A stretch of 64,000 nucleotides of DNA from a virus (IMGVR_UViG_3300032007_000003:184029-248028); one strand, 5' to 3'. Numbered from the stretch's first letter, positions 1-64,000 are shown. Translations and numbers: made by a program. Notes: generated by a model not told the origin, from the sequence alone.

Positions 1-44
1 GCATTAATGCTGAGAGACTAGCCGAACTTGGTGTTAACCTAGAT

Positions 45-3000
45 ATGACATATAACATGTCATACTCAAATGCAGGAAACGGAATACAAAATGGTCTTAT
101 AGATTCTGATGGTTTTATTACAAAGTATGAACTTGATGATATGAATAATCGTTCAATGTTTGCAACATTGAACCATGTAGGCTTTGTACCACAACCATAT
201 CTTGATGAAATAGGTGCTGAATATACTACACAAGTTGAGGATGAGAATACTACGTATCTTGTACCAAAGTTCAAATACATATTCCCAACTGATTTCGATG
301 GTAGAATGCAAGGTCCAATGAGCGAATATAAGGCTGATTTTGAACAAGCGATGTATGATGAACAAGATGAGGCTTACCTAACATTCAGATTCGGTGCTGA
401 AAACCCAAATAAGCTTGGAGAATATCATGGTAGAGTAAGACATTTCTATCATGCTAAACCTAGTGAATATCATATGCCATTATATAATAACTCATTCTAT
501 TTCTACTTTGGCATAAATAAGGGTAATACCGCAATCGATAAGTTCAATAACATGTTCTTGGCTGAATGTGTGCAGAATAACAAAGACCCATTTTCTCTTG
601 ATATTGAACCAAAGGGAAAATCATATTGTGCTTGCCCATATACACAAAACTTTAAAAAAGATGCTAATGCTTATATTAGGGTTATTCTAGATGATATACA
701 AACACCATTCTCATATTCTTTATATGACTCAGTTGGTAACGTGGTTGTGACTGAAGTTAAAATGACAGCTACGACATTTACCATTGGAGATATTAATGAT
801 GGAGGTAAGGTTAAATACCAATTGCCAAAGGATGATGATGGAAATCCAGAAACGCCAAAAGTTTATGAAGCTGTTGAGAATGATTATGGACTCAATGGTT
901 TAACAAACCAAATATATACTTTGACAGTTATTGATGATAATGGTAAGAAGATTTCTAGAAAAGTTGAATTAGATATGCCAAAGATGTCATTCACTTATGC
1001 GTCATATAAACTTGGCACTAAATTTTATAATACTAAGGCTTCTAGAATGAGTCACATCTGTGATGAGGAAAGTGACTTATATGGTAGAATCGTATTGAAT
1101 GATTTCTCTGTGGACGGAATGACTTGCGATTTAGATTTTGACATTCCAGATGAAGTAAGTGGTGTAACTTCTTTCATTCCTTATCCTTACCCACCTGTTT
1201 ATAATGAAAGTGAGGACGAATTTGTAATGGTTGTTCCATTAAAGGTTGATATAACAGTGGAAGGACAAGAAGAAAAGGTTACTAAGTTTAAAACAGATGA
1301 TAATATAAGTTCTGGAGGATGTTATGTATATCTAACCATAAAGTCCATGCAATCTGAACATGTTGGAAATGTAAAAAATTGTTTCTGTGATGGTGTACCA
1401 CCTAGAATAAAAGCGTTTAAAAAAAGTGACATAAAGTATATACAAATTGACGTATATCAGCCGAAGAGGTATGTTATATCAATGTATCAAGTGTGTGATG
1501 GAAAAGTTATATCAGACAACTCTCATTCTGAAATAATTAGAGTATTCAATGGTGAAAACTTTAATACATTCTTGAATGAAATGCCAACAAAGTTTATGCT
1601 TGGTACAAATAATGATGATAAGGATGCAACTATATCAAATAGAAGTTATTTTTACAGTAGTGAATTGATTGAAAATGCTACTGATAGGCACATATGCGGT
1701 TGGTTTGGTGTTCACCAAGAGGATTCATATCAGTTCTCTAGGTCAGAATTACAGACTCGTGCTGAAAACAAGATTATATGGGATGATTTTATTAACTTCA
1801 AAGGTGGGGATATAACAACACCTTACTCAAAATCATTAATACTTGCATTTAAGTTTAGAAGAATGTTCAGTTTATCAGATGCTGTGTATTCGTCTTATGA
1901 GTTTGTATTCCGTGCTGTTGGTGGCGTACAACCAACATTGTACAGAAGCGTTATACCAACATATGATGATTTGCAGAAGGCAAGTTATCTATGCAGATTG
2001 GATGACGTTAATACAGCTAGTGTTCCAAAGGAATACCCGCAGATTATTGGATATAACTACTATCGTGATAGTAGATGCCATACTGCTCCAGAACTTAACC
2101 ACCCATTGCTTAATCTACATGACGATGACCATGAATGTTATGGACAGTATGGTTTTTATGCAGACACAGCAGTTGGGAATTATTTTGCAGCGTTTAGTAA
2201 CAATGGCGGCTATAAGAATAGGAAGGAACTTGACCTTGGAATGCTAGCATTAAGAAGTCCTAGTTTTGCATCCGTCAGCCCTATTGGTAGTAATGGTGGG
2301 GGAAATTCTAGACCAAAAGAAATGGGTAAAAAAGTTGAAAACACTATTGGTGAGTTTAGTTTGGTTTTTATGAAGGGTTGGCAAGGTTTGAATGGAGATA
2401 AACAAAGAACCACTCAACCATATCTTAGGGCAATGACAGTAGATAGAAGATTGGATTATGACTTAGTATTCTTAGGACCAGTTGTTGGTTCTAGCTTCAG
2501 TTTATATGAAAATCCTACTATAAGTGGTACTACTTATGATAAGGATAGAACTTGGAAGGGAGCACGCATATGTGGTACTATATATGGTGGTATTGAGATG
2601 TCCTACGATTCCAATTATAATATTATAAGTGCTGATACAGTTTATAATGAAGAATCTGGTGATGTTATAAGTGCATCTGCTAATACATTGTTAGAGTATA
2701 GTTATGTAATGCCAGAAGGAAACCAAGACGTTTATACTATATATAACTATGCCAATGTTTCCGATGTAATTTGGGAAAGAGATATAGATAGTGCATCTAC
2801 CTCTAATATTGGCACAATAAATAAACGACTATATGAGGCAGAATTGTGCGGTGTTGACATAAGAGATTATTTCTGGTCAAGCTTTAATCGTAATAGACTT
2901 TGTAGATATATCGATAATGAACAAAATATTGGATTAGAGGCACTGAGAACATCTCCAAATCCATATATATTTAGATATCCATATGAGCAAGTAAATTCTT

Positions 3001-4469
3001 ATAATGGAGACTTCAATAGGGAAAATGCAATAAGGGCAAATAATTATCCAACAAAGAGATTTATTGATGTATGTAATATACTACCAATGAATTATTATGA
3101 TTTTATATTAACATCGTGTTCTTATGGAAATTCTCAAGTAACAATAAATGAGGATGGAACAATCACCAATGAGATTAGAGGTGATGAATCCATAAATCTT
3201 GATTTGGGCTTTGATAGGGTTGCCGAGTTCCAATCACCATCAAGTGAGAACAAGAATCTAGGAAATGTTGAGTATGTAATTAATGGTAGCTCTGATGGAT
3301 ATCATGTATTCATAGCAAACACAGCAAATATTGCGTTTACCCTAAGCACGAAAAGTGCAGATGGTTTTAATATATACACAGCAACACCTAAATTAATTAG
3401 AGTGTTACCTTATACGCAAACTAGCAAAGGAGATTTGGATGGTATTACATACATTAAGTCAACAAGTCCAAATGGTGAAATTTCCACTAATAAAACATTT
3501 GTGGATGCGATATCAAATGTTACATTTTATTCTTTTGGCGGTAATGCTAGTTTTCTAATATTCTCTAACCATTCTGGAGATGTTATAGTACCAGAAGGAT
3601 ATCAATTTAGAATTATCAATGTTGATAATCCAATAGAACTATTTTCGCAAGATGCTAGAGCTTACTTATATGACACAACTGAAAACCGTTTAGTGACATC
3701 TGATGAACCAGTGTTTGGAAATGTAGTTTATACGAAGTCGCTTAATTCTGATGAATTTAGGAGTATTAAGGCGTTTTCAGTAATGACTGAAAGCCATTAC
3801 AAAAACGCTTCTAACGAGAACCTAATTCATAAGATTAAAACTTATGAATTCAGTGAAATTATTGATACTAGAAATGTTTTACTTAAGTTTACGAACATAG
3901 GACTTAGCGGTGAAGTTGTGAGTTATGTAGAATTAAGAAATTTGGATACTGAAGTTGAAATTGAAGAAGAAATTGAGGAACTTGTACCTGAAGAAATTGT
4001 GACTGAGGAAACTGAAGAAGGAAGTGGAACATCTAAGATGTATATACAAGGCCTTGCATTTGAAATGTGTATAAAAACAACTGGAGACCCAAGTTTTGAT
4101 GTGTCTAACCAAGTATTTGCTAGTTTCAGCATGATGTCGTTCTCATTCATGTTCAGAAGAGATGGACAAGAAGATGAAAACTTTGTGTCATGTAATGACG
4201 TTAGTGTTTTAAGCGAACTTGATGAACAAGGTTATCCATTAGACGGTAAACTTAAGCTTTTGTTTAAGATGCGCTGGCCACAAGACATGGGCACTATGTG
4301 TGATGATTCTAATCCTAGTGGAAGATGGAAGTGTTATATGTTAGCAAGAACAAGTTCTGGTTTCTCTTATAAATTTGGAGAATTTACATTACAAGCACAG
4401 CCACAGTCAATGCCTACTACACCAGGTGTCGAAGGACGTATAATAACAAATGTACAGATGATGAATTGA
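45..4469 (+). CDS. Very large putative virion structural (tail/baseplate) protein, 5'-truncated by the window
   Basis: 1474-aa ORF. The frame stays open upstream to base 3 (INAERLAELGVNLDM), so the true start lies before the window. First of a tightly overlapping run of giant AT-rich ORFs. Confidence 0.6.
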   Translation: MTYNMSYSNAGNGIQNGLIDSDGFITKYELDDMNNRSMFATLNHVGFVPQPYLDEIGAEYTTQVEDENTTYLVPKFKYIFPTDFDGRMQGPMSEYKADFEQAMYDEQDEAYLTFRFGAENPNKLGEYHGRVRHFYHAKPSEYHMPLYNNSFYFYFGINKGNTAIDKFNNMFLAECVQNNKDPFSLDIEPKGKSYCACPYTQNFKKDANAYIRVILDDIQTPFSYSLYDSVGNVVVTEVKMTATTFTIGDINDGGKVKYQLPKDDDGNPETPKVYEAVENDYGLNGLTNQIYTLTVIDDNGKKISRKVELDMPKMSFTYASYKLGTKFYNTKASRMSHICDEESDLYGRIVLNDFSVDGMTCDLDFDIPDEVSGVTSFIPYPYPPVYNESEDEFVMVVPLKVDITVEGQEEKVTKFKTDDNISSGGCYVYLTIKSMQSEHVGNVKNCFCDGVPPRIKAFKKSDIKYIQIDVYQPKRYVISMYQVCDGKVISDNSHSEIIRVFNGENFNTFLNEMPTKFMLGTNNDDKDATISNRSYFYSSELIENATDRHICGWFGVHQEDSYQFSRSELQTRAENKIIWDDFINFKGGDITTPYSKSLILAFKFRRMFSLSDAVYSSYEFVFRAVGGVQPTLYRSVIPTYDDLQKASYLCRLDDVNTASVPKEYPQIIGYNYYRDSRCHTAPELNHPLLNLHDDDHECYGQYGFYADTAVGNYFAAFSNNGGYKNRKELDLGMLALRSPSFASVSPIGSNGGGNSRPKEMGKKVENTIGEFSLVFMKGWQGLNGDKQRTTQPYLRAMTVDRRLDYDLVFLGPVVGSSFSLYENPTISGTTYDKDRTWKGARICGTIYGGIEMSYDSNYNIISADTVYNEESGDVISASANTLLEYSYVMPEGNQDVYTIYNYANVSDVIWERDIDSASTSNIGTINKRLYEAELCGVDIRDYFWSSFNRNRLCRYIDNEQNIGLEALRTSPNPYIFRYPYEQVNSYNGDFNRENAIRANNYPTKRFIDVCNILPMNYYDFILTSCSYGNSQVTINEDGTITNEIRGDESINLDLGFDRVAEFQSPSSENKNLGNVEYVINGSSDGYHVFIANTANIAFTLSTKSADGFNIYTATPKLIRVLPYTQTSKGDLDGITYIKSTSPNGEISTNKTFVDAISNVTFYSFGGNASFLIFSNHSGDVIVPEGYQFRIINVDNPIELFSQDARAYLYDTTENRLVTSDEPVFGNVVYTKSLNSDEFRSIKAFSVMTESHYKNASNENLIHKIKTYEFSEIIDTRNVLLKFTNIGLSGEVVSYVELRNLDTEVEIEEEIEELVPEEIVTEETEEGSGTSKMYIQGLAFEMCIKTTGDPSFDVSNQVFASFSMMSFSFMFRRDGQEDENFVSCNDVSVLSELDEQGYPLDGKLKLLFKMRWPQDMGTMCDDSNPSGRWKCYMLARTSSGFSYKFGEFTLQAQPQSMPTTPGVEGRIITNVQMMN

Positions 4470-7400
4470 TGGATATAAACATTTTTCTTAATGAGTTTGG
4501 TAGTAAAAACTCAGTTAGTGATACAAGTGGATTGAACGTATCTTTGGGTGGTAAAAGAAAACTTATACCATCCACAGATACCTCATACGTCATAAGTGCA
4601 TATGAGCAATATGAGAAAGAAAGGGGGGCATGTAATGTTGTAAGACTTACGTGTCAAGTCAATCCTATTTGTTCTAACGTACTTTTTAACCGTATAACTG
4701 AAATAGTTAAGAATGAGGGTAGTAGTGCTGTTACAATGATTAACTATGGTTTTAGTGGTAGTGAATTCAGTGCTTGTACAAAGGATGGCGATGATGAGAG
4801 ATATGTCCCATGCATATTTGACGGTGTTAAATATAAAGAACAAAGTATTGAATTTTGGAGTGGGAACACAGCATTATATCAGAGTGTTGATAGTAATGTG
4901 TCAACATTGTCCCATGCAACCACACTTACAACAGCAATTTCAATGTCAAGTGAATTCTATGATAATTGTCAATGTTTTGATGAGGTTGAAAGCAAACACC
5001 CAACGAATGCAATAAGAGATATGCAATTATCAAAAGCAGACTCTAGTGGCGATTCATTTGTATATCACTGCGGATTGGACATATTTAATAATCACTTAAT
5101 AAGAAGTAAAACGTTTAAACCAGTTAATAAATTTCCTTATGTTGTGTTCAATAGTAAATGTGAAGCATCACAAACTGTCTCTAATACTCCATACGGAGCA
5201 TTTAATACTATTGCTGATGTAATGAGGGATGTGAACGGAAATAAGGTGGTTGAAAAGATGTATTTTCCAATCTCTGCTCAAATTGATGGTAATACTAAAA
5301 TAATAGCAAGGCATCTATATGAATATGATGATGTATATACTTTTGAAGATGCTGTTAAGGAGAGGCTTCGTGATAAGTATAATGGTTGGCTTGGTTTTGT
5401 AAACACCTCAAAGATTAAATCATATGACGATTTCAACTCAAATGAAACATTGGGTCTTGAAAGACCACTAATGTATATGAATGGTGGTGACTTTGTTGAT
5501 ATGTATCCTTCTAGGGATTTATATTCTTTTGTTCCTAAATGGAATGAGGCAAGACAAAGAATTGAGAAAAATTGGAACTATTGTATAACATATCCTAGTT
5601 CTTCGACTACTGATGGTTTTGAAGATATTATAGAAACAAATAATGGTTTGAACGCATTAAAGGCAATGTATTTCGATGAGAATACAATTGCTGATAATGG
5701 TGCTAGTCAAGTCGTAATATATGGTATTTCAAAACACGGTCTTTCAGTGGGTGATTATGTTAATATATATAGAACCTATACTGATGAAAGTGGCAATACA
5801 ATAAACGAAAGAATAATTGAAGAGGCTGAAGTTAACAATGTTGCAGATGATTATATCTTTACTGTATTTGGGTCAACAACAAAAATTAGTAATTCATGGG
5901 TACAAGTTACTCAAGAGGATTTAGTGTCAAACCATATTACACTAGATGGAGAAACATACACATTAGGACAAGATAAACATAATTATTTTTATAAACTAGG
6001 AACAGATGGAGAAATTCATAAATACTATATTGTAAATGCGCATAGAGATAGTAATGGTTATATAAATTTTGATGAAAAATCTCAACATATTTCATATAAG
6101 AAAGTTTCATATGGAATAGAATGTGATTATTATGTAAGGATATTTTCAAGATTACCAAACTTTAGGTTTGCTAGTGGGACAACAACTGAATATGACCTTT
6201 ACAATAAGAATAGTAATATGATTGAAATATATCAAAACCCAAAATATGATTTTGAGAGTCAAGTGTCTAGATTGGCATTTGCAAAGAATATATATTCTGA
6301 TGAAGCTGGTGAAATAGTCTTTATGGATAATATTGACATATCTAGTATAAAGGATAACTTAGGAAGACCTTTAACGTCATTATATTTGACAATAATCAAA
6401 AATAACAGAGGTTATAAGGAGTGGTATGGATTTGCAAACGAACCATCAAGATGGACTCCTAGTGAAGTAGCTAATGAAAGGGTCGAATTTTCTCATTGTT
6501 TCGGAAAAATAACTTGTGGCTTTGATTTATCTGATGAATCTGTTGATGAAACTAGTATAAGAAATATAAAATCTATAAATAATCACGGTGTAAATGGTGG
6601 TTATAACTGTAGTTCTATAAATGAAGAAAGAAGTTATGATATGCCATTAGGGGGGATGTATGGAATAGACGAAGATGAAATATGGTTCTATAGCGACACC
6701 CACTTCTATGGCGATTTATCATACTATGATAGTTTTAATGCCATAGAGAGACATATACAACCAATATTGCATAGATTCAATACCGCCCAAAGAGAATCTG
6801 ATAGAGCAGTTTCAAATGAATATTTCAAATCCTATGTCTATGATGAAATCTATAATGATGACTATGATAAAAACGATAGGTATGTAATTAAAAGTACGGT
6901 TGTAGATAATGCCAATAGTAAAAATGAAGGCTATTATTATTCACCACATTACGAAATACCTATAAAAACGTTTAGTACATTGAATTCAATAATGCCAACA
7001 TTCTTAACTATGAGGTCGTTAATTAATGCCTCTAACGGTACTAGAATTACTTGTTTGCAAAACCACTTCTTAGGTATTGGTGATAAAGCTATGATATATA
7101 ATACAGAAACAGATGAATATTTTTATTGTATAACAACAAGTGTAATTAATGAAAAGGTATTTGTGTGTGATATATATAATGAGAAAATGAATAAATGTGA
7201 TATAATTCCAGATTTATTCTCATCTGACATAGAAAATATGAGAAAATATAAACTATTTAAGTTAGATAATTTGGATATACCATCTTATGCACATGTAATT
7301 AAGGATGGAACTTGTAGGCTTATATGGAGAGACGTTATTAATAATGGAATGAATTCTTCTGATAAATCAATTGAGATATATCCATTTACAAACGGGGCTT

Positions 7401-7549
7401 TTTATATCAATAAACAAATTAATCTTTATGTAAGAAGGCAAGACCCATTTGGCATTTATGGTTTATATTCTAAAGATGATATTATTGGAAACGAGATGGA
7501 GATTGAGAAGGAAAATAATTATGTTAAAGACAAAGAAATAAAATGTTAA
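4466..7549 (+). CDS. Large putative virion structural (baseplate/tail) protein
   Basis: 1027 aa; start overlaps the upstream stop; D/N/Y/T-rich, no enzymatic motif; structural operon context. Confidence 0.55.
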   Translation: MMDINIFLNEFGSKNSVSDTSGLNVSLGGKRKLIPSTDTSYVISAYEQYEKERGACNVVRLTCQVNPICSNVLFNRITEIVKNEGSSAVTMINYGFSGSEFSACTKDGDDERYVPCIFDGVKYKEQSIEFWSGNTALYQSVDSNVSTLSHATTLTTAISMSSEFYDNCQCFDEVESKHPTNAIRDMQLSKADSSGDSFVYHCGLDIFNNHLIRSKTFKPVNKFPYVVFNSKCEASQTVSNTPYGAFNTIADVMRDVNGNKVVEKMYFPISAQIDGNTKIIARHLYEYDDVYTFEDAVKERLRDKYNGWLGFVNTSKIKSYDDFNSNETLGLERPLMYMNGGDFVDMYPSRDLYSFVPKWNEARQRIEKNWNYCITYPSSSTTDGFEDIIETNNGLNALKAMYFDENTIADNGASQVVIYGISKHGLSVGDYVNIYRTYTDESGNTINERIIEEAEVNNVADDYIFTVFGSTTKISNSWVQVTQEDLVSNHITLDGETYTLGQDKHNYFYKLGTDGEIHKYYIVNAHRDSNGYINFDEKSQHISYKKVSYGIECDYYVRIFSRLPNFRFASGTTTEYDLYNKNSNMIEIYQNPKYDFESQVSRLAFAKNIYSDEAGEIVFMDNIDISSIKDNLGRPLTSLYLTIIKNNRGYKEWYGFANEPSRWTPSEVANERVEFSHCFGKITCGFDLSDESVDETSIRNIKSINNHGVNGGYNCSSINEERSYDMPLGGMYGIDEDEIWFYSDTHFYGDLSYYDSFNAIERHIQPILHRFNTAQRESDRAVSNEYFKSYVYDEIYNDDYDKNDRYVIKSTVVDNANSKNEGYYYSPHYEIPIKTFSTLNSIMPTFLTMRSLINASNGTRITCLQNHFLGIGDKAMIYNTETDEYFYCITTSVINEKVFVCDIYNEKMNKCDIIPDLFSSDIENMRKYKLFKLDNLDIPSYAHVIKDGTCRLIWRDVINNGMNSSDKSIEIYPFTNGAFYINKQINLYVRRQDPFGIYGLYSKDDIIGNEMEIEKENNYVKDKEIKC

Positions 7550-10533
7550 AATACAGTGTTAGACTTACTGAAAACGATTTCAAAGGCAATAACATAGTTT
7601 GGAGAGAAAAATATGTAGCACCAGATTTATCGTTTATTTCTGGTGTTACAAACTCATCATACCATCTTGAAAAATATAATACCATTTCAGTTAAAAGCCC
7701 ATTGACTAATAATAATTCAGTTCTAAGACTTGAAACTGAGGTCGTTACTAGGACTGGTTATGTAATTGCAATTGGTAAAAAATATCCAATAGAAACGTTT
7801 AATGGAATCAGTTATGTTTGTATAAACGATAGATTTTTTTATAAGAATAATGATAAGTTTACCATTAAAGATTGGCAATGCGAGAAATACATCGAGAAAA
7901 GTGGGAAATATATACCAACTATCGTTGAACGAGATATTGAAGTTACCCCTATTAATGGTTATATTAAGTTGGATACTGTTTATTGGATTGAAGATGGTTT
8001 TGTTACCATAGATGGTACTAAATATATTTTTGACAAAAACGAACAAAACCCAAATGGAAGTATCGGATGTATTAAATTCACAGATAATGGTAGGTCAATT
8101 GATAAACCAACAAATTGTGACAGCATGTATTTCATGCCTTATGATGATTATTCTTTAGTGCATGATGTGTGCAAATTCAAAGGATATTCTTTTACATCAA
8201 TACAACATAAGGTAAATGACCTTAAGTTTTGTGAATATTTCTTTTATATCAAATATCTTAACAATTTTTGTCCTATAATACAAAGTGGAAATACATTTGT
8301 CTGTCAAGTTCCTTATAATGGTAATGTTAGCAATGTTAGAAATTATACAGTATCAGCAAATACTGACGATGATACTAGCGCATTTGTTGTAACGATAGGT
8401 AATGATGTTAAAGATATTAATGATTTACGTAAGTTTAGATGTTTTATTGCAATAGATGGAACAGAATATACAGCTAATTATGACTATAGAGAAACTAGTT
8501 CATCAAGATTTATAATGGCAATGCTTGAAAATCAAGGTGCTACAATTGGCATTGGTAATGAAGTGACATTTGTCAATGCTTCAAATGATGATGCTTGTTA
8601 TATAAATGTTGAAAGTGGAACTGTATTCTATAATGGCGTAAAATATTATGTAGAGGATAAACTATTTGATAAAGCATTAATAGATGGCAATGAATATGAT
8701 GTAACATATGATAAATTAGATAGTTCAATTGCATATGTAGATATTGAAGGTGAACAAGTTCCAATGAGTAAAAGTGGAAACAGACTAACAAGATATGGAT
8801 TGGTAATAAAAAGTGATGGAGTTGTAGCGAATGAATCATATGATATTGTATCTTATTCTGGTGTATTCATTGAAGGGAAAAAATATATTGTAAAAGATGG
8901 ACTAGCAAGACTTACATTGCCAAATAAGGTTAAATTCGTTGTTGATGATATAAAAGGAAGTTCTTTATTTGTGTTAAAACCTTTAATTAGCCCTAACGAT
9001 TATCCATCTGACTTTATTAAGAATAAAGAGATAGAACTATCCAATATGGTGGTTAACAATAAATCACAATATTCATTGGAAGCTAATAATGTTGTATTTG
9101 GTGCAAAATCTATATCTAAGGAATCTGTATTTTCAGATGTAAGTAACCCAATTACAAGTGACGATGCCTATAGAATATTTGATAACCTTGTAATTGAAGA
9201 TAAAAGTGGATATGTGAATATCCCATTAAATCTTAATAACGACACGTCTCTTAATCTTTTGCAAAGTGAAGTGGTTAAGAAAGATTTCTGTGAGAAGGAG
9301 AGAGATAAGAGAATCAATAGAATCGTTGATTTGGAAAAGGATGTCTATACCCCTAAGATAATGGTGAATAATAACTATAGTGGTTCAAGCACAATTTTTA
9401 AACCAATCCATACGATAAACATAAATTTACACTTCAGAACTAGAGACCTAATTAGTTGGAAAGTTAATGAAGATTATAATAATGTATCATACAGTGGTCT
9501 TTGTAACTGGTTTGTCACCGATTATGAACCATATAAGTCAATAATTAAGGCAATAAGTGAAATCAGTGATGACAAAAGTGATTTAAGGGAAAAGAAATAC
9601 ACAGAATTAATGGAGTATTCGGATTTATTAGGTTTTATGTATTTCGATAATAATGATGTGTTCTATCAGAAATCAAAGATATCAAAGTCTTTCTTAAGGT
9701 TAAACTTCTATGATTCAACTGACCCACAAAAACAATCATTGTTGGCAACATCAACAGTGTTTATGAACGAGAATTCACTTTATAAGAAATATATTGACAA
9801 TTCAAGAAAGGGCGTAAATAAATTTATAAACTTCTCTGATGATATTAATGAATGCCTAATAACCAATAAGATAAGAGTTAATAGTGAGAGGTTGGCAAAT
9901 AGTAAAGAAGTTAATAAAAAATCAAATTGCAATGATGACGAAGGTTTGGTGGAAGTAGATTACATCGATGCTGAAGGAAACCCACAAACTTATTGTATAT
10001 CAATTAAAGACGATGGAAAGAGATTAGACTCTAGATTTATAATCAACAACAAATATTCAACAGATACATCTTCCGAAGGATTTTATATCTATATGTTTAG
10101 GGAATATTCTGAAAATTTACACCCAAAACCTATTTATATGAAAGTTGAATTCAACCATGCTGGAATCGGTAAAACCATACCATTCATAGTTCCAATGAAA
10201 TGGAGTGGCGAAACAGATAGTACGGAGGTGTATCCAGAAAGGAAACTTACGTTATCTGCCAACACAGTGGTGGAAACTAATGAATCAGACCTAGATAAGC
10301 TAAAGGAAGGTATCCCATTGTCATGGGTATATGCACAGTCATATATACCATTATATGCTGTCTATGACTTTAAAAATAAGGAATACGTCTATGCTTTTGA
10401 CGATAGATATGTAAGTATAGATGATAAGGGGAATGTTACCTTGAATCTATTTGAAATTAAAATTATGAATGACACGGAACCAGATAGTAATTACGGAACA
10501 GCAGTAATAAATGTAAATCCAAAGTACAAATGA
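7543..10533 (+). CDS. Large putative virion structural protein
   Basis: 996 aa, beta-rich composition, overlaps both neighbours. Confidence 0.55.
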   Translation: MLKYSVRLTENDFKGNNIVWREKYVAPDLSFISGVTNSSYHLEKYNTISVKSPLTNNNSVLRLETEVVTRTGYVIAIGKKYPIETFNGISYVCINDRFFYKNNDKFTIKDWQCEKYIEKSGKYIPTIVERDIEVTPINGYIKLDTVYWIEDGFVTIDGTKYIFDKNEQNPNGSIGCIKFTDNGRSIDKPTNCDSMYFMPYDDYSLVHDVCKFKGYSFTSIQHKVNDLKFCEYFFYIKYLNNFCPIIQSGNTFVCQVPYNGNVSNVRNYTVSANTDDDTSAFVVTIGNDVKDINDLRKFRCFIAIDGTEYTANYDYRETSSSRFIMAMLENQGATIGIGNEVTFVNASNDDACYINVESGTVFYNGVKYYVEDKLFDKALIDGNEYDVTYDKLDSSIAYVDIEGEQVPMSKSGNRLTRYGLVIKSDGVVANESYDIVSYSGVFIEGKKYIVKDGLARLTLPNKVKFVVDDIKGSSLFVLKPLISPNDYPSDFIKNKEIELSNMVVNNKSQYSLEANNVVFGAKSISKESVFSDVSNPITSDDAYRIFDNLVIEDKSGYVNIPLNLNNDTSLNLLQSEVVKKDFCEKERDKRINRIVDLEKDVYTPKIMVNNNYSGSSTIFKPIHTININLHFRTRDLISWKVNEDYNNVSYSGLCNWFVTDYEPYKSIIKAISEISDDKSDLREKKYTELMEYSDLLGFMYFDNNDVFYQKSKISKSFLRLNFYDSTDPQKQSLLATSTVFMNENSLYKKYIDNSRKGVNKFINFSDDINECLITNKIRVNSERLANSKEVNKKSNCNDDEGLVEVDYIDAEGNPQTYCISIKDDGKRLDSRFIINNKYSTDTSSEGFYIYMFREYSENLHPKPIYMKVEFNHAGIGKTIPFIVPMKWSGETDSTEVYPERKLTLSANTVVETNESDLDKLKEGIPLSWVYAQSYIPLYAVYDFKNKEYVYAFDDRYVSIDDKGNVTLNLFEIKIMNDTEPDSNYGTAVINVNPKYK

Positions 10534-12743
10534 GAAAAATATATAAGACAATATCATTAGAACCAATGACTAGCAGATTGCCTAGTGTCATACCAGCTTA
10601 TGTACAAGGCAGTAATACCCCTATCACCTTCGATGATGACCAATTGAAGGCTAGGGGATATTCTTATACAAGCAACTATGGGTTAATACCATGTTCTGTT
10701 ATGTTAAATGGTAGAATGATTTCTTTTGAACGTTTAAGTATTTGGTATCATAAATTCAAAGAATATTATAACCTTCTTAACAATTATGGTCATTGTGGTG
10801 TAAAATATGGTTCAGCAGTTGAATATTATTACAATGAAATTGGCTTAATTAATCCTAAGAGTGTTAAAAGTGCGGTAATAAATGGAATAAATATAACATT
10901 AAAAGGAGATGGGTATGATATTTTTACTTTTGATAGTAGAACTTATATACCAAATGGTAAAACTCCAACAAGTGTTACTATTAACCAAGACAATGAAACT
11001 TTAATAATTTATTATGATGGAGGCAGTAAAACAATTTCATTAGAGGATATTCTCCCAAAAAGGAAAGACCGTTCTTGGGATTTATACTATGGAAACAGTA
11101 GAGAAACATATGTAAATTTGGATTTAGAGATTTCCGCTATGGGTGGCTTGTCCACATATGCTTATATACGTGAATACTTTGTTCCAGAATATATTATACC
11201 AACGGAATATCAAGATTATTGGGGTAGAACGATGTTATATTATCCAGATGTTATTAAATGGATTGGGTGGTTTAAGGAAAGGCTTCATTATGGCGCTAAT
11301 CCAAATTGTAAGAATGCTAGTGATTGTTGTGATTGTACAGAATATGTAAATCGTGGTGGAAAGAGTGTTCATGATTCAATGGAAGCATGGTATAATAGCA
11401 TACAAAGTAAAATACCTACTTCAGCAATCCCACCAAATATTATTTCTCCAATTGAAATACAGAATTCTATTGAGGATTTGGGAGAATTTACTATATTTTG
11501 TGAAGAGTATAAGGTTGGTGTTGACTATAGAGTTGCAAATGGATATGGAGCTACTGCAAATACCAAAAGTGGAACGGTAGTAACTAATAACGATAACGTC
11601 ATGCAGCTTAAAGATGAAAAAAGGGGCTATAAGTTTAATAGCACCTATATGGAGAATGAATTTGATGAAAGCTCTTGGAATTCTTTGATATCAGGTAACA
11701 CCTCTTACCTTTATGACATCAATGAGAATATTCCAAAAAGTGGTTACACATCCTCAAAACTTAAATTTATTCATTTGGATAATTACTTAACTGATGATGT
11801 TGGTAATATTATAGAAGGTATATATGATGTTAGTGGTCATACGAATCATCAACCAGCGGAGGGTACGGTATTAGAACCTTTATATCAGATTGGCGTTATA
11901 TCAAATGTAACAAATGTTGATGGACATGATGATATGTTTAAGGGTGACGTTATTAATTCAATGACATTCTATTACAAGACTGTTGATGGAGAAATTGATG
12001 GTAACACATCTGGAACCGTTAATACTAGTGGAGTAAGTATTAAAGACACAATTAGTGCTTTAACAACTCATAAAGACGATTATAAAATATATGATGATGA
12101 CATTTATTGTGATGTTAATTATAATGTTGGCAACATATACACATTAAATAGTAATAATGAATTATCATTAACTTATAGTGGCGTTTCATACACAGAGACA
12201 GTTCAATTTGAAAAGGCTAGGGTGGAATATTATTTGAAACAAAGATTAAAGGGTTCATCGCCTAGTGATGTAAGAAAAGTTGACACCCATTCAATCAGTT
12301 ACCCAATATATGTGTATAGATTGAAACAAAAGGAAGAACTTATAGATGATAATCCATATGGGGCTACATATGCCGATAATTTATCAAGAATAGATTATAC
12401 CTTAAGAAACGAAAATGGAAAATACATAAGGAAATTTGCTTATAAATTTGTTTGTAAAGATTGTGGCTTTAAATCAGTAAAAGATATTGAAGAAATAAAT
12501 CCAGGTTTAACAACATGCCCTAATTGTGGCAGTAAAAATTGGGTTGGTGGAGATATATTATTACCTATAGTCAAGGAAGAATATAGGGTTGGTGTTTCAG
12601 CCCCAGAAAATATTAAGGGGAATATTTATATAGACAGAGGAATAAACTCTGCATTTGAAAAACATCTGAAGCTTGGTGAGGTAGCATCTTTGGAGGCTTT
12701 GGAAAACTACGGAAATAATTTTTTTAAAATAATGGATGTTTAA
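10530..12743 (+). CDS. Putative virion structural protein with C-terminal zinc-ribbon insert
   Basis: 737 aa; CKDCG...CPNCG near the C-terminus, followed by IDRGINSAFEKHLKLGEV. Confidence 0.55.
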   Translation: MRKIYKTISLEPMTSRLPSVIPAYVQGSNTPITFDDDQLKARGYSYTSNYGLIPCSVMLNGRMISFERLSIWYHKFKEYYNLLNNYGHCGVKYGSAVEYYYNEIGLINPKSVKSAVINGINITLKGDGYDIFTFDSRTYIPNGKTPTSVTINQDNETLIIYYDGGSKTISLEDILPKRKDRSWDLYYGNSRETYVNLDLEISAMGGLSTYAYIREYFVPEYIIPTEYQDYWGRTMLYYPDVIKWIGWFKERLHYGANPNCKNASDCCDCTEYVNRGGKSVHDSMEAWYNSIQSKIPTSAIPPNIISPIEIQNSIEDLGEFTIFCEEYKVGVDYRVANGYGATANTKSGTVVTNNDNVMQLKDEKRGYKFNSTYMENEFDESSWNSLISGNTSYLYDINENIPKSGYTSSKLKFIHLDNYLTDDVGNIIEGIYDVSGHTNHQPAEGTVLEPLYQIGVISNVTNVDGHDDMFKGDVINSMTFYYKTVDGEIDGNTSGTVNTSGVSIKDTISALTTHKDDYKIYDDDIYCDVNYNVGNIYTLNSNNELSLTYSGVSYTETVQFEKARVEYYLKQRLKGSSPSDVRKVDTHSISYPIYVYRLKQKEELIDDNPYGATYADNLSRIDYTLRNENGKYIRKFAYKFVCKDCGFKSVKDIEEINPGLTTCPNCGSKNWVGGDILLPIVKEEYRVGVSAPENIKGNIYIDRGINSAFEKHLKLGEVASLEALENYGNNFFKIMDV

Positions 12744-12745
12744 AT

Positions 12746-13651
12746 ATGGGAGCTTTGGGGTCTTATGGGCTATCGATACCAGTAAATATTAAGGATAGCG
12801 AAATAAACGATTTGGTTGATATTTCTTTTTGTTATCACGAAACAAGGAGTTATGATTCGATAACAAATGCTGCATTTAAGACACTTCCATCTGGAGTACT
12901 AACACGTGCGAAAAGGGAAGATGCTAGTGATGTGGTTGAGGGTATGTATAACCTTCAGCTACCACTTAGTGAATTCAATAAGAAAGGATTCTATACAGTT
13001 TATATAAAGCCAAGAGAAATTAGGGCAAGCATAACTGATATTGGGACATTGACTGCATTCCCAGATGTTAGAGGCATTGTATTGGATACAACCGAAATCA
13101 ATAGCGACTACCTTAAAGAAAAGGCTAGAAAGAACAATGAACTTACTGGCTATCGTATCGTTTTCCTTGATGATAGTGATGGTAGACAAGATTATTATAG
13201 AATAATCACATCGAATAATAAGTGTGAGCCAGTGGTAACGATGCCAGCTACATCAAGCGATAAGACATATACATATCGTTATGAGGATAGTTCAACATTA
13301 ACATTCATTACAGTCTCACCATCAGCAGCAGCAATGTTTAAGGACAACCAAAGCCCATATATAGGCAAGGTTGGACAAAATATTTTGTTGGTTAATACAC
13401 TGTTCGAACCAATACAACTAGATATTGAGATGGTAACACATGATGCTGATACAATTAGCAATATGTTAGAAGGTAGTCAACTTAGAGACCTTGATAATGG
13501 TCTTATCACGACATTCAATGAAAATGACGAAATTTACCATCAGAAGGAAGTTTATACCCTTAAAGACCAATACACTGGAAAACCAGTCTTTGAGGTTGCA
13601 AAGGAGAAGACAAATGGTGTTGATTTCAGTCAGAGCTTAGATGATAAATAA
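12746..13651 (+). CDS. Putative virion structural protein
   Basis: 301 aa within the structural operon, 2 bp after the previous stop. Confidence 0.55.
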   Translation: MGALGSYGLSIPVNIKDSEINDLVDISFCYHETRSYDSITNAAFKTLPSGVLTRAKREDASDVVEGMYNLQLPLSEFNKKGFYTVYIKPREIRASITDIGTLTAFPDVRGIVLDTTEINSDYLKEKARKNNELTGYRIVFLDDSDGRQDYYRIITSNNKCEPVVTMPATSSDKTYTYRYEDSSTLTFITVSPSAAAMFKDNQSPYIGKVGQNILLVNTLFEPIQLDIEMVTHDADTISNMLEGSQLRDLDNGLITTFNENDEIYHQKEVYTLKDQYTGKPVFEVAKEKTNGVDFSQSLDDK

Positions 13652-13677
13652 TAGATATTGTAAAGAGTTATAATAAG

Positions 13678-16600
13678 ATGCCAAAATACATTAAGTCTCA
13701 TAGTAATTATGTACTAAAGTCATTTCATCAATCTATAAATGATGGTACAATATATGAGAGAGATATTACAACAATAGGCGGTGTTGGTAATTTTCCTTCA
13801 TCACAAACCCCAATTTATCGTTCTAATAACTTTATTATTACGGTAAGAAATGATAGTGGTATCTCAAACCAATATAATACTAAAGAATGGGATAAAAACA
13901 GTACTAGTGGCGATATTTGGACAGTATCATCACTAGAAGGTCTTGTATCCACTGATGACAATGATAATGATACCAAGATAGTATTAAAGCAAGATTATTA
14001 TGATTTCTGTGATTTTTGCTATTATGGTTCGTTATCTGAAATGTTTCGTGCCTCTATAACAGACATTATAAGCAGATTTCCAGGGGAATTATATGGAACA
14101 AGTAATAATGTTTATTATACTGAGACAAAAACAGTTGATGGTAGTATTATTGAGACTAGAAATAAATTAGGTGGTGAAAGAAACAACTACAAATATATAG
14201 TAAACCCTTTTGGCATTAACATACATTCTAAGACAATGCCAAGTGATGCTACTAATCCACTTAAATATTTCACCAATGGAGGATATAGTGCATATACAAT
14301 AGACGGTACTCAGATAACTTCTTGGAAATCTGAATACTACTATTCGGAGAAGGTTGGCAAGAACAAATACATAAGATATACGGCATCAACAGATTCTACA
14401 ACAGTGACAAGTGCATCTTCAACTACATATTACCCTTGTAAGGGTGATAAAGTGGCTGAAATAACTTTGAATGGCAGTAGTAGTAAAAAAATTTATGCTT
14501 ATTTGGGTGACGATGATGTAATATATTATTTATCAAATAGTTTTGTAGGAAAACATATTACACCAAGTAAAACATATTTTGATTCATTTTACAACGAATG
14601 TGACAATTTCCAAAGACTTCTATTAAATCCAAAGACAACTCCTAAATATAAAGCTATATTTTCTGTTATCAAGGAGAATGAGAATGGCTATTATAGAGAA
14701 TTTGAGGAATTCGTATTCCCAACTTCAGAAGGTGGTTACAACATAGATGCCACTTCATACGGGTTTAACACATACACATCAAGATTATCTGATATTGGTT
14801 CGTTCTATGACGAGTATTTTACTGATAACCTATATAGGTCTATGACCCATGAGGCAATCAAGAATTTTGATTGGACTTATACACGTGAATATGTTGAAGG
14901 TGATGAAGAAGAATACGTAATTGGTGGTGAGAAGATGCAAAAGGCTCTTAGAATCTTTGCTAGGGAGTTTGACGAGACATTGGCATATATCAATAACATT
15001 AGAAGCACCAATAGAGTTACATATGACGAGAGAAGCAATTTACCAGATTATTTCTTGACAGATGTTTTGGAAAATGAAGGGTGGAATGTAAGATTAGTAA
15101 TTCCATATGATATTAGTGGCGATATCACTAAACCATCTAGTAATAAATGTGACACTTTGCCTAGAAAGTTCATACAATGTAGCGGTACTGTAGTACCATA
15201 TAGCAAAGATAAATTACAATATCCAAATGGGTATTATATATCTTGTTGTTCAAGTGGGACTGTTCCTTGTGGATATAATAATGGGTCATATAAGTTGAGT
15301 GTTGCTAGCGCAGATGAATACACAAGAATTGATTCTTGTGGTTATAATTCAATTGTTAGAAATAGGATAAAGGCATTCTCAGATGAAAGGGAATACAGTT
15401 ATAACGAGGTTAATAGTGAATTCTTGAGAAGACTAAAACTTAATTCTCGCTATATCTGGCGTCATAAAGGTACTCTCGATGGTATTGATATGATTCTTGG
15501 AATGTTTGGATTTAAAAATAAAAAATTTGTTGATGGGCTTTCAGAAACATGTAAACAAAGTGATTATGATTATGAAATAACTGAATATGTTGCTAGTAGT
15601 AACACTATTACTGATAGATGGGATGATGCACACCAAATGAATGAGATAGATTGGGTTAATTCAACAAAGACTATTACATATGATTATAGGTCTGTCTCAA
15701 ATTATAATAGGGATGGAATAGATGTTAACTACTTATCATATCAAGGATTGCCTGTTAAGTATGTACAAAATAATGACAAAACTAGAACATTATATCCAAA
15801 CTTCGAGAAATACGAACAATATGATGGGAATCCATATTTCCAAATGAATGGTGGTTGGCAAGATAAGGCATTCAAATACAATGGCAACTATTATAGTTTC
15901 CAATTCGATGTGGATAATAATATTGTATATAGTACAAATGGTGAATTATTCAAGGAAACAGTAAGAAATATCAGAAGATTTGATACCTTACAAGATATGT
16001 TATCAGTTCCTTCATATGAAATAACAAACGGACAAATTGTATATGTTTCATATATTCAAAATAACATAGCTGTATTGGCAGGAATGATTTATAACATCAA
16101 GAAGGATAGTTTTTGCAAAAATTCCATTAATGGATATATTGAACTTATAAAGTCAAACGGTGTTGTTAGAGCTGGTGATGATTATTTCTTTGATGAAATC
16201 ATAAGAGTATTTGATAGAAATGGGAATGTTTCAACAGTTAATATAAACGAGATACCAAATGGTCAACCTATAAATTGTTATATTGTGAATAACACTATTC
16301 AATGTTATGATGATTATAAAAATTGTAGTAATTTGTTTGAGATAATTGACCCTAACTTGACTAACTATACAAATTATTTTACAATTGCTGATTTCTCTCA
16401 ATCTAATAGAATATATAGACAAGATGTGACTGAGGGTTGGAGAAGACTTTCTATAGGAGAAGCTAAATGTAAGATGATTAACACCATTGTTAATGACAAC
16501 AATGGCAATAATCCTCACAATGGCATGATGGTATATGATAATGGTAGGGAATATTTCAAGTATTATGAACAGTTATTTAAATATTCAATAGAAAATGATA

Positions 16601-16944
16601 TGTTCGATGAAAGGTGCTATGACAACTTTGAGAACGCATTGAGTACAAAGATTAGTGGTTATGGATTCACTGTTAGTGATTATTATCAAGCTCCTACAAC
16701 AGAAGAAAAACCTTATATTCAGAAAGTATATCATATTGAAGACAAAAACACCATTACTAATCAGATTTTCAATACAAAAGTAATAAGGATTACATTTAAA
16801 CTCCATAATAATTTATTTACCAATAGCGGTGCTAAAAAAGGTCAAGGTGATTGTGAAATGAAATACATTGACGATATTGTTATGAATTATCTCACACAGA
16901 TGATTCCATCAACAGCAATATTACAAATAAGATACGAAAAGTAA
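13678..16944 (+). CDS. Putative baseplate wedge subunit (P2 gpI / T4 gp7-like)
   Basis: 1088 aa; LPDYFLTDVLENEGW and RHKGTLDGIDMILGMFG resemble the LP..L..L...G and KGT..G...L..G motifs of gpI-type wedge proteins. Confidence 0.5.
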   Translation: MPKYIKSHSNYVLKSFHQSINDGTIYERDITTIGGVGNFPSSQTPIYRSNNFIITVRNDSGISNQYNTKEWDKNSTSGDIWTVSSLEGLVSTDDNDNDTKIVLKQDYYDFCDFCYYGSLSEMFRASITDIISRFPGELYGTSNNVYYTETKTVDGSIIETRNKLGGERNNYKYIVNPFGINIHSKTMPSDATNPLKYFTNGGYSAYTIDGTQITSWKSEYYYSEKVGKNKYIRYTASTDSTTVTSASSTTYYPCKGDKVAEITLNGSSSKKIYAYLGDDDVIYYLSNSFVGKHITPSKTYFDSFYNECDNFQRLLLNPKTTPKYKAIFSVIKENENGYYREFEEFVFPTSEGGYNIDATSYGFNTYTSRLSDIGSFYDEYFTDNLYRSMTHEAIKNFDWTYTREYVEGDEEEYVIGGEKMQKALRIFAREFDETLAYINNIRSTNRVTYDERSNLPDYFLTDVLENEGWNVRLVIPYDISGDITKPSSNKCDTLPRKFIQCSGTVVPYSKDKLQYPNGYYISCCSSGTVPCGYNNGSYKLSVASADEYTRIDSCGYNSIVRNRIKAFSDEREYSYNEVNSEFLRRLKLNSRYIWRHKGTLDGIDMILGMFGFKNKKFVDGLSETCKQSDYDYEITEYVASSNTITDRWDDAHQMNEIDWVNSTKTITYDYRSVSNYNRDGIDVNYLSYQGLPVKYVQNNDKTRTLYPNFEKYEQYDGNPYFQMNGGWQDKAFKYNGNYYSFQFDVDNNIVYSTNGELFKETVRNIRRFDTLQDMLSVPSYEITNGQIVYVSYIQNNIAVLAGMIYNIKKDSFCKNSINGYIELIKSNGVVRAGDDYFFDEIIRVFDRNGNVSTVNINEIPNGQPINCYIVNNTIQCYDDYKNCSNLFEIIDPNLTNYTNYFTIADFSQSNRIYRQDVTEGWRRLSIGEAKCKMINTIVNDNNGNNPHNGMMVYDNGREYFKYYEQLFKYSIENDMFDERCYDNFENALSTKISGYGFTVSDYYQAPTTEEKPYIQKVYHIEDKNTITNQIFNTKVIRITFKLHNNLFTNSGAKKGQGDCEMKYIDDIVMNYLTQMIPSTAILQIRYEK

Positions 16945-16950
16945 TAACAA

Positions 16951-19635
16951 ATGAAACATTATCTTAAAGTAGGTGGTAATTCACGTGCAACTGAGCAATA
17001 CATAATACTAAATGTTGATTGTGACAGCACATATGTTAATGTTTGCTGGCTTGGTGTTATTACTAATGAGGAAGCATGTTTTGGCGATGATGTTCAAACC
17101 TATTGTGAATCGATATACATAGGTGTCAATACATCATGTTATGAGGAAAAAGAAGTAAATGGTACAATACCTTGGTATGACTGCATAATAACATATAAAA
17201 TAATACAGAGTAAAAGGACTGACTGTGAAGATTGCGGTTCTAATACTTCAACATGCGAATTGATTGATGCATATGTAAGCCCATATTATGTTTCTACTGA
17301 TACTACTGCCACAACAGTTTACTATCAATATTGGAAAACAACTAAAAACGAATGCGAAGTAATCTCTAGAGTAATTGAAAATGATTCACAAAAAGTTAAT
17401 ATAGTGACAAGTGGTGTGGCTTGTAATTCTGACGATAGAACAATAAGAATACCTCCAATAAACTATTGTGGTAACAAAACAATAGAAGGTTTGACGTGTT
17501 ATGTTCAGAAACCAGATAATTGTTGTGATTACGACGATGGGGATACGTGTTATGAAATTAATGATATATTTTATGTTCCTCAAAAGGTTGATGCTAGCGG
17601 AGGTACTGTAGAATTCTTCTGCGACTATAAGAAAACAACTTATAAAAATTGCAAGAAGACATATTCATATGGAAGATTTCAAGATACAGTTAATGTTAGT
17701 GGGTGTACTGATAAAGAATGCTGTAAGGAAAGAATCAAGAATATTACATATACATGGAGTGGTCATACCTTATGTAGCGGAGGAAGCGATATTAGTTTGA
17801 CAATACCACAGAAGAGAGATTTAACCTATACTGGTGATTGTACGTGTAACGTTACCCCAGATAAGGGATATTGTGTTGATGTACACTCTATTAAGAGATA
17901 TCATAAACTTGGTGATGGAACATGGGAAGAGATTAGACCATTAGACCCAAATTCATATAAATTTCCTTATTATGGTGGTACTATGAAAGTGTCATGGGAA
18001 TATTCCGCAATAACAGTGGGGGATGATTGTCATATTGATATATCAAGTGGAAATACTTGGGAAGATTATATAGAGATTCTTCCTTATGATGGTGATATTT
18101 GTGGGGGTATAAATTATTCTGCAATCCAATATGTTTTCAAAAAATCACCATGCGCTTTTGAAGAAGATACAAAGTCCATTTTACCACCAAATATATGTAA
18201 TGAAAACTGCATTAATGAATTCAACATAGAATATGAACAGTATAGAAACCCTTGTTCAGATATCTGTGAGTCTTGTCTTAGTAAATTTTATGTAGAACTT
18301 GATAGCGGTGGAACTGTAACTAGTTCTGATACTGCTACTTGTGATATAACATTGATTAATGATACCAAGCCTTCATGGTTAACAGTGACTGTAAATGGAA
18401 GAAATGTATCATATTCAGCCCCATTAAATAGTGGCTCAACTCGTGAAGGGGGTGTTACATTTAAATTAAAGAATCAAGAATGTTATGACACTGTTATAAT
18501 TACTCAATCAGGTTCTAGTGAAGATATAGACCCATCTCCAGTTGACCCAGAAATTATATGCAACTGTGAGAATGCTTTCTTTGAAGCATATAGCGCACAG
18601 ACAGCATTAAGTAAGAATGGCGGTGAACACACCTTTATTGGTAGTTACATATTTAATGATTGTATTAAAGATGTTAGTACATCAGATTATAGCATTAGTT
18701 ATGATGAAGAGCTTACATGTAGTGGTGGTGATGTAACATTCACAGCCACTAAGGGTGAAAGTAGCTTTGTTTCAAATGTATCGTTTGAAAATGGTGCTAT
18801 ATATGCTGACATTGAAAAGAATGAGACTAGTGAGGAAAGAACATATGAATTACCAATATCTTATACTGTTGAAAATTGCGGAGATAAAGAGACATCAATA
18901 ATAGTAAAACAGAAGAAGGGTAGTGACCCAGGTCCAGGTCCTGGACCTGAACCAGACCCTTGTGAGGGTTGGACGATAGTTCTTAACGGAGGGCCTAGTC
19001 AATATTATTATCAAGATTACGAAGGAAGTGGTGGTACACCAGTTAATTTTTTTGTTAAAGATGGTAGTTCTGCCACCGTTGGTGATTTAACAACAGATGA
19101 TTTTGAGGTTATTATTGATAATGATTATCAAATACTATTTGATGGATTTGAAATTCAGAAAGCAGACCCAGCGCCACAAGCACCTTATCTATTATATCTT
19201 AATAAAACAGGAATAGATACAGTATGCTCGTATGTTGGTGAATCAATTAGTTTAGAATTAAAACTCAAAGATTGTCAAGATGTTAAGACAAATATTAATG
19301 TTATAATTGGAGAGGTTGATAGTTGGAATGTAAAGATAGACGGTGTTAAATCAGACCAAAATAGTTTATACTTTGGTTTCAAGGCGCATGTAAAAGTTGG
19401 AAATTGTGATAAGTTTGTACATATGGGAGAAATTCAAGCAACAAGAAGAAATCCTGATGACGGTAATTTATATGCAACTTTAAAGGTATTTAGAAGTATT
19501 GATTGGGATGATGAAATACATATTGTACTTGCAAATTCAGGAGGATATTGTGAAAATCCAGCTTGTGCAAAGATAACTTCTCATAACTTTAATGATTTGC
19601 TTGTACACTATTGTCCAGATGGACCTTGTTCATAA
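16951..19635 (+). CDS. Cys-rich modular virion protein with BACON-like Ig domains
   Basis: 894 aa; KPSWLTVTVNG...NSGSTREGGVTFK (BACON-type W...N...R.G.V.F); Pro-rich linkers DPSPVDP and DPGPGPGPEPDP; many Cys. Confidence 0.55.
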   Translation: MKHYLKVGGNSRATEQYIILNVDCDSTYVNVCWLGVITNEEACFGDDVQTYCESIYIGVNTSCYEEKEVNGTIPWYDCIITYKIIQSKRTDCEDCGSNTSTCELIDAYVSPYYVSTDTTATTVYYQYWKTTKNECEVISRVIENDSQKVNIVTSGVACNSDDRTIRIPPINYCGNKTIEGLTCYVQKPDNCCDYDDGDTCYEINDIFYVPQKVDASGGTVEFFCDYKKTTYKNCKKTYSYGRFQDTVNVSGCTDKECCKERIKNITYTWSGHTLCSGGSDISLTIPQKRDLTYTGDCTCNVTPDKGYCVDVHSIKRYHKLGDGTWEEIRPLDPNSYKFPYYGGTMKVSWEYSAITVGDDCHIDISSGNTWEDYIEILPYDGDICGGINYSAIQYVFKKSPCAFEEDTKSILPPNICNENCINEFNIEYEQYRNPCSDICESCLSKFYVELDSGGTVTSSDTATCDITLINDTKPSWLTVTVNGRNVSYSAPLNSGSTREGGVTFKLKNQECYDTVIITQSGSSEDIDPSPVDPEIICNCENAFFEAYSAQTALSKNGGEHTFIGSYIFNDCIKDVSTSDYSISYDEELTCSGGDVTFTATKGESSFVSNVSFENGAIYADIEKNETSEERTYELPISYTVENCGDKETSIIVKQKKGSDPGPGPGPEPDPCEGWTIVLNGGPSQYYYQDYEGSGGTPVNFFVKDGSSATVGDLTTDDFEVIIDNDYQILFDGFEIQKADPAPQAPYLLYLNKTGIDTVCSYVGESISLELKLKDCQDVKTNINVIIGEVDSWNVKIDGVKSDQNSLYFGFKAHVKVGNCDKFVHMGEIQATRRNPDDGNLYATLKVFRSIDWDDEIHIVLANSGGYCENPACAKITSHNFNDLLVHYCPDGPCS

Positions 19636-19653
19636 AAGTATTAAAGATTATAT

Positions 19654-20241
19654 ATGATAGAAATTGAGAATTTTAAATCAGATTATAAATTAGATTTAAA
19701 TAAATCTAACGAAAAAGAATATTTTTTAACAATAAACTCAAGGGGTGATAATGAAAATGTCATCCCTTGGGCAGTTTCTTTTGTATCAAATAATACAATT
19801 AGTTACCATGAAGAAGGAATTGATAAATTACATTTGATTTTCGATTTATCGCAAATTAAGAAAAGTGAATATATTATTTTGGAAAACTATAAAAAAGAAA
19901 AGGCTAGAATAATAGTAAGTCCAAACCTAAAAGAATCAGAAGAAAAAAAATATGAATTCAGAATTTATCAATATAATATCTTAGATAATAGAACTATAAA
20001 ATTTATGGTAAAATCAAAAGTTAATTCTGATTTTATGAATTGGAAATGCTCATATGACGGAAAACCATTATCATATAAAATCGACACTGAAAAAGATTAC
20101 GTCATAATAGAACTTAAGTCAACAATATTCAGTGATGTTGTAGGTCATATCGAATTAGCGCAAGATAAAAGTAATAAAAACATCAATATACAATTGTTAC
20201 ACCATAAGGATGAAAAATTAAAAGTGTTAAGGATATATTAA
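19654..20241 (+). CDS. Hypothetical protein (possible Ig-like virion accessory)
   Basis: 195 aa, very AT-rich, last gene before a bidirectional terminator. Confidence 0.5.
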   Translation: MIEIENFKSDYKLDLNKSNEKEYFLTINSRGDNENVIPWAVSFVSNNTISYHEEGIDKLHLIFDLSQIKKSEYIILENYKKEKARIIVSPNLKESEEKKYEFRIYQYNILDNRTIKFMVKSKVNSDFMNWKCSYDGKPLSYKIDTEKDYVIIELKSTIFSDVVGHIELAQDKSNKNINIQLLHHKDEKLKVLRIY

Positions 20242-20250
20242 AAGTGAGAA

Positions 20251-20285
20251 AGCTGACTAACTATTAAAAGTTAATCAGCTTTTCT
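20251..20285. terminator. Bidirectional intrinsic terminator
   Basis: AGCTGACTAAC / GTTAATCAGCT stem with A-rich 5' and T-rich 3' flanks, between convergent genes. Confidence 0.7.
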
Positions 20286-21091
20286 TTATCTTCCTCTATA
20301 TCATCAATATTATCTATTTCTATGTCATATAATCCATACTCGTTATCAATATCTATAAACCTATAGGACATATCTTCAAGATTCCATACTGCAAATCCGT
20401 GCTGAGATATTGTTTCACCATATGATTGTTGAATCAGTGAACCTGGATATACAACCTCTGTATCGCCACATTTCATGACTTGGCGTTTATGAAGATGTCC
20501 AGCCATTACACAATCGCATCCCTCAAATACAGCTCCATCAAGACCACTATCTGATACATAACCGTTATTAAGTGTAGAACCAATTATTTGTCCATGAAAT
20601 AGTCCAATAAATCTTGCATTTGGATTTGCTTCTTTCGTTTCTTCAATTGTGGTTGGTCTCATGAAGTTATCATATATCGAATATAAAGTCCATACTACAT
20701 TATCATCAATTGCACACCCACTCTTATATTCCAATACGGCATCTAAAAACTTGCAATTCTGAAAATCTGCCGTATCGAATAACGCTGTCATTGTGTCAGT
20801 ACGTGTTTGGTTCTCAACAATTAGGTCGTGGTTGCCAGCTATAACAATCACTGTGGCTATTTCCTCAAGTTGTCTTAGGAAATAACTTGTAAATACCATT
20901 AATTCGTTTGATATGGTATTCTTGGAATGAACCAAGTCCCCACTTATTACTATTCTAATTTCTTCTTTGTCAAACCCTTCACAGAGTTCTTTGCATTTCT
21001 CAATGACTTTTTCCAATTGGTCTGAATATTCCTCTAAACGCTGAAAATTCCTAATATGTATGTCTGCTAGATGTATAATTTGTTTAATCAT
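20264..21091 (-). CDS. Metallophosphoesterase nuclease, SbcD/Mre11/T4 gp47-like
   Basis: Calcineurin-like motifs LADIH, GDLVH, GNHD, FHG, GHLH, plus YPGSLIQQSYGE. Confidence 0.8.
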   Translation of the reverse strand: MIKQIIHLADIHIRNFQRLEEYSDQLEKVIEKCKELCEGFDKEEIRIVISGDLVHSKNTISNELMVFTSYFLRQLEEIATVIVIAGNHDLIVENQTRTDTMTALFDTADFQNCKFLDAVLEYKSGCAIDDNVVWTLYSIYDNFMRPTTIEETKEANPNARFIGLFHGQIIGSTLNNGYVSDSGLDGAVFEGCDCVMAGHLHKRQVMKCGDTEVVYPGSLIQQSYGETISQHGFAVWNLEDMSYRFIDIDNEYGLYDIEIDNIDDIEEDKEKLINF

Positions 21092-21109
21092 TAATTGTTA
21101 ATATATTTT

Positions 21110-21143
21110 TGCAAATATATACAAAAAATGTTAAAAAAACAAA
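21110..21143 (-). promoter_or_regulatory. Bacteroidetes sigmaA-type promoter for the nuclease gene
   Basis: On the minus strand, TTTG (21140-43) then 20 nt then TATATTTGCA (21110-19). Confidence 0.7.
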
Positions 21144-21160
21144 TTTTTATATACTATTTT

Positions 21161-21193
21161 TTTGCTATGTCGAAAAAAAATCGTATCTTTACA
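21161..21193 (+). promoter_or_regulatory. Bacteroidetes sigmaA-type promoter (variant), divergent from the previous one
   Basis: TTTG-N19-TATCTTTACA. Confidence 0.55.
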
Positions 21194-21204
21194 AAAAAAA
21201 TGGT

Positions 21205-21495
21205 ATGAATAAAATGAATATTGAACAAAAAATTGGTGAGTTTTTTACTCACATGATAGATGATGATGTCAGAGACATATTTATTCTATCAGAACTTGAA
21301 GCAGTTAAAAACGAAAACGTTGATAGCAGTATAGCATGGACTAATACGTGTGTTAGAATGGGCAGAAATGGGTTTTCGTGTGTAACTAGAGGAAAACAAG
21401 AGGTATGTTGGATTAACTATATGAGAGAAGCGACTAAAGAAGAAAAAGAGTTTTATAATAAGTGTATTTCTTCAAAAAGTTTTTTTGTTGAATAA
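21205..21495 (+). CDS. Hypothetical protein
   Basis: Track ORF 21109..21495; start moved to ATG 21205, downstream of the promoter. Confidence 0.55.
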   Translation: MNKMNIEQKIGEFFTHMIDDDVRDIFILSELEAVKNENVDSSIAWTNTCVRMGRNGFSCVTRGKQEVCWINYMREATKEEKEFYNKCISSKSFFVE

Positions 21496-21522
21496 TATAT
21501 GATTACCAAAAGAATTGGTTAT

Positions 21523-22842
21523 ATGAGGAAAATAATGCTTTTGTTATGCGCATTCGTAACATTGACAGCCAATGCACAAAGGGTATCAGAGATTGAAGCC
21601 TTTAAGAAGGCTCAGAAGTTCTTGAATGATAAGAAACTGAAAGCACCACGTGCAACAACTCGTGGTGAAGAGGTCTATAACCCCTATTATATCTTCAATG
21701 CGGAGGATGGTAAGGGTTGTGTCATCATCAGTGGTGATGAGAGACTACCAGAGGTTCTTGCGTATTCAAAGGAAGAGTCTATTGATGAGAATAACCTTCC
21801 AGAAGGTTTGGAAGAAATATTGCCAATATTAAAAACAAGAGGTAGCACTAGGGGAGAGACATATGGAGAAATACCATCAGAGTATGTTCCAAGGAATACG
21901 ACACCAATACCTTGTCTGATGGACTACGTATGGAAACAAGGCTCACCATTGAATCAATATTGCCCAATACTTTATGAGGAAGGCTCTAGGTCAGATATTC
22001 ATGCACTTGTTGGGTGTGTACCTCTTGCAATATCAGAAGTGATGGCGTTTTTTAAATATCCAGATAGTGTGGATGAATTTGTTACATCATACACAGTTCA
22101 AAAAGAAGGTGAAGTTTTCTCTGAGTCTTCTTATATAAGGGATGTAACAGTTCCATATACAGAATTTAAATGGAATCTGATAAGAAATGAGAAATATAAT
22201 GGTTATACTTGGTCTGATGAAGAGGAAAAGGCTGTTGCAGAATTGTGCTATCATGTTGGACGTGCATTTGGGGCAAATTATGCACCTAGCAATACTTGTG
22301 CAAATTCCATGCAATATTATTTTGATTGGGAGATTATTATGAAGGACATCTACAAGTATGATGAAGTAAAATTCCTTGGCGGTGAATGGATACAACATAC
22401 AGATTATTGGGAATATATTCCTATTCCAGATGAAGATTATTGGAACTTTCTTGATTCGTACTTAGAGAGGGGCGTTCCAGTTGTGGTTGGTGGCGGTGGT
22501 CATGAATTCGTTATTGACGGACGTGATGATAAAGGCATGTATTGTTGGATTGATAAACACCTATATGTTATTTTGCAGCCAAGTTTATGGGAGAAAATAG
22601 GTGATAGTGGTGCATTGGTTAAATATAATAAAAAATTACACATGTTAGCTTTTATTCCTCCAAAGGAGCATACATACAGATATACACCAAAGCAAACGAC
22701 AACAGCAATCAATTCCGTTGAGGTTAAGAAGGATTATGATGGGTTTGTGTATAATCTCCAAGGACAAAAGGTCAGCAATACGCTTGAAGGATTGCCCAAG
22801 GGGGTATATATCAAGGATGGAAAGAAATATCTTGTTAAATGA
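21523..22842 (+). CDS. Secreted peptidase C10 (streptopain/interpain family) with Spi-like prodomain and T9SS-like C-terminal tail
   Basis: Signal peptide MRKIMLLLCAFVTLTANA|Q; prodomain YYIFN...GCVIISGDERLPEVLAYS; WKQ; catalytic GCVP (Cys 22015-17) and GGHEFVIDG (His 22501-03); tail VYNLQGQKV...KGVYIKDGKKYLVK. Confidence 0.8.
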   Translation: MRKIMLLLCAFVTLTANAQRVSEIEAFKKAQKFLNDKKLKAPRATTRGEEVYNPYYIFNAEDGKGCVIISGDERLPEVLAYSKEESIDENNLPEGLEEILPILKTRGSTRGETYGEIPSEYVPRNTTPIPCLMDYVWKQGSPLNQYCPILYEEGSRSDIHALVGCVPLAISEVMAFFKYPDSVDEFVTSYTVQKEGEVFSESSYIRDVTVPYTEFKWNLIRNEKYNGYTWSDEEEKAVAELCYHVGRAFGANYAPSNTCANSMQYYFDWEIIMKDIYKYDEVKFLGGEWIQHTDYWEYIPIPDEDYWNFLDSYLERGVPVVVGGGGHEFVIDGRDDKGMYCWIDKHLYVILQPSLWEKIGDSGALVKYNKKLHMLAFIPPKEHTYRYTPKQTTTAINSVEVKKDYDGFVYNLQGQKVSNTLEGLPKGVYIKDGKKYLVK

Positions 22843-22849
22843 AAATATT

Positions 22850-22881
22850 AAAAGAGTAACTAGCGTAGTTACTCTTTTTTT
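22850..22881. terminator. Bidirectional intrinsic terminator
   Basis: AAAAGAGTAACTA-gcg-TAGTTACTCTTTT, between convergent genes. Confidence 0.8.
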
Positions 22882-23345
22882 ATGTTATGATTAATTTCTC
22901 CAATAACATCACTAAACTCTTTTAATCTAAAATTGTAGTCCTCAATAAGTTTTTTCATCATATCTTGGTCATATATTCTACCATTACTATTTTTCGCATC
23001 AAAACTTGCTTTCATTGGCACAATTCTAGCATTGAAATAAAACGGATTATCTTTCAAAGACTCTATCACTTTTGTTTTATCCTCGCAGATGCTCTTAAAA
23101 GCCTCTGTATCGTCTTCAGATAGTTCAAACCATTCACCTATAAGGTTCTTCTCTTTGAAGTGATTGTGGAGCATTTTTTCAAGTTTGAAAGGATGTTCAG
23201 TTTCAAATGACTCCTTGATATAGAGTTCTGATGAACTTCCAGTCTGAAGCTGTTTTAGCCTCTTATTTACGTTTTTTGCCCTCGTAGAGCCAATCTTATA
23301 GTTGGTGTTATTTCCAACTTCTCCAATTAAATAAACATATCCCAT
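22869..23345 (-). CDS. T5orf172/MUG113 (GIY-YIG-like) domain protein with C-terminal extension
   Basis: GYVYLI...YKIGST...KRLKQLQTG...LEKMLHNHF...GEWFEL. Confidence 0.75.
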   Translation of the reverse strand: MGYVYLIGEVGNNTNYKIGSTRAKNVNKRLKQLQTGSSSELYIKESFETEHPFKLEKMLHNHFKEKNLIGEWFELSEDDTEAFKSICEDKTKVIESLKDNPFYFNARIVPMKASFDAKNSNGRIYDQDMMKKLIEDYNFRLKEFSDVIGEINHNIKKE

Positions 23346-23383
23346 AGTATATAAAATATAATACTCTTTATTATTTAATAAAG

Positions 23384-23392
23384 ATATTTATA
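23384..23392 (+). promoter_or_regulatory. Putative phage late-class promoter ATATTTATA
   Basis: About 20 nt upstream of the ATG; the motif recurs before several other genes (see findings). Confidence 0.45.
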
Positions 23393-23412
23393 TAAAAATT
23401 ATATTATATATT

Positions 23413-26400
23413 ATGAGACATGCAAAATTATTTAATAATCACTCTGAATACGAGGCATATATGGCAGGGAATAACGTAGCTTTGCCAGTTGTGTCATGGT
23501 GTATATTAGAGGAAGAACCACATTTTAACCCTTATATTTTAGAGACTAAAATGGTAGCTAAGTTTAATGTTACTAGTACAAGTGAACCAACAAGAATTAT
23601 AGGTATTTTTAAAGGTTCTATCTATCATGCATCGTCTATAGAGATTGATGGCGTTGAGCAACCAAGTGTGGTAACTGGTTATACTTTTAGTACAACTGGT
23701 ATACATACCGTTAAATATACGTTGGCAGATGATAGTACATTTTCAACTATGCTTGCGTTTTGTACCGATATGACTGAGGTAACTATACCAAATACAGTCA
23801 CAAGTATACATAGTAGCGCTTTACAAGGTTGTAGTGGTCTTACAAGTTGTACAATAGGCAGTGGCGTAATAACTATTGGTGATTCTATTTTTAGTAATTG
23901 TACCAATCTTGCAAGTATAGTTATAAATGATAGTAACGTGGTATATGATTCACGTGATAATTGCAACGCTATTATAAAAACTAGCACTAATGAGTTAGTT
24001 GCTGGTTGTAAAAACACTATTATACCAAGTAGTGTCACAAGTATTGGTAATAGTGCTTTCATAGGTTGTAGTAGTCTTACGAGTATAAATATACCAAGTA
24101 GTGTTACAAGTATTGGTGATTATGCTTTTGTTACGTGCAATGGTCTTACAAGTATGAACATTCCAAGTAGTGTTACAAGCATAGGTGATTGTATTTTTGG
24201 TAGTTGTAGTAGTATTTCAAGTATAACTGTTAACAGTAATAACAGTATATATGATTCACGTGATAATTGCAATGCTATTATAAAGACTAGTACCAATGAG
24301 TTAGTTGCTGGTTGTAAGAACACTATTATACCAAGTAGTGTCACAAGTATTGGTGATTATGCTTTTTATAGTTGTACTAGTCTTACAAGCATAGACATTC
24401 CAAGTGGAGTTACAAGTATTGGTGAGCAAGCTTTCTATAATTGTAGTGTTCTTAGTAGTATAACCATACCTAATAATGTTACAAGTATTAATCATCAAGC
24501 TTTTAGAAGCTGTAATGCTTTGGAAAGTGTTGAGATTTCAGATGGTGTAGAAACAATAGGTGTTGGAGTATTTGACTATTGTGATTCTTTGACTGATGTT
24601 ATAATAGGTACTGGCATCACTAGTATAGGAAGTTCATCATTCTATGGAAGTAATAATCTAGAAAGCATAACTATTCTTGCAACAACTCCTCCAACATTAG
24701 GAAGTGAAATGTTTACAAGCAATAAATTCACAATTTATGTTCCAGCAGAAAGTGTTAGTACATATAAAGCAGCAGATAGGTGGAGTAATTATAGCGATAG
24801 AATACAACCATTGGGCTGTACACCAGGGCATGTATATACTCTTATTGGAAACCCTACATACCCATCAACAGTTGCAGCAACTGCAACGTCATTTCAAATG
24901 TCATTTGATTATGATGATGTTTACACATCCCCTGCTTGTGAAAGTTCAACCACAAGTGGTAGCAGTACCGTATTAGTTACAATAACAGCAAATCCTACAA
25001 CATCTGCAAGAACCATAAGTGGGTCTTATGACTTCGATGGACTGAGTGTACCATATAGTCTTACACAAGAAGGACAGTCAGATTCACCTTACTCGCAGCA
25101 ATATCTTACGTTTGAAGTAATTGAAGGTGGCGAAATAAGATGGACTGCAAAAAGTGGTTTAACTAAAACTATTTCATATAGTAAAGATAATGGCTCTACA
25201 TGGACAGAGATAACATCAGTAGCATCTGGTACTCCTATTAGTGTAAGTGCAGGAGACAAGGTTCTATTTAAGGGAAATAATGCTCAATACGCATCTGCTA
25301 AAGACACGGGTTCTTGTTTTAGTGGTGGTACAGCTCAATATAATGCATATGGTAATGTAATGAGTCTTATTGGTGGTGATAATTTTACTGGATTGACAGC
25401 TTTTACTCAAGATTGGGCACTTCACAATTTGTTTAGTAAATCTAAAGTTGTCTCAGCAAAGAATCTAATTCTTCCAGTAGTGACACTTACAAATTGTTGT
25501 TATCGTGGTATGTTTGCAAATGCCACTGGACTTACAGAAGCACCAGAAATCCCAGCAACAACATTGGCAACAAGTGCTTGTTGTTATATGTTTGAAAACT
25601 GTGCAATAACTAAAGCGCCAGAACTCCTAGCACTAACAGTTCCATCATTTTGCTATAGAGGTATGTTTACTGGTTGTACTAGTCTTAACTACATTAAATG
25701 TCTAGCAACAAATATTTCTGCTAGCAATTGTATACAAGATTGGGTGGTAAATGTTTCGCCAAGTGGTACATTTGTTAAAAATCCAAATATGAATGGATGG
25801 CCAAGGGGTAATAGTGGCATACCTACAAACTGGATATTAATTGATGATGGTACACCTGATACACCTATAATTAATTTTAACGGGCTAGAAATTGAATTAT
25901 TATGCAACACTCAAGAGGCTAGTATATATTACCAATTAAATCATAGCGGTAGTTATTCATTATATAGTACACCAATATTAATAAATTCTGATACATTTAT
26001 TGAATGTTATGCAGAAAAGGATAGTTTATCAAGTATTACAACAAGCATGACTTGCGAGTATGATAGTAGAACTATATATGAATATTCAAATGAAGTCATT
26101 AGTTCATGGACATATAATAATAGTGCAATAACAACACCTTATTCTGTTAATGCAATAGATGGACATTCTAGTAATTATGCTAAGGGTACGTTTAATTTTG
26201 AAACGAGTGTTAATCTTCGTCAAGCAGAACCAACATATTTGTGGTTTCAACACGCTGACCAATCAGCATCAATATATGTTGACAACACATTAGTAGAAAA
26301 ACACTGGGGAGGTTATGCTGCATTTACAGTTGATTTGACAAATCATGTTCATAAGGGAACAAATAATATCAAGGTAGCCTTGAAAAATAATGAGGGCAAC

Positions 26401-28050
26401 TATCTTGCTCCAGCAGCGGGTGACTTTAACTTCAATGCAACTCTTGGTAACGTGAAATTATTCACAAGTCCATATGTACCTGCAATGAGTTATGGATATG
26501 ATGGCTTCCATATCACGTCAACAGTGTCTTCAGCAGAGGCTACAATCTATGTCAAGACTGCAATACCTACTGGTGCTACAGTAACATGCACAATCAGTGG
26601 AACAAACTGTAATTATACAGCAACAAGTGCTAGTACTGGGGCTGAAATGATATTTACAACAACTATTACAAACCCTCGTCTTTGGAACGGTACGATTGAC
26701 CCATATTTGTATACTGTAAAACTTGATATATCTCACAACAATGAGTTGTATCATAGTTATACTAGACCTTATGGTTTGAGATTCTTCGAATACGTAATCA
26801 ATGATACTGAGAAATATGGAACGGCTGGAAATCCTTATACTGGATTCTTGCTTAATGGTCAACCATATCTATTAAGAGGTGTATGTGCGCACGATGACTT
26901 AGCAAATAAAGCAAACGCACTTAATGATACCGATTATACACAAGAATTCAATATCATAACTGAGTTGGGATGTAATTTCTTACGTCTTGCTCACTATCCT
27001 CACCCAAAAGAGGTATATGATAAGTGTGACCAACTTGGTATAGTGGTACAGACTGAAGCACCTTGGGTAAACTCATCAACCACAGGTATGCCAGAATCTT
27101 ATTGGACTCACCTTGAAACCCAGATGAGTGATATGGTTAATCAACATTATAATCACCCTTGTATTCTGTTCTGGGGTGTAGGTAATGAGATTAACACATC
27201 AGTAAGTTCTGGTGATGAAGGAAAGAATTTTGTTAAAAATAAAATTGAAGGTTATAGAAGTACAATAAGAACATTGATACCAGACGCATTGGTTGGATAT
27301 ACAGTAAGTCACAGTACACAAAATGCTTTAGGAGCATTTAATTATCCTACAGTAGATTGGGTTGGTAATAACATATATGTCGGTTGGTATATTAATCAAG
27401 ATTCAAATAACCCAACTAGTAGACTTAATACTGCAATAAATAATGCTACTGGTCATAGTATACCTTGTGCGTTCACTGAGTATGGTTGTGGTGGTACACA
27501 ACGTTGTCATTCAGATGACTTTATGACAACAACCACGAGGGGTAATAACCCAAGACACGACATTGAATATATGATGTGGCTACATGAAGGTCATATTGCG
27601 GCAATTAAGAACAAACCAGAGTTGCTATTCACATCACAGTGGCAGTTATTTGATATTGCAGTTTGGAATAGACAAGAAGGATATAAAGTGTGCTTGGATG
27701 ACGTAAACGTGACTGATGATAACAATCTAAAGTTCCTCAATAACAAAGGTCTTGTTGAAAGAGACCACGTTACAAAGAAGGATACATTCTATTTGTATAA
27801 GGCATGGTGGAATCCTACTCCATTCGTACATATCTGTGGAAAAAATTACACAAAAACAACTAGCAGAGTCATCAAGTGTTATACTAATGAAAGTGGTACA
27901 TTTAATTTATATGTAAATGGAAATCAAACCCCAGTTGCAACAGCAACAGCATCTAACAATATAGTAGAATTTGCTGAAACTAACTTCAGTAGCGGGGATG
28001 TTATAAGGGTAGATGGTACAACTACTAGTGATACATTTACGTTTGATTAG
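23413..28050 (+). CDS. BspA-type LRR / Ig-like / glycoside hydrolase family 2 fusion; putative virion adhesin-glycosidase
   Basis: LRR_5 repeats (IPSSVTSIGDYAF.GC..L); Ig-like modules; second LRR type (YMFENC..TKAPELLA); CHB/HEX-like module; GH2 from about 26070 with LLNGQPYLLRGV, FLRLAHYPH, FWGVGNE (Glu 27187-89), AFTEYGCGG (Glu 27478-80), KGLV...KKDTFYLYKAWW. Confidence 0.85.
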   Translation: MRHAKLFNNHSEYEAYMAGNNVALPVVSWCILEEEPHFNPYILETKMVAKFNVTSTSEPTRIIGIFKGSIYHASSIEIDGVEQPSVVTGYTFSTTGIHTVKYTLADDSTFSTMLAFCTDMTEVTIPNTVTSIHSSALQGCSGLTSCTIGSGVITIGDSIFSNCTNLASIVINDSNVVYDSRDNCNAIIKTSTNELVAGCKNTIIPSSVTSIGNSAFIGCSSLTSINIPSSVTSIGDYAFVTCNGLTSMNIPSSVTSIGDCIFGSCSSISSITVNSNNSIYDSRDNCNAIIKTSTNELVAGCKNTIIPSSVTSIGDYAFYSCTSLTSIDIPSGVTSIGEQAFYNCSVLSSITIPNNVTSINHQAFRSCNALESVEISDGVETIGVGVFDYCDSLTDVIIGTGITSIGSSSFYGSNNLESITILATTPPTLGSEMFTSNKFTIYVPAESVSTYKAADRWSNYSDRIQPLGCTPGHVYTLIGNPTYPSTVAATATSFQMSFDYDDVYTSPACESSTTSGSSTVLVTITANPTTSARTISGSYDFDGLSVPYSLTQEGQSDSPYSQQYLTFEVIEGGEIRWTAKSGLTKTISYSKDNGSTWTEITSVASGTPISVSAGDKVLFKGNNAQYASAKDTGSCFSGGTAQYNAYGNVMSLIGGDNFTGLTAFTQDWALHNLFSKSKVVSAKNLILPVVTLTNCCYRGMFANATGLTEAPEIPATTLATSACCYMFENCAITKAPELLALTVPSFCYRGMFTGCTSLNYIKCLATNISASNCIQDWVVNVSPSGTFVKNPNMNGWPRGNSGIPTNWILIDDGTPDTPIINFNGLEIELLCNTQEASIYYQLNHSGSYSLYSTPILINSDTFIECYAEKDSLSSITTSMTCEYDSRTIYEYSNEVISSWTYNNSAITTPYSVNAIDGHSSNYAKGTFNFETSVNLRQAEPTYLWFQHADQSASIYVDNTLVEKHWGGYAAFTVDLTNHVHKGTNNIKVALKNNEGNYLAPAAGDFNFNATLGNVKLFTSPYVPAMSYGYDGFHITSTVSSAEATIYVKTAIPTGATVTCTISGTNCNYTATSASTGAEMIFTTTITNPRLWNGTIDPYLYTVKLDISHNNELYHSYTRPYGLRFFEYVINDTEKYGTAGNPYTGFLLNGQPYLLRGVCAHDDLANKANALNDTDYTQEFNIITELGCNFLRLAHYPHPKEVYDKCDQLGIVVQTEAPWVNSSTTGMPESYWTHLETQMSDMVNQHYNHPCILFWGVGNEINTSVSSGDEGKNFVKNKIEGYRSTIRTLIPDALVGYTVSHSTQNALGAFNYPTVDWVGNNIYVGWYINQDSNNPTSRLNTAINNATGHSIPCAFTEYGCGGTQRCHSDDFMTTTTRGNNPRHDIEYMMWLHEGHIAAIKNKPELLFTSQWQLFDIAVWNRQEGYKVCLDDVNVTDDNNLKFLNNKGLVERDHVTKKDTFYLYKAWWNPTPFVHICGKNYTKTTSRVIKCYTNESGTFNLYVNGNQTPVATATASNNIVEFAETNFSSGDVIRVDGTTTSDTFTFD
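23942..24354 (+). repeat. 107-bp internal duplication in the LRR region (23942-24048 / 24248-24354)
   Basis: Identical 35-aa peptide YDSRDNCNAIIKTSTNELVAGCKNTIIPSSVTSIG; five synonymous third-position differences. Confidence 0.85.
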
Positions 28051-28072
28051 TACATTTTTATATAAACCTTAC

Positions 28073-28103
28073 AAAAGGGCATCCAAATGGGTGCTCTTTT
28101 TTT
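28073..28103 (+). terminator. Intrinsic terminator
   Basis: AAAAGGGCATCC-aaat-GGGTGCTCTTTT followed by a T run. Confidence 0.75.
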
Positions 28104-28186
28104 GTTTATAATAATATTTATTATAAAATGTTTAAGCAAGTCCTTACTTGCTTTTCTTAATAACTTATTTAAGTAGAAATTACAAT

Positions 28187-31100
28187 ATGGCAAGAGACAG
28201 AAGAAAGTTGCAACATATCCATAGCAGTATTGCGGATAGGCAACCAACACCAGCAACACTTGCTGTTGGTGAAATTGCGGTTAACAACGCAGACAAAAAA
28301 GAATTCCTTTCAATTAAAAGTTCAAATGACAAGGTAGTAAGATTTTCTTCAGACGAGCAGATGATTACTTGGATGGAGAAAAAGGAAGTTATGCCTTATG
28401 TTGGATATGTAAGAGGTGGGGCTGGTCCTTCAGCCACTAGTGCTGACACACCAACAAAAGATGCATATGGTTCTTATGGTATTCAGACCTCTGACCTTAC
28501 TGGAAATACATCTGAGATTATCATCAAGCTCAACCAAGTTGCTGCAAAGAACACTGGTAAATACAATAGGGTTAATGCTTCAAAGGACAGATATAATAAG
28601 GATGTAAACCCAACAACAGATGCTGGCGTAACAGATGGTGCTGGTTTCTTTATTGACATGTCACGTTATGCAATGCAAGGGGCTAACCCAACATTCAGTG
28701 GAATCACAAATACTTGTTATTCGAATCTTAATGGTACAACCAAGATTAAAGGTGTTGATGGTGATTGTGGAAGTTTACTTGAAATAACCATTAATAGCGC
28801 AAAAACTGATATTGAGACCGCTAAAACTGAGATTACAAGTGCTACTACTGTAATAGGAACTAATTCTACTACAATTAGTGGAAATACTGTACTGAAAGTT
28901 AGTGGAACAACAAATGATACATATAAGGATAATGTAACAATTACAAATCAGAAAAATAAACAAGAAACAACAAATTCAGGACTTACAGAACTTGTAAAAG
29001 GTGATAATTATCGTGATGTAAATGGTAACTATACTGGCACTACTGGTGGAACAACAACTGAGGTTAAAGTTAAAGATGTTTCAGAAACTAATCAGAGTGG
29101 CTACACTCTTGTTACAAGCGGTAACACAACTGAAACCAAAAAAGGCGCTGTTTCAGAAACTAATCTTAATACAACAAGTATCGTAAGATATAGTGGTGTA
29201 ACTGAGGATAATAAGAGTTCAGTTACAAGGACAACAAGTGGTGCAACAACTGAGACATTCAAAGGTCAAGTGACTGAGAATAATCAGAGTGGTTATACTA
29301 TCAATACCACAGGTAATGTTATTGAAAATACAACAGGAACAACTACTATTGATAGACATAATAATGTAAGCGAAAATAATCGTAGTAATGTAACCGTAGT
29401 TACAAGTGGAAATAGCACTGTAACTATAAGTGGTAATACAGTAATTAACCATAGTGGTACTACTAACTACAATTATATTAGTGCAACAACTTTAAGTGGT
29501 TCTTCACTTGCAAGCACAACTACTGGAGGAACATCATTAAATGTAAGTGGTAACACAACAATTAAAACTTCTGGTGCTACTAAACTTGATTCAACTGGTA
29601 CTACAACCATTCAATCAACTGGTAATGGTTCAGACGTATTAATCTATGCTAAGGATAATCTTACTGCTACAGCAACTACAATTACAGCCACTTCAAGCAG
29701 TGCTACTAGTTTTAATGTTGGAGGTAATTTAACTGGAAAGGTTACTGGTAACACGGATGTTACAGTAAGCGGAACTACTACTATTAAGACTGAAGATGGG
29801 ACTACAATTCAGACAACAAGTGGTGATACTAATATAAACACAAGTGGAAATACTAATGTAACATCAACAGGTGCAACAACAGTTACTTCAACAGGAAATA
29901 CCACAATCACTACTAATGGTGCTAACAATAAGGTTACAATACAATCTACTAGCAATGGCGGTGATGTTGAGGTGTTTGCTAAAGATACTCTTTGCGAGAG
30001 TGGTGGCACTACTGCTGCATTTGTTGGCTCTACAAAGACTAATATCGGTATTAACTGTGCAGATGGTGGTCAGACACAAACATTGAACATTAAGGCTAAT
30101 ACAGCTAATACAGTTTCAACAAGTGCATATACAAGTGCAACAACTGCTACTACTGTTATTGGTACAGCTAACACATCTGCGACTACTGCAACTTTTAGTG
30201 GTAACACCCTTGATATAACAGAGGCAACAAGCACTACATTAAAGTCACCTGCAACAACTTTCAGTGGAACGTCACTAACACTAAATGAGGGCACTAGCAT
30301 ATCAGCTAAAACCCCTGCAACAACTGTGAGTGGCAGTACTTTAGTATTAAACGAGCTTACTAGTGTTTCAGCAAAGACTCCTGCAACATATGTTAGTGGT
30401 ACAACTTTAGAGGCAAAAGAAGCAAGTATTAATCTTAGTGCTTCAACTGGTACTGATATAAGCGGTGGTACATTCTTAAGTACTACTACAGGAGGAACAT
30501 CATTTGTTGTTGGAGGAAATACTACTATTACTACAACAGGAGATACTACAATTGAGACCAATGGTGCTAACAATAAAGTAACAGTTAAATCTACTGGTAA
30601 TGGTGGTGATATTGATGTATTAGCAAAAGATGCTCTTACTATAACAGGAAATTCAATATCTCTAAAGTCACCTGCAACAACTATCAGTGGAACGTCACTA
30701 ACACTAAATGAGGGCACTAGCATATCAGCTAAGACACCTACAACATATGTAAGTGGTACAAGTCTCAATGTTACTGAGACTAATACAACCATTAGCACAT
30801 GTGGAAAGTTTGAGGTGACATCAGATGTTTTCTCACTTAAGCAGTGTAGTACTAGCGGTGGTAGTGTTGCATTCGAATTCTGTAACGGATTTGGTGTTAA
30901 GAGTAATGCTGTTACCTTTGAACAGTGTGGAACTGAAGGAATATTTACCATAAAAGAGAAAACAACAAGTATTAGTGGAACAACTTTAGAAGCAAAAGAA
31001 ACTAATATTAATCTTAGTGCATCTACTAGCACTAATATCAGTGGAGGCTCGTTCACAAATACCGCTACTGGCGCTATAGCAATGAATGCAGGCACAACCA

Positions 31101-32056
31101 CTACAATTAAGTCAACGGGCGCAACTACTATTCAGTCAACAGCGAGTGGTTCAAGCGTAAATATTTATGCTGGTTCTGCCGCTACTGTGAATGTAACAGG
31201 TAAAACTATTAACGAAACTGGTACTACCATTAACATAAAAGGAACAAATGTCAATATTAGCGGTACAACGACCATTAGTGGAGCAACAACTATTGGTGGA
31301 GTAACGACAATAAATAATAATTTAAATGTAACAGGAAATACTAATATTACTGGTACTACTAACATTACTGGTGCGACTAACATCAGCGGTGCAACAAAAA
31401 TAGATGATAATTTTAACGTTACAGGTAATGCTAATATTACTGGTACGACTAAGATTAGTGGCAAAACCACTATAGACGATGACCTTGATGTTACAGGAAA
31501 ACTTAATGTTACTGGAAACACTAACATTACTGGCACAACAAATATTAGTGGTAAAACTACGATAGATGATGGTCTTGATGTTACGGGGGCTGCAAATATT
31601 ACAGGCGCAACTAAGATTAGTGGTGCTACTACCATAAAAAATGACCTTACAGTTACTGGCACAACTAATATTAGCGGTGCAACTTATATCGGAAATAATG
31701 TTTGCGTAACTGGTACAATAACATCAAATGGGGCTATTTATTCTTCAGATAGAGATTTGAAGGAGAATATTGCAGATATTAATTCAGAGGAATTAAGTAA
31801 AGTAAGCTGGATTAACGCCAAAACGTATAACTTCAAGGGTGAAACCAATAAGATGTATGGTGTGATTGCACAAGAGGTACAAGAAGCTGGCCTTGAAGAG
31901 CTAGTGTACACGAAGGATGATGGTCATCTTGCTGTTGATTACACGTCACTTATGATATTGAAGATTGCTTTACTTGAAGACTTATATGGCAAGTTATTAA
32001 ATAGAACTTTGGAGCTTGAGAAAGAAATTAAATTTTTAAGAGAAGACAACAGATAA
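28187..32056 (+). CDS. Long tail fibre protein with C-terminal peptidase S74 intramolecular chaperone
   Basis: N-terminal LAVGEIAVN; T/G/S-rich beta-repeats with 6-residue NITGTT periodicity; YSSDRDLKENI...YGVIAQEV...VDY chaperone motif. Start taken as ATG 28187, not TTG 28148. Confidence 0.8.
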   Translation: MARDRRKLQHIHSSIADRQPTPATLAVGEIAVNNADKKEFLSIKSSNDKVVRFSSDEQMITWMEKKEVMPYVGYVRGGAGPSATSADTPTKDAYGSYGIQTSDLTGNTSEIIIKLNQVAAKNTGKYNRVNASKDRYNKDVNPTTDAGVTDGAGFFIDMSRYAMQGANPTFSGITNTCYSNLNGTTKIKGVDGDCGSLLEITINSAKTDIETAKTEITSATTVIGTNSTTISGNTVLKVSGTTNDTYKDNVTITNQKNKQETTNSGLTELVKGDNYRDVNGNYTGTTGGTTTEVKVKDVSETNQSGYTLVTSGNTTETKKGAVSETNLNTTSIVRYSGVTEDNKSSVTRTTSGATTETFKGQVTENNQSGYTINTTGNVIENTTGTTTIDRHNNVSENNRSNVTVVTSGNSTVTISGNTVINHSGTTNYNYISATTLSGSSLASTTTGGTSLNVSGNTTIKTSGATKLDSTGTTTIQSTGNGSDVLIYAKDNLTATATTITATSSSATSFNVGGNLTGKVTGNTDVTVSGTTTIKTEDGTTIQTTSGDTNINTSGNTNVTSTGATTVTSTGNTTITTNGANNKVTIQSTSNGGDVEVFAKDTLCESGGTTAAFVGSTKTNIGINCADGGQTQTLNIKANTANTVSTSAYTSATTATTVIGTANTSATTATFSGNTLDITEATSTTLKSPATTFSGTSLTLNEGTSISAKTPATTVSGSTLVLNELTSVSAKTPATYVSGTTLEAKEASINLSASTGTDISGGTFLSTTTGGTSFVVGGNTTITTTGDTTIETNGANNKVTVKSTGNGGDIDVLAKDALTITGNSISLKSPATTISGTSLTLNEGTSISAKTPTTYVSGTSLNVTETNTTISTCGKFEVTSDVFSLKQCSTSGGSVAFEFCNGFGVKSNAVTFEQCGTEGIFTIKEKTTSISGTTLEAKETNINLSASTSTNISGGSFTNTATGAIAMNAGTTTTIKSTGATTIQSTASGSSVNIYAGSAATVNVTGKTINETGTTINIKGTNVNISGTTTISGATTIGGVTTINNNLNVTGNTNITGTTNITGATNISGATKIDDNFNVTGNANITGTTKISGKTTIDDDLDVTGKLNVTGNTNITGTTNISGKTTIDDGLDVTGAANITGATKISGATTIKNDLTVTGTTNISGATYIGNNVCVTGTITSNGAIYSSDRDLKENIADINSEELSKVSWINAKTYNFKGETNKMYGVIAQEVQEAGLEELVYTKDDGHLAVDYTSLMILKIALLEDLYGKLLNRTLELEKEIKFLREDNR
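30241..30732 (+). repeat. 69-bp direct repeat inside the tail fibre gene (30241-30309 / 30664-30732)
   Basis: One mismatch in 69 nt; in-frame spacing of 423 bp (141 codons). Confidence 0.85.
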
Positions 32057-32077
32057 TAGTCAACTTACTAAATAAAT

Positions 32078-32106
32078 GGGAGAGTGTGTCTCGCATATGC
32101 TCTCCC
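32078..32106 (+). terminator. Stem-loop after the tail fibre gene (weak terminator or stability hairpin)
   Basis: GGGAGAGTGTGT-ctcgc-ATATGCTCTCCC with G-U pairs; poor U-tract. Confidence 0.45.
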
Positions 32107-32131
32107 ATATTTAAAACTAAAATAGAATAAT

Positions 32132-34117
32132 ATGGCATGTTCAGATTATAAAACAGAGTGTCTTAGGGTTGTTAATATTGCTTATTTGAAGGAATTCATT
32201 GGAAATAATGTCCAAAATAGCAGTGATGGTTCTACAAAATATGTTGACAGCTCTGAGGACAGATATTGTCCTACATATGGTGAGTTGACTGGAGGAACTT
32301 ATATCCAAACATGGTCACAAGGTACTAATCCAAGAGGTGATAGGGATGGTATTGTTGTTAGTCAAACTTGGGCTGGAGATGGTAGTAGATATGCTGATAA
32401 TCAACTCGTTGACCAGAGAGATTTATCATTGAGATATACAAGACTCAACGAATTATCAATTGAAAGAACTAGTCCTAACGATATTATGAGCGCATGTAGT
32501 GGAACTACTGGCTTGAGATATACGTACAATTATAAAAGATATATAAAATCAATGAATAACAGTTGTGTTATATCTACTAGTAGTTCTAATGTAAATGATG
32601 CTTGTAGTGCATTAACATATACAACAACGTTCCAAGGGCTATCAAATAGTGGAAGCTCAGTTACTAATTGTACTACTTATAAAGTTTATAAAAATGGTGA
32701 CTTTAGTTCAGAAAATAGAGATGACACTGTTTATGCAACAGCTAGATTTAGGGGAACTACTTACACAAGTAATAGCGTAATAATAAAGCAAGCAGGACTT
32801 AGTGGTAGTTATTCAAAAGAAATCAGTACTAGGGAAGTTACAACAAAAGTCACAGCATCTGCCGCTAGCCAAACATCATTTGACTGTTATGGAGGAGAAT
32901 ATATTGCTAGAGGAACTAGACATTATAAGATTGTTGCAAAAAGAGCATATGTAGATATTTGTGGCAAGGAATATAGTCAGACAAAAGAATTTGACAAAGT
33001 AACTGGTTTAACACAAAACTTAGAAAGCGGAGGAACATTTGGCTACTATGACTGTTGTAAGAGTGGTCATAGTGAAACCAAAAGTATTACATTCGTTAGG
33101 GATGGACTATCTTCTCAAACTATAACTTTCACGCAGAGTTGTCCAGATTGTTCGTCAGACCCTAGCTGTAACCCTACACCAGCTTGTGAAGGAGTTGAAT
33201 ACACAATTTATCCAGACAAACAGATTAGTTGCAGTGGAGGAAATGTCACATTCTCATTTGATGGTGGATGCTCTTGTAGTTTATTGGATATATCAACAAC
33301 CTCAATGTCTTTCGCAGAAACTGGTGAAACGAAAACTGCTAGTTTCACTCTAGCTGCTGCTTGTGGGCTTGATTGGACTAAGCCAAGTTGGATTACTGTA
33401 AGCGAAAGTCGTGATGATGATGGGACTGGTACTCTTTCTTGCACAGCATCAGAAAATGATAGCGGTAGTGGAAGAACTGGTACAGTAACGCTCAAGGTTA
33501 ACGATAGTAGCTGTCATTCAATAAGTGTTTCTCAAGATGGTGAAGCACCACCAGAGTATAAGGACATTTCAACAGCCGTTAATAAGGGAAGTGTAACTCC
33601 TTCTGGTACTACTGCTGAAGATATAACGTTTACTGTTGGTGGAACTAGTTATACGATAGAAGATGCAAATCTTAACTTTGACGTGGCTGCGGAAGCAATA
33701 ACTTATCCAACGGCAATGTTTGGAAGCGAAATAACTGCTGTAAGTGTTAAAACTGAGGTAGAAGGTGAAACCATTGCTGCGACAGTTAGTCCAACTACGA
33801 TAACTGATTCAACAAGTACAGTTACAATAACTCTAAAGCCTACAGGTTGTTTCTTAGCTGGACCTGAAAGCATAGATATAAGTGGAGATACATCTGGTGG
33901 TTTTGGATTTGTTTCAATATGTGGAAGAGATTATGGTACAGTTGAGGTGTTAGACCAAGGCGCACTTGATAGTGTAACAATAACGCAAGGAACTGCTAGC
34001 ACACAAGGTAGAATTGACTTCACGTATAGTGGCTCTGCTGATACTTACATTAAAATAGGCCAAACAGAAGGTGATGCGCCAGATTTAACTATCATGATAT
34101 ATAGATATAAAAACTAA
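32132..34117 (+). CDS. Virion protein with BACON-like/Ig domains
   Basis: 661 aa; WTKPSWITVSES...SENDSGSGRTGTVTLKV; S/T/C-rich. Confidence 0.6.
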   Translation: MACSDYKTECLRVVNIAYLKEFIGNNVQNSSDGSTKYVDSSEDRYCPTYGELTGGTYIQTWSQGTNPRGDRDGIVVSQTWAGDGSRYADNQLVDQRDLSLRYTRLNELSIERTSPNDIMSACSGTTGLRYTYNYKRYIKSMNNSCVISTSSSNVNDACSALTYTTTFQGLSNSGSSVTNCTTYKVYKNGDFSSENRDDTVYATARFRGTTYTSNSVIIKQAGLSGSYSKEISTREVTTKVTASAASQTSFDCYGGEYIARGTRHYKIVAKRAYVDICGKEYSQTKEFDKVTGLTQNLESGGTFGYYDCCKSGHSETKSITFVRDGLSSQTITFTQSCPDCSSDPSCNPTPACEGVEYTIYPDKQISCSGGNVTFSFDGGCSCSLLDISTTSMSFAETGETKTASFTLAAACGLDWTKPSWITVSESRDDDGTGTLSCTASENDSGSGRTGTVTLKVNDSSCHSISVSQDGEAPPEYKDISTAVNKGSVTPSGTTAEDITFTVGGTSYTIEDANLNFDVAAEAITYPTAMFGSEITAVSVKTEVEGETIAATVSPTTITDSTSTVTITLKPTGCFLAGPESIDISGDTSGGFGFVSICGRDYGTVEVLDQGALDSVTITQGTASTQGRIDFTYSGSADTYIKIGQTEGDAPDLTIMIYRYKN

Positions 34118-34140
34118 TTTATTAAAAAAATTAATATAAT

Positions 34141-36429
34141 ATGGCAGAATGGAAAATAAGTCCTAGTGATGCATCAATTAATAGTAGTGGTGTCGCTAGT
34201 TTCCCAAGTAACAATACAAGCGTATCTAAACTATATACAGTTACGTATACAGATGATAGTGGGTGTACTGGCAAGACAACGTACACAGTACCAGCTTGCC
34301 CACCCCCAACACCACCTCCAACACCAGACTGTAATTCTTATAGTTTCGTTAATAAATCAGCAACTCAACCATCAAGTGGCAATGAACCTGTAGTCGTAGC
34401 GACATCTTCTAAGTCTAAAGGTCAGTTGACGTTTTCATCTGCTGGTTCTGATAATTGGATTAGCTATGTAAGGGTAGAAAGTGATTCGTCTAAATATTCT
34501 TATTATTGTAAGGCATCAGACAATTCTAGCGGTAGTTACAGGCAAGGAACGGCTGTGTTTACATCAAGTGACGGTTGTGAATTTATGGCTACTATGTCTC
34601 AAGACGGTAGAGAGTGCTATTGTAGTGATATAGAATCTGGTATAGTTTATGAGAATACATTTGTACCAACCACTAAAACATCAAATGTATTGCTTTTCTC
34701 AGCAGACACACAAAACTGCGGTTCTATAAGTGCATTCTGTAGTAGTACTTCAGATAACATGTTCGAAGAACAAAGTGGAAATCTTGTAAAAGTTGTAGAA
34801 ACTGAGGCTAACAGAAAGTATGAGGTACGTGCCAATGTTTTAAAAATGAAGACATCTGGTGGCAGAAGAGCATGTGATGTTAATATTTACATATATAAAT
34901 CAGATGGGACTTTATGTAAAAATATAACAAAGTCTTTTTATCAAGATAGTACTATTAATTGTGCCAACTTATTAAAAAGGTACAGTGGTAATTATTTAAA
35001 AGGAATATCGTATCCTGGCGATGCAACTGGGTTGTTGAAGATAGCCGAAGGATATTATGGGGAAAGTTTAATGAATAACGGTGTATTTATCATTGAAAAA
35101 CCTCAAGGAGCTAACTATACTTGGATGGATGACCCTTCTAATTTCAGTTATAAACTAGTTACTGATTATAGTGGCAAACCTAAATGGGAAGTTTATGGAG
35201 CTATTAAAAATCCACATAGCGGAATTCCTGATAGAGATGCTGTATATGACCAGTATGGCTATATATTTGACAGACCAATAGAGCCAGACTCAGGCCGCAC
35301 ATATACTCCAGCACAACTTAAGAGTATGTCTGGTACTAAATGTGGAATGCACGAATATAAGGTACATGTAATACAAGAAGGATGTAACTGTAGTCATGCT
35401 TGGACTGGATGGACTGTTAACTATGTAAGATACTCAGCACAAACAGTTACTGATGATTTGTCACAACGTATGACTAACTGTGCAACTGCAACTTCTCAGG
35501 TAAGAAAAGAGGAATGTAACTGGGTTAGTGGTTTATCACTGATAGATAATAGGTATTTAACTTATACATTAACAGAAAACGGATATACGGATAGGGAGTG
35601 CCCAATTGAAATAACTATAAAAGATAGAAGTGGTACTACTTGTACAGTAGACTATCGTATATATCAGTCTTCTAAACCATTGGATTGTTATGATTGTATT
35701 AGTATTAAAGGAAGTATATATCATTGGTCGTTCTATACAATAGGTGCTGATGGTAGCGAAGCAAGATGTGTCGATTACAACGATAAATTAACAGCATCAA
35801 CTGGTTGTAATGGAAGTATATCGTTTAGCTTTAGCGATGATGGTATAACAAACCCAATACAAGGTATTAGAAACAATAGAAAAGAAGATAGTGCGGGTAC
35901 AACATATGTTTATTTCACAGCAGATGCTAACCCTGATTCAACTATGAGACAAAAGAAAGTTACTGTAACCTATACTAGTCCTTCTTTAGTTGGTACGTGT
36001 GAGGAATCGTTCATAATAGAGCAAGAAGGAGTTGGTCCAGCACCAGGTACATGTTCGTCAAGTTCATATGATTTCGATTTCAGATACTTACCAAGCGGAA
36101 AGGGTGCTAATGTGAACAATCCTATAGTGCTTAAGACTGGGACTACTAAAACTGTGATTGGAACGTTAGCTAATGTCATACCTAGTGAATATTCTCAGTG
36201 TGCCCATATTAGTGTAACAACAACACAAAACATTGCTCTTCCAGAAGTAGGATTTGAGAGGAACGCTTCAGGTGGATATAATATATATGTAATTCCAGCA
36301 CAATCTGCATTACAAGCAGACGAAACAGCGCCAGTTGTTGTTCAGTGGTATTACACTAACGAAAGTGGTAGGGATATTTATCCAAGCGGTGATAACAATA
36401 CTATCCATGTAAAAGTAGTAAATAATTAA
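34141..36429 (+). CDS. Virion protein with multiple BACON-like domains
   Basis: 762 aa; NWISYV...DNSSGSYRQGTAVF, NWVSGL...ENGYTDRECPIEI, ANPDSTMRQKKVTVTY; PPPTPPPTP linker. Confidence 0.6.
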   Translation: MAEWKISPSDASINSSGVASFPSNNTSVSKLYTVTYTDDSGCTGKTTYTVPACPPPTPPPTPDCNSYSFVNKSATQPSSGNEPVVVATSSKSKGQLTFSSAGSDNWISYVRVESDSSKYSYYCKASDNSSGSYRQGTAVFTSSDGCEFMATMSQDGRECYCSDIESGIVYENTFVPTTKTSNVLLFSADTQNCGSISAFCSSTSDNMFEEQSGNLVKVVETEANRKYEVRANVLKMKTSGGRRACDVNIYIYKSDGTLCKNITKSFYQDSTINCANLLKRYSGNYLKGISYPGDATGLLKIAEGYYGESLMNNGVFIIEKPQGANYTWMDDPSNFSYKLVTDYSGKPKWEVYGAIKNPHSGIPDRDAVYDQYGYIFDRPIEPDSGRTYTPAQLKSMSGTKCGMHEYKVHVIQEGCNCSHAWTGWTVNYVRYSAQTVTDDLSQRMTNCATATSQVRKEECNWVSGLSLIDNRYLTYTLTENGYTDRECPIEITIKDRSGTTCTVDYRIYQSSKPLDCYDCISIKGSIYHWSFYTIGADGSEARCVDYNDKLTASTGCNGSISFSFSDDGITNPIQGIRNNRKEDSAGTTYVYFTADANPDSTMRQKKVTVTYTSPSLVGTCEESFIIEQEGVGPAPGTCSSSSYDFDFRYLPSGKGANVNNPIVLKTGTTKTVIGTLANVIPSEYSQCAHISVTTTQNIALPEVGFERNASGGYNIYVIPAQSALQADETAPVVVQWYYTNESGRDIYPSGDNNTIHVKVVNN

Positions 36430-36437
36430 TATTATAG

Positions 36438-36472
36438 AAAAGAGGGTAATCAGAGATGATTACTCTTTTTTT
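36438..36472 (+). terminator. Intrinsic terminator ending the structural block
   Basis: AAGAGGGTAATCA-gaga-TGATTACTCTT followed by a T run. Confidence 0.75.
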
Positions 36473-36491
36473 TATTTTTATTATCAATTTA

Positions 36492-36525
36492 TTTGTTTTT
36501 TAAATATTTTTTTTATATATTTGCA
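36492..36525 (+). promoter_or_regulatory. Bacteroidetes sigmaA-type promoter
   Basis: TTTG-N20-TATATTTGCA. Confidence 0.75.
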
Positions 36526-36540
36526 ATAAATTATGGAATA

Positions 36541-36693
36541 ATGACTAAAAAAGAGGCAGATAGTATAATCAAATTCATCACAGATAGAACATGGCATGGC
36601 TACTCTTGTCTAGGAAGTTTGGGACGTTTCAATTCTTCTGATGTTGTTGATGTCAAACCCTTAATTGCCAAAATAAAAAGAATGAGAGAGTAA
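36541..36693 (+). CDS. Small hypothetical protein
   Basis: 50 aa from ATG 36541, downstream of the promoter; stop overlaps the next start. Confidence 0.5.
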   Translation: MTKKEADSIIKFITDRTWHGYSCLGSLGRFNSSDVVDVKPLIAKIKRMRE

Positions 36694-37538
36694 TGAAAAA
36701 AATAGTAGTAAAGGGAGAACCTAGAGAGGTAACAGATATTCGAAATAAGATACTTAAGGAGTTTAAAGACCTAACATTTATAGAGGAAGGACATAAGTAT
36801 TTCTTAAATGGTGAGCAATTACCATCAGTGTCAGAAGTAACACATAACTTTTGTCAATATCCGTTTGATTCTGAGGCACAAGCAATGAGGTATGCGGAAA
36901 CTCATGGGGAAACAGCGCAATATTGGTTGGATAAGTGGAAGTTTACAAATCTTAAGGCTACAACAAGCGGAACATTAACCCATGAATTTGGTGAATCATT
37001 AGGGTGGTTAAGGAATGGTCATGCTGAATTCATTACAGAGTCTTGTAAACAGAAATATATAAAGGAGAAAGGTTGGCTAATCCCAACACGCCCAAAGGAA
37101 GAAGCTGTATTAAAGTTTTATGATGAATTAAATAAAAACCTTCATTTCGTATTGGCTGAGACAAAGGTGTATACTGGAAAGAATATCAATCTTACCAATT
37201 TGAAACAGAATTATTGTGGAACGTTTGATATTCTATTCTACTATAAAGACCCTACTAATGATGAAAACAGTGGACTTTGTATATTTGATTTTAAGACTAA
37301 TAAAGAACTAAGAAAAGATTTCAGTAGGGAAAATGGTAAATTTTTATTACCACCATTTGGTGATTTATATGAAGAACCATTATCATATTATACGCTTCAA
37401 TTGAGTTGTTATCAATTACCTCTCGAAGATATTGGTTTAAAGGTGATAGCAAGAAGGATAGTGTGGCTAAAGGATGATGGTAGTTATGAATTAATACCAT
37501 TACCAAGTGTTACAGATAGATTAAGAGAAACATTATAA
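36693..37538 (+). CDS. PD-(D/E)xK exonuclease (Cas4/RecB-like)
   Basis: LPSVSEV, GTLTHE, LAETKVY, GTFDIL, IFDFKTN, YTLQLSCY. Confidence 0.75.
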   Translation: MKKIVVKGEPREVTDIRNKILKEFKDLTFIEEGHKYFLNGEQLPSVSEVTHNFCQYPFDSEAQAMRYAETHGETAQYWLDKWKFTNLKATTSGTLTHEFGESLGWLRNGHAEFITESCKQKYIKEKGWLIPTRPKEEAVLKFYDELNKNLHFVLAETKVYTGKNINLTNLKQNYCGTFDILFYYKDPTNDENSGLCIFDFKTNKELRKDFSRENGKFLLPPFGDLYEEPLSYYTLQLSCYQLPLEDIGLKVIARRIVWLKDDGSYELIPLPSVTDRLRETL

Positions 37539-37544
37539 TAGAAA

Positions 37545-37697
37545 ATGGAGACAAAAGAGAAAATATTTTTAGGTAGTTTTATAAGTACGTTGTTTTTGAC
37601 ATTGATATCATCAAGTTATTTTTACGTGGTGTTCAAGAAATCAATTAAGAAACTCAGAAAAGGTTTTGAGAAGTGGGATGACATAAAAAAATTCTAA
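37545..37697 (+). CDS. Small membrane protein (not in the ORF track)
   Basis: 50 aa METKEKIFLGSFISTLFLTLISSSYFYVVFKKSIKK...; one hydrophobic helix; fills the gap exactly. Confidence 0.5.
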   Translation: METKEKIFLGSFISTLFLTLISSSYFYVVFKKSIKKLRKGFEKWDDIKKF

Positions 37698-37702
37698 CAA
37701 TT

Positions 37703-38029
37703 ATGGGAGCTGTTAAAAAATATGATTTAAATGAGATTACCATACGCCTTGAGAATTTGAAAAATAAATTCGGTAGTTTCGTTGTCGAAAATGAAATTAA
37801 ATATTACAAGAAATATACCGATAACGAATGTGATATGTTAAATTTAGCATACAGAGCTTTAAAAAACAAATTCACGAAGATACAAAGATTTAGATTTGGT
37901 ATTGTAAGGGTAATCGATTATGAGATAAGGAAAAGGAAGTCTAATATATATTACTCAGACGCATATTATTACAATACGAATACAACTAGTACTTGGACAA
38001 TTTCAACATCAAATAGTTATGTTTGGTAA
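37703..38029 (+). CDS. Hypothetical protein
   Basis: 108 aa, operon context. Confidence 0.55.
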   Translation: MGAVKKYDLNEITIRLENLKNKFGSFVVENEIKYYKKYTDNECDMLNLAYRALKNKFTKIQRFRFGIVRVIDYEIRKRKSNIYYSDAYYYNTNTTSTWTISTSNSYVW

Positions 38030-38312
38030 AATTTTGGATAGTTTGGTTAGGTTAACCAATGTTAAGATTGAGAAAAAGGTACTTCAAAGACCATGTAAAA
38101 TAACTGATTGGGATTTTAGTGAAAATAGTGATATGGTACACCAAATTTATATCACAAATTTCAAAAAGTTCAATGATAGTCATGCGTCATTTGGTTTTTG
38201 GGTACATGGTGATACGTATGAAGAGGCTGCTAAAGAAGCAGTTATAAGGCTTTTAAAGAGTCTCAAGTGGTCATATAAAATAAAGATAATGAAATGGCTA
38301 AAATTAGGATAA
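38019..38312 (+). CDS. Hypothetical protein
   Basis: 97 aa, overlaps neighbours. Confidence 0.55.
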   Translation: MFGKILDSLVRLTNVKIEKKVLQRPCKITDWDFSENSDMVHQIYITNFKKFNDSHASFGFWVHGDTYEEAAKEAVIRLLKSLKWSYKIKIMKWLKLG

Positions 38313-38881
38313 CAGTTCTTTCTCATTATTTGTTTGATGAGAAGATGAAGAAAATGGGGTTGAATGATAATAACATAGAGAACGAAAATAAGGCGTTTAT
38401 TTCAATTATAGGAACTCCAGAGTGTCTTGAATATTATTTGGATGAGGGTGATACAAAGCATTTTTTCAAAGACCATCCAAATGTTCTTAATCTTGATTTT
38501 GACGATATTTCAGATGATATAATATATGATGGTCATCACTTCAAAACCATGAGAATTGGTCAAGCTGAAAAAGCGCTTCAATTCATTGAGGACAACATAA
38601 ATAAAGGTGTTGAAAGTTTTGATATACATTGTAGAGCTGGGATGTCTCGTTCAAGAGCATTTGGTGAATTTATTTATAGATATTGTCAAGACCATGATAT
38701 AGATGTTGATTATGGAGATAGAAATGATTATACAACTATATTAAATTATGGTGTATTGGGAAAACTTAATCACGCTTATTGGAAAAAGTATAATCTAAAA
38801 CAATATGAGGATGGAAATACGGAATATCCACATGATATCGTAGAGCCACCTATAAGAGAGATAAAATTGAGACATGGATAA
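38294..38881 (+). CDS. CX5R protein-tyrosine/dual-specificity phosphatase-like protein
   Basis: DIHCRAGMSRS P-loop; upstream LNLDFDD acid loop. Confidence 0.75.
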   Translation: MAKIRITVLSHYLFDEKMKKMGLNDNNIENENKAFISIIGTPECLEYYLDEGDTKHFFKDHPNVLNLDFDDISDDIIYDGHHFKTMRIGQAEKALQFIEDNINKGVESFDIHCRAGMSRSRAFGEFIYRYCQDHDIDVDYGDRNDYTTILNYGVLGKLNHAYWKKYNLKQYEDGNTEYPHDIVEPPIREIKLRHG

Positions 38882-39371
38882 AAGATATAATGGAATAGTT
38901 GACGAAATTTTGTTCTATAGTGAGAGGACAGAGGATGGTAGATGGATAATTCCAATTGAAGTTGATTGGGATTATACACTTACTAAATGTTCTTCTTGGG
39001 AAGAAGGAACAATGAATATAAACTACGAAGCATTTGAGGTTATGAAACGTTGGACTAAGGATTATAACGTTGGTTGGATTCTTAATTCAATGAGAAATGA
39101 TAAATTATTAAAAGAACCTTTAATAACTCTTGAAAAAGAAGGTGTAAAACTCTATAGTTTAAGAAAGAACCCAAGACAGATTGGGGATGAAAATCATAAA
39201 GAGGTCACAAAGAGCTTTGCAGTGTTCTGCATTGATGACCGTAATGTCAACACACCAGTCAAATGGCTAGAAGGTTGTAATAGACCTCATGTTGATTGGG
39301 CTGAAGTTGATAAAATAATGACACCTATATTGGAATATATAAGTGCCACTTTAAACAAAATTAAATTATGA
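38874..39371 (+). CDS. HAD-superfamily phosphatase-like protein
   Basis: IEVDWDYTL (DxDxT motif I) and FCIDDRN (motif IV). Confidence 0.65.
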   Translation: MDKRYNGIVDEILFYSERTEDGRWIIPIEVDWDYTLTKCSSWEEGTMNINYEAFEVMKRWTKDYNVGWILNSMRNDKLLKEPLITLEKEGVKLYSLRKNPRQIGDENHKEVTKSFAVFCIDDRNVNTPVKWLEGCNRPHVDWAEVDKIMTPILEYISATLNKIKL

Positions 39372-39568
39372 ATGAGAAGTACATTTTAATCAAACCCTTT
39401 AAAGCAAACGAAGGCACACTTCCAGAGGGAAGTGAAATCATTTATTTCAGAGGACAATTTTGGGTAAATGGAGGACCAGCACCAACATATTATAATAGTA
39501 TGCTTAAGGACTTGATTACGAATCCAGAGTATGTTAGGAAAGCAAAGATAACTAAAAACCAATTCTAA
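39368..39568 (+). CDS. Hypothetical protein
   Basis: 66 aa, overlapping start. Confidence 0.55.
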   Translation: MNEKYILIKPFKANEGTLPEGSEIIYFRGQFWVNGGPAPTYYNSMLKDLITNPEYVRKAKITKNQF

Positions 39569-39570
39569 TT

Positions 39571-39843
39571 ATGACGTTAGATAATGATGAAATGTTTCTA
39601 AACGACCTAGTTGATAGGTATGGGTTTGAAAAAGACGAAAATAATAAGATTAAGCTTAATTTTGATGTTCTTACAATTGGTGAACTCATATCAATTTATA
39701 ATAGGTTTTGTGGTACAGAGGAAATTATAGATTGTGGGAATGGTGAGATAGAAATAAACAGTGAGCAAGAAAATTTTCATGCCCATATAACATATGATAG
39801 GTTTAGACAATATTTCAAAGATGAAGTTGTAGAAGATGAATGA
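39571..39843 (+). CDS. Hypothetical protein
   Basis: 90 aa, acidic. Confidence 0.55.
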   Translation: MTLDNDEMFLNDLVDRYGFEKDENNKIKLNFDVLTIGELISIYNRFCGTEEIIDCGNGEIEINSEQENFHAHITYDRFRQYFKDEVVEDE

Positions 39844-40150
39844 AACTAGATTTTTAAAGGATAGCGATAATACTGGACGTTTCATCGTAAAGTCCAAGGT
39901 AACTGGAAAGCGATACTTCGTTGAACCAATTGGCAATGCACATTCTGTTGGTTGGGGAGACTTAGACCCAAGTACTAAGAAGATGAGTGGTTCATATGGT
40001 GAACGATACGAAGGATGTGTTGCTGAAAAGGAATCACTTATAACAGAGGAAAACGGATTTGAAAAGATAACTACCCTACCTCAAGGTGTATCTCCATTCG
40101 ATGAGATTGAGAGAAGGGATAGGGAGTATGAAGCAGCAATGAAGAAATAA
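39836..40150 (+). CDS. Hypothetical phage protein
   Basis: 104 aa; TGRFIV...VEPIG...WGDLDP...ITEENGF looks like a family I associate with jumbo phages (not verified). Confidence 0.6.
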   Translation: MNETRFLKDSDNTGRFIVKSKVTGKRYFVEPIGNAHSVGWGDLDPSTKKMSGSYGERYEGCVAEKESLITEENGFEKITTLPQGVSPFDEIERRDREYEAAMKK

Positions 40151-40172
40151 TAAAACTAAAAACTATATAGTT

Positions 40173-40592
40173 ATGGCGAACAATGTAAGAGTAAAGTACT
40201 TCCATGTTTATGGGATTGCGAAGACAGGACGGAAGAAGCATGTAGTTACTGTCGTAGGAAAGTTTGAGCAGTCACGAGAGAATACTGAGGTGACTGAGAT
40301 TGTTGACGTTGAGACAAAGCCAACAAACTTTGTCAAGGGTGAACTTAAGTATAAGGTTAAGCAGATGAAGAGAAAACTGACACTAGGTATGTCAATTTGT
40401 CACCCATCTGACACATTTGACGAAGAGGTTGGTGTAGAAATTGCAAAAGCTAGAATAGAAAAGGGTTATGACCTTGGTTCTATTGAGACCACAAATGTCA
40501 CAATGCTTACAGAAGATGCAATTATGGGAGAACTCCTTTGCAAATTAAACCATGTGATAGGTCATATAACTGAATATATCTCAGAAAATTAA
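40173..40592 (+). CDS. Hypothetical phage protein
   Basis: 139 aa with a GMSICHPSDTFDEEVGVEIAKARI motif. Confidence 0.6.
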   Translation: MANNVRVKYFHVYGIAKTGRKKHVVTVVGKFEQSRENTEVTEIVDVETKPTNFVKGELKYKVKQMKRKLTLGMSICHPSDTFDEEVGVEIAKARIEKGYDLGSIETTNVTMLTEDAIMGELLCKLNHVIGHITEYISEN

Positions 40593-40608
40593 TTAAAAAA
40601 ACTTAAAA

Positions 40609-40655
40609 ATTGGGGTAACATCTTGGTTATTCCAATTTTTTTTTGTATCTTTGCA
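40609..40655 (+). promoter_or_regulatory. Overlapping terminator hairpin and sigmaA-type promoter
   Basis: AATTGGGGTAAC...GTTATTCCAATT hairpin plus T run, running into TATCTTTGCA (40646-55); the -33-like CTTG lies in the hairpin. Confidence 0.65.
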
Positions 40656-40672
40656 CAAGATTGAAATTTATT

Positions 40673-40957
40673 ATGAATATGGCACATAATTTGCAAGGGG
40701 ATGTGAGGGAAATATATGTCTCAGATAGTAGTATCAAAGGTTCAAAGAACGTTTTGATTGTCTATGAAAGTGGGGACTTGGATTTGAAGTGGTGTTGTGA
40801 GAATGTAGTTGAACGCCAAGTATGCCCTATGTTTGTAAAGGTTGGTAGAGGTATGAAATTGGAATACGGTGAACCAAACCTATTTCAAATAAGACAAATG
40901 TTGCCATTTCAGAATGAACAAGGGGAACTTGAGCCTTGTTGGGAAAAGATTATGTGA
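40673..40957 (+). CDS. Hypothetical protein
   Basis: ATG 40673, downstream of the promoter. Confidence 0.55.
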   Translation: MNMAHNLQGDVREIYVSDSSIKGSKNVLIVYESGDLDLKWCCENVVERQVCPMFVKVGRGMKLEYGEPNLFQIRQMLPFQNEQGELEPCWEKIM

Positions 40958-41064
40958 TAGGTTATGCTATACAAGAATACATTAAAATTAGCACTAATAG
41001 GAATATTCTATTCAGTGTATTTTGTGAAGGATAAAATAATTAAGAGAAAAATATAAGATAGTTT

Positions 41065-42957
41065 ATGGGAAAAATTATTGGAATTGACCTTGGTACGTCA
41101 ACATCTTGCGTATCAGTATTTGAAGGTGGTCAGCCTACTGTTATTGTTAATAGTGAAGGTAATCGTACAACTCCATCAGTTGTAGGATTTAAGGATGGTG
41201 AGCGTAAGGTTGGTGATGCTGCACGAAGACAAGCAATTACTAACCCTAAGAATACTGTGTACGCTATCAAGCGTTTCATGGGTATGCCATTTGCTAACAT
41301 TGCAGATGAAGCAAAACGTGTAACTTACGATGTTGTTAATGAAGGTGGTTTTCCACGTGTAAGCATTGATAATCGCAAGTACACCCCTCAAGAGATTTCA
41401 GCAACCATATTGCAGAAAATGAAGAAGACAGCCGAGGACTATCTTGGTACTGAGGTGAGTGAAGCTGTGATTACGGTTCCAGCATACTTTAACGATGACC
41501 AACGTAAAGCTACTATGGAGGCTGGACAAATTGCTGGACTTAACGTAAAGCGTATCATAAATGAGCCAACTGCTGCTGCACTTGCTTATGGCATTGACAA
41601 GTCAGATAAGGACATGAATATCGTTGTGTATGATATCGGTGGTGGTACTTCAGATGTATCAATCCTTAACTTCGGTGGTGGTGTGTTCGAGGTTATTTCA
41701 ACCAATGGTGATTCACACCTTGGAGGTGAGGACTTTGACCAAGCAATCGTAAATTGGGTGGTTGAAGAGTTCAAGAAGCAAGAGGGTGCTGATGTAAGCA
41801 CTGACTCTATGGCTATGCAACGTATTAAGGAGGCTGCTGAAAAGGCTAAGATTGAGCTTTCTACTGCAATGTCAACTGAGATTAACTTGCCGTATTTGGC
41901 TCCAGTGAATGGAACTCCAAAGCACTTTGTTGCATCATTGTCACGTGCTAAGTTTGAGCAGTTGATTGAGCCTCTGTATAAGAAGCTTGTTGACCTTTGT
42001 AATGAGGCATTGAAGCTTTCTAAACTTGAGGTAAAGGATATTGACGAGGTTATCCTTGTTGGTGGTTCTACACGTATTCCAAAGGTTGTAGAGGCTGCAA
42101 AGAGCGTATTCCAAAAAGAGCCATCAAAGGCAGTTAATCCTGACGAGGCTGTATCTCTTGGTGCATGTATCCAAGGTGCTGTGCTTGGAGGTGAGGAAGG
42201 TGTTGGAGAAATCGTATTGCTTGATGTTACCCCTCTTAATCTTGGTATTGAGACTCTTGGTGGCGTTATGACAACACTTATCGATGCAAACTCTACCATT
42301 CCTTGCGATAAGGAACAAGTATTCTCAACCGCAGCAGATAATCAGACTGAGGTAACAATCAACCTCTTGCAAGGTAATCGCCCAATGGCTTCGCAAAATA
42401 AGTCAATTGGTAGGTTTAACTTGACTGGTATTCTTCCAGCAAAGCGTGGTATTCCTCAGATTGCAGTTAAGATTAGTATCAATGCTAATGGTATTATCGA
42501 AGTAAGTGCTACTGATAAGGGTACTGGAAAGGCACAATCAATCCGTGTAGAGGGTTCTAGTAGTCTTTCTAAGGAAGAGATTGAACGCATGAAAGCAGAG
42601 GCAGAGGCTAACGCTGAATCTGATAAGAAGGAGCGTGAAACTGCTGAAGCTGTCAACAAGGGTGATACAATTGTCTTCACACAAGAGAAGATGCTTGAGG
42701 AACAGAAGGATAATATCACTGAGGAAGAGAAAAATAAGATTGAGGAACTTATTGCTCAGATGAAGAGCGCTGTTAGCGCAAAGGACGTGAATAAGATTAC
42801 TGAAATTGAAGCATCTATTAATGAGGTATGGCAAAACGTTTCTCAGCGTGTTTATGGTCAGAATCAGCAGCAGAATACTGCACAACAGCCAAATGATTTT
42901 GACTCTGCTACAGCTTCCACAGAGGATGTACAAGATGCAGAATTCGAGGAAGTATAA
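41065..42957 (+). CDS. dnaK: Chaperone DnaK (Hsp70)
   Basis: [49 protein letters not shown]; C-terminal DAEFEEV. Confidence 0.97.
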
Positions 42958-42986
42958 GACTTGGCGAGGTTGTTAAAATATTTTTC

Positions 42987-43025
42987 AAATCTGAGGGACT
43001 TTACCCAACAAGTCTCTCAGATTTT
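42987..43025 (+). terminator. Hairpin/terminator after dnaK
   Basis: AAATCTGAGGGACTT...AAGTCTCTCAGATTT. Confidence 0.65.
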
Positions 43026-43035
43026 ATCGATTTTA

Positions 43036-43069
43036 TTTGGAAATTAAAAATAAAAACTATATCTTTGCA
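43036..43069 (+). promoter_or_regulatory. Bacteroidetes sigmaA-type promoter for dnaJ
   Basis: TTTG-N20-TATCTTTGCA. Confidence 0.75.
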
Positions 43070-43097
43070 AAAAGGTTTATAACTTAAGATAAGAATA

Positions 43098-44183
43098 ATG
43101 GTTGATACAAAGGATTATTATAAGATTCTTGGTGTTGATAAAAGTGCTTCTCAAGATGAAATTAAGAAAGCTTTTCGTAAGCTTAGTGTAAAGTGGCATC
43201 CAGACCGTAACAATGGTTCTAAGGAAGCTGAAGCTAAGTTTAAGGAAATAGCAGAAGCTTATGAGGTCTTGGGTGATGAGGCAAAGCGCAAAGAATATGA
43301 CAATCCTAAGAGTAAGTTTGAATTCCACACAAATGGAGGACCAGATTTTGCTCATATGAATATGGATGACATATTTAAGCATTTCCATATGCGTGGTAAT
43401 CCATTTGCAGATTTTGATTTTGGATTCAATCAACAGCAAGATAAACCAATCAAGGGTGGGAATATTAGAATCAACATGAAACTCACACTTGAAGAGGTTA
43501 TGAATGGGTGTACAAAGAAGATTAGGATTAAGAGATTTGAACCATGTACACATTGTAATGGTACTGGTATGACTGCCGAGTCTCGCAGAAAGACTTGTAA
43601 GACTTGTGGCGGTACTGGAACAGCCTTTGACCCAAATGGTTTTATGATACAGCGCAAGTGTCCTACTTGTGGTGGTAGTGGATATATAATTGAAAATCCA
43701 TGTAAATACTGTAATGGTCATGGCGTTGTTCAGAATTCAACATCAGAAATATCATTTACCATTCCAAGAGGTGTAGAAGATGGAATGCAGATTGAATATG
43801 CAGGTCTTGGTAATGCTTCGCCACATGGAAAGGGTACAAATGGTAGTTTAATTGTTACAATTGAAATTAAGGAACACGATGTATTTGAGAAACAAGGAAG
43901 AGACCTTGTGTTTGACCTTAATGTTAATGTTGTAGAAGCCATGCTTGGTTGTACAAAGGAAATCAACACCTTGGATGGTAAGACTATCAAAGTTAAGATT
44001 CCTCAAGGAACTAGCAGTGGCAGTGAGTTAAGATTTAAGGGATATGGATTACCTAGGTATGGTAATACGATTGGTTCACCAGGAAATATGATAGGTATTG
44101 TAAGCGTAACAGTACCGAAAACGCTTAATGACAATGAAAGAAAGCTCATAGAAGAGTTGAAAAAACAAGAACATTTCAAATAA
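43098..44183 (+). CDS. dnaJ: Chaperone DnaJ (class A)
   Basis: J-domain DYYKILGV...WHPDRN; G/F region; four CxxCxGxG repeats; C-terminal domains. Confidence 0.95.
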
Positions 44184-44198
44184 ACTTATTATATTTTT

Positions 44199-45266
44199 AT
44201 GGCAAAACAAGAGAAAGAAGAGCTTAAGGAAAGGAACTACACACGTTACGAGAAAAATGGTAACATGTATGAGCCTATAGGTGTCACAGAGGAAAGTCTA
44301 CCAAGTGGTTTCTATAAACCAGTTTGGGATAGATACAATGGCAGATATTTCTTCAGTAGTAAGGAAATTGTGATGCCTAAGTTGTATGTGCTACCTAATG
44401 AGATTCAGTTGAGTATCCTAGATGACATACAGAGATTTTGGAAGTCAGAGGAACGATACAGACAATTTGGACAAGTGTATAAGAGAAACATATTGCTGTA
44501 TTCACTTCCAGGAAATGGTAAGACCTCTCTTATCAACATCATCTGTAAAACTCTTATCGAGGATTATAACGGAATAGTTATCTGCATTGACAATACAGAC
44601 GAACTAAACAGCTATAGTGCTTGCATGGAGAGACTTAGGAGTATTGAGCCTAATCGTAGGGTGATTACTCTAATTGAGGACTTTGAGCGATTGGCAAGGG
44701 ATGATTATTATTCAGCCATGTTGCTACAGCTATTGGATGGTAACGGACAATTCGATAATGTCGTGACGATTGCAACGACAAACTATCCAGAGATTCTTGA
44801 GAAGAGATTCACATGCAGACCAAGTAGATTCAATCTCGTTATCGAGTATAAGAAGCCTAATGCTGATGCTAGAAGGGCATATATCGAGAATAAGCTTTCT
44901 GACAGTGGAATCGACATAACCGATGAAGGTGTTAAGAATGATATTGAGAGATATGTAAGGAAAACTGAGGGATATACCTTCGACTTCTTGAAAGAGGTTA
45001 TCCAAGGTATTTATGTTGACGGATTTACTGAGGTTCAGTTATTCGAGAGACTTGAGGACTTAATCAAGAAAGATGGTAAGGTGAAAGTAACCGAGGATGC
45101 TGCTAGGAAGATTGGTTTCAGCAACACTGGAGCAACAGAATCCAATGACTGCAAGGAAGCAGAAGAGGATTGTCCAGCAACTCCAGGAACCATAATCCAA
45201 GAGTCACCTTGTGTTCCACAAGCACCTTCTAGAAATAAGGTAAAGATTAGTGGTTTTGGAGGATGA
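44199..45266 (+). CDS. AAA+ ATPase (classic AAA clade, single module)
   Basis: Walker A LPGNGKT, Walker B LIEDFE, second region of homology TTNYPEIL...RPSRF. Confidence 0.85.
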   Translation: MAKQEKEELKERNYTRYEKNGNMYEPIGVTEESLPSGFYKPVWDRYNGRYFFSSKEIVMPKLYVLPNEIQLSILDDIQRFWKSEERYRQFGQVYKRNILLYSLPGNGKTSLINIICKTLIEDYNGIVICIDNTDELNSYSACMERLRSIEPNRRVITLIEDFERLARDDYYSAMLLQLLDGNGQFDNVVTIATTNYPEILEKRFTCRPSRFNLVIEYKKPNADARRAYIENKLSDSGIDITDEGVKNDIERYVRKTEGYTFDFLKEVIQGIYVDGFTEVQLFERLEDLIKKDGKVKVTEDAARKIGFSNTGATESNDCKEAEEDCPATPGTIIQESPCVPQAPSRNKVKISGFGG

Positions 45267-45868
45267 TTAACATAATAAAAGATGTTGATTTATTTGAGCA
45301 TGTAGACGAATATGAAGCTGTATTAATTGGGACTAATACTTATTGTACTATGTCCCAAGGAATACAGCTTAAAGTCATGTTAGAATATCCCTATGTATAT
45401 AATAAAAATCTAGAAACGAAATATGGCGACCCTGAGAAACTTGGGACAATTCTTGAATGTGAGCATGAAAAAGAGCCAAAATTTTGCCTTTGTTTCATTT
45501 ATGAAGGAAATTTCAGACCAGACATCAAGAAAGATTATTTGTCCTATGAAAGTCTTGAAAAATGTCTATCATTAGTTAATATTTTATATAAAGGTAAGAA
45601 TATTGCCACCACATTGCTAGGAGCAAGTCGTTTTGATGGAAACGGAGATAGGGATAAGATAATGGAGATATTCGAGAGGACATTAACTAACGTGAATGTT
45701 ACTGTATATGACTATTTTCAGAAGTCTAGAGCTGAGGAAATGAAAGAGGTGAGGGATAATGAGCTTGCTGTTAAAAAAGTCGATAGGGAAGCTTATTATC
45801 AAATGGTATCAGAACGAAAAAAGAAAGCAGATGAACGATTTAGGAAGAATGGGCACAGAAGGTACTAA
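45263..45868 (+). CDS. Macrodomain-like protein (Poa1p/DarG-like, divergent)
   Basis: DLF start; NTYCTMSQGIQ resembles NCxxxMGxGIA; KLGTI; YESLEKCL; IATTLLGA...GD resembles IAxPxIGxG..GGD. Confidence 0.55.
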   Translation: MINIIKDVDLFEHVDEYEAVLIGTNTYCTMSQGIQLKVMLEYPYVYNKNLETKYGDPEKLGTILECEHEKEPKFCLCFIYEGNFRPDIKKDYLSYESLEKCLSLVNILYKGKNIATTLLGASRFDGNGDRDKIMEIFERTLTNVNVTVYDYFQKSRAEEMKEVRDNELAVKKVDREAYYQMVSERKKKADERFRKNGHRRY

Positions 45869-46289
45869 GCTATTTTGGAAGTTATTTACAACTAGCATCC
45901 ATTGTAGGGGTGTATCTGACAAAGAGATTCAAAGCCACATTATGAATTTCAAACTCTTTATGTATTGGGCTAGAAAGCACAATAGGAAATTACAGATAAA
46001 GAGAATGTTCTTCCAACCACCTATGACCCCATACAAATTTATAGAGGAAATGCTAAAGATTGGTAAAGGATGGGTTAGGTATGGAAGAGAAGCATGCTAT
46101 GAGCCTAATGAAGTTGATTATGTTTGGAAAGAGATATTCCGTACAAAGTTTTGCTATGTTAGTGGAATACTTAATCCAAACGATAAAAACGATAAATTCA
46201 ATAGCCCATCTGAGGTAACAAAAAGACTATTGGACATTGAATACGATTGGAAATTATTTTTTGAAAAAGCAAAAATTGATTTAATATGA
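45831..46289 (+). CDS. Hypothetical protein
   Basis: Track ORF 45759..46289; likely start is ATG 45831 or 45849. Confidence 0.5.
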   Translation: MNDLGRMGTEGTKLFWKLFTTSIHCRGVSDKEIQSHIMNFKLFMYWARKHNRKLQIKRMFFQPPMTPYKFIEEMLKIGKGWVRYGREACYEPNEVDYVWKEIFRTKFCYVSGILNPNDKNDKFNSPSEVTKRLLDIEYDWKLFFEKAKIDLI

Positions 46290-46651
46290 TATTACACTTG
46301 AACTTAACAGAAGACCATTTAAAGTTGGTCAGATTCTTAAACATCGAGGACAAAGACGATGATGTGCTTACCATTAATAAGAAGGTAATGCTAACAATGC
46401 AGACTCATATCTTGGATGATGTGGCAATGATTCTAGGATTGAGGGATAAGGCAATTAAAAATACAAGTGAGGATGCAGATGGAAGTGCATATCCAGATGA
46501 TGTGGAGAAATACATGCTTGATACCTATCATTATGTATCTGATAATCTGTATTTGATTGAATCTCTTTTGCATCAAAGAGTTTTGGAAGGTGTTCAGAGT
46601 GGGCATTATAAAGCGAAGGATTCAGATTTAATTTGGGAAATTTGCCCATAA
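46286..46651 (+). CDS. Hypothetical protein
   Basis: 121 aa, ATGA overlap with the upstream stop. Confidence 0.6.
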   Translation: MILHLNLTEDHLKLVRFLNIEDKDDDVLTINKKVMLTMQTHILDDVAMILGLRDKAIKNTSEDADGSAYPDDVEKYMLDTYHYVSDNLYLIESLLHQRVLEGVQSGHYKAKDSDLIWEICP

Positions 46652-46701
46652 AAAGTATACTTTTCCGTTTACGATAATATTTATATTAAAATAGTATTAT
46701 T

Positions 46702-47610
46702 ATGAACGGAAAAAGAGATAATATTTACATTTATTTGTGGGAAGGGTTTAACACTATATATATAGGTAGGACAGTAAATCCAAAATCAAGACATCAAGCA
46801 CATAGAACAAGGGAAACTGAATCTACATATAAATTCAGTAGTGAGCATGGAGTTAAACACCCTAAGATGATTATTATTGAGAGTGATTTATCTGTTGAAG
46901 AAGGTGTTGAACGAGAAAAATATTGGATAAATGAGTATAGAGAACATAGTACTTATAATGTCTTAAATAAAACAAAAGGTGGAGAAGTAGGCGGCTCTAG
47001 TGGCGCTATAAAATGGACAAAAGATAATGTATTTGAAGAAGCCAAAAAATATAATTCTTTAAGTCAATTTAAATATAACAATAATAGTGCATATTCAACG
47101 GCACGACTTAATGGATGGTTAAAAGAAATGACTTGGTTTAAAAGACCAATATATATCAAATGGACAAAAGAAGCAACATTTGAAGAGGCTAAAAAATATC
47201 AAACTAGAAGAAACTTTGAAGTTGGTAGTAATAGTGCATATAATGTTGCGCTGAAGAATAGATGGCTAGACGAAATGCCTTGGTTAAAGATAGTTGGTCA
47301 TTATAAAAAATGGACAAAAGAATTGGTATTTGAAGAGTCTAAAAAATACTCTCATAGAAAACCATTTAAAGTTGGTAGTCCTGGTGCATATCGTGTTGCA
47401 TTAGATAATGGATGGCTTGATGAAATGTCTTGGCTTGCCCCTAAGTTAAAATGGAATAAAAACGCAGTGATTGAGGAATCGAAGAAATATAACAGTAGAG
47501 GAAGTTTTAAAAACGGTAATAAAAGCGCATATAATGCTGCTCTTAAAAATAGATGGATTGATGAAATGTTTTGGCTCAATAGAAATAATACACCGATTAA
47601 CAAAATTTAA
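46702..47610 (+). mobile_element. Free-standing GIY-YIG homing endonuclease with four tandem DNA-binding repeats
   Basis: IYIYLW...TIYIGRT...R...E nuclease domain; four ~48-aa KWTKE..FEEAKKY...AY..A..NGWLDEM.W repeats; own ATATTTATA motif at 46677. Confidence 0.75.
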
Positions 47611-47620
47611 GATTAAAAGT

Positions 47621-47653
47621 TTTGCCAAATCAAAGAAAAAACGTATATTTACA
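47621..47653 (+). promoter_or_regulatory. sigmaA-type promoter (variant) upstream of the infC-sigma operon
   Basis: TTTG-N19-TATATTTACA. Confidence 0.55.
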
Positions 47654-47674
47654 TCAGATAATGAACCTACGGCA

Positions 47675-47947
47675 TTGGCATTTACTGATTTTACGAAACC
47701 AATACCTACTTTGAGAGGTGAGGATGCTGAGAGGTTTATCAGAATAATGGAGGAAAACAATCGTAAGGCAGAAGAACGTGCGAAGATTCCCCCAACATTA
47801 GATGAACTTGAAAGAAGGTATGGTGTTAGCAAGATGGTTTTCGACATGCATAAGAGAGAACTCGAAGACGAAGAAAACAGATTAAAGAAATTAGAACAAG
47901 AAATTAAAAAAATAAAAGAAGAGAATGGCAAAACAGAAGAAGAATGA
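47675..47947 (+). CDS. Small coiled-coil hypothetical protein (probable TTG start)
   Basis: In frame with track ORF 47471..47947; the only plausible start downstream of the promoter is TTG 47675 (MAFTDFTKPIPTLRGEDAERF...). Confidence 0.5.
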   Translation: MAFTDFTKPIPTLRGEDAERFIRIMEENNRKAEERAKIPPTLDELERRYGVSKMVFDMHKRELEDEENRLKKLEQEIKKIKEENGKTEEE

Positions 47948-48461
47948 TTTTTCTTCAAAGTTCCGTGTGAACGATGAAATACGATTCAAGGGCAATGTTA
48001 GAATCGTAGGTGAGGGCATCGAGAGCAAAGTTGTAACGATGGCTGAAGCAAGTAAGATTGCCGATGAAATGGAATTAGATTTAGTTGAAATCCAAGGCAA
48101 CCTCGAAGTTCCAATCATTAGAATCTGTAACTATGAGAAGATGTTGTATGAGCTTAAGAAATCTGCAAAGAAGAATAAACAAAGTGCAAAACCTCTAAAG
48201 GAGATTCAGCTTAGTGTAAACATTGCAAAACACGATTTGGAAACTAAGGCTAATAATGCTCGTAAGTTTCTTGAAGATGGTAGCCGTGTTAGAGTAACAC
48301 TTTCAATGAAGGGACGTGAATTATCTAGAAGAGAGGAAAATAAGAAATCGATTCTTGAATTCATTGTTTTGTTGGAGGATGTGGCAGTACCAGAGGCTGC
48401 ACTGCGTGATGAAGGAAATAAAACAGTAGTGACATTAAAAAGAAAAAACAATTTTAAATAA
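47925..48461 (+). CDS. infC: Translation initiation factor IF3
   Basis: RVNDEI...VRIVGE...A..IADEMELDLVEI...PIIRICNYEKMLYELKK; KEIQLSVNIAKHDLETK...FLEDGSRVRVTLSMKGRE. Confidence 0.9.
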   Translation: MAKQKKNDFSSKFRVNDEIRFKGNVRIVGEGIESKVVTMAEASKIADEMELDLVEIQGNLEVPIIRICNYEKMLYELKKSAKKNKQSAKPLKEIQLSVNIAKHDLETKANNARKFLEDGSRVRVTLSMKGRELSRREENKKSILEFIVLLEDVAVPEAALRDEGNKTVVTLKRKNNFK

Positions 48462-48473
48462 TAAAAAAATTAG

Positions 48474-49379
48474 ATGGGTTACGTAATTAATCTTAAAGCT
48501 GACACTGGTCTTGTAGACCGTACTGAGAATACCATTAGATTTCTCAAGGATGTTAAGGATTATCCAACGTTAAGCAAGGAAGAGGCTATAGAGTGGTTTA
48601 AGAAATACAAATATGGCGATAAGAAGGAAAGTGACATGGCAAGAGATTATCTTATGTTATGCAATCAAAGATTAGTATTGGCAGCAGCTAAGAAATGGGC
48701 AAAGACCGATTCTTATATGGATTATGTCAATGAAGCTAATTTTGGTCTTCTTGAAGCAATTGAAAGGTTTGATATTAGTAAGGATGTAAAGTTCTCAACT
48801 TATGCAATGTGGTTTATTAAACGTGCGATTAACAAGTATATCTGTGGTGATTTGCAAGTTGTTAAACGACCAAACTTTTCTAAGACATTCCATGTAATTT
48901 CTAAAGCAACGAATGATTTTTTGCAGAACAATGAAAGAACACCAAGTCCAGAAGAGTTATTTGATATCGTCACATCAAAGTATGGAAAAGATATTAGAGA
49001 CAAGAATGATATCTTGGATTTGAAAGTTAGTTATGTGGATGAGTCATCCAACGATGATGATGAAAGTCCTAATTATGGGGACATGGCAGCTTATAATCGA
49101 GTGAGTGCATCATATAACGATTGTGAAGAGGATGAAACAAACGAATTCAACAAGAAGTTAGTTTCTTCATTACTTGGAAAGCTTTCACCACGTAAGCAGC
49201 AGATAATCAAGATGCGATTTGGTATGTATGAAGAGGATAACGGTCTCAGACGTGAATATGAACGTGAGGAAATTGGACAGATTCTTGGTTTGACCTCAGA
49301 ACGTGTAAGACAGCTTGAACTCTCTGCAATGGAAGAGATTAAAACTGAATATATTAAAACGATGGGAAAACTTAAGTAA
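48474..49379 (+). CDS. RNA polymerase sigma-70 factor, RpoD-like without region 1.1
   Basis: NQRLVLAAAKKW, EANFGLLEAIERFD, KFSTYAMWFIKRAI, region 4 EEIGQILGLTSERVRQLE. Confidence 0.9.
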   Translation: MGYVINLKADTGLVDRTENTIRFLKDVKDYPTLSKEEAIEWFKKYKYGDKKESDMARDYLMLCNQRLVLAAAKKWAKTDSYMDYVNEANFGLLEAIERFDISKDVKFSTYAMWFIKRAINKYICGDLQVVKRPNFSKTFHVISKATNDFLQNNERTPSPEELFDIVTSKYGKDIRDKNDILDLKVSYVDESSNDDDESPNYGDMAAYNRVSASYNDCEEDETNEFNKKLVSSLLGKLSPRKQQIIKMRFGMYEEDNGLRREYEREEIGQILGLTSERVRQLELSAMEEIKTEYIKTMGKLK

Positions 49380-49386
49380 TGTAAAA

Positions 49387-49418
49387 AAATGGGTGCTACA
49401 CTAGTGTAGCACCCATTT
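49387..49418. terminator. 32-bp perfect palindrome; bidirectional terminator
   Basis: AAATGGGTGCTACACT|AGTGTAGCACCCATTT between convergent genes. Confidence 0.8.
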
Positions 49419-49423
49419 ATATT

Positions 49424-49900
49424 TTATTTCACTGCAATTTGTCCTGCTGAAATCATCTTCTCTACTTTTGATGCGATATTTTTTGTCATTGGTCTTTCAC
49501 CGTTAATAATCTTTCTGAACTGAGATTGAGCACCCTCTTCAGTGTGGTCTGGGAATAACTCTCTTGCCACTGCTGCTATGTTTGTCTTTTCAGTGTCAAT
49601 AGTTGAGCGAATAGAGTTTGCGTCTCCCTTTGAGATTTTTCTATTCTTTTTCTCATAATCATCATAGTTATAATATTCCTTACCACCGCCAGCTTTTCTA
49701 CGTAGCTTCTTTTTAGGTGTATTATCTTTATCGTTATCCTTATGATGTTTTGTATGACCGAAGTATTTCTGAATAAGGTCTTGAACATCACTTTGGTTAT
49801 GGTGATGCGGCTTGTTTGTAGCAAACTCACCCATGAAGTCCTCATTGATTACCTTATTAATTGCTTCCGTTATAATTGCATTTACTCTCTTGCTATCCAT
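49424..49900 (-). CDS. Putative internal head protein with C-terminal Cro/XRE-like HTH
   Basis: N-terminal AIITEAINKVINE; C-terminal NIAAVARELF...SQFRKIINGERPMTKNIASKVEKMI; preceded by TATTTATA (49921-28, minus strand). Confidence 0.55.
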   Translation of the reverse strand: MDSKRVNAIITEAINKVINEDFMGEFATNKPHHHNQSDVQDLIQKYFGHTKHHKDNDKDNTPKKKLRRKAGGGKEYYNYDDYEKKNRKISKGDANSIRSTIDTEKTNIAAVARELFPDHTEEGAQSQFRKIINGERPMTKNIASKVEKMISAGQIAVK

Positions 49901-49957
49901 AATTTCTGTTAATTTCTTACTATAAATACATTTTTATTGTAAAAAAGTGCTAATTTC

Positions 49958-49991
49958 TTTGGTTATTCCAAATATTTTCCATATATTTGCA
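49958..49991 (+). promoter_or_regulatory. Bacteroidetes sigmaA-type promoter
   Basis: TTTG-N20-TATATTTGCA. Confidence 0.75.
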
Positions 49992-50017
49992 CAGATAACA
50001 AATAGGAGATAGAAACA

Positions 50018-51691
50018 ATGAATACAAAAACAGCAACAAAGACAAACGCATTCGTTAATGCAGTTAACTTTAAGTCAACCACTTTCACTGAGAATGGCGC
50101 AGTTACTAACGTATCAACTGGTTCAGCTCTTGTTGACCAATTCGGTAAGGCTGGTAACTTCAGAGGTCGCACACTTGCAGAAGTATTTGCTGACCAAGCT
50201 ACAATTTGGGCTGAGAATCCAAGTGCAGCTCTTCGTTTCCCATTCTACCTTCGTATGGTTACACGTAAGGTTAAGGTGAATGCCGATAACGAAACTGATA
50301 AGGTTCAGAACGGTCAAGGCGCTCGTGATGAGTCGTTCAAGCGTTTGCTTTGGATTGCTCAAGAGCAGAAGGATGCGTTCTACAAGAATATCTGGGCATT
50401 GCCTCTTGTTGGTTCTTGGAAGGACTTGTGGACTTTGATGTACTACGACATCAAGGATAACATCAAGTGCTTGAATCAAAAGGCACTATTTGAGGTTATC
50501 GCACAAGGTTTGCTTTGCGATACTCATGTTGACTTGATTAAGAAGTATATGCCTCGTATCAAGTCACAGAGCAAGTGCAAAACTGAGTGGACTACCATCA
50601 CTAATGATTTGGCAAAGGCATTTGCTAATCAGATGGGTATTACCTATAAGGAGTACAATAAGATGAAGTCAAGCGGTAGAGCACACGACTTCCAAAAGTT
50701 GATTTGTTCTCGTAACTATAAGGACTTGAATTGGAATCACATTCCAGGTCGTGCTCTTAATCTTCTCGTTACAAGTAAGTTCCTTTCAAACCACAATTTG
50801 AAGGATAACTACACACAGTGGATTATGGCACAGCCAGTGGCTAAGTTCACAGGTTACGTCTTTGAACTTGCTAAGAAACTCCGTGATGCACGTGGCTCAC
50901 GTGGCTATTACAGAGGTTCAGCTACAATTGCTCCAGAGGTTAAGCACACCCTTGACGCTCAGTTTAAGGGTCTTGTTGACAAGGCACGTGATGGTGGTAG
51001 AATCACCGAGAACGTATGGTGCTGCCTTGATACTAGTGGCTCAATGAATCAGCCAGTTACAGGTCTTAAGGACATTTATTGTTCAGACGTTGCAAGCTCT
51101 CTTGCATTGTTCTTCGCTGACCTTAACTCTGGTCCATTCCACAACAAGGTTATCATGTTCGATGACACCTCTTATCCATACGATATGAAGGGTGACTCGT
51201 TCTGTGATAGAATCATGAATCTCCCAAGCGTAGGTTGTGGTGGTACTAACTTCCAATCTGCTATTGACGAGATTATCAAGATTAGACAGCAGCACCCAGA
51301 GATTCCACTTGACCAATATCCTACAACTATCTTGGTTGTAAGTGATATGGAGTTCAACCCAGCTGGTGGCTGGCGTTCAAGACGTACTGAGCCTACCAAC
51401 TATGAGTACTCAGTAAGGTCATTGAAGACTGTGTTCCCAGAGGAGTTCGTGGACAACATGAAGTTCATTTGGTGGGATTGCGCTTCAAGGCACGGTGTAA
51501 CTCATTTCGAGGCTTCTGCTTTCGAGAGTGGTGTAACCTTCCTTAGTGGTTTCGATGGTTCAATCATGTCAACTCTTATGGGTATGGACAAGATACTCGA
51601 TGAGAAGACTGGAACCTACCGCAACCCAACAGCCGAGGAGCTTGTTGCGACAGCTTTGTCACAAGAGATTTTGAACTACATTAATATTTAA
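50018..51691 (+). CDS. DUF2828-type TROVE-like protein with C-terminal vWA domain
   Basis: N-terminal TENGA; GSWKDL; KYMPR; MIDAS LDTSGSM, GGTNFQSA, VVSDMEFN; VTFLSGF. Confidence 0.75.
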   Translation: MNTKTATKTNAFVNAVNFKSTTFTENGAVTNVSTGSALVDQFGKAGNFRGRTLAEVFADQATIWAENPSAALRFPFYLRMVTRKVKVNADNETDKVQNGQGARDESFKRLLWIAQEQKDAFYKNIWALPLVGSWKDLWTLMYYDIKDNIKCLNQKALFEVIAQGLLCDTHVDLIKKYMPRIKSQSKCKTEWTTITNDLAKAFANQMGITYKEYNKMKSSGRAHDFQKLICSRNYKDLNWNHIPGRALNLLVTSKFLSNHNLKDNYTQWIMAQPVAKFTGYVFELAKKLRDARGSRGYYRGSATIAPEVKHTLDAQFKGLVDKARDGGRITENVWCCLDTSGSMNQPVTGLKDIYCSDVASSLALFFADLNSGPFHNKVIMFDDTSYPYDMKGDSFCDRIMNLPSVGCGGTNFQSAIDEIIKIRQQHPEIPLDQYPTTILVVSDMEFNPAGGWRSRRTEPTNYEYSVRSLKTVFPEEFVDNMKFIWWDCASRHGVTHFEASAFESGVTFLSGFDGSIMSTLMGMDKILDEKTGTYRNPTAEELVATALSQEILNYINI

Positions 51692-51711
51692 TGAGTTCCT
51701 ACTTTATATAT

Positions 51712-51745
51712 AAATGACCATTGACGAGAGTTGATGGTCATTTTT
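51712..51745 (+). terminator. Intrinsic terminator
   Basis: AAATGACCATTGAC-gaga-GTTGATGGTCATTT followed by Ts. Confidence 0.75.
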
Positions 51746-51765
51746 ATTAAATAAAGTTAAACGAT

Positions 51766-51798
51766 TTTGAATATTGATTTTTTTTTCATATCTTTGCA
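51766..51798 (+). promoter_or_regulatory. Bacteroidetes sigmaA-type promoter
   Basis: TTTG-N19-TATCTTTGCA. Confidence 0.75.
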
Positions 51799-51817
51799 AA
51801 AGTAAAATAGTGTATAT

Positions 51818-51985
51818 ATGTTCTTTAATTACTTTAAAAAGAAGAAAAAGAAAAACAAGGGTAGTAAGTCCAAGTTTACTGTAAATTCATATAAGAAAAA
51901 CTCCATTAGTAAAATTCAAATGATGGAGATAACTAATGCTGTGCTTAATAAAAAAAGGCTGTTTGTATATAGCGAATCAATTTAA
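51818..51985 (+). CDS. Small Lys-rich protein (not in the ORF track)
   Basis: 55 aa MFFNYFKKKKKKNKGSKSKF...; lies between the promoter and tyrS. Confidence 0.4.
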   Translation: MFFNYFKKKKKKNKGSKSKFTVNSYKKNSISKIQMMEITNAVLNKKRLFVYSESI

Positions 51986-52000
51986 AATTATAAAATAAAG

Positions 52001-53293
52001 ATGAATCCATTACTTTCAGAACTTAAAGAGAGAGGACTTATAGCAAGTCTCTCTGGAAACTTAGAGGAATTGTTAAAAACACCAACAACATTCTATGTGG
52101 GAACTGACCCTACTGCCGATAGTCTTCACCTAGGGCATTTGCTTGCCTTTACAACTGCTAAGTTGCTTCAGTCATATGGACACAAGCCAATTGTGCTTTT
52201 AGGAGGTGCAACAGCCTTTATTGGAGACCCATCGTTTAAGTCAGAGGAAAGAAAACTTCTTAGTGCTGAGACTGTAGAACACAACATCAAGGGAATTCAT
52301 GCACAAGTTAGCAAACTCCTTGATTTCAATTCAAAGGATGAGAATGGCGCAATTATGGTTAATAATTGTGATTGGATGAAAAACTTCTCATTCATTGATT
52401 TTGCACGTGAGGTTGGTAAGTGTATTACTGTGAACTACATGATGGCAAAAGATTCAGTTAAAAAACGTCTTGAACGTGAGGGTAACGGAATGTCATTCAC
52501 TGAGTTTACATATCAGCTTATCCAAGGTTACGATTTTGTGGAGTTGTATAAGAAATATAATTGTAAACTTCAGATTGGTGGTAGTGACCAATTCGGAAAC
52601 GGTACAACTGGTATCGAGCTTATCCGTAAGATGGTTGGCGGTAATGATGCATGTATGATTACTTGGCCACTCGTAACCAAGGCAGATGGTACAAAGTTCG
52701 GTAAGTCAGAGAAGGGCAACATTTGGCTTGATGCTGAGAAGACAAGCCCATATGAGTTCTATCAATTTTGGCTAAACCAGTCCGATGTAGACTCTGAGCG
52801 TTTCATTAAGCTCTTCACATTGATTCCATTGGAAGAAATTAACGCCCTCATTGAGAAACATCGTGAGCAGCCTTCAGCTCGTGTATTACAAAAAGAGCTT
52901 GCAAAGTACATGACTTGTATGGTACATTCTGAGGAGGCTTATAACAAAGCAGTAGAAACTTCTGAGATATTGTTTGGTAAAGGTACTACAGAGCAACTAG
53001 CTTCTATTGATGAAAAGTCCCTTCTTGCTGCAATGAATGGTGTTTCAATGGTCGAAGTGTCCAAGGAGCAGTTTACAAGTGGACTTACAGTATTAGACCT
53101 TGCAACAATGCATGATAAAGTACCATCAAAGTCTGAGGCTAGAAAACTGATTAAGGCTAATGGTTTCTCTATCAATAAGGAGAAAGCAACCAATGAAAAG
53201 GCTGTTATTGACTCTAGTAGCTTAATTAATGGTAAGTATTTGCTATTAACCAAAGGACGCAAAGATTATACACTGATTCTTGCAAATGGTTAA
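52001..53293 (+). CDS. tyrS: Tyrosyl-tRNA synthetase
   Basis: GTDPTADSLHLGH, EFTYQLIQGYDF, QIGGSDQFGN, KFGKS, C-terminal S4 domain. Confidence 0.96.
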   Translation: MNPLLSELKERGLIASLSGNLEELLKTPTTFYVGTDPTADSLHLGHLLAFTTAKLLQSYGHKPIVLLGGATAFIGDPSFKSEERKLLSAETVEHNIKGIHAQVSKLLDFNSKDENGAIMVNNCDWMKNFSFIDFAREVGKCITVNYMMAKDSVKKRLEREGNGMSFTEFTYQLIQGYDFVELYKKYNCKLQIGGSDQFGNGTTGIELIRKMVGGNDACMITWPLVTKADGTKFGKSEKGNIWLDAEKTSPYEFYQFWLNQSDVDSERFIKLFTLIPLEEINALIEKHREQPSARVLQKELAKYMTCMVHSEEAYNKAVETSEILFGKGTTEQLASIDEKSLLAAMNGVSMVEVSKEQFTSGLTVLDLATMHDKVPSKSEARKLIKANGFSINKEKATNEKAVIDSSSLINGKYLLLTKGRKDYTLILANG

Positions 53294-53301
53294 ATAATAT
53301 T

Positions 53302-53351
53302 AAAACTGAGGTTATCATTTGGTAGTCTCAGTTTTTTTTCGTATATTTGCA
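53302..53351 (+). promoter_or_regulatory. Overlapping terminator hairpin and sigmaA-type promoter
   Basis: AAAACTGAGGTTATC-attt-GGTAGTCTCAGTTTT; TTTG (53318-21) in the loop, then 20 nt, then TATATTTGCA (53342-51). Confidence 0.75.
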
Positions 53352-53367
53352 AAAAAATAATGTAATT

Positions 53368-53898
53368 ATGGGCGTTTTATATTTTCTATTAATAAGTTTA
53401 GGCATTATTCTTTTATACATTGCGCAAACTGTACTATCTGACCGCAACGAAAAAAAAGAAGCTGAAGAAAGAAGGATTGCCGACCTTCAAAATGATGTAA
53501 AAGAAGAATTAGATGGTATAACCGAATATGCTGATAGATTCGGTGATAAATTCTATGATTCTCTTATTGATTTTGCTAGTAAGATGGAAAAATTATCTTT
53601 GGATGATGTTAAGGTTGATTTAAAACCTTATGACACTTATAATATCAAACGTCTTCAAGAATCATTTAGTCCACTTGGAAAATTTTTGGGTAGAATTGTG
53701 ATTAATAAGAATCTTGAACCAAGGTTTATGGTTTCAGCACCATCTACGATTCCATCTAGGGCAGATATACAGTTGGAGGCAGCATTGACTATTGATGAAG
53801 TTAAGGAACTTGCTGATAAGTGTCGCAAAATAAAGATGGATGTTGACATTGAAGCATTTAGAAAGGATAAAGTAAGGAAAGCAATAAACAATAAATAA
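53368..53898 (+). CDS. Membrane-anchored hypothetical protein
   Basis: N-terminal hydrophobic helix (MGVLYFLLISLGIILLYIA) followed by a coiled coil. Confidence 0.6.
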   Translation: MGVLYFLLISLGIILLYIAQTVLSDRNEKKEAEERRIADLQNDVKEELDGITEYADRFGDKFYDSLIDFASKMEKLSLDDVKVDLKPYDTYNIKRLQESFSPLGKFLGRIVINKNLEPRFMVSAPSTIPSRADIQLEAALTIDEVKELADKCRKIKMDVDIEAFRKDKVRKAINNK

Positions 53899-53900
53899 AT

Positions 53901-54869
53901 ATGGTAGAAACGTATCGTCCAATTCCATTAGATATGGAAGTTGTATTTAAGATTCTTGTAGAGGGAATTAAGAGTTATGTAAATCAGAATCACATTAAGG
54001 TTGTAGTTCTTGGATTAAGTGGTGGTATTGATTCCACAGTAGTAGCTGCACTATGTAAGGCTGGAAACATTCCCCTTATTGGCATATCTCTTCCATGTTC
54101 AACCAATGCAGATGTTGAAAATGATGCAGCCAAAGCTGCTGGGTCAGAGTTCTGTGACACATTTAAGGTGGTCAATCTTCAAGAACCTTATGAGGTAATG
54201 GAGAAGTTCTGTACTGAGGCTAGTGGTAAGGAGAAGACACCAATCTCTCAAGGTAATATCAAGGCACGTCTGCGCATGATTACACTGTATGACATTGCTT
54301 CAAAGGTTGGAGGCATCGTAATGGGCACATCAAATAAAACTGAGTGGCTAACAGGTTTTTGGACACTACATGGTGATGTTGGTGATATAAACCCAATTGG
54401 TGAACTTTGGAAAACAGAAGTTTACGCTCTTGCAAAGTGGATGAAGGAAAATGTTTTCAAAGATTCTAAGGCACTTGAGCAGTCGATTGCACTCATACCT
54501 ACAGATGGTAATGGGGTTAAAGCTGGAGGTGATGCTGAACAGATAATGCCAGGATATACTTATAATGAGATTGACCACGTATTAAGCAAATGGGACGGTC
54601 TTTCAGAGAAGATTAAACCAATGTATGCTACTGATGGCTTAACAGAATCCATTAAAAATACTGTATTTGATGTTGAAAATGAAGATGTTAAGCAGCGTAG
54701 AATGGAGGCTTGTAAGAAGAGTGACAAAGAGTTTGTACCAAATCTTGGAGATTTATATGGAGTGGACTCTGTACGTAAGGTTTGTATGCGCTCTTGGAAT
54801 AGCGAATTTAAACGTAGAAATCTTGAGGTTTGTATAAATCTTAAAGATGGAAATATTTTATTACATTAA
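53901..54869 (+). CDS. nadE: NH3-dependent NAD+ synthetase
   Basis: LGLSGGIDS, NIKARLRM, GTSNKTE, GFWTLHGD, PIGELWKTEVY, PTDG. Confidence 0.9.
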   Translation: MVETYRPIPLDMEVVFKILVEGIKSYVNQNHIKVVVLGLSGGIDSTVVAALCKAGNIPLIGISLPCSTNADVENDAAKAAGSEFCDTFKVVNLQEPYEVMEKFCTEASGKEKTPISQGNIKARLRMITLYDIASKVGGIVMGTSNKTEWLTGFWTLHGDVGDINPIGELWKTEVYALAKWMKENVFKDSKALEQSIALIPTDGNGVKAGGDAEQIMPGYTYNEIDHVLSKWDGLSEKIKPMYATDGLTESIKNTVFDVENEDVKQRRMEACKKSDKEFVPNLGDLYGVDSVRKVCMRSWNSEFKRRNLEVCINLKDGNILLH

Positions 54870-54911
54870 GGATAATTTATCAGTCTTTTTTATTATGTAA
54901 TTGATATTTAT

Positions 54912-56096
54912 ATGTATAAATGGTTATGTTATATGATAAATAGGACTGATATTTTTATAGAAAAATCTAGAGATATTCATGGAGAGAAATATGATTATTC
55001 TAAGGTAGATTTAGAGCATCGTGACGAGAAAGGTAGAGTGTGCATAATATGCCCTAAACATGGTGAGTTCTGGCAAAGACCTAACTCTCACACACATGGT
55101 TGTGGGTGTCCGAAGTGCTGGGAAGAAAGAAAGGACAAATGTTTATTTAGTAACACCAATGAATTTATTGAAAAAGCTAAAAAAGTTCATGGTGATAAGT
55201 ATGACTATTCAAAAGTAGAATATAAACGTTCAAATCAAGATGTATGTATTATTTGTCCTATTCATGGCGAATTTTGGCAAACGCCAAATAAACATTTAGG
55301 TGGTGAAGGCTGTAAAGAATGCGGAAAAATTACTACTGCTAACAAACGTTGTTTAAAAACAGAAGATTTCATCGCCAAAGCCACTAAAGTTCACAACATG
55401 AAATACATCTATAATAAAACTGATTTAAATTCTCGTGATGAAAAAGGTAGGATAATAATCACTTGTCCAATTCACGGAGATTTTTGGCAAACTCCGCACA
55501 ACCACTTGTGTGGCAAGGGCTGTAAGGAATGTGGCATAAAAGAAAGGTCAAATAAAAAGAAATTATCACAAGAAACGATTATGAGTCGTTTTATTGAAAA
55601 ATATGGTGATAAGTATGATTATTCAAAAGTGGTATATAAGAAAATGCATTCTGATGTAATAATTACTTGCCCAAAACACGGAGATTTTACTTGTACGCCA
55701 GCGAATCACTTAGGTAGTAAAGGATGTCCAAAATGTAAAATGAGCCATGCTGAATGCAATGTTGAAAAAGCATTAATAGACAATAATATTGAATATAGAT
55801 ATGATGCTAGAAGAAAAACTTTACCTTGGTTAGAAGAACTAACATTAGATTTTTATTTGCCACAATACAAAATTGCCATAGAATGTCAAGGTGGGCAACA
55901 TTTTTATTCTGTGGATTATTTCGGTGGAGAAGATAAACTCAAATATCGCATTGGTTTGGACGAAAAGAAAAGAAAACTTTGTGAAGACAATGGAGTTAAA
56001 ATATTGTATTATAGCGAAGAAAAAATAGATTTTCCATATGAGAACACTACAAATGTTGATGAGTTAATAAGTAAAATTAAGTTATATGATAGATAA
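54912..56096 (+). mobile_element. Free-standing homing endonuclease: four Zn-binding (DUF723-like) repeats plus Vsr/DUF559-like nuclease
   Basis: FIEKAKKVHGDKYDYSKV...CPIHGEFWQTP..H...GC..C four times; LDFYLP...IAIECQGGQH; probable start ATG 54933; ATATTTATA at 54904. Confidence 0.75.
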
Positions 56097-56346
56097 AAAA
56101 TACGTAGATGCATGTATTGGGAATTTCAATATGCGCCTTGAACAGACTAAAGAAGAAGTACGAAGGGATGGTGAGGATAAAGGCAGCTTTGATTATGCCA
56201 TTGCCAATCTTCGCAACTCTAGGGAGTGTATTGATGCTTTGCAAGGGATTGTAAACCAAATGAAACAAGAGGAACATGACCTTACCCAAGACGTATATAA
56301 CAAGTTTAAGGAGAAAGGTTATAAAAGCACAATTAGATTTACTTGA
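56086..56346 (+). CDS. Hypothetical coiled-coil protein
   Basis: 86 aa. Confidence 0.5.
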   Translation: MIDKKYVDACIGNFNMRLEQTKEEVRRDGEDKGSFDYAIANLRNSRECIDALQGIVNQMKQEEHDLTQDVYNKFKEKGYKSTIRFT

Positions 56347-56349
56347 GGT

Positions 56350-56721
56350 ATGGTAAAATACGTATTACAAGTCTATGTTGATACAGATAGGTTGCTTAAT
56401 GAGACTTGGAAGGAAGGAGAAAATAGATGGGCAAAGGTTGGCTCAAAAAAGTTCAAGCAGATAAAAGGTTGGGACGGTAAATCTCCGTTATACGCATGTG
56501 GTGAACGTTTTAGCACAAGATTAACTAATAACATAGCTAGTGCTAAAACATACAATAGACTTTGTGATTGTGAACATTATTCTTATAGTTGTTATTACCA
56601 TCTTATAAAGTATAGAGGGTTTAAAGATTATCCAATTGTAGATGTTAAAATTTTGAAAGTTGAAATGCGTCCAGTTGTAGTTGCAACAATAGAAACCAAA
56701 CAAGATTGGGGTAATAAATAA
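56350..56721 (+). CDS. Hypothetical protein
   Basis: 123 aa. Confidence 0.55.
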   Translation: MVKYVLQVYVDTDRLLNETWKEGENRWAKVGSKKFKQIKGWDGKSPLYACGERFSTRLTNNIASAKTYNRLCDCEHYSYSCYYHLIKYRGFKDYPIVDVKILKVEMRPVVVATIETKQDWGNK

Positions 56722-56757
56722 GTTAAGCTAACTATATACAAATAGACCAAAATAAAT

Positions 56758-57189
56758 ATGGGCAAGTCGAAATTTTTTGTTGAATTAGTTGATAGAGAGG
56801 GCACAACCTTATATTATAAGAGAGGGTTGGATAAGCAAGAAATAATTAATGGTGCTCTCATGACATACACAGAATATGAGCTTACTGAAAATATCAAGGA
56901 AGCTCGTGAATTCTATGATGAATATGATGCTAAGAATTGCCTTACCTTGATGAAGACGAATCGCCCAGCATGGATGGAGCAATTCAATGCTAGGGTGTAT
57001 CGTATGATGGGTAATAAGGAATTCATTTCTGTCAATACGAGACCATTCGCTCATATTCTGAGAACAATCAAGGGCTATAAGCTAGCCAATGAAGCTGGCA
57101 AGAAAGCCATCATGGAAAAGCTTTTCTATAATGATGAATTATACAAGGCTTGTGAGTTTGCTTTGAACGAATTAAATAAACTGAAGTGA
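56758..57189 (+). CDS. Hypothetical protein
   Basis: 143 aa. Confidence 0.55.
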   Translation: MGKSKFFVELVDREGTTLYYKRGLDKQEIINGALMTYTEYELTENIKEAREFYDEYDAKNCLTLMKTNRPAWMEQFNARVYRMMGNKEFISVNTRPFAHILRTIKGYKLANEAGKKAIMEKLFYNDELYKACEFALNELNKLK

Positions 57190-58070
57190 TGAAGATACAG
57201 TCATTATCAATTGTAGTCCCCACACATGGTTGCATGAATCAGTGCAAGTTCTGTGTGAGTCGCATGCATAAAGAAGAATATAAAGACCTTATTTCTAGTG
57301 GCGATTATTTCCACAAGGAAAGTTATAAGAATCGCATGGCTTTTGCTAGGGATAATGGATGCAATACTGTTATGCTTACTGGACAAGGTGAACCACAACA
57401 GAATATGGCGTTCATTAGTGATTTTGCTAAGATGAATTCTGAATTGGCAATGCCATTTAGAAACATTGAGATTCAAACCACTGGTGCCAAAATTGATGAG
57501 TACACACTTAACTGTCTCCGTAATAATGGCATTACAACGATTAGTGTTTCAGTGTCTTGTTTGAATAATGATGAAATTAATACTGACATTATCAATGGTG
57601 GGCATACACGCATTAACTTGAAATGGCTTTGTTCAACTATTAAAGAATATGGGATGAATCTTCGTTTATCTCTTAATGTGACAAAGTGGATTTATCTTTA
57701 CGAAGAACCAAAGGGAGAATATGAACCGATATTTGAATATTGCAGTAATGTATTGGGTGCTGACCAAATAACATTTCGTAAGATGTATACTGATGGTAGT
57801 GCTACACCTCAGACAAAGTGGATTGATGAAAATAACGTCAAGACAACATCATATTTTGGTGGACTTAATGACTATATTCTCAAAAATGGTCGTTATCTAG
57901 ATACATTGGAATATGGTAGCAAACGTTATTCAGTAATGGGTATGTCAACTGTTATTGATGAGGATTGTATGGCTAAGAGCGAAGAAAAACAGAGTTGGAA
58001 ATATCTCATTCTTCGACCAAATTGCAAGCTGTATACACAGTGGGATGATAAAGGTAGTTTATTGTTCTGA
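57186..58070 (+). CDS. Radical SAM protein
   Basis: CMNQCKFC (CxxxCxxC), LTGQGEP, IEIQTTG, ISVS. Confidence 0.85.
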   Translation: MMKIQSLSIVVPTHGCMNQCKFCVSRMHKEEYKDLISSGDYFHKESYKNRMAFARDNGCNTVMLTGQGEPQQNMAFISDFAKMNSELAMPFRNIEIQTTGAKIDEYTLNCLRNNGITTISVSVSCLNNDEINTDIINGGHTRINLKWLCSTIKEYGMNLRLSLNVTKWIYLYEEPKGEYEPIFEYCSNVLGADQITFRKMYTDGSATPQTKWIDENNVKTTSYFGGLNDYILKNGRYLDTLEYGSKRYSVMGMSTVIDEDCMAKSEEKQSWKYLILRPNCKLYTQWDDKGSLLF

Positions 58071-58072
58071 GT

Positions 58073-58351
58073 ATGGAAAAGATATATGTACTAATTGAAC
58101 GTGCCATTGGTGAACATCAAGGTTTCAAAGGTCAAGAATGTGTTCTATTGGTAATAAGAAAGGAATCTTTAAATGCCAAGGAAACTAGGGAAGCTATTAG
58201 GGATGCCATTGAAAGAAACTTGGGTTATTTTGGTGGCGATGCCTCAATCAAACTTGAAGAGGGTATCTCTCAGTTGATTGGAGAAGAGAAGAAGTTCAAG
58301 ACATTTGATGATGACTATTTATTTTATTTAAGGGAAACAGATTTATGTTAG
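58073..58351 (+). CDS. Hypothetical protein
   Basis: 92 aa; stop overlaps the rtcB start. Confidence 0.55.
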   Translation: MEKIYVLIERAIGEHQGFKGQECVLLVIRKESLNAKETREAIRDAIERNLGYFGGDASIKLEEGISQLIGEEKKFKTFDDDYLFYLRETDLC

Positions 58352-59703
58352 ATATTAAAGGACAGTATTGTAAGGACGTAAAGGTCTTTACTGACAATGT
58401 GGAGGAGACTGCATTGTCAACAATATATAGGATTGCTGATTGTAGGGCATTTAAGGATAGAAAGATTCGTATCATGCCTGATTGTCACGATGGTAAGGGC
58501 ATTGTGATTGGATTCTCATGTCCAGTTAACATTGAGACAGACCACGTTAATCCTGAGCACGTAGGTTGTGACATCGGTTGTACAATCTCTGCCACTTTCT
58601 TCGACAAGCCTATTGTTGAGGATAAGATGAAGGAGTTTGAACACAAGATTCGCAAGGATATTCCATTTGGATTCACTATCAATGACAAGTCCAAGATTGA
58701 TTGGAAGCGAATTGCAAAGGCTATTAACTCAGCTATGGATAGATTGGTTTCACTTTATCCTAAGTTTGTGGACTATACAATCTATTTCAACTCAGAAATG
58801 GATTTAGAGAATTGGTGTAAGCATGTACACATTCCTTATGGTGATTTCATGAAGTCTATTGGCTCTGTGGGTGGTGGTAATCACTTTGTGGAGTACGATG
58901 TTAATGATGACCTTGGTAAGTACTGCATGTGCGTACACTGTGGCTCACGTAAGTTGGGCTTGGCTGTATTCAACTATTGGAATAAGATTGCCAAGAGCAT
59001 GACTATTTCCAAGGAGGAAATGAAAGCGCTTGAGAATAGTGTTAAGACTAAGAACACAGACAGAACCAAGATGAAAGCAGAACTCGATGCTGCAAAGGAG
59101 GAGTATTTGTCAAAGAAAATTCCTGGATATTTGAGTGGTGAGCACCTTATGGGCTATCTTGTTGATGTGTTGATTGCACAAATGTATGCAAAGATTAACC
59201 ACGAGGTTATCAATGAGCAGTTGATTGAGATATATCGTAAGATGTCAAATGGTGGTAAGCCAATTGATTTCATTTCGACTACTCACAACTACATCGACTA
59301 TGACTTTAAGGCATTGATGGGTAAACCTCATATGATGATTCGTAAGGGTTCTATCCGTGCCTATGAGGGTGAGCGTGTAATCATCCCATTCAATATGAAG
59401 GATGGTATCTCAATCTGTGAGGGTAAGTCAAATGAGGATTGGAACTTCACAGCACCACACGGAGCTGGACGTTGTATGTCTCGTGACAAGGCTAACAAAA
59501 CCTTGGATGTTGAGGAGTTCAAGAAGCAGATGGCAGATGCTGGTATCTATACCACCACTGCTGACGAGAAGACATTGGATGAGGCACCAGCTGCATATAA
59601 ACCAATGGCTGAAATCGTGAAGTTGATTGAACCTACAGTTGACATCAAGTTCTTCATGAAGCCAAAGATGAATATCAAGGCAGCAGAGGATAAAAGAAGG
59701 TAA
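58345..59703 (+). CDS. rtcB: RNA ligase RtcB
   Basis: IMPDCHDG, VGCDIGC, GGGNHFVE, VHCGSR, HNYID, RKGS, APHGAGR, DEAPAAYK. Confidence 0.93.
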   Translation: MLDIKGQYCKDVKVFTDNVEETALSTIYRIADCRAFKDRKIRIMPDCHDGKGIVIGFSCPVNIETDHVNPEHVGCDIGCTISATFFDKPIVEDKMKEFEHKIRKDIPFGFTINDKSKIDWKRIAKAINSAMDRLVSLYPKFVDYTIYFNSEMDLENWCKHVHIPYGDFMKSIGSVGGGNHFVEYDVNDDLGKYCMCVHCGSRKLGLAVFNYWNKIAKSMTISKEEMKALENSVKTKNTDRTKMKAELDAAKEEYLSKKIPGYLSGEHLMGYLVDVLIAQMYAKINHEVINEQLIEIYRKMSNGGKPIDFISTTHNYIDYDFKALMGKPHMMIRKGSIRAYEGERVIIPFNMKDGISICEGKSNEDWNFTAPHGAGRCMSRDKANKTLDVEEFKKQMADAGIYTTTADEKTLDEAPAAYKPMAEIVKLIEPTVDIKFFMKPKMNIKAAEDKRR

Positions 59704-59707
59704 ATAG

Positions 59708-59740
59708 AAAATGAGAGCTAATGGTACTAGCTCTCATTTA
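59708..59740. terminator. Bidirectional terminator
   Basis: AAATGAGAGCTA-atggtac-TAGCTCTCATTT. Confidence 0.75.
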
Positions 59741-60224
59741 TCATTGGATATATAACCTCTCTAACAAATCGTTTAAATCCAACATCTTTATAGTTCTTTT
59801 TATAATCCTTTGCAAGTTTGTATTTCTTACCGATAGATAATTTCTTTTTGAATTCTTTCCATTGATATACAGCACCTTTTATTGGGTACTCCCAGTTGGT
59901 TTCATTGTTCATAGCTTCAAGTTCAAATGGAATAAAGTTGTATGGCATATATAAGCCAACTATAAACAAAGGAAAATTAAGAATCCAATACCATAAATAT
60001 AATGTATAAAAGCAGAACCATGAGTCATGTGTACTTTCAGCTTGTTTTACATGAGTCATTTCATGTGATTCGAAATTACTAGATATTTTATCCTCGAAAT
60101 TAATTAGTTGAATATCACTTTTCTCTTTGCAATATGCAATTCCCTTCCATGTTAAAGCCCTAAATCCAGGTAGTAGGAATAATGCTTTTTTGGCTTTTAA
60201 AATTTGGATTTTACTTGGTTTCAT
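59727..60224 (-). CDS. HExxH zincin-motif membrane-associated protein
   Basis: HEMTHVKQ, aromatic hydrophobic stretch, IPFELEA; ATATTTAT upstream (60236-43, minus strand). Confidence 0.55.
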   Translation of the reverse strand: MKPSKIQILKAKKALFLLPGFRALTWKGIAYCKEKSDIQLINFEDKISSNFESHEMTHVKQAESTHDSWFCFYTLYLWYWILNFPLFIVGLYMPYNFIPFELEAMNNETNWEYPIKGAVYQWKEFKKKLSIGKKYKLAKDYKKNYKDVGFKRFVREVIYPMINES

Positions 60225-60242
60225 AATTTTTTTTAATAAATA

Positions 60243-60276
60243 TTTGGATTTTACAAAATTTAACTATATCTTTGCA
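60243..60276 (+). promoter_or_regulatory. Bacteroidetes sigmaA-type promoter
   Basis: TTTG-N20-TATCTTTGCA. Confidence 0.75.
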
Positions 60277-60295
60277 ATGTCAAATTGATTTTAAC

Positions 60296-60550
60296 ATGAC
60301 GAAGGAAGGGTTAATAGAGTTATTAAAGAAGAACAAATTATCAGATTCTAAGAAAATTTCAGCAGCAGCCTTGGCAAATATAATTAAGTTTGCAGCCGTT
60401 AATTTGAGGATGGATGATAAAACATTAGATTACTATTATGATATTAGCATTGATGAGCTATTAGGTTCTGAAATGCCTGATGAGGAATATAATGTTATGA
60501 AAGAGCAAGGTTGGACAATAAATGAGAATTACTTAAAAATATTAATTTAA
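60296..60550 (+). CDS. Hypothetical protein
   Basis: ATG 60296, downstream of the promoter. Confidence 0.55.
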   Translation: MTKEGLIELLKKNKLSDSKKISAAALANIIKFAAVNLRMDDKTLDYYYDISIDELLGSEMPDEEYNVMKEQGWTINENYLKILI

Positions 60551-60562
60551 CAAATTCATATT

Positions 60563-60985
60563 ATGTTATACGTAGAATTAATAGGAAGACTTGGAGCAGA
60601 CGCTGAACTAAAGACTTCCGCAAAGGGAAACCAATTTGTTTCCATGAGAGTCGCATCTAACGACTTCTTCAATGGCGAGAATGTTACGACATGGGTTAAT
60701 GTTATGTGGTCTGGAGAACGTGCTGTTAAGATGCAAGAGCACATGAAGAAGGGTAGTGCCGTTTCTATACATGGTACATTAAGAACTTCCCTCTTCACAA
60801 ACAAGAATGGAGAACAATCAATTTCTACTGATTTATTTGCTGATAGAGTTGATTTTGTGAACTTGGGCAAGAGTGGTGACACTCAGACAAATGAGGCTGT
60901 CACAGATACTGGAACCCTTAAACCGAAAGCACAAGAAACATCTAGTGCAGCAGCATCTAAAGATGTAGACGATTTACCGTTCTAA
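60563..60985 (+). CDS. ssb: Single-stranded DNA-binding protein
   Basis: LIGRLGADAE, WVNVMW, KKGSAVSIHGTL, acidic tail DVDDLPF. Confidence 0.9.
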   Translation: MLYVELIGRLGADAELKTSAKGNQFVSMRVASNDFFNGENVTTWVNVMWSGERAVKMQEHMKKGSAVSIHGTLRTSLFTNKNGEQSISTDLFADRVDFVNLGKSGDTQTNEAVTDTGTLKPKAQETSSAAASKDVDDLPF

Positions 60986-60991
60986 CTAATT

Positions 60992-61026
60992 AAAGCCACT
61001 CACGATAAATGGGTGGCTTTCTTTTT
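60992..61026 (+). terminator. Intrinsic terminator
   Basis: AAAGCCACTCA-cgataaa-TGGGTGGCTTT followed by Ts. Confidence 0.75.
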
Positions 61027-61034
61027 ATAAAAAT

Positions 61035-61190
61035 ATGTGTAATAAAAAAAGATATGACAAAATAGGTGCAATGTTGGCACTAATCAAATGTATGCGTAGT
61101 CGCAATCGTTTTCATAATTGGAAACGACAAGAAAAACGTATATACTATTGTAAAGAATGTCATGCTTGGCATTTAACGCATTTGAATTAA
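61035..61190 (+). CDS. Small basic Cys/His (Zn-binding) protein (not in the ORF track)
   Basis: 51 aa MCNKKRY...RQEKRIYYCKECHAWHLTHLN. Confidence 0.55.
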   Translation: MCNKKRYDKIGAMLALIKCMRSRNRFHNWKRQEKRIYYCKECHAWHLTHLN

Positions 61191-61210
61191 CATTAATTAT
61201 AACTTAAAAT

Positions 61211-61243
61211 TTTGGAAATAAAAAAATTATCTATATATTTGCA
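61211..61243 (+). promoter_or_regulatory. Bacteroidetes sigmaA-type promoter
   Basis: TTTG-N19-TATATTTGCA. Confidence 0.75.
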
Positions 61244-61283
61244 CAAATTGATAAACATATTAATAACTTAAAATAGAATAATA

Positions 61284-62579
61284 ATGGCAAAGAAAACAAC
61301 AACAGCAACTATTGTTGATGCTGAAGTAACTGAGGTAAAGAGTCCAAAGACTAAGAGAGCTTCTCGCAAATCTCCAATACGTACAAGACGTGCGCTTGAT
61401 GAAATTTCAGCAGAAGCAGAAGAAGAACTTATTAAGGGTACTGCGCTTAAACGTGTTGATGATAGCGGTGAGATTAACACATCGAATCTTACCCCAGCTC
61501 GTAAAGCCTATTATAAGGAGATTGCATCAGTTCTTAATGAGAAAGAAATGTCAACCATCACTAGTTATGGCTCAGACCTTCAGAGAGCAATGAGTTCATA
61601 TTCAAGTGATTTCCTTAAGCAGTCATTCGACTCCAAGGCTGGCATTGAATCTGCTCAGTTGATTTCAAATCTTTTGGGTGAGTTACATGAGGTTGACATT
61701 AATGACCTTGAAGCACCTAGTGCAGTAAAGAGATTCTTGAGACGAATTCCTGGACTTAGGAAACTTGTTGTATCTGTAGAGCAGATTAAGGCGAAGTACA
61801 ATACTATTGAAAAGAATATTGATGGTATTGTTAAGAAGCTTGAGGCGACACGTCAGATTGCCATTAGAGACAATAATCTTTTGCAGAAGCAGTTTGAGAA
61901 TAACTGTGATTATGTAGACCAATTGGAAGACCTTATCGTTGCTGGTAAGATGAAGTCTGAGGAACTTGGTGAACTTATCGAGAACATGAAATCACATTCA
62001 AGTGACTATGAGGAATATCAGATTAGTGATATTGACGAATATAAGAATGCTCTTGATAAGCGACTCACTGACCTTATCGCCCTTCGTTATGCGTTTAAGC
62101 AGTCATTGACTCAGATTCGTATTATTCAGCGTACAAACATCATGCATGCTAACAACACTGAGTCTCAGATTGCTATGACAATTCCTCTTTGGAAGAATCA
62201 GTTGTCATTAGCTGTGGCATTGTATGACCAGAAGCAAGCCATTGAGATTGGTACAAAGGTAACTGATACCACCAATGAGTTGTTCCGCAAGAACGCTGAA
62301 ATGATGAAGGTTCAAGCTATCGAGGTTGCAAAGCAGAGTCAGCGTATGGTTCTTGATGTGGAGACTCTTCGTAAGTCAACACAAGAGCTTGTTGCTACCG
62401 TAGAGGGTGTACAAAAGGCTCAGAAGGAAGGCGCTGAAAGACGTGCAGCAGCCGAGGCTGAAATTGCAAAACTTGAAAAAGAAATGCACATGAAAGCTAT
62501 TGGCGTTGCTGAATCAACACAGAAAGTTATCTCAAGTGAGCTTCGTGGGAAGAGAGACCAGAAGATGCTTGAGGAATAA
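61284..62579 (+). CDS. Toxic anion resistance protein (TelA/KlaA family)
   Basis: Long helical protein; RDNNLL...NCDY..QL..LI.AG; LDKRLTDL...IRIIQ; TIPLWKNQLSLAV. Confidence 0.8.
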   Translation: MAKKTTTATIVDAEVTEVKSPKTKRASRKSPIRTRRALDEISAEAEEELIKGTALKRVDDSGEINTSNLTPARKAYYKEIASVLNEKEMSTITSYGSDLQRAMSSYSSDFLKQSFDSKAGIESAQLISNLLGELHEVDINDLEAPSAVKRFLRRIPGLRKLVVSVEQIKAKYNTIEKNIDGIVKKLEATRQIAIRDNNLLQKQFENNCDYVDQLEDLIVAGKMKSEELGELIENMKSHSSDYEEYQISDIDEYKNALDKRLTDLIALRYAFKQSLTQIRIIQRTNIMHANNTESQIAMTIPLWKNQLSLAVALYDQKQAIEIGTKVTDTTNELFRKNAEMMKVQAIEVAKQSQRMVLDVETLRKSTQELVATVEGVQKAQKEGAERRAAAEAEIAKLEKEMHMKAIGVAESTQKVISSELRGKRDQKMLEE

Positions 62580-64000
62580 TGGACAAACTTTGGATTGTAA
62601 CAACATGCGAAAATCATGAATATAAACAAGTTCCAATCGTCCTAGGTGACGATTGGCTTGTTTCTGAGACATATGTTATGGATGGTTATGTACATCTTAA
62701 GAATGTTTCAGATGGAACAGAGATAAAAGTAAGATTATCTGATTTAGTTGATAACCCTATGGGAAAAATGATGAAGCCTATAACGTATACGAAATTATCG
62801 AATACACTAATTAACGGTATCTCCGAAATGGTAGATGCCGACTTTATTCATACAACAAAAAAAGTGAACGATTATTCAAATGCATCAAGGAATAATGGAT
62901 ATGTTGAAAACCTATTCTATCAGCCAAAGGATATGTTTGAAGCAGTTGATTTTACTAACATGGGTATTGTCAATGAACCAGAGAACAATGTTCCAAAGTT
63001 CGTAAAGGGAGAAAAATATGCCTTAAGTGGCGTATCTTGTGAAGGATTTGAAATGCCTGAGAAAATATATGAACTTGTGGGCGTACATGATGAATATGAT
63101 GGTATTAATATCAATTCTGTAATCGTTAAACAAGTTGGTGGATACCAAGATAAAATATTCACTCTTTCTAAGCATGATTGCGAATGCATGGGAATTGAAT
63201 ATGAGAATGGTTTACAACTGTTTCCAAAACATCTTAACTGGAAAAGAGTCAAAGAAATCATACCATTCGACAAGAATAATTTAGGTACGACCCCAACAAG
63301 TGAAATTGATAATACAATCAGATATGTGGTGTTGAAGCTGAATGGTTTCAAAGATTATTCTGACGGATATGTGGTAACGCCAAGTGGTAAGCTGATTAAG
63401 GAGGAAAGATTTATTAAATCCTTGAGGGTTATAAGCGATGAACCTATAGTATATGAGCAGCCAAGTGGTGAAAGTAAGAATGGAGTTATATTCCCTTCTA
63501 ATACTAGATTGGATGTTCAGATTGCTTACCCAAGTGGATTAAACTATAATCATGGCAATTTCATTTCAGAAGAAGATACTGTTTATGTTCTCATCAAACT
63601 CGTGAAAGAGGTTAATGACCCAACAGCAATTGATGGGAAAAGTGGTGTTGAAAAACCTTATCTAGATGGTTTTAACCCTAATGACCATTTTAAGATTGCT
63701 TGGGATGAATTAGGGGCTTATACTATCGAAGAGTATGAGGCAGAGAAAGCTAGAAAAGAAAAGGCTAGAAAAGAGAGAATTGAGAGGGAAGAAAAAGAGA
63801 GGCAAAGAAGAATAGCTGAGGAAGAAAAGAGAGTTAGGGAAAAGAGAAAGTTAGTGGAGCAAGCTGTGGATAGAATGAAAGACTACAACATTAAAACTCC
63901 AAGTTTCCCAAAAATGCCAAATATTAAAATGGAAGGATTAAGCTCTCTTAATCTCTATATGGATAGTCTTGATGTATATTTTGATACACTAGATTCTTCT
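62579..64000 (+). CDS. Hypothetical protein, 3'-truncated by the window (not in the ORF track)
   Basis: TAATG overlap with the TelA stop; open for 474 codons to the window end; E/R/K-rich helix near 63720-63870. Confidence 0.7.
   Translation, partial: MDKLWIVTTCENHEYKQVPIVLGDDWLVSETYVMDGYVHLKNVSDGTEIKVRLSDLVDNPMGKMMKPITYTKLSNTLINGISEMVDADFIHTTKKVNDYSNASRNNGYVENLFYQPKDMFEAVDFTNMGIVNEPENNVPKFVKGEKYALSGVSCEGFEMPEKIYELVGVHDEYDGININSVIVKQVGGYQDKIFTLSKHDCECMGIEYENGLQLFPKHLNWKRVKEIIPFDKNNLGTTPTSEIDNTIRYVVLKLNGFKDYSDGYVVTPSGKLIKEERFIKSLRVISDEPIVYEQPSGESKNGVIFPSNTRLDVQIAYPSGLNYNHGNFISEEDTVYVLIKLVKEVNDPTAIDGKSGVEKPYLDGFNPNDHFKIAWDELGAYTIEEYEAEKARKEKARKERIEREEKERQRRIAEEEKRVREKRKLVEQAVDRMKDYNIKTPSFPKMPNIKMEGLSSLNLYMDSLDVYFDTLDSS

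What the first reader, a model, noticed from the sequence alone, without database searches (positions are those of the whole stretch)
23413..28050. Giant LRR adhesin fused to an intact GH2 glycosidase: a possible bind-and-digest virion appendage
One 1545-aa ORF strings together a short N-terminal segment, BspA-type LRRs, Ig-like modules, a second LRR class, a CHB/HEX-like module and a complete GH2 enzyme (sugar-binding, Ig, TIM barrel) with both catalytic Glu retained (WGVGNE, TEYG). It has no signal peptide, has a late-type promoter and sits beside the tail fibre, so it is probably virion-mounted. Typical phage depolymerases are endo-acting beta-helix or beta-propeller tailspikes, whereas GH2 enzymes are mostly exo-acting beta-galactosidases, glucuronidases and mannosidases. 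This suggests trimming of capsule, mucin or dietary glycans coupled to protein recognition by the LRRs. This is my strongest candidate for an undescribed system.
Basis: partly seen in the sequence, partly recalled or inferred. Interest (0 to 1): 0.8.

Follow-up and report, generated by a model that had tools for sequence, protein, structure and literature searches.

The report
Jumbo-phage adhesin carrying captured bacterial glucuronidase
A 412-kb cattle-rumen phage encodes one 1545-residue protein that joins a short phage-specific N-terminal tag, a leucine-rich-repeat adhesin and an intact beta-glucuronidase-type enzyme taken from the surface enzymes of rumen Bacteroidales; it is probably displayed on the virion, but that is not shown.

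Summary
Window 23413-28050 (+) is one uninterrupted 1545-aa ORF with BspA-type LRRs, Ig-like modules and a complete GH2 enzyme. The fusion recurs in independent assemblies, so it is not a misassembly.

New findings:
1. The enzyme carries all seven residues of the beta-glucuronidase "GUS rubric", so it is GUS-type rather than a generic galactosidase.
2. Residues 560-1545 are a ~990-aa cassette, 69% identical to chromosomal, signal-peptide and T9SS-sorted surface enzymes of rumen Bacteroidales. A rooted tree indicates at least two bacterium-to-phage captures. The phage copies lost both export signals.
3. GH2 is under purifying selection among phage orthologues (dN/dS 0.12-0.16).
4. The first ~42 residues are a conserved N-terminal adaptor, with 2,558 representative clusters. 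It heads LRR, lectin and enzyme payloads in T4-like jumbo phages. In this genome it also heads a DGR-diversified lectin.
5. The gene has the promoter-like motif that also precedes the major capsid gene.

Virion display is therefore the best reading (about 0.5), but no proteomic or structural evidence exists. Rumen virome surveys already list GH2 among viral auxiliary genes. I rate it a new variant of a known kind, interest about 0.6. The scan had not noted this family on other DNA.

The parts
23384..23392 (+). ATATTTATA promoter-like motif, 21 nt upstream of the start codon
   Evidence: Genome-wide, 53 of 109 copies lie within 60 nt upstream of same-strand gene starts. It is the top 8-mer in upstream zones and also precedes the gp23-like capsid gene. 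Function as a late promoter is inferred.
23413..28050 (+). Whole ORF, 1545 aa plus stop (P0001)
   Evidence: The start is validated because the adaptor motif begins at residue 1 in all homologues.
23413..23547 (+). N-terminal adaptor, residues 1-45 (consensus M-K-Y-L-K-x-F-x-T-H-x-x-Y-E-x-Y ... L-P-N-V-S-x-C ... H-Y-N-P)
   Evidence: Alignment A1. The profile finds 2,558 representative clusters at E<=1e-3, almost all at residue 1. AF2 gives a small beta-alpha-beta-beta unit with pLDDT 82-91.
23548..23748 (+). Small beta-sandwich domain, residues 46-112, shared with adaptor-LRR proteins
   Evidence: AF2 pLDDT is 86-98.
23749..24807 (+). BspA-type LRR_5 solenoid, residues 113-465
   Evidence: Pfam LRR_5, E 3e-65. 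Foldseek matches 4fdw, 4gt6, 4h09 and 4cp6. dN/dS is 0.40, and repeat number varies among P0001, P0002 and P0003.
24808..25089 (+). Ig-like beta-sandwich linker, residues 466-559; in most phage homologues it directly follows the adaptor
   Evidence: AF2 strands at 472-551.
25090..25812 (+). Start of the captured bacterial cassette, residues 560-800: a beta-rich segment plus ~25-residue LRR/PARCEL-like repeats
   Evidence: The 69% identity with bacterial P0026 starts at residue 560. The repeats are visible in the sequence. Only weak Atlas leads support the fold.
25813..26049 (+). CHB_HEX_C_1 / Fn3_assoc-like small sandwich, residues 801-879
   Evidence: Weak Pfam Fn3_assoc hit at 827-877. PF13290 and PF13287 are recorded for homologues.
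26050..26502 (+). GH2 sugar-binding jelly-roll, residues 880-1030 (D1004 corresponds to EcGUS D163)
26503..26802 (+). GH2 Ig-like domain, residues 1031-1130
   Evidence: Pfam PF00703 at 1032-1123.
26803..27822 (+). GH2 TIM barrel, residues 1131-1470, with N1258/E1259 (acid/base), Y1322, E1356 (nucleophile) and N1443-x-K1445-G1446
   Evidence: These motifs are kept in 119 of 119 cassette homologues. dN/dS is 0.12-0.16.
27823..28047 (+). C-terminal beta-sandwich of the GH2 module, residues 1471-1545; the protein ends here, where bacterial homologues continue for ~450 aa to a T9SS sorting domain
28073..28100 (+). Hairpin plus T-run, intrinsic-terminator-like
   Evidence: 12 pairs, 5 of them G-C.

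Best explanation
The gene encodes a modular surface protein of a T4-like, 412-kb rumen jumbo phage whose host is probably a rumen Bacteroidales bacterium. The first ~42 residues are a family-wide N-terminal adaptor. I infer that it plugs the protein into a common site on the virion, in the baseplate, tail or fibre periphery. The BspA-type LRR solenoid supplies ligand binding. The C-terminal ~990 residues are a cassette captured from a T9SS-secreted surface enzyme of rumen Bacteroidales, and its GH2 domain is a complete beta-glucuronidase-type exo-glycosidase. On the particle it would remove terminal beta-linked glucuronic (hexuronic) acid from host capsule or exopolysaccharide, or from plant arabinogalactan-type glycans coating fibre-attached cells. 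That would unmask a receptor or hold the phage where hosts live. Shown here: the architecture, an intact active site under purifying selection, bacterial origin with loss of both export signals, adaptor sharing with a DGR-diversified lectin and with many LRR proteins, and a promoter motif shared with the capsid gene. Inferred: virion attachment, the docking site, the substrate and the benefit to infection.
For: Domains and catalytic motifs. The full 7-residue GUS rubric was mapped against E. coli UidA; the rubric definition comes from bioRxiv 10.64898/2026.06.20.733316. The nearest solved structures are gut FMN-binding GUS enzymes (6MVH is Roseburia hominis 2 GUS). Cassette residues 560-1545 are 69% identical to P0026 residues 30-1009, which has a signal peptide and Por_Secre_tail. 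P0026 sits among glmS-like, arginine decarboxylase and NAD-ligase genes, and P0013 occupies the same bacterial locus. In the rooted tree the signal-bearing forms are basal and paraphyletic, with phage-type N-termini in two nested, supported clades (98 and 100 SH-aLRT). Purifying selection among phage orthologues: GH2 dN/dS 0.12-0.16 at dS 0.66-0.69. Adaptor: shared by at least 15 proteins with different payloads in related phages. There are 2,558 representative clusters, and LRR_5 is present in 53 of 77 scanned. G000 has three bearers, one of them a 377-aa DGR target with 22 of 22 adenine-specific TR/VR differences. Adaptor genes sit beside tail sheath, tube or neck genes in three of three other contexts examined. 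Local context: an S74 tail-fibre gene downstream, BACON proteins, and a weak Baseplate_J hit 3 kb before the window. Synteny is conserved in two other phages. The ATATTTAT motif is shared with the gp23-like capsid gene.
Against: There is no direct evidence that the protein is in virions. No cultured phage carries the adaptor, so no proteome can be consulted. PHROGs gives no structural annotation for this protein or for the N-terminal modules of its relatives. The protein has no trimeric beta-helix or coiled coil of the kind that builds classical fibres and tailspikes, and GH2 enzymes are normally dimers or tetramers. In related phages the gene sits at non-syntenic sites, in one case next to head genes, so its place on the particle is open. 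Exo-glucuronidase activity cannot depolymerise a capsule backbone. The substrate is unknown.
Confidence: 0.5

Rival explanations
1. It is a soluble auxiliary metabolic enzyme. The protein is not part of the particle. It is made late, stays in the cytoplasm because it has no export signal, and is released at lysis. It then trims glucuronic-acid-capped plant or microbial glycans around the lysed cell. Alternatively it acts on imported glucuronides during infection to feed host metabolism.
For: GH2 is listed among auxiliary genes of rumen viruses. The cassette comes from a bacterial glycan-processing surface enzyme. Catalysis is under selection. There is no structural annotation.
Against: A metabolic enzyme would not need the N-terminal adaptor that is also used by a DGR-diversified lectin and by hundreds of LRR adhesin-like proteins next to tail genes. 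The gene sits among fibre and BACON genes and shares the capsid-gene promoter motif. Fusion to about 450 aa of LRR adhesin makes little sense inside the cytoplasm. Loss of both signal peptide and T9SS domain removes the route to the enzyme's native extracellular site.
Confidence: 0.22
2. The GH2 module serves as a glycan-binding lectin. It mainly holds on to a glucuronic-acid-bearing glycan, such as a host capsule, plant fibre or mucus-like layer, and turnover is irrelevant or very slow.
For: Phage Ig-like and BACON modules are proposed glycan-adherence devices (review PMC9853417). The protein carries several binding-type modules.
Against: Every catalytic and specificity residue is kept in 119 of 119 homologues, including about 80 phage-type ones. 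dN/dS is as low as between the bacterial enzymes. A pure lectin would tolerate loss of the nucleophile.
Confidence: 0.1
3. The N-terminal tag is a capsid-targeting or ejection signal, as in T4 internal proteins. The protein would then be packed inside the head and delivered into the cell.
For: The tag is short, strictly N-terminal and loosely reminiscent of T4 capsid-targeting sequences (from memory, not tested). In one related phage the gene lies beside head genes (L093).
Against: No conserved L/I-x-E protease site follows the tag (alignment A1). LRR adhesins, C-type-lectin DGR targets and an exo-glucuronidase are extracellular-type modules. Most contexts are next to tail genes.
Confidence: 0.05
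4. It is an artefact: a chimeric assembly, or a bacterial gene on a mis-binned contig.
For: Metagenomic origin. Close bacterial homologues exist.
Against: A zero-difference unitig bridges the junction. The same fusion in the same synteny occurs in three further assemblies. The record has a gp23-like capsid gene, two DGRs and a 137-bp terminal overlap.
Confidence: 0.02

Closest known systems
Gut bacterial GH2 beta-glucuronidases (GUS), e.g. Roseburia hominis 2 GUS 6MVH, 6MVG, 7KGZ; E. coli UidA
   Same: Three-domain GH2 core. All seven rubric residues are present (N-E, Y, E, N-x-K-G). The sequence match is end to end (E 1e-66, about 30% identity).
   Different: The GUS module is embedded at the C-terminus of a 1545-aa phage protein behind LRR, Ig and PARCEL-like modules. 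There is a 14-residue insertion before the N-x-K-G motif, and the EcGUS R562 equivalent is Leu. The NCBIfam LacZ4 equivalog scores 273 bits, far below its cut-off of 950. Activity is untested.
T9SS-secreted GH2 surface enzymes of rumen Bacteroidales (P0026, P0013 and relatives)
   Same: 69% identity over 989 residues, including the PARCEL-like repeats, the CHB_HEX-like module and the whole GH2. This is the evident source of the cassette.
   Different: The bacterial proteins have a signal peptide, about 450 further residues and a Por_Secre_tail sorting domain. They lie in a conserved chromosomal locus. The phage protein has an adaptor, LRR and Ig in place of the signal peptide, and it stops right after the GH2.
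Phage tailspike and tail-fibre depolymerases with conserved N-terminal anchors and exchangeable distal enzymes (P22, K1F, CBA120, Klebsiella jumbo phage types; from general knowledge)
   Same: A conserved N-terminal module with a variable enzymatic or binding distal part. The gene lies beside fibre genes, and several bearers occur per genome.
   Different: There is no trimeric beta-helix or beta-propeller. The enzyme is an exo-type TIM-barrel GH2 of recent bacterial origin. The adaptor is only about 42 residues and has no match to any described anchor.
DGR-diversified phage receptor-binding proteins (Mtd of BPP-1 type, C-type-lectin fold)
   Same: A paralogue in the same genome carries the same adaptor and is a textbook DGR target. 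This links the adaptor to ligand-binding surface proteins.
   Different: The LRR-GH2 protein itself has no variable region or template match.
BspA-like LRR_5 'cell surface proteins' (4fdw, 4gt6, 4h09, PcpA 4cp6) and unannotated phage LRR proteins in BFVD
   Same: The same LRR_5 solenoid.
   Different: Here it is headed by a phage adaptor and fused to an enzyme. No ligand is known for any of them.

Membership tests
CAZy GH2 | Jelly-roll, Ig and (beta/alpha)8 barrel core recognised by the family profiles | tested here: met
   PF02836 79 bits (cut-off 21) and PF00703 39.4 bits (cut-off 23). PF02837 scores 26.6 bits, just under its cut-off of 28. 120 PDB GH2 chains match, the best at E 5e-66.
CAZy GH2 | Acid/base Glu in the N-E motif and nucleophile Glu in the E-Y-G motif | tested here: met
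   E1259 and E1356 align with EcGUS E413 and E504. Both are conserved in 119 of 119 homologues.
Beta-glucuronidase (GUS rubric) | Seven residues N412, E413, Y468, E504, N566, K568, G569 (EcGUS numbering) | tested here: met
   N1258, E1259, Y1322, E1356, N1443, K1445 and G1446 in a MAFFT alignment with UidA and intermediates. The rubric is as stated in bioRxiv 10.64898/2026.06.20.733316.
Beta-glucuronidase (GUS rubric) | Hydrolysis of beta-D-glucuronides | not testable with these tools
   This needs an enzyme assay. Related hexuronidases share much of the motif.
BspA-type LRR (Pfam LRR_5) | Profile match above the cut-off and a solenoid fold | tested here: met
   218 bits against a cut-off of 27.7. 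The AF2 model at pLDDT 83 matches 4fdw, 4h09 and others.
T9SS cargo | N-terminal Sec signal peptide plus C-terminal Por_Secre_tail domain | tested here: not met
   Neither is present in P0001. Both are present in the bacterial homologues.
Classical tailspike depolymerase | Trimeric right-handed beta-helix (or beta-propeller) catalytic body | tested here: not met
   The whole length is accounted for by adaptor, sandwich, LRR, Ig, PARCEL-like repeats and the GH2 core. There are no beta-helix matches.
Virion structural protein | Presence in purified particles | not testable with these tools
   No cultured relative exists. Only context and promoter-motif evidence is available.
DGR variable protein | A variable region matching a template repeat with adenine-specific differences | tested here: not met
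   The two template repeats match only 79-233 and 407847-407950 of the genome, not this gene.
N-terminal adaptor family (defined here, alignment A1) | The ~42-residue motif at residue 1 with invariant Y13, P25 and S28 | tested here: met
   P0001 scores 71.5 bits, E 9e-21, against the profile. P0001 is one of the 17 sequences the profile was built from, so its match is partly by construction. Alignment.

The most novel reading that the evidence does not exclude
Rumen and gut T4-like jumbo phages have a plug-in display system. A ~42-residue N-terminal adaptor mounts interchangeable payloads on the particle: BspA LRR adhesins, DGR-diversified lectins and whole surface enzymes taken from the host. 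This protein would then be the first virion-borne GH2 exo-glucuronidase. It would edit glucuronic-acid caps on capsule or plant glycans rather than cutting a polymer backbone.
Probability: 0.4. Interest if true: 0.75.

Novelty: new variant of a known kind. Interest (0 to 1): 0.6.

Why it matters
If the protein is on the particle, phage-borne glycan enzymes would extend from endo-acting beta-helix depolymerases to an exo-acting, GUS-type TIM-barrel enzyme taken almost unchanged from the host's own secreted repertoire. It would also define a short, very widespread adaptor (2,558 representative clusters) as the handle by which jumbo phages of herbivore guts swap receptor-binding and enzymatic payloads. 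That handle could be used to annotate hundreds of 'hypothetical' phage proteins and to predict host-interaction genes in uncultured megaphages. It also documents repeated bacterium-to-phage capture of a ~990-aa multi-domain cassette, with replacement of the export signals. Finally, it flags a viral reservoir of beta-glucuronidase-type genes in gut ecosystems.

Tried and rejected
- Megablast of the gene against INPHARED phages found nothing. tblastn found only partial LRR or GH2 matches in unannotated faecal contigs.
- tblastn with a near-consensus adaptor found no phage record, apart from a chance hit at E=4.
- PHROGs gave only two function-unknown families for P0001 (LRR region) and nothing for the N-terminal modules of nine related GH2 proteins.
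- The single-sequence AF2 model of residues 1-560 was poor (pLDDT 59). The alignment-based model was good, but Foldseek matched only the LRR part, so the adaptor fold has no identified relative.
- Complex prediction of adaptor residues 1-112 with the conserved neighbour protein G000 2534-4339 gave no answer (score 0.00). This is not evidence either way.
- A PDB sequence search of residues 555-900 found nothing. Atlas leads were below 0.9.
- The search for related loci with the adaptor alignment or a short peptide failed or returned only near-copies.
- RNA run X24 holds only 90-97% similar fragments of the GH2 part. These may come from relatives, so no expression claim is made.
- BLAST found no paralogue of any P0001 segment in the genome. 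Only the profile search found the two other adaptor bearers.
- The Phage_sheath_1 Pfam search of the genome found nothing.

Full report
**The observation**

Window 23413-28050 (+) is a single ORF of 1545 codons with no stop. The window is bases 184029-248028 of a 412,435-bp IMG/VR virus record that CheckV rates as complete. The record has a T4 gp23-like major capsid gene at 52-54 kb. Its last 137 bases repeat its first 137, which is a circular-assembly overlap.

Pfam finds:
- BspA-type LRR_5 at 218 bits.
- All three GH2 core domains: sugar-binding 920-999 (26.6 bits, just under the 28-bit cut-off), Ig 1032-1123, TIM barrel 1145-1359.
- A weak Fn3_assoc match at 827-877.

The fusion is not a misassembly. 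A 1826-nt unitig with zero differences covers 24457-26282 (probably the source sample). Independent assemblies carry the same architecture in the same gene order: C10 protease, small T5orf172 endonuclease, LRR-GH2, then an S74 fibre or a giant protein. These are P0002 in two samples and P0003 in a third.

**What kind of GH2 it is**

The nearest solved structures are gut bacterial beta-glucuronidases of the FMN-binding group (6MVH, 6MVG, 7KGZ, 8GES). They match end to end at E about 1e-66. 6MVH is Roseburia hominis 2 GUS (PMC9377255).

I took E. coli uidA from the K-12 record and aligned it with P0001 and intermediate homologues. All seven residues of the published GUS rubric are present: N1258, E1259, Y1322, E1356, N1443, K1445 and G1446. 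So are the equivalents of D163, H330, Y472 and W549. The rubric is as quoted in bioRxiv 10.64898/2026.06.20.733316.

The enzyme is therefore predicted to be a beta-glucuronidase-type (hexuronidase) exo-glycosidase, not a generic galactosidase. Caveats:
- The NCBIfam LacZ4 equivalog scores far below its cut-off (273 against 950).
- There is a 14-residue insertion before the N-x-K-G motif.
- Activity is untested.

**Where the enzyme came from**

A search with residues 880-1545 returned hundreds of proteins of 1000-2200 aa that are 67-86% identical over the whole module. Their N-terminal parts differ widely. In species-representative genomes this tight family is confined to ruminant-gut MAGs, mostly Bacteroidales with some Kiritimatiellae and Verrucomicrobia. 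Identity then drops abruptly to about 34% for ordinary Bacteroidales GH2.

P0026 is 69% identical to P0001 over 989 residues (P0001 560-1545 against P0026 30-1009). It begins with a signal peptide and continues about 450 residues beyond the GH2 to a Por_Secre_tail (T9SS) domain. It lies among glmS-like, arginine decarboxylase, alkaline phosphatase, lacZ-like and NAD-dependent ligase genes on a 377-kb rumen scaffold. P0013 occupies the same locus in another sample.

The transferable unit is thus a ~990-residue cassette: PARCEL/LRR-like repeats, a CHB_HEX-like sandwich and the GH2.

I built a quick maximum-likelihood tree of 120 cassette sequences, rooted with the 34%-identity GH2s. Signal-peptide forms are basal and paraphyletic. 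Phage-type N-termini fall in two nested clades with SH-aLRT 98 (15 rows, including P0001) and 100 (58 rows). The minimum number of signal/adaptor changes is two. I read this as at least two bacterium-to-phage captures. The caveats are a long outgroup branch and a quick search.

In the phage copies the signal peptide and the T9SS tail are both gone.

**Is the enzyme still used?**

All 119 homologues, about two thirds of them phage-type, keep the acid/base, nucleophile, N-x-K-G and Y-x-G-W-Y motifs.

Between the three syntenic phage orthologues, GH2 dN/dS is 0.12-0.16 at unsaturated dS (0.66-0.69). This is comparable to the phage-bacterium comparisons (0.10). The LRR_5 region runs at 0.40.

Per-domain dS values are wildly uneven. 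For example, against P0002 the mid region gives 1.66 and the Ig module 0.13; against P0003 the pattern is reversed. The alleles are therefore recombination mosaics.

**The N-terminal adaptor**

BLAST of residues 1-115 against ORFs of related viral contigs showed that the first ~42 residues recur at residue 1 of proteins with quite different bodies. These include LRR_5 only, Ig plus cassette without LRR, and small Lcl_C/Fib_succ-type lectins.

A 44-position profile finds 2,558 representative clusters (E<=1e-3; 756 at <=1e-10) among 1.84 billion proteins, nearly all starting at residue 1-3. Of 77 hits of at least 200 aa, 53 carry LRR_5, 5 carry Lcl_C and 3 carry Big_2.

Four contexts were inspected. 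Three of the proteins carry the adaptor:
- P0196 lies beside a gp13 neck gene and gp32.
- P0263 lies beside tail sheath genes.
- P0150 lies beside tail sheath genes and a gp19-like tube gene.

The fourth, P0116, carries the GH2 cassette behind a different N-terminus. It lies in a 384-kb contig with a gp13 neck gene and DNA polymerase B.

With an alignment, AF2 models residues 1-560 at pLDDT 83. The model shows a small beta-alpha-beta-beta adaptor (pLDDT 82-91), a beta-sandwich, the LRR solenoid and an Ig-like sandwich. Foldseek recognises only the LRR part.

The commonest phage form of the enzyme is adaptor plus Ig plus cassette (about 1120 aa). P0001 looks like that form with an adaptor-LRR protein spliced in front. 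In L089 and L090 the two gene types are neighbours.

The cassette is also found behind at least three other kinds of N-terminus in other jumbo phages.

**Link to diversity-generating retroelements**

The profile finds three adaptor bearers in this genome:
- P0001.
- A 253-aa Lcl_C protein at 335917-336678.
- A 377-aa protein that starts at 411403 and runs across the assembly junction.

The 377-aa protein ends in a variable region (genome 79-233). That region differs from a template repeat (606-760) at 22 positions, all adenines in the template. A reverse transcriptase gene lies at 1242-2474.

A second DGR (RT 408775-409914) targets the C-terminus of a 1099-aa protein with a phage-tail-repeat hit and a fibre-type N-terminus.

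In phages, DGR targets are receptor-binding proteins (established knowledge; Mtd of BPP-1). The adaptor is therefore used on at least one protein whose job is almost certainly ligand binding at the particle surface. P0001 itself is not a DGR target.

**Expression signals**

ATATTTATA lies 21 nt upstream of the ATG. In the window alone the motif is not enriched (11 matches against 8.4 expected; 21 of 100 shuffles reach 11).

Over the whole genome, 53 of 109 copies lie within 60 nt upstream of a same-strand start, mostly 23-30 nt away. It is the commonest 8-mer in those zones. It precedes the gp23-like capsid gene, several neighbouring head-region genes and the adaptor-lectin gene. A second common upstream word, TATCTTTG, fits the Bacteroidota promoter type.

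Its timing is inferred. A strong hairpin terminator follows the stop codon.

**Mechanism and confidence**

The most economical reading is a virion-displayed, modular adhesin-enzyme:
- The adaptor docks.
- The LRR binds.
- The GUS removes terminal beta-hexuronic acid from capsule/EPS or plant arabinogalactan-type glycans.

I give it about 0.5.

The main rival is a soluble auxiliary enzyme released at lysis (0.22). It fits the catalogue-level literature, since GH2 is listed among rumen viral AMGs (bioRxiv 10.1101/2023.03.20.532305). It does not explain the adaptor, the LRR fusion or the genomic company.

A lectin-only role (0.1) is disfavoured by the conserved catalytic machinery. An internal or ejected protein (0.05) and an artefact (0.02) are unlikely.

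Nothing here shows particle association directly:
- No cultured relative exists.
- The one co-folding attempt gave no answer.
- The protein lacks the trimeric folds of classical fibres.

**Novelty**

Conserved N-terminal anchors with swappable distal modules, virion-borne glycosidases and viral GH auxiliary genes are all known kinds. Four things appear new, as far as the searches reach:
- An exo-type, GUS-rubric GH2 in this role.
- Its recent and repeated capture as a 990-residue cassette from host T9SS enzymes.
- The definition of this very widespread 42-residue adaptor.
- The adaptor's tie to DGR targets.

I class it as a new variant of a known kind, interest about 0.6.

Noticed in passing
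G000 1-2474 and 411403-412435 (outside the window; loci L111, L112): DGR-A. The template repeat is at 606-760 and the variable region at 79-233, with 22 of 22 differences at template adenines. The RT gene is at 1242-2474 and a 119-aa ORF at 863-1222 may be an accessory protein. The target is a 377-aa adaptor-bearing protein that crosses the assembly junction. The 137-bp terminal overlap differs at one A/C position that falls within the variable-region span, which suggests population heterogeneity.
   Followed up: partly
G000 404677-409914 (locus L111): DGR-B. The template repeat is at 408517-408620 and the variable region at 407847-407950, with 16 of 20 differences at adenines. The variable region is at the C-terminus of a 1099-aa protein with a fibre-type N-terminus. 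That N-terminal ~100 aa recurs on other large proteins and on small ORFs that precede GH2 genes in other phages. The RT gene is at 408775-409914.
   Followed up: partly
window 21499-22842 and 22869-23345: A C10 (streptopain-family) protease with a Spi prodomain and a small T5orf172/MUG113 homing-endonuclease-like gene lie immediately upstream. The trio of protease, endonuclease and LRR-GH2 is conserved in two other phage assemblies (L108, L116).
   Followed up: partly
whole genome G000; window 23384, 28114, 46677, 54904: There are two upstream word classes: ATATTTAT (57 copies in 60-nt upstream zones, including the capsid gene) and TATCTTTG/ATCTTTGC (33 copies, Bacteroidota promoter type). This suggests a phage-specific promoter class and a host-type promoter class.
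   Followed up: partly
L024 / L100 (ONIZ01000001.1 and IMGVR_UViG_2799112330_000002, both 410,106 bp): A contig filed under a 'Firmicutes' rumen MAG in the species-representative genome set has the same length and the same match coordinates as an IMG/VR jumbo-phage record. A megaphage has apparently been binned into a bacterial MAG.
   Followed up: no
window 23808-24445: Contigs from four runs show many 'goes back' and 'skips' joints inside the LRR-coding repeats (for example 24128 to 23827 in two studies). This is either repeat-number heterogeneity in the population or cross-mapping from paralogous LRR genes at 90% likeness or more.
   Followed up: no
L007, L010, L015, L028, L029, L031: The same cassette (56-63% identity) occurs in Kiritimatiellae and Verrucomicrobia MAG contigs behind different signal peptides, in proteins of 1400-2500 aa. 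The cassette has therefore also moved between bacterial phyla in the ruminant gut.
   Followed up: no
G000 2534-4339 and homologues in L081, L083, L087-L090: A 601-aa protein with no family match is 62-73% conserved. It sits at the downstream end of the arrays of adaptor-bearing genes in six phage loci and has the ATATTTAT motif. It is a candidate assembly or docking factor, untested beyond one inconclusive co-fold.
   Followed up: partly
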